Below are positions 1 to 6,078 of a DNA stretch of 6,078 bases, piece after piece. This DNA comes from a virus. Every line of letters starts with the position of its first letter. The stretch's first letter is position 1. A program made the translations under genes and the position numbers. The notes below the pieces were generated by a model. That model searched no databases. It was not told the origin of the DNA and was given only the letters and a program-made list of their open reading frames with translations. Location of the stretch: IMG/VR virus record IMGVR_UViG_3300045988_049949; one strand, given 5' to 3'.

Positions 1-89
1 AATAAAAACACGAAAGTATTGTGTAATTCAAATTAAGTTCTTATATTTGCAATATGAAAAAGAAACAAATTACAAACTAAAAAAAAAAG
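1..89. repeat. Terminal direct repeat, copy 1: circular-genome assembly overlap, identical to 5990-6078
   Basis: Base-by-base comparison shows 1-89 (aataaaaacacgaaag...ctaaaaaaaaaag) equals 5990-6078 with no mismatch. The offset is 5989 nt, which is the unit genome length. Confidence 0.95.
18..49 (+). promoter_or_regulatory. Candidate Bacteroidetes-type (sigma-AB) promoter: -33-like ATTG (18-21) and -7 box TATATTTG (42-49)
   Basis: TATATTTG at 42-49 is an exact match to the Bacteroides -7 consensus TAnnTTTG. ATTG at 18-21 matches 3 of 4 positions of the -33 TTTG element, with 20 nt between the two elements. It lies in the main intergenic region upstream of the first gene (94). The only other exact TAnnTTTG I spotted is inside VP2, near 3874-3881. 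Confidence 0.5.
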
Positions 90-93
90 AACT

Positions 94-273
94 ATGAAAC
101 AGTACATGATTACTTTTCAAAACAAAAAAGGGGAAAGAGTATACCTATTCGCACATGAAAAAACATTTGCAGACGCATATAGGAGCGCAATAGAATACCA
201 AATAATACAAAAAGATTTGGAAATTATAACAATACGAAGATGTATACAACGTGAAAAAAGAAAACAATACTAA
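94..273 (+). CDS. Hypothetical small protein, 59 aa, absent from the supplied ORF track
   Basis: Hand translation from ATG 94 to TAA 271-273 gives MKQYMITFQNKKGERVYLFAHEKTFADAYRSAIEYQIIQKDLEIITIRRCIQREKRKQY. It is the first ATG after an in-frame TGA at 55-57. It fills the gap between the promoter and the next ORF (293), is on the same strand as all other genes, and has a non-repetitive composition. Confidence 0.5.
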   Translation: MKQYMITFQNKKGERVYLFAHEKTFADAYRSAIEYQIIQKDLEIITIRRCIQREKRKQY

Positions 274-292
274 CAATTAAAATTCAAAAAAC

Positions 293-487
293 ATGAAAAG
301 GTTATTTAAATGGATCATTACAATCAAGTTAGAAATCGGTACAGAAATCACAACAGTAGTGACAGCCGACTCAATCGGAAAAGCGTGTAACTCAATGAAA
401 TACACAGCTGAGAGATTAAATGGTGAAATAACAAAAATTGAAAGAGATGAACCGATTGAAGATCAAGAACATAGTAGTGATCAATAA
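293..487 (+). CDS. Hypothetical small protein, 64 aa, with an acidic C-terminus
   Basis: ORF-track entry on the same strand, starting 20 nt after the stop of 94-273. It has an A-rich leader without a Shine-Dalgarno site, like most genes here. I recognise no family. Confidence 0.5.
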   Translation: MKRLFKWIITIKLEIGTEITTVVTADSIGKACNSMKYTAERLNGEITKIERDEPIEDQEHSSDQ

Positions 488-749
488 TGAAAAATTTTTA
501 TACACACTGTATAAATATAACAACAGAATATTTGAACTACAAATTGTTTCACGTGAAACAAATTACAAAAGACATCTTAAAAACAAAAAAGCAGCAGTTG
601 CATTTTTAACAGAAATAGATACAAAAAACTATTTAAAATTTAGAAAGGAGGTAGAAAATATAAGTTGGGAAATGATAGATAGTTTATTTAACGAAAAAAT
701 AAAAGAAGTTGAATATAACAACGGAAAACAGTTAACACTATGGAAATAA
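438..749 (+). CDS. Hypothetical protein, up to 103 aa, start uncertain
   Basis: ORF-track entry. ATG 438 would overlap the previous ORF by 50 nt. An in-frame GTG at 477 would cut the overlap to 11 nt. The sequence is non-repetitive (NNEKFLYTLYKYNNRIFELQIVSRETNYKRHLKNKKAAVAFLTEI...). Its TAA at 747-749 overlaps the next start (ATGGAAATAA). Confidence 0.55.
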   Translation: MKEMNRLKIKNIVVINNEKFLYTLYKYNNRIFELQIVSRETNYKRHLKNKKAAVAFLTEIDTKNYLKFRKEVENISWEMIDSLFNEKIKEVEYNNGKQLTLWK

Positions 750-940
750 AAAAAGAAACATGGATAAAAATAATCAAATGGCTAATAGCTGTACTTACAG
801 CTACTTTAACATATTTAGGTGTAACTTCCTGTACGATGTCTATGACTATATCTAAAAATAATTCAGGAAGTACAGGTACAAAAATAGAATCAACAAATCG
901 TGCAGATAGCACAAGTATTAACTTAAATAATTACAAATAA
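740..940 (+). CDS. Predicted small lipoprotein or membrane protein, 66 aa
   Basis: The N-terminus has a basic n-region (MEIKKETWIKIIK), a hydrophobic h-region (WLIAVLTATLTYLG) and VTSC, which fits the lipobox pattern [LVI][ASTVI][GAS]C. The Cys is residue 31 (TGT 830-832). The mature part is about 35 aa and rich in S/T/N. The start overlaps the upstream stop by 10 nt. Confidence 0.6.
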   Translation: MEIKKETWIKIIKWLIAVLTATLTYLGVTSCTMSMTISKNNSGSTGTKIESTNRADSTSINLNNYK

Positions 941-941
941 A

Positions 942-1175
942 ATGGAATACAATTTTAAAGACGCTTTCATAGTAAGAGCAACGAATGAAGAAAATAACGA
1001 TTTCATAATCACTCTTGGGGACAAGATAGCAACACCATATCACTTCCCAAGTCGGAAAGAAGCGGAAAAAGCGGTAATGAAAAAAGATTGGAACCTAATT
1101 GCAACATTAGCAATATCAATCGCGGAAAATACAATCAAAAATTACATAAGCAAAAATAAGGAGGTAGAAAAATGA
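942..1175 (+). CDS. Hypothetical protein, 77 aa
   Basis: ORF-track entry. ATG 942 comes 1 nt after the previous TAA (938-940). Its TGA (1173-1175) overlaps the VP1 ATG (1172-1174) as ATGA, which suggests translational coupling. I recognise no family. Confidence 0.55.
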   Translation: MEYNFKDAFIVRATNEENNDFIITLGDKIATPYHFPSRKEAEKAVMKKDWNLIATLAISIAENTIKNYISKNKEVEK

Positions 1176-3157
1176 TTACGAAAACAATCGGTAAAAACAC
1201 ACTCGGAGATAACGGGAAAATGAAAGTCCATATGCGGACTTACAACCGTAGTACACACAATTTATCATATATCTGGAGAAATACACAAGCAGTAGGGACA
1301 CTTGTACCATTTATGAGTATTCCTATGATGAAGGGAGATACGTTCAAAATCAAGCTACAGCCAAATGTGTTAACACATCCAACAGTTGGGCCACTATTTG
1401 GCAGTTTCAAGCAACAAAATGATATCTTCTTCTGTCCGATCAGGCTATACAATAGCTGGCTGCACAATAACAAGCTAAAAATCGGGCTCAACATGCAACA
1501 AATAAAATTACCGCAAATCGTACTAAGCGCGGAAACACCAATGAACGACCAAACGCACGAACCTAACGCACTAAACCCAAGCAGCTTACTATACTATTTA
1601 GGAATCAGGGCGATAGGACAAAATACAAAAGTAGAAGATCCAGACGCACGAAGAACATTCAATGCAGTACCATTCTTAGGATATTACGACATATTCAAAA
1701 ATTACTATGCAAACAAGCAAGAAGAAAAATTTGTAACAATAGCACACACAAATATTATTACAAAAATCATAATAAAAGAGGGTTCAGTATCAACAACGAT
1801 AACAAACCCGATGAGAATAAACGCAAGAGTACCGACCAACAACTCAACAGTTGAAATATTCGGAACACTCGATAGGGATAAAGTCGAAAACATTACCGTA
1901 AAATACTACTCAAACTACAACAAAGACAATCACATAGAACCGACAGAAATAACAACAAGACTTGCCGATATTTTCACAATAAAATCATGGACACCGGCAA
2001 ACAATTCCGTTACAGTAGCACCCAAACCAGACGCAAAAATAAACGGTTCGAACGCGATGCTCTGGAGCATGGAATACAAAGAGGGGAAAATGGTGTCACA
2101 TGATTTAGAAGATCTGGACGAAATAAGAGAAAAAATACTTGCAAAAGCAGGTAACCTAATATTCAACATCAAAGGTGAAAGGTCAGAGCCTCCGTTCTTT
2201 CAATACCTAATGACAGGAAGTCTAACAGATCCGGCAACCGGTACTGATACCATCGGCACACAATGGAAATATAACGACGAATGGGGACTCGTAACAAAAA
2301 CATACCAATCTGACTTATGTCAAAATTGGATTAACACGGAATGGATAGACGGAGAAAACGGGATAAACCAAATAAGCGCTGTTGCGGTTACGGATGGGCA
2401 ATTTACAATAGATTCGCTAAACTTAGCGCAAAAAGTATACAATATGCTAAACCGCATCGCAGTTTCGGATGGGTCGTACCGATCATGGTTAGAAACCGTA
2501 TATACTGGAGGATATACCGAACGGACAGAAACACCTATATATTGCGGAGGGTCAAGTGCGGAAATCGTATTTCAAGAGGTTATAAGCACAGCGGCAGCAG
2601 ACCAAGAGCCGTTAGGATCACTTGCCGGACGTGGTTTAGATACAAACCACAAAGGCGGCTATGTTGAAGTAAGAGCGACAGAGCCAGGCTACCTAATCGG
2701 AATCACTTCCTTAACACCAAGACTTGACTACACACAAGGGAATCAATGGGATGTCAATCTAAAAAGTATTGACGACATGCACAAACCAGCATTAGACGGA
2801 ATAGGATTCCAAGATCTAAGCGCGGAACTATTACTCGCAGATACAACAACATACGATGGAGAAGAATTCCAACAAAAATTCATCGGAAAACAGCCGGCAT
2901 GGATCAACTATATGACAAATATCAACAAGGCATACGGAAATTTCACAACAAACGAGAACTTCATGATTTTGTCAAGACAATATGAATATGACGAAAAAAC
3001 AAATGGAATAAAAGATTTAACAACATACATTGACCCAACTCTATACAACGGAATATTCGCAGACCAAAGCTTCAATGCGCAAAACTTTTGGGTACAAATT
3101 GGTGTCGAAATCGAAGCGAGACGAGTAATGAGTGCAAAAATAATTCCTAACTTATAA
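1172..3157 (+). CDS. VP1: Microviridae major capsid protein (F/VP1 family), 661 aa
   Basis: It is the largest ORF. The N-terminal pattern THNLSY..AVGTLVPFMSIPMMKGDTF...NDIFFCPIRLY parallels the phiX174 F-protein N-terminus (HDLSH..G.IGRL...PVIAGDSF...VDIFTFYVPHR, recalled from memory). A perfect Shine-Dalgarno site AAGGAGGT lies at 1158-1165, with 7 nt between GGAGG and the ATG. The gene context (VP2 and VP4 downstream) is typical. Confidence 0.92.
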   Translation: MITKTIGKNTLGDNGKMKVHMRTYNRSTHNLSYIWRNTQAVGTLVPFMSIPMMKGDTFKIKLQPNVLTHPTVGPLFGSFKQQNDIFFCPIRLYNSWLHNNKLKIGLNMQQIKLPQIVLSAETPMNDQTHEPNALNPSSLLYYLGIRAIGQNTKVEDPDARRTFNAVPFLGYYDIFKNYYANKQEEKFVTIAHTNIITKIIIKEGSVSTTITNPMRINARVPTNNSTVEIFGTLDRDKVENITVKYYSNYNKDNHIEPTEITTRLADIFTIKSWTPANNSVTVAPKPDAKINGSNAMLWSMEYKEGKMVSHDLEDLDEIREKILAKAGNLIFNIKGERSEPPFFQYLMTGSLTDPATGTDTIGTQWKYNDEWGLVTKTYQSDLCQNWINTEWIDGENGINQISAVAVTDGQFTIDSLNLAQKVYNMLNRIAVSDGSYRSWLETVYTGGYTERTETPIYCGGSSAEIVFQEVISTAAADQEPLGSLAGRGLDTNHKGGYVEVRATEPGYLIGITSLTPRLDYTQGNQWDVNLKSIDDMHKPALDGIGFQDLSAELLLADTTTYDGEEFQQKFIGKQPAWINYMTNINKAYGNFTTNENFMILSRQYEYDEKTNGIKDLTTYIDPTLYNGIFADQSFNAQNFWVQIGVEIEARRVMSAKIIPNL

Positions 3158-3168
3158 AAACAAAAATT

Positions 3169-3516
3169 ATGAAATATCCAAAACAAAAACAAAAAAGAAA
3201 TCTATCTGAATTCAAATCAGTAGATCTAATCGAAGGTGAAACAATAGAAGATAAATGCAAACGTTTAGTAGAATCAAAAGAACCAATCACAGACGGAGCG
3301 CCAATTCTGTATACAGAAAGAAAAGATGGAGTACTTCCGGCTTACGATATCAGAACCGACCGCTGGGCGATCGCACAAGAAGCGATGGACAAAAACAGAA
3401 AAGCGATAGATGCAAAACGAAAAGCAGACTACGATCTGATGTTAAATGGGAAAGAAAATGACGTAAAGGCAGATAAAAACGCAGAAGCGGGGACAGATGG
3501 CGGGTCTGCCGCATAG
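3169..3516 (+). CDS. Hypothetical highly charged protein, 115 aa; possible scaffolding or internal protein judged only from position
   Basis: ORF-track entry. ATG 3169 is 11 nt after the VP1 stop, and the ORF ends at TAG 3514-3516. It is rich in K/E/D with a well-defined central segment (TDGAPILYTERKDGVLPAYDIRTDRWAIAQEAMD). The functional call is an inference from its position between the capsid genes, not from recognised homology. Confidence 0.6.
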   Translation: MKYPKQKQKRNLSEFKSVDLIEGETIEDKCKRLVESKEPITDGAPILYTERKDGVLPAYDIRTDRWAIAQEAMDKNRKAIDAKRKADYDLMLNGKENDVKADKNAEAGTDGGSAA

Positions 3517-3525
3517 CCACGTGAC

Positions 3526-3560
3526 GAAAGAGTAGAGATAGTAAAATATCTCTACCTTTC
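3526..3560 (+). other. Long imperfect stem-loop in the 129-nt ORF3169-VP2 intergenic region
   Basis: GTAGAGATA (3532-3540) pairs with TATCTCTAC (3547-3555) around the loop GTAAAA. The stem extends by GAAAG (3526-3530) pairing with CTTTC (3556-3560) if A3531 is bulged, giving 14 bp in total. It starts 10 nt after the stop codon. No clear T-tract follows it. Confidence 0.6.
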
Positions 3561-3645
3561 TCGATTAGTACGCACGTAGCATTCTTTATGAACTAAATAT
3601 GTAAGAAGCTTTAGAAAAGCACGAAAATTTAAATTTACAAAAGAT

Positions 3646-4770
3646 ATGGCAGATTTTTTCAGCAACGGATACGGGAATGGACTCATAGGAGGTGCACTCG
3701 GAATGATCGGAGGGTCAATTCAATACAGACGCCAAAAAAAGCTAATGGCACAGCAATACGAATATGCCTTAGGAATGGCGCAACAAAATCAAGAATACGC
3801 TAAAGAAATGGCAGGTATCAATCAAGGATACGCTAAAGAAATGGCAGGAATTAATCAACAACATAACAAAGATATGTTTGATTATACTGGATATCAAGCA
3901 CAAGTAGCGCAAATGAAAGCGGCAGGACTTAATCCTGCCCTGATGTACGGAAGCGCAGGTGCAGGAGGAAGCACACAAGGAGGTGCAGGAATGGCAGGAA
4001 GTGCAAGTGCAGGAAGCGGATCAATGGGAGGCGCGCCAAGTGCACCAGATACCGGACTGACCAGCGGTATAGGAATGGGAATGCAATTAGGATTAATGGA
4101 AGCGCAAAAACGAAACCTTGAAGCAGATGCAGCAAAAAAGGAAGCAGACGCAAAGAAAACGGCAGGTGCAGACACAGAATACACAAGAATGCTAACCGAA
4201 CTGGCGAAAACAGAAATAGACTACAAGGCAATGAGCACAGAAGAGGTTGCAGCGAAAGTAAAGATGTGGGGTGACAAGTCGCAACTGCTGATGGCAGAAG
4301 CAAGGAAAGCGGCATCAGAGGCTGACTATAACGAAAGAACGATGGATGATAGAGTGGCAAAGGCAGGATACGAAACAGTGAACAGCATGCTCGAAAACAT
4401 ACAAAAGATGCGGAATATCGAATTCACGGAAGCACAGACAAGAGCAATCTCGGAAAATATAGCGATAGCATGGTATAACGCAGGGACAAACAGAATGAAC
4501 GCAACAACGGCAGCAGACCATGTCGCGAACGAACTCATGAAGATAACAGGAGACCTCGATATACGGGAAAGAACCTTGCTGAAGGACTGGATATACCAAG
4601 GAGTGCACGCAGGGGTGGCACTATTGGAAGGAATTACAGATGTCGTAAAAATAAAGGCCCTTATCAAGGCAGCATCAAAAGGCATCAAGGAAGTAATAAC
4701 AAGATCAGGGAAAAAAGACAAAGACGGAAACTGGACAGAAGATACAATTCGTGAACTATTTAAAGATTAA
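3646..4770 (+). CDS. VP2: Microviridae DNA pilot / minor capsid protein (H/VP2 family), 374 aa
   Basis: The N-terminus has a glycine-zipper hydrophobic segment (GLIGGALGMIGGS). This is followed by Q/A-rich periodic repeats, an AAGLNPALMYG motif that I recall as conserved in gokushovirus/alpavirus VP2, a G/A/S low-complexity linker, and a long K/E/A-rich helical region. It lies directly upstream of VP4, 4 nt from the VP4 start. Confidence 0.85.
   Translation: MADFFSNGYGNGLIGGALGMIGGSIQYRRQKKLMAQQYEYALGMAQQNQEYAKEMAGINQGYAKEMAGINQQHNKDMFDYTGYQAQVAQMKAAGLNPALMYGSAGAGGSTQGGAGMAGSASAGSGSMGGAPSAPDTGLTSGIGMGMQLGLMEAQKRNLEADAAKKEADAKKTAGADTEYTRMLTELAKTEIDYKAMSTEEVAAKVKMWGDKSQLLMAEARKAASEADYNERTMDDRVAKAGYETVNSMLENIQKMRNIEFTEAQTRAISENIAIAWYNAGTNRMNATTAADHVANELMKITGDLDIRERTLLKDWIYQGVHAGVALLEGITDVVKIKALIKAASKGIKEVITRSGKKDKDGNWTEDTIRELFKD
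3793..3858 (+). repeat. In-frame 33-nt tandem duplication inside VP2 (EYAKEMAGINQ / GYAKEMAGINQ)
   Basis: Copy 1 is 3793-3825 (gaatacgctaaagaaatggcaggtatcaatcaa). Copy 2 is 3826-3858 (ggatacgctaaagaaatggcaggaattaatcaa). They share 30 of 33 nt. The flanking LGMAQQNQ and QHNKDMFDY look like degenerate further 11-aa units. Confidence 0.9.
4120..4161 (+). repeat. In-frame 21-nt tandem repeat inside VP2 (EADAAKK / EADAKKT)
   Basis: The copies are 4120-4140 (gaagcagatgcagcaaaaaag) and 4141-4161 (gaagcagacgcaaagaaaacg). They share 16 of 21 nt and have a heptad-length period. Confidence 0.7.
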
Positions 4771-4774
4771 AATT

Positions 4775-5704
4775 ATGTGTTTATATCCAAAATTGATCAA
4801 AAATAAGAAATATACAAAAAACAAAAAGAACGGTGGGGCAATTCCTGCCGTTTCTGATAATAGAGTATTATGGGTAACAGCAGCATGCGGAAAATGCTTT
4901 GAATGTAGAAAACAAAGAGCAAGAGCGTGGCAAGTCAGAATGTCCGAAGAACTAAGGGAAAATCCAAACGCGATATTCGTAACGCTGACCATCTCAGACG
5001 AATCATTCGAATATATAATGGACAAATATCAGATAGAAACCAACGAGGAATGTTGTAAAAAAATGGTAAGGTTATTCCTCGAAAGAATAAGAAAAGAAAC
5101 GAAGAAAAGTATAAAACATTGGTTTATCACAGAAATGGGACACCAAAATACAGAAAGATATCATCTACATGGAATAATGTGGGGAATAGGAATAGACGAA
5201 ATAATAAAAAGAAATTGGAAATACGGATTTGTATTCATAGGATCATTCGTAAACGAACAAACGATCAACTACGTAGTAAAATACATGCTAAAAAAAGACA
5301 AAGATCACAAAGAATATAATCCAATAGTATTATGCAGTGCAGGAATAGGGGCAGGGTATCTAAACAGAAAAGATTCAGAACTAAATAAATTCAAAGGGAC
5401 GAACACAAACGAAACATACAGGCTAAGAAATGGAACAAAACTAAACTTACCAATATACTACCGAAACAAAATATACACAGATGATGAAAGAGAAAAGCTA
5501 TTTATACAGAAAATCGACAAGGGCGATGTATGGATATGCGGGGAAAAGGTAAAAATAGACGACCAAGAAGCCTATAAAGAATTACTCGAATATCACCAAA
5601 GGGAAAAACAAAGACTACACGGAGATAATCCACAAGAATGGGAAGTAACCAAATACCTACGCAGACTCAACAAACAACGCCAAGCACGCAAGCGCACCAA
5701 GTAA
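4775..5704 (+). CDS. VP4: Microviridae replication initiator (HUH rolling-circle endonuclease, A/VP4 family), 309 aa from ATG 4775
   Basis: RCR motif 1 is FVTLT (4976-4990). Motif 2 (HUH) is YHLHG, with His codons at 5162-5164 and 5168-5170. Motif 3 is YVVKYMLK, with Tyr codons at 5270-5272 and 5282-5284; compare phiX174 A protein YVAKYVNK. The Cys cluster CGKCFEC starts at 4886. The N-terminus MCLYP is typical of VP4 proteins. ATG 4775 sits 4 nt after the VP2 stop. The track's GTG 4751 start would overlap VP2 and add only MNYLKIKI. Confidence 0.92.
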   Translation: MCLYPKLIKNKKYTKNKKNGGAIPAVSDNRVLWVTAACGKCFECRKQRARAWQVRMSEELRENPNAIFVTLTISDESFEYIMDKYQIETNEECCKKMVRLFLERIRKETKKSIKHWFITEMGHQNTERYHLHGIMWGIGIDEIIKRNWKYGFVFIGSFVNEQTINYVVKYMLKKDKDHKEYNPIVLCSAGIGAGYLNRKDSELNKFKGTNTNETYRLRNGTKLNLPIYYRNKIYTDDEREKLFIQKIDKGDVWICGEKVKIDDQEAYKELLEYHQREKQRLHGDNPQEWEVTKYLRRLNKQRQARKRTK

Positions 5705-5706
5705 CC

Positions 5707-5741
5707 GAGGTCTCGGAGTTCTCGAGGTTCTCGAGGTTCTC
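5707..5741 (+). repeat. Iteron-like array of about four 9-nt units (GAGGTCTC, GGAGTTCTC, GAGGTTCTC, GAGGTTCTC) starting 3 nt after the VP4 stop
   Basis: Two perfect GAGGTTCTC units lie at 5724-5732 and 5733-5741, preceded by two degenerate units at 5707-5714 and 5715-5723. The unit junctions create CTCGAG palindromes at 5721-5726 and 5730-5735. A near-palindrome CCGAGGTCTCGG lies at 5705-5716. Confidence 0.8.
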
Positions 5742-5808
5742 ACCAACTCTTGGAAACGTATCGCTCTGCGCGATACTTTTACATCTCTATCCGCCTTTGG
5801 CGGCCGAC

Positions 5809-5830
5809 TTGTGGAAATATTGTGGAAATA
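5809..5830 (+). repeat. Perfect 11-nt tandem repeat, TTGTGGAAATA x2
   Basis: 5809-5819 and 5820-5830 are identical. Each unit contains TGTGGAAAT, a 7 of 9 match to the reverse complement (TGTGGATAA) of the DnaA-box consensus TTATCCACA. The period is about one helical turn. Confidence 0.85.
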
Positions 5831-5989
5831 GCCGCTTCGCGTCTTTGTCCCCGACGGCTCGGTCTCGCCCGAGTGGCGACGACCTGTCGTCAGGTCGATC
5901 ACGGAAGAGCCACGCCTACCGGCGGGTGGTCGCTCGCATACTCGCTCATGTCTCACAGCTATATAATGTTAATAAAGGTTAAACACGTA

Positions 5990-6078
5990 AATAAAAACAC
6001 GAAAGTATTGTGTAATTCAAATTAAGTTCTTATATTTGCAATATGAAAAAGAAACAAATTACAAACTAAAAAAAAAAG
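5990..6078. repeat. Terminal direct repeat, copy 2: a redundant copy of 1-89 that includes a second copy of the promoter motifs at 6007-6038
   Basis: Identical to 1-89. The window runs past the closure point of a circular contig. Confidence 0.95.

Follow-up and report, generated by a model that had tools for sequence, protein, structure and literature searches.

The GC-rich island at 5705–5950 of the window (the whole stretch of microvirus DNA analysed here, 6,078 nucleotides) is, judged from its sequence, a composite non-coding cassette that consists of a lineage-specific 5' two-thirds and a conserved 3' third. The conserved part is a core of four hairpins (P0, A, B and C; 84 nt, 5846–5929) that is present in 15 distinct microvirus sequences. 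Comparison of relatives clearly identifies this part of the island as a functional nucleic-acid structure because conservation is above that of the adjoining gene VP4 and covariation is strong. The core is tentatively interpreted as an orientation-tolerant single-stranded DNA hairpin cassette for complementary-strand priming.

The composition and borders of the island were recalculated. A sequence-only reading of the window had described a block of 58% GC in an A-rich, GC-poor genome, and its counts were exact: 145/250 G+C at 5701–5950 against a genome mean of 38.2%, with 30% GC at 941–1000 and 43% GC at 1501–1560 in the comparison stretches. Base composition changes from 43% A and 20% T outside the island to 16% A and 25% T inside. 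The highest-GC 246-nt frame genome-wide begins at 5692, and frames of at least 55% GC begin only at 5649–5727 (1.3% of positions in the whole genome). The gene upstream, VP4 (4775–5704, plus strand, ATG at 4775), encodes the replication initiator (Pfam REP_ORF2-G2P, E 8e-13) and gene calling on an independent contig gave it a length of 309 aa; its TAA occupies 5702–5704 and the island starts at the next base, as had been proposed. The six named hairpin arm pairs are all exact reverse complements at the coordinates given earlier, the fifth hairpin contains the 2-nt bulge, and both sets of tandem repeats were recovered by TRF (period 9 at 5706–5741 and period 11 at 5809–5830). A chimeric assembly or a contaminant, either of which had been named as grounds for discounting the island, does not account for it: the independent assembly L132, which differs from the window record in sample, start point and terminal repeat, has an identical island at an identical VP4 junction, and five more contigs of other assemblies have the island at 94–98% identity. 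No inverted repeats were found around the window island, leaving an invertible segment without support. The island folds better than shuffled sequences, but modestly (z of about −2: −2.0 as DNA, −1.9 as plus-strand RNA and −2.5 as minus-strand RNA); the core alone gave z values of −1.9 and −1.6. On thermodynamics alone, the structure exceeds chance only weakly.

The 5' two-thirds of the island opens with four copies of the 9-nt tandem repeat CGAGGTTCT (5706–5741, plus strand; TRF period 9, 4.1 copies; family D1), in which CTCGAG palindromes overlap. These repeats are iteron-like and can be aligned only in the close relatives L004, L020, L048 and L050; a 24-mer of L026 that resembles them was not significant by BLAST. 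A terminator scan located a 7-bp hairpin (GTATCGC/GCGATAC) followed by TTTT (5758–5780, plus strand). Only this element (5758–5776 plus TTTT) has the GC-rich stem and subsequent T-run of an intrinsic terminator, and it may mark a terminator-like end to VP4 transcription ahead of the core. Its loop is variable and its stem preserved in close relatives, and the corresponding position in L003-type genomes is occupied by GCCCTGTGGGCTTTTT. A 5-bp hairpin (CCGCC/GGCGG; 5791–5803, plus strand, arms verified) and two exact tandem copies of TTGTGGAAATA (5809–5830, plus strand; TRF period 11, 2.0 copies, 100% match; family D5) follow. The reverse complement of the latter, TTTCCACAA, bears what we take to be a loose resemblance to a DnaA box. 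The first two hairpins and both repeat sets were found in close relatives only, and BLAST of the 5' half and the tail of the island against all fetched microviruses gave no match beyond this close kin. Of the five hairpins listed in the sequence-only reading, the third, fourth and fifth are therefore the ones conserved widely, whereas the first and second are confined to close kin.

The core begins with hairpin P0 (TGTC/CCC/GACG; 5846–5856, plus strand), in which 98% of cells are paired and compensatory changes occur at two of the four pairs. Hairpin A (CTCGG/CCGAG with a G.T closing pair; 5857–5874, plus strand) has the stem alleles CTCGG/CCGAG, GTCGG/CCGAC, GCCGG/CCGGC and GAACGT/ACGTTC among relatives. 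Hairpin B (CGACCTG/TCGT/CAGGTCG, preceded by CGA; 5877–5897, plus strand) is fully paired in 15/15 sequences, with three covarying positions and five stem alleles. The junction ATCACGGAAGAG (5898–5909, plus strand) contains GGAAGAG, which is constant in the members partly by ascertainment; the junction is identical in the Dulem virus 252 and 263 matches, which were found by BLAST and not chosen by pattern, and L096 has the variant GGGAAAG. Hairpin C (CCA-CGCC/TACC/GGCG-GG-TGG; 5910–5929, plus strand) has 91% of cells paired and three compensatory pairs (e.g. CGAC/GTCG in L013). It is optional, being replaced in Dulem virus 252 and L026 and missing from L012 and L096.

Over the whole core 96.1% of cells are paired, with two-sided changes at 13/24 pairs; none of 500 shuffles reached any of the covariation measures and slid controls were far below. 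The same hairpins were recovered by RNAalifold. Pairing in these short stems is almost entirely Watson–Crick; two-sided pair changes outnumber one-sided changes by 45 to 8 and G.U pairs are nearly confined to helix ends. The alifold energies of the two strands are near equal (−62.6 versus −61.7 kcal/mol), and neither these energies nor the G.U pairs gave a clear signal as to the functional strand. With few one-sided changes, G.U near helix ends and equal folding of both strands, the pairing pattern appears DNA-like. The match to covariance model R1 extends over 5841–5941 (plus strand, 111.7 bits), and there is one match per genome. Identity within the core is 80–87% where that of the VP4 3' half is 68–71%, and the remaining island is unalignable. 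As judged from these substitution patterns, hairpins A, B and C (the third to fifth of the earlier list) and the small hairpin at 5846–5856 show selection; the core has thus passed the check on conservation and covariation relative to flanking VP4.

Frame comparison across members bore out the view that the open frames are a by-product and the island non-coding: the core has stops in every frame among members and no common start codon. The frame at +2 relative to CGACGA is open in 13/16 members, but it has no start codon, contains stops in the Dulem virus 252 and L026 copies and undergoes radical replacements at the covarying stems; it was rejected. The alternative pairing GACGA/TCGTC (5878–5882/5887–5891) is kept by most members and lost in L014 and L002, while stem B is always kept. 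RNAalifold with ribosum scoring also predicts a closing helix TCTCCG/CGGAAGA(G) that would give a three-way junction. This helix would form at the expense of P0, which is backed by compensatory changes, and its GGAAGAG is invariant. A known structured noncoding RNA is not supported, in that no family of Rfam 15 (4227 models) matched the window, the island alone or six related genomes significantly; the best island scores were 17.9 bits for c-di-GMP-II-GAG (gathering score 40) and 16.6 bits for SCARNA23. The c-di-GMP-II-GAG match, which falls antisense to the core both in the window and in L010 (15–18 bits), was taken as chance because the implied long-range helix is not kept in L003. No tRNA or tmRNA was detected by ARAGORN.

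The core is accessory and single-copy in each phage genome, and occurs in four or more widely divergent lineages of microviruses from the vertebrate gut. It occupies three different intergenic sites, with its orientation constant within each clade: window-type genomes carry it in the sense direction after VP4, whereas in Dulem virus 252, Dulem virus 263, L026 and L012 it is antisense to every gene. Genomes whose capsid proteins are about 24% identical and whose Reps differ in size have the same stem-B allele and the same 33-nt string, and the core is common to phages with Reps of about 310 and about 545 aa that are about 25% identical or less. Stem alleles are common to sense and antisense clades, which implies that the cassette has been exchanged between deeply divergent microviruses in either orientation. 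Allele sharing between distant clades is patch-wise, and the islands are mosaics assembled from interchangeable modules. The L012 copy, which is inverted, separates the capsid gene from the following one and is therefore in a transcribed spacer, where it replaces the plain hairpin found in the relatives of L012. The inserted unit has pyrimidine- and purine-rich ends (TCTCTCC...GGAAGAG) and forms an imperfect inverted repeat from one to the other; the flanks of the window island have no such repeats. Relatives with 41–52% identical VP4 have neither core nor GC island.

Outside these phages, a scan of 185,579 prokaryote genomes with a strict core pattern, which could miss divergent copies, gave 23 matches; neither full complementarity in stem B nor the flanking context was present in any of them. 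The island had no plasmid match, and a blastn search with the island as query matched only Dulem microviruses among 50,697 phage records. The exact VP4 was confined to contigs of about 6 kb (5–10 kb size class, one of 6,116 nt), and no copy in a prophage was detected. Searches of IMG/VR for further Dulem-type Rep relatives and for the GGCTAAAGCC-type module pattern returned none. Pattern matches in L011/L016 and on other long contigs, as well as L082 (17.9 bits), fall in coding-like sequence without hairpins and were treated as chance, and a CRISPR-repeat or host-repeat mimic was rejected for want of multi-copy matches in the genomes scanned with the strict pattern.

A second hairpin motif recurs in the related islands. 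Flavo-1 (RF01705) is a conserved Bacteroidota hairpin motif to which no function has been assigned since 2010 (Weinberg et al., 2010; PMC2864571); its copies in Flavobacterium psychrophilum face either way relative to transcripts and often go untranscribed (PMC9723704). A Flavo-1-like module is present in the islands of L010, L014, L022, L012, L096 and about 40 other microvirus contigs, with scores in related loci of 39.9 (L122), 30.1, 26.5 and 24.8 bits (gathering score 42). Its arms, GCGU.AGGGAU.G.AG.G ... AGCGGA.AGCCCG.CC., are found both in the relatives' islands and in the published seed alignment. The window as a whole gave no Flavo-1 match, nor did 5690–5990 on either strand at E ≤ 10; the arms are absent from the window island, which has only loose 9-mers such as GGCGGATAG. 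Flavo-1 is multi-copy in Bacteroidota genomes and occurs on 77 Bacteroidales plasmids. Gut Bacteroidales are indicated as hosts by the TAnnTTTG promoters of the phages and by the Flavo-1 copies that they have in common with Bacteroides, Phocaeicola and Parabacteroides plasmids. Like the core, Flavo-1 is a GC-rich conserved hairpin motif found in either orientation in the same kind of island; it differs in being one long interrupted hairpin rather than four in tandem, and in occurring on bacterial plasmids, whereas the core has no plasmid copies and no true copy in the scanned genomes. An unlikely and speculative extension is that the core, the Flavo-1-like module and the other modules belong to one family of structure-conserved hairpin cassettes that moves between single-stranded DNA phages (Flavo-1 also between plasmids and chromosomes of gut Bacteroidales) and that functions both ways round because a host factor recognises folded DNA. 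Candidates for such a factor would be a primosome loader that recognises structure and an HUH enzyme specific for hairpins.

The sequence between the island and the end of the window contains a candidate VP4 nick or origin motif, the phiX-ori-like ATGTTAATAA (5966–5975, plus strand), just outside the island. The annotated phiX174 origin is CTTG directly followed by ATATTAATAAC, and no nick motif of this type was found within 5705–5950; the island-less relatives L005–L008 have AAAATGTTAATAAC at the matching intergenic position. Further downstream, TATATTTG (6031–6038, plus strand; read from sequence) corresponds to TAnnTTTG, named as the −7 motif in papers on Bacteroides promoters, and lies upstream of the small-gene block. 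It recurs at 42–49, and the same motif is present in L010 and L001. The order of gene stop, island, AT-rich ori-like motif and TAnnTTTG promoter is found in window-type and Dulem virus 252-type genomes. Because ATGTTAATAA lies outside it, the island itself is unlikely to be the VP4 origin, one of the options offered in the sequence-only reading. That the hairpins and repeats constitute a plus-strand origin or Rep-binding region is very improbable. The island does lie directly after VP4 and adjoins the AT-rich motif, and the 9-nt and 11-nt repeats, together with the GCTATGCAGCGTGG repeats of L010-type genomes, show the lineage specificity expected of Rep iterons, but the ori-like motif also occurs in relatives without an island, the core is common to phages with the dissimilar Reps described above, and in some clades it is inverted relative to the genes.

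In the favoured, still tentative interpretation as a priming cassette, the element would act as folded single-stranded DNA. In a single-stranded genome of 38% GC it would be the sole stable duplex block that single-strand-binding protein cannot melt and, adjoining the presumptive plus-strand origin motif, it would offer an entry point for host priming machinery and hence for complementary-strand synthesis. A PriA-type structure-specific loader, primase or RNA polymerase are candidates for this machinery, and recognition would be by structure and not by strand sequence. Recognition of this kind would explain the tolerance of inversion and the swapping among phages that have different Reps and common Bacteroidales hosts, and a single stem-B allele across divergent capsids and Reps fits a signal read by the host, not by Rep. 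The terminator-like hairpins between VP4 and the core suggest that the core may be poorly transcribed in the window and L003. Single-strand origins of rolling-circle plasmids (ssoA/U/T/W) are likewise hairpin-rich, host-specific and dispensable cassettes that have moved among replicons with unrelated Reps. Like the core, the phiX174 n'/PriA site, G4 oric, Ff hairpins B and C and plasmid sso are non-coding and hairpin-dense, measure about 100–250 nt and are sited close to the plus-strand origin within the main intergenic region. They share no sequence similarity with it (island blastn, 50,697 phage records) and are known to act one way only, whereas the core occurs both ways. Microvirus papers assume a minus-strand-origin role for intergenic hairpins (PMC9865509). 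Of the features expected of such an origin, the stable conserved hairpins are present (four, with compensatory changes) and a fixed orientation on the packaged gene-sense strand is not. The complementary-strand origin put forward in the sequence-only reading by analogy with phiX174 and G4 is therefore not supported in its strand-specific form, given the antisense copies and the island-less relatives; an orientation-tolerant, accessory version survives. To our knowledge, the known minus-strand origins (phiX174 n' site, G4 oric, Ff and plasmid sso) have one working orientation only. Relatives with 41–52% identical VP4 and no GC island must prime differently. In sense and antisense groups alike, GGAAGAG and CGACGA stay on one strand of the element, which looks sequence-specific and not purely structural, although this invariance is partly owed to how members were found. 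Four lineages have the element inverted on the packaged-sense strand, an observation that speaks against priming. The transcribed spacer that houses the L012 core, and a folding advantage over shuffles of only about 2 sd for single sequences, count against it as well.

Several other explanations were weighed against the priming cassette. The core could be a REP/BIME- or MITE-like module that spreads or persists by recombination or a hairpin-specific transposase and has no dedicated phage function, a possibility that we consider doubtful but serious. Its hairpins would then be conserved because mobility or persistence needs them, and some modules would also spread among hosts. The patchy accessory distribution, the two orientations, the three intergenic positions, the mosaic islands, the patch-wise allele sharing of distant clades and the replacement of a plain hairpin in L012 all fit such a module. 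REP/BIME elements of enterobacteria and palindromic MITEs are, like the core, GC-rich imperfect palindromes at gene ends in both orientations, form mosaics with other short motifs and keep their structure by compensatory change. Such elements are multi-copy in one genome and are mobilised by RAYT/IS200-type enzymes; the core differs in being strictly single-copy, so far restricted to phages and without an associated transposase. The neighbouring Flavo-1 module comes closer to them in its multiple copies in Bacteroidota, its presence on the 77 Bacteroidales plasmids and its occurrence in either orientation to transcripts, often untranscribed (PMC9723704). Evidence against a mobile module includes the lack of a true core match in plasmids or, by strict pattern, in the 185,579 genomes, an orientation that is constant per clade and not polymorphic, and a window island without target-site duplications or clear terminal inverted repeats; a transposase acting on single-stranded DNA would also be expected to insert one way on the packaged strand. 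A rather unlikely alternative is that the cassette works at the RNA level, as stable untranslated-region stems that end or pause transcription or shield mRNA from exonucleases, the window copy being part of a 3' UTR and the inverted copies part of a 5' leader or intercistronic spacer. Intergenic hairpins of phiX174 and REP elements of Escherichia coli end or pause transcription or protect mRNA in this way. Every copy of the core either immediately follows a stop codon or falls between promoter and start codon, its hairpins are possible on either strand, and the antisense clade has a canonical TAnnTTTG upstream, which would make the inverted island a 5' leader there, and keeps a 30–45 nt AT-rich spacer before the ATG. 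The terminator and stabiliser hairpins of phiX174 (after genes J, F, G and H) directly follow stops, as the hairpin at 5758–5780 does. The core, unlike them, has no U-tract (no T-run follows stems A, B or C) and lies downstream of a terminator-like hairpin in the window and L003; plain stabiliser stems need neither four hairpins nor constant junctions, nor would they be expected to be more conserved than VP4 or swapped between clades. The cross-clade conservation of the core is far deeper than a simple stem needs, and G.U pairs and one-sided changes are nearly absent.

An independently transcribed small noncoding RNA (e.g. regulatory or anti-defence) made from the core's own strand, and so antisense in Dulem-type viruses, is improbable. 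Constant unpaired bases on one strand in both orientation groups would suit it, as would U.G/U-A/C-G and G.U/G-C alternations at helix ends that fit this strand only. Related islands begin sharply at GGG, preceded in the antisense clades by a TTTG-containing AT-rich stretch, and anti-defence cargo typically is accessory and moves horizontally, as the core does. The upstream motif, TAnTTTG, is however one base short of the Bacteroides consensus with no −33 element evident, no terminator follows the core, and in the window the core is preceded by a terminator-like hairpin and not by a promoter; the lack of an Rfam family and of strand preference in alifold also counts against an RNA. We know of no antisense transcription in Microviridae. 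Host-derived DNA or an attachment site for lysogeny (Xer/dif-type or integrase-type attP), which had also been suggested from the sequence, is scarcely credible. Some microviruses are integrated in Bacteroidota genomes, and the related islands hold Flavo-1-like copies that are host-like, but the strict pattern found no true core copy in the 185,579 genomes, there was no plasmid match or prophage context, exact VP4 was confined to the contigs of about 6 kb, and stem loops of 3–6 nt are unlike recombinase core sites.

Microviruses dominate vertebrate gut viromes, and their origins and cis-acting signals are undefined. The present analysis provides a covariation-supported 84-nt element, a working covariance model and natural variants. 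The variants (inverted copies, a copy without hairpin C and island-less relatives) form a design for studying how the second strand is started. Non-coding cassettes are shown to be exchanged between deeply divergent microviruses, and their islands are linked to Flavo-1. The cassette family, if true, would give the orphan Flavo-1 its first function and would represent a new class of signals for single-strand initiation or mobility that act regardless of orientation.

The GC-rich non-coding block after the VP4 stop (5705–5950; the island) is the GC maximum of the genome, with 246 nt frames of at least 55% GC beginning only at 5649–5727. Base skew reverses there, from 43% A and 20% T in the remaining genome to 16% A and 25% T. 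Every figure in the sequence-only reading proved correct: 5701–5950 has 145 G+C, or 58% (the genome averages 38.2%), and the arms of its five hairpins are all exact complements at the coordinates given; both of its tandem repeat sets exist (period 9, 4.1 copies, 5706–5741; period 11, two copies, 5809–5830). The same island was present on independently assembled contigs, and it is not an assembly chimera. Thermodynamic stability by itself was unimpressive: compared with shuffles, z was −2.0 (DNA) and −1.9 and −2.5 (RNA, two strands) for the island and −1.9 and −1.6 for its conserved core alone.

What more distant relatives share with the island is confined to its 3′ third. This core (5846–5929) consists of hairpins P0 (5846–5856), A (5857–5874), B (5880–5897) and C (5910–5929), with the junction ATCACGGAAGAG between B and C. 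Across 15 distinct sequences 96.1% of cells were paired, with two-sided changes in 13 of 24 pairs; covarying pairs comprised 45 two-sided and eight one-sided cells, nearly always Watson–Crick to Watson–Crick, and G·U pairs were nearly confined to helix ends. None of 500 shuffles reached any core covariation measure, the signal was lost when partners were slid, and RNAalifold returned identical hairpins from an independent MAFFT alignment. All sequences pair completely in stem B, which occurs as five alleles (CCTG/CAGG, GCTA/TAGC, GCTG/CAGC, GCGG/CCGC and GCGT/ACGC). Between subgroups the core is 80–87% identical, compared with 68–71% for the 3′ half of VP4; the remaining island is unalignable. 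In line with the non-coding status claimed for the island, the core does not code for protein. Because of the covariation, the alleles and the conservation across relatives, three of the five proposed hairpins (A, B and C) are regarded as real, selected structures; the other two (5758–5776 and 5791–5803), like both repeat sets, occur only within the subgroup to which the window belongs. The first of these two, with its following TTTT, looks like a VP4 terminator, and genomes of the L003 type (a related contig) have a classic terminator at this position, immediately 5′ of the core. The reverse complement of the period-11 repeat TTGTGGAAATA, TATTTCCACAA, present twice 11 nt apart, is loosely similar to a DnaA box (TTATCCACA; 7–8 of 9).

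Relatives of the core were sought by several methods. When the genome was compared by megablast with 50,697 phage records, the one match was a perfect stretch of 33 nt (5877–5909) to the minus strand of a lemur-gut microvirus, Dulem virus 252. Dulem virus 263 came up at higher search sensitivity, with 77% identity across 5856–5947, again to the minus strand and in unannotated intergenic DNA. The pattern CGACGA-N12-TCGANCNNGGAAGAG, built from the constant bases of these two alignments, yielded three members judged true in IMG/VR and 13 in metagenome contigs, all from gut samples and on pieces no larger than a microvirus genome; its 23 matches in 185,579 prokaryote genomes all lacked the flanking context as well as complete complementarity in stem B. 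A covariance model trained on 12 sequences scored true members at 54–112 bits, with one match per genome, and found no match in five relatives with VP4 41–52% identical, in which the GC-rich island is absent altogether. Contig L026 (13,212 nt) is a head-to-tail dimer of a 6,453 nt microvirus genome and carries the core twice, exactly 6,453 nt apart.

In the window clade (window, L003 and L010 types; VP1 61–66% identical) the core is in the sense orientation, after VP4. In Dulem virus 252, L026, Dulem virus 263 and contig L012 the core is on the strand opposite to all the genes. The capsids of Dulem virus 252, L026 and L012 share at most about 24% identity with that of the window, and a VP1 similar to the window's was not detected in Dulem virus 252, L026 or Dulem virus 263. 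Dulem virus 252 has the window's layout (gene stop, island, AT-rich segment, TAnnTTTG promoter) but with the island inverted; in L012 an inverted core separates the capsid gene from the next one and replaces the plain hairpin of its relatives. An identical 33-mer occurs in the window, Dulem virus 252, L026 and L012, the stems A and C of which are unrelated, and another stem-B allele is common to L014 (sense) and Dulem virus 263 (antisense). The core has thus been exchanged patch-wise among very distant microviruses.

The window itself is a complete circular microvirus genome of 5,989 nt with an exact 89 nt terminal redundancy (1–89 = 5990–6078). All genes are on the plus strand: a small-ORF block (94–1175), the capsid gene VP1 (1172–3157; Pfam Phage_F), a gene of 115 amino acids, VP2 (pilot protein; 3646–4770) and the VP4 replication initiator (4775–5704; Pfam REP_ORF2-G2P). 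Upstream of the small-gene block, the plus-strand box TATATTTG (6031–6038 = 42–49) fits the Bacteroides −7 motif TAnnTTTG, also found in L010, L001 and antisense-clade genomes; this promoter motif points to Bacteroidales hosts. The 66-residue ORF at 740–940, whose N-terminus resembles that of a lipoprotein (…LGVTSC) and which weakly matches DUF6486, is the sole small ORF that the window has in common with the distant clades (tblastn; 35 fetched microvirus loci, including Dulem virus 252, L026 and L012). A second intergenic region (3517–3645) holds a 9 bp hairpin, GTAGAGATA/TATCTCTAC (3532–3555), then CTTTCT, a terminator-like end of the 115-residue gene. Imperfect 33 nt tandem repeats in VP2 (3774–3876; 2.3–2.6 copies) encode an 11-residue protein repeat.

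A second module, GGGCGTCCGNGCGGGCTNTCCG..., lies beside the core in L010, L014, L022, L012 and L096. It was found in about 40 IMG/VR microvirus contigs (L090–L128), antisense to genes in about 33, many of which have the inverted island between a canonical TAnnTTTG promoter and the start codon. Read on the strand opposite the core, its best score with Rfam Flavo-1 (RF01705) is 39.9 bits, against a gathering score of 42, and it is closely similar to published Flavo-1 seed sequences. Module copies lie at L010 4206–4283, L122 104–163, L124 3506–3573 and L096 1434–1517. Plasmid copies, on 77 plasmids of Bacteroides, Phocaeicola, Parabacteroides and Butyricimonas, are ∼82% identical to the module; those examined are at gene 3′ ends. 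The window's island gave no Flavo-1 or plasmid match. Flavo-1 is an orphan motif, the copies of which in Flavobacterium psychrophilum have both orientations relative to transcripts, many being untranscribed (PMC9723704); no prior report of a phage home for it was found. Some 230–270 nt 3′ of the module start, read on the element-sense strand, L093-type loci of antisense-clade genomes have a 13 bp perfect inverted repeat, AAACTATGTTAAA...TTTAACATAGTTT, which sets ATGTTAAA on both strands, near promoter and island.

Our preferred reading, a tentative one, is that the core is an exchangeable ssDNA hairpin cassette for starting the complementary strand by the host priming machinery. Action as DNA hairpins rather than RNA is weakly indicated by the Watson–Crick switching, the G·U pairs at helix ends, the similar folding of the two strands (−62.6 and −61.7 kcal mol−1) and the tolerance of inversion. 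The cassette would be the only stable duplex within an AT-rich single strand, close to the presumptive plus-strand origin motif, and its structure-specific use by host priming machinery would begin the complementary strand. Constant unpaired bases, inverted copies and island-less relatives speak against this priming role; the complementary-strand origin proposed earlier survives only as orientation-tolerant and accessory, its strand-fixed form being weakened by the inverted and island-less genomes. A REP/BIME-like selfish module is rather unlikely, and UTR hairpins acting on mRNA are unlikely.

A small RNA with independent transcription is improbable; Rfam searches gave no family for the island, suggested as a structured ncRNA, or for the core. 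Weak c-di-GMP-II-GAG matches to the core antisense strand (window 5848–5928, minus, 17.9 bits; L010 4296–4376, minus, 15.3 bits; gathering score 40), from a pair of divergent members, are probably due to chance, as the implied outer helix is not kept in L003. Just 3′ of the island, ATGTTAATAA (5966–5975; context 5960–5987) is similar to the viral-strand origin annotated in phiX174, CTTG↓ATATTAATAAC, and is a candidate VP4 nick site. AAAATGTTAATAAC occupies the equivalent intergenic position of the island-less relatives L005–L008, and ATGTTAAA repeats in L003 and L010 are a recurrence of this type of motif. The island is probably not the VP4 plus-strand origin, as once suggested, because the motif lies outside it and recurs in island-less relatives and because the core is common to phages with unrelated Rep sizes; a Rep-binding region is quite improbable. 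For the suggested attachment site, no host copy turned up in the prokaryote genomes scanned, and exact VP4 was found solely on ∼6 kb contigs; on present evidence the island is not such a site, and attP is a highly improbable role for the core.

No description of the core element was found in Rfam or the searched literature; in papers on other microviruses intergenic hairpins are predicted only and a primosome role is assumed (PMC9865509). Like known ssDNA-phage signals, the core is a conserved intergenic hairpin signal. Unusually, it is swapped between clades, works or persists in both orientations, and is accompanied by a host repeat motif in related islands.
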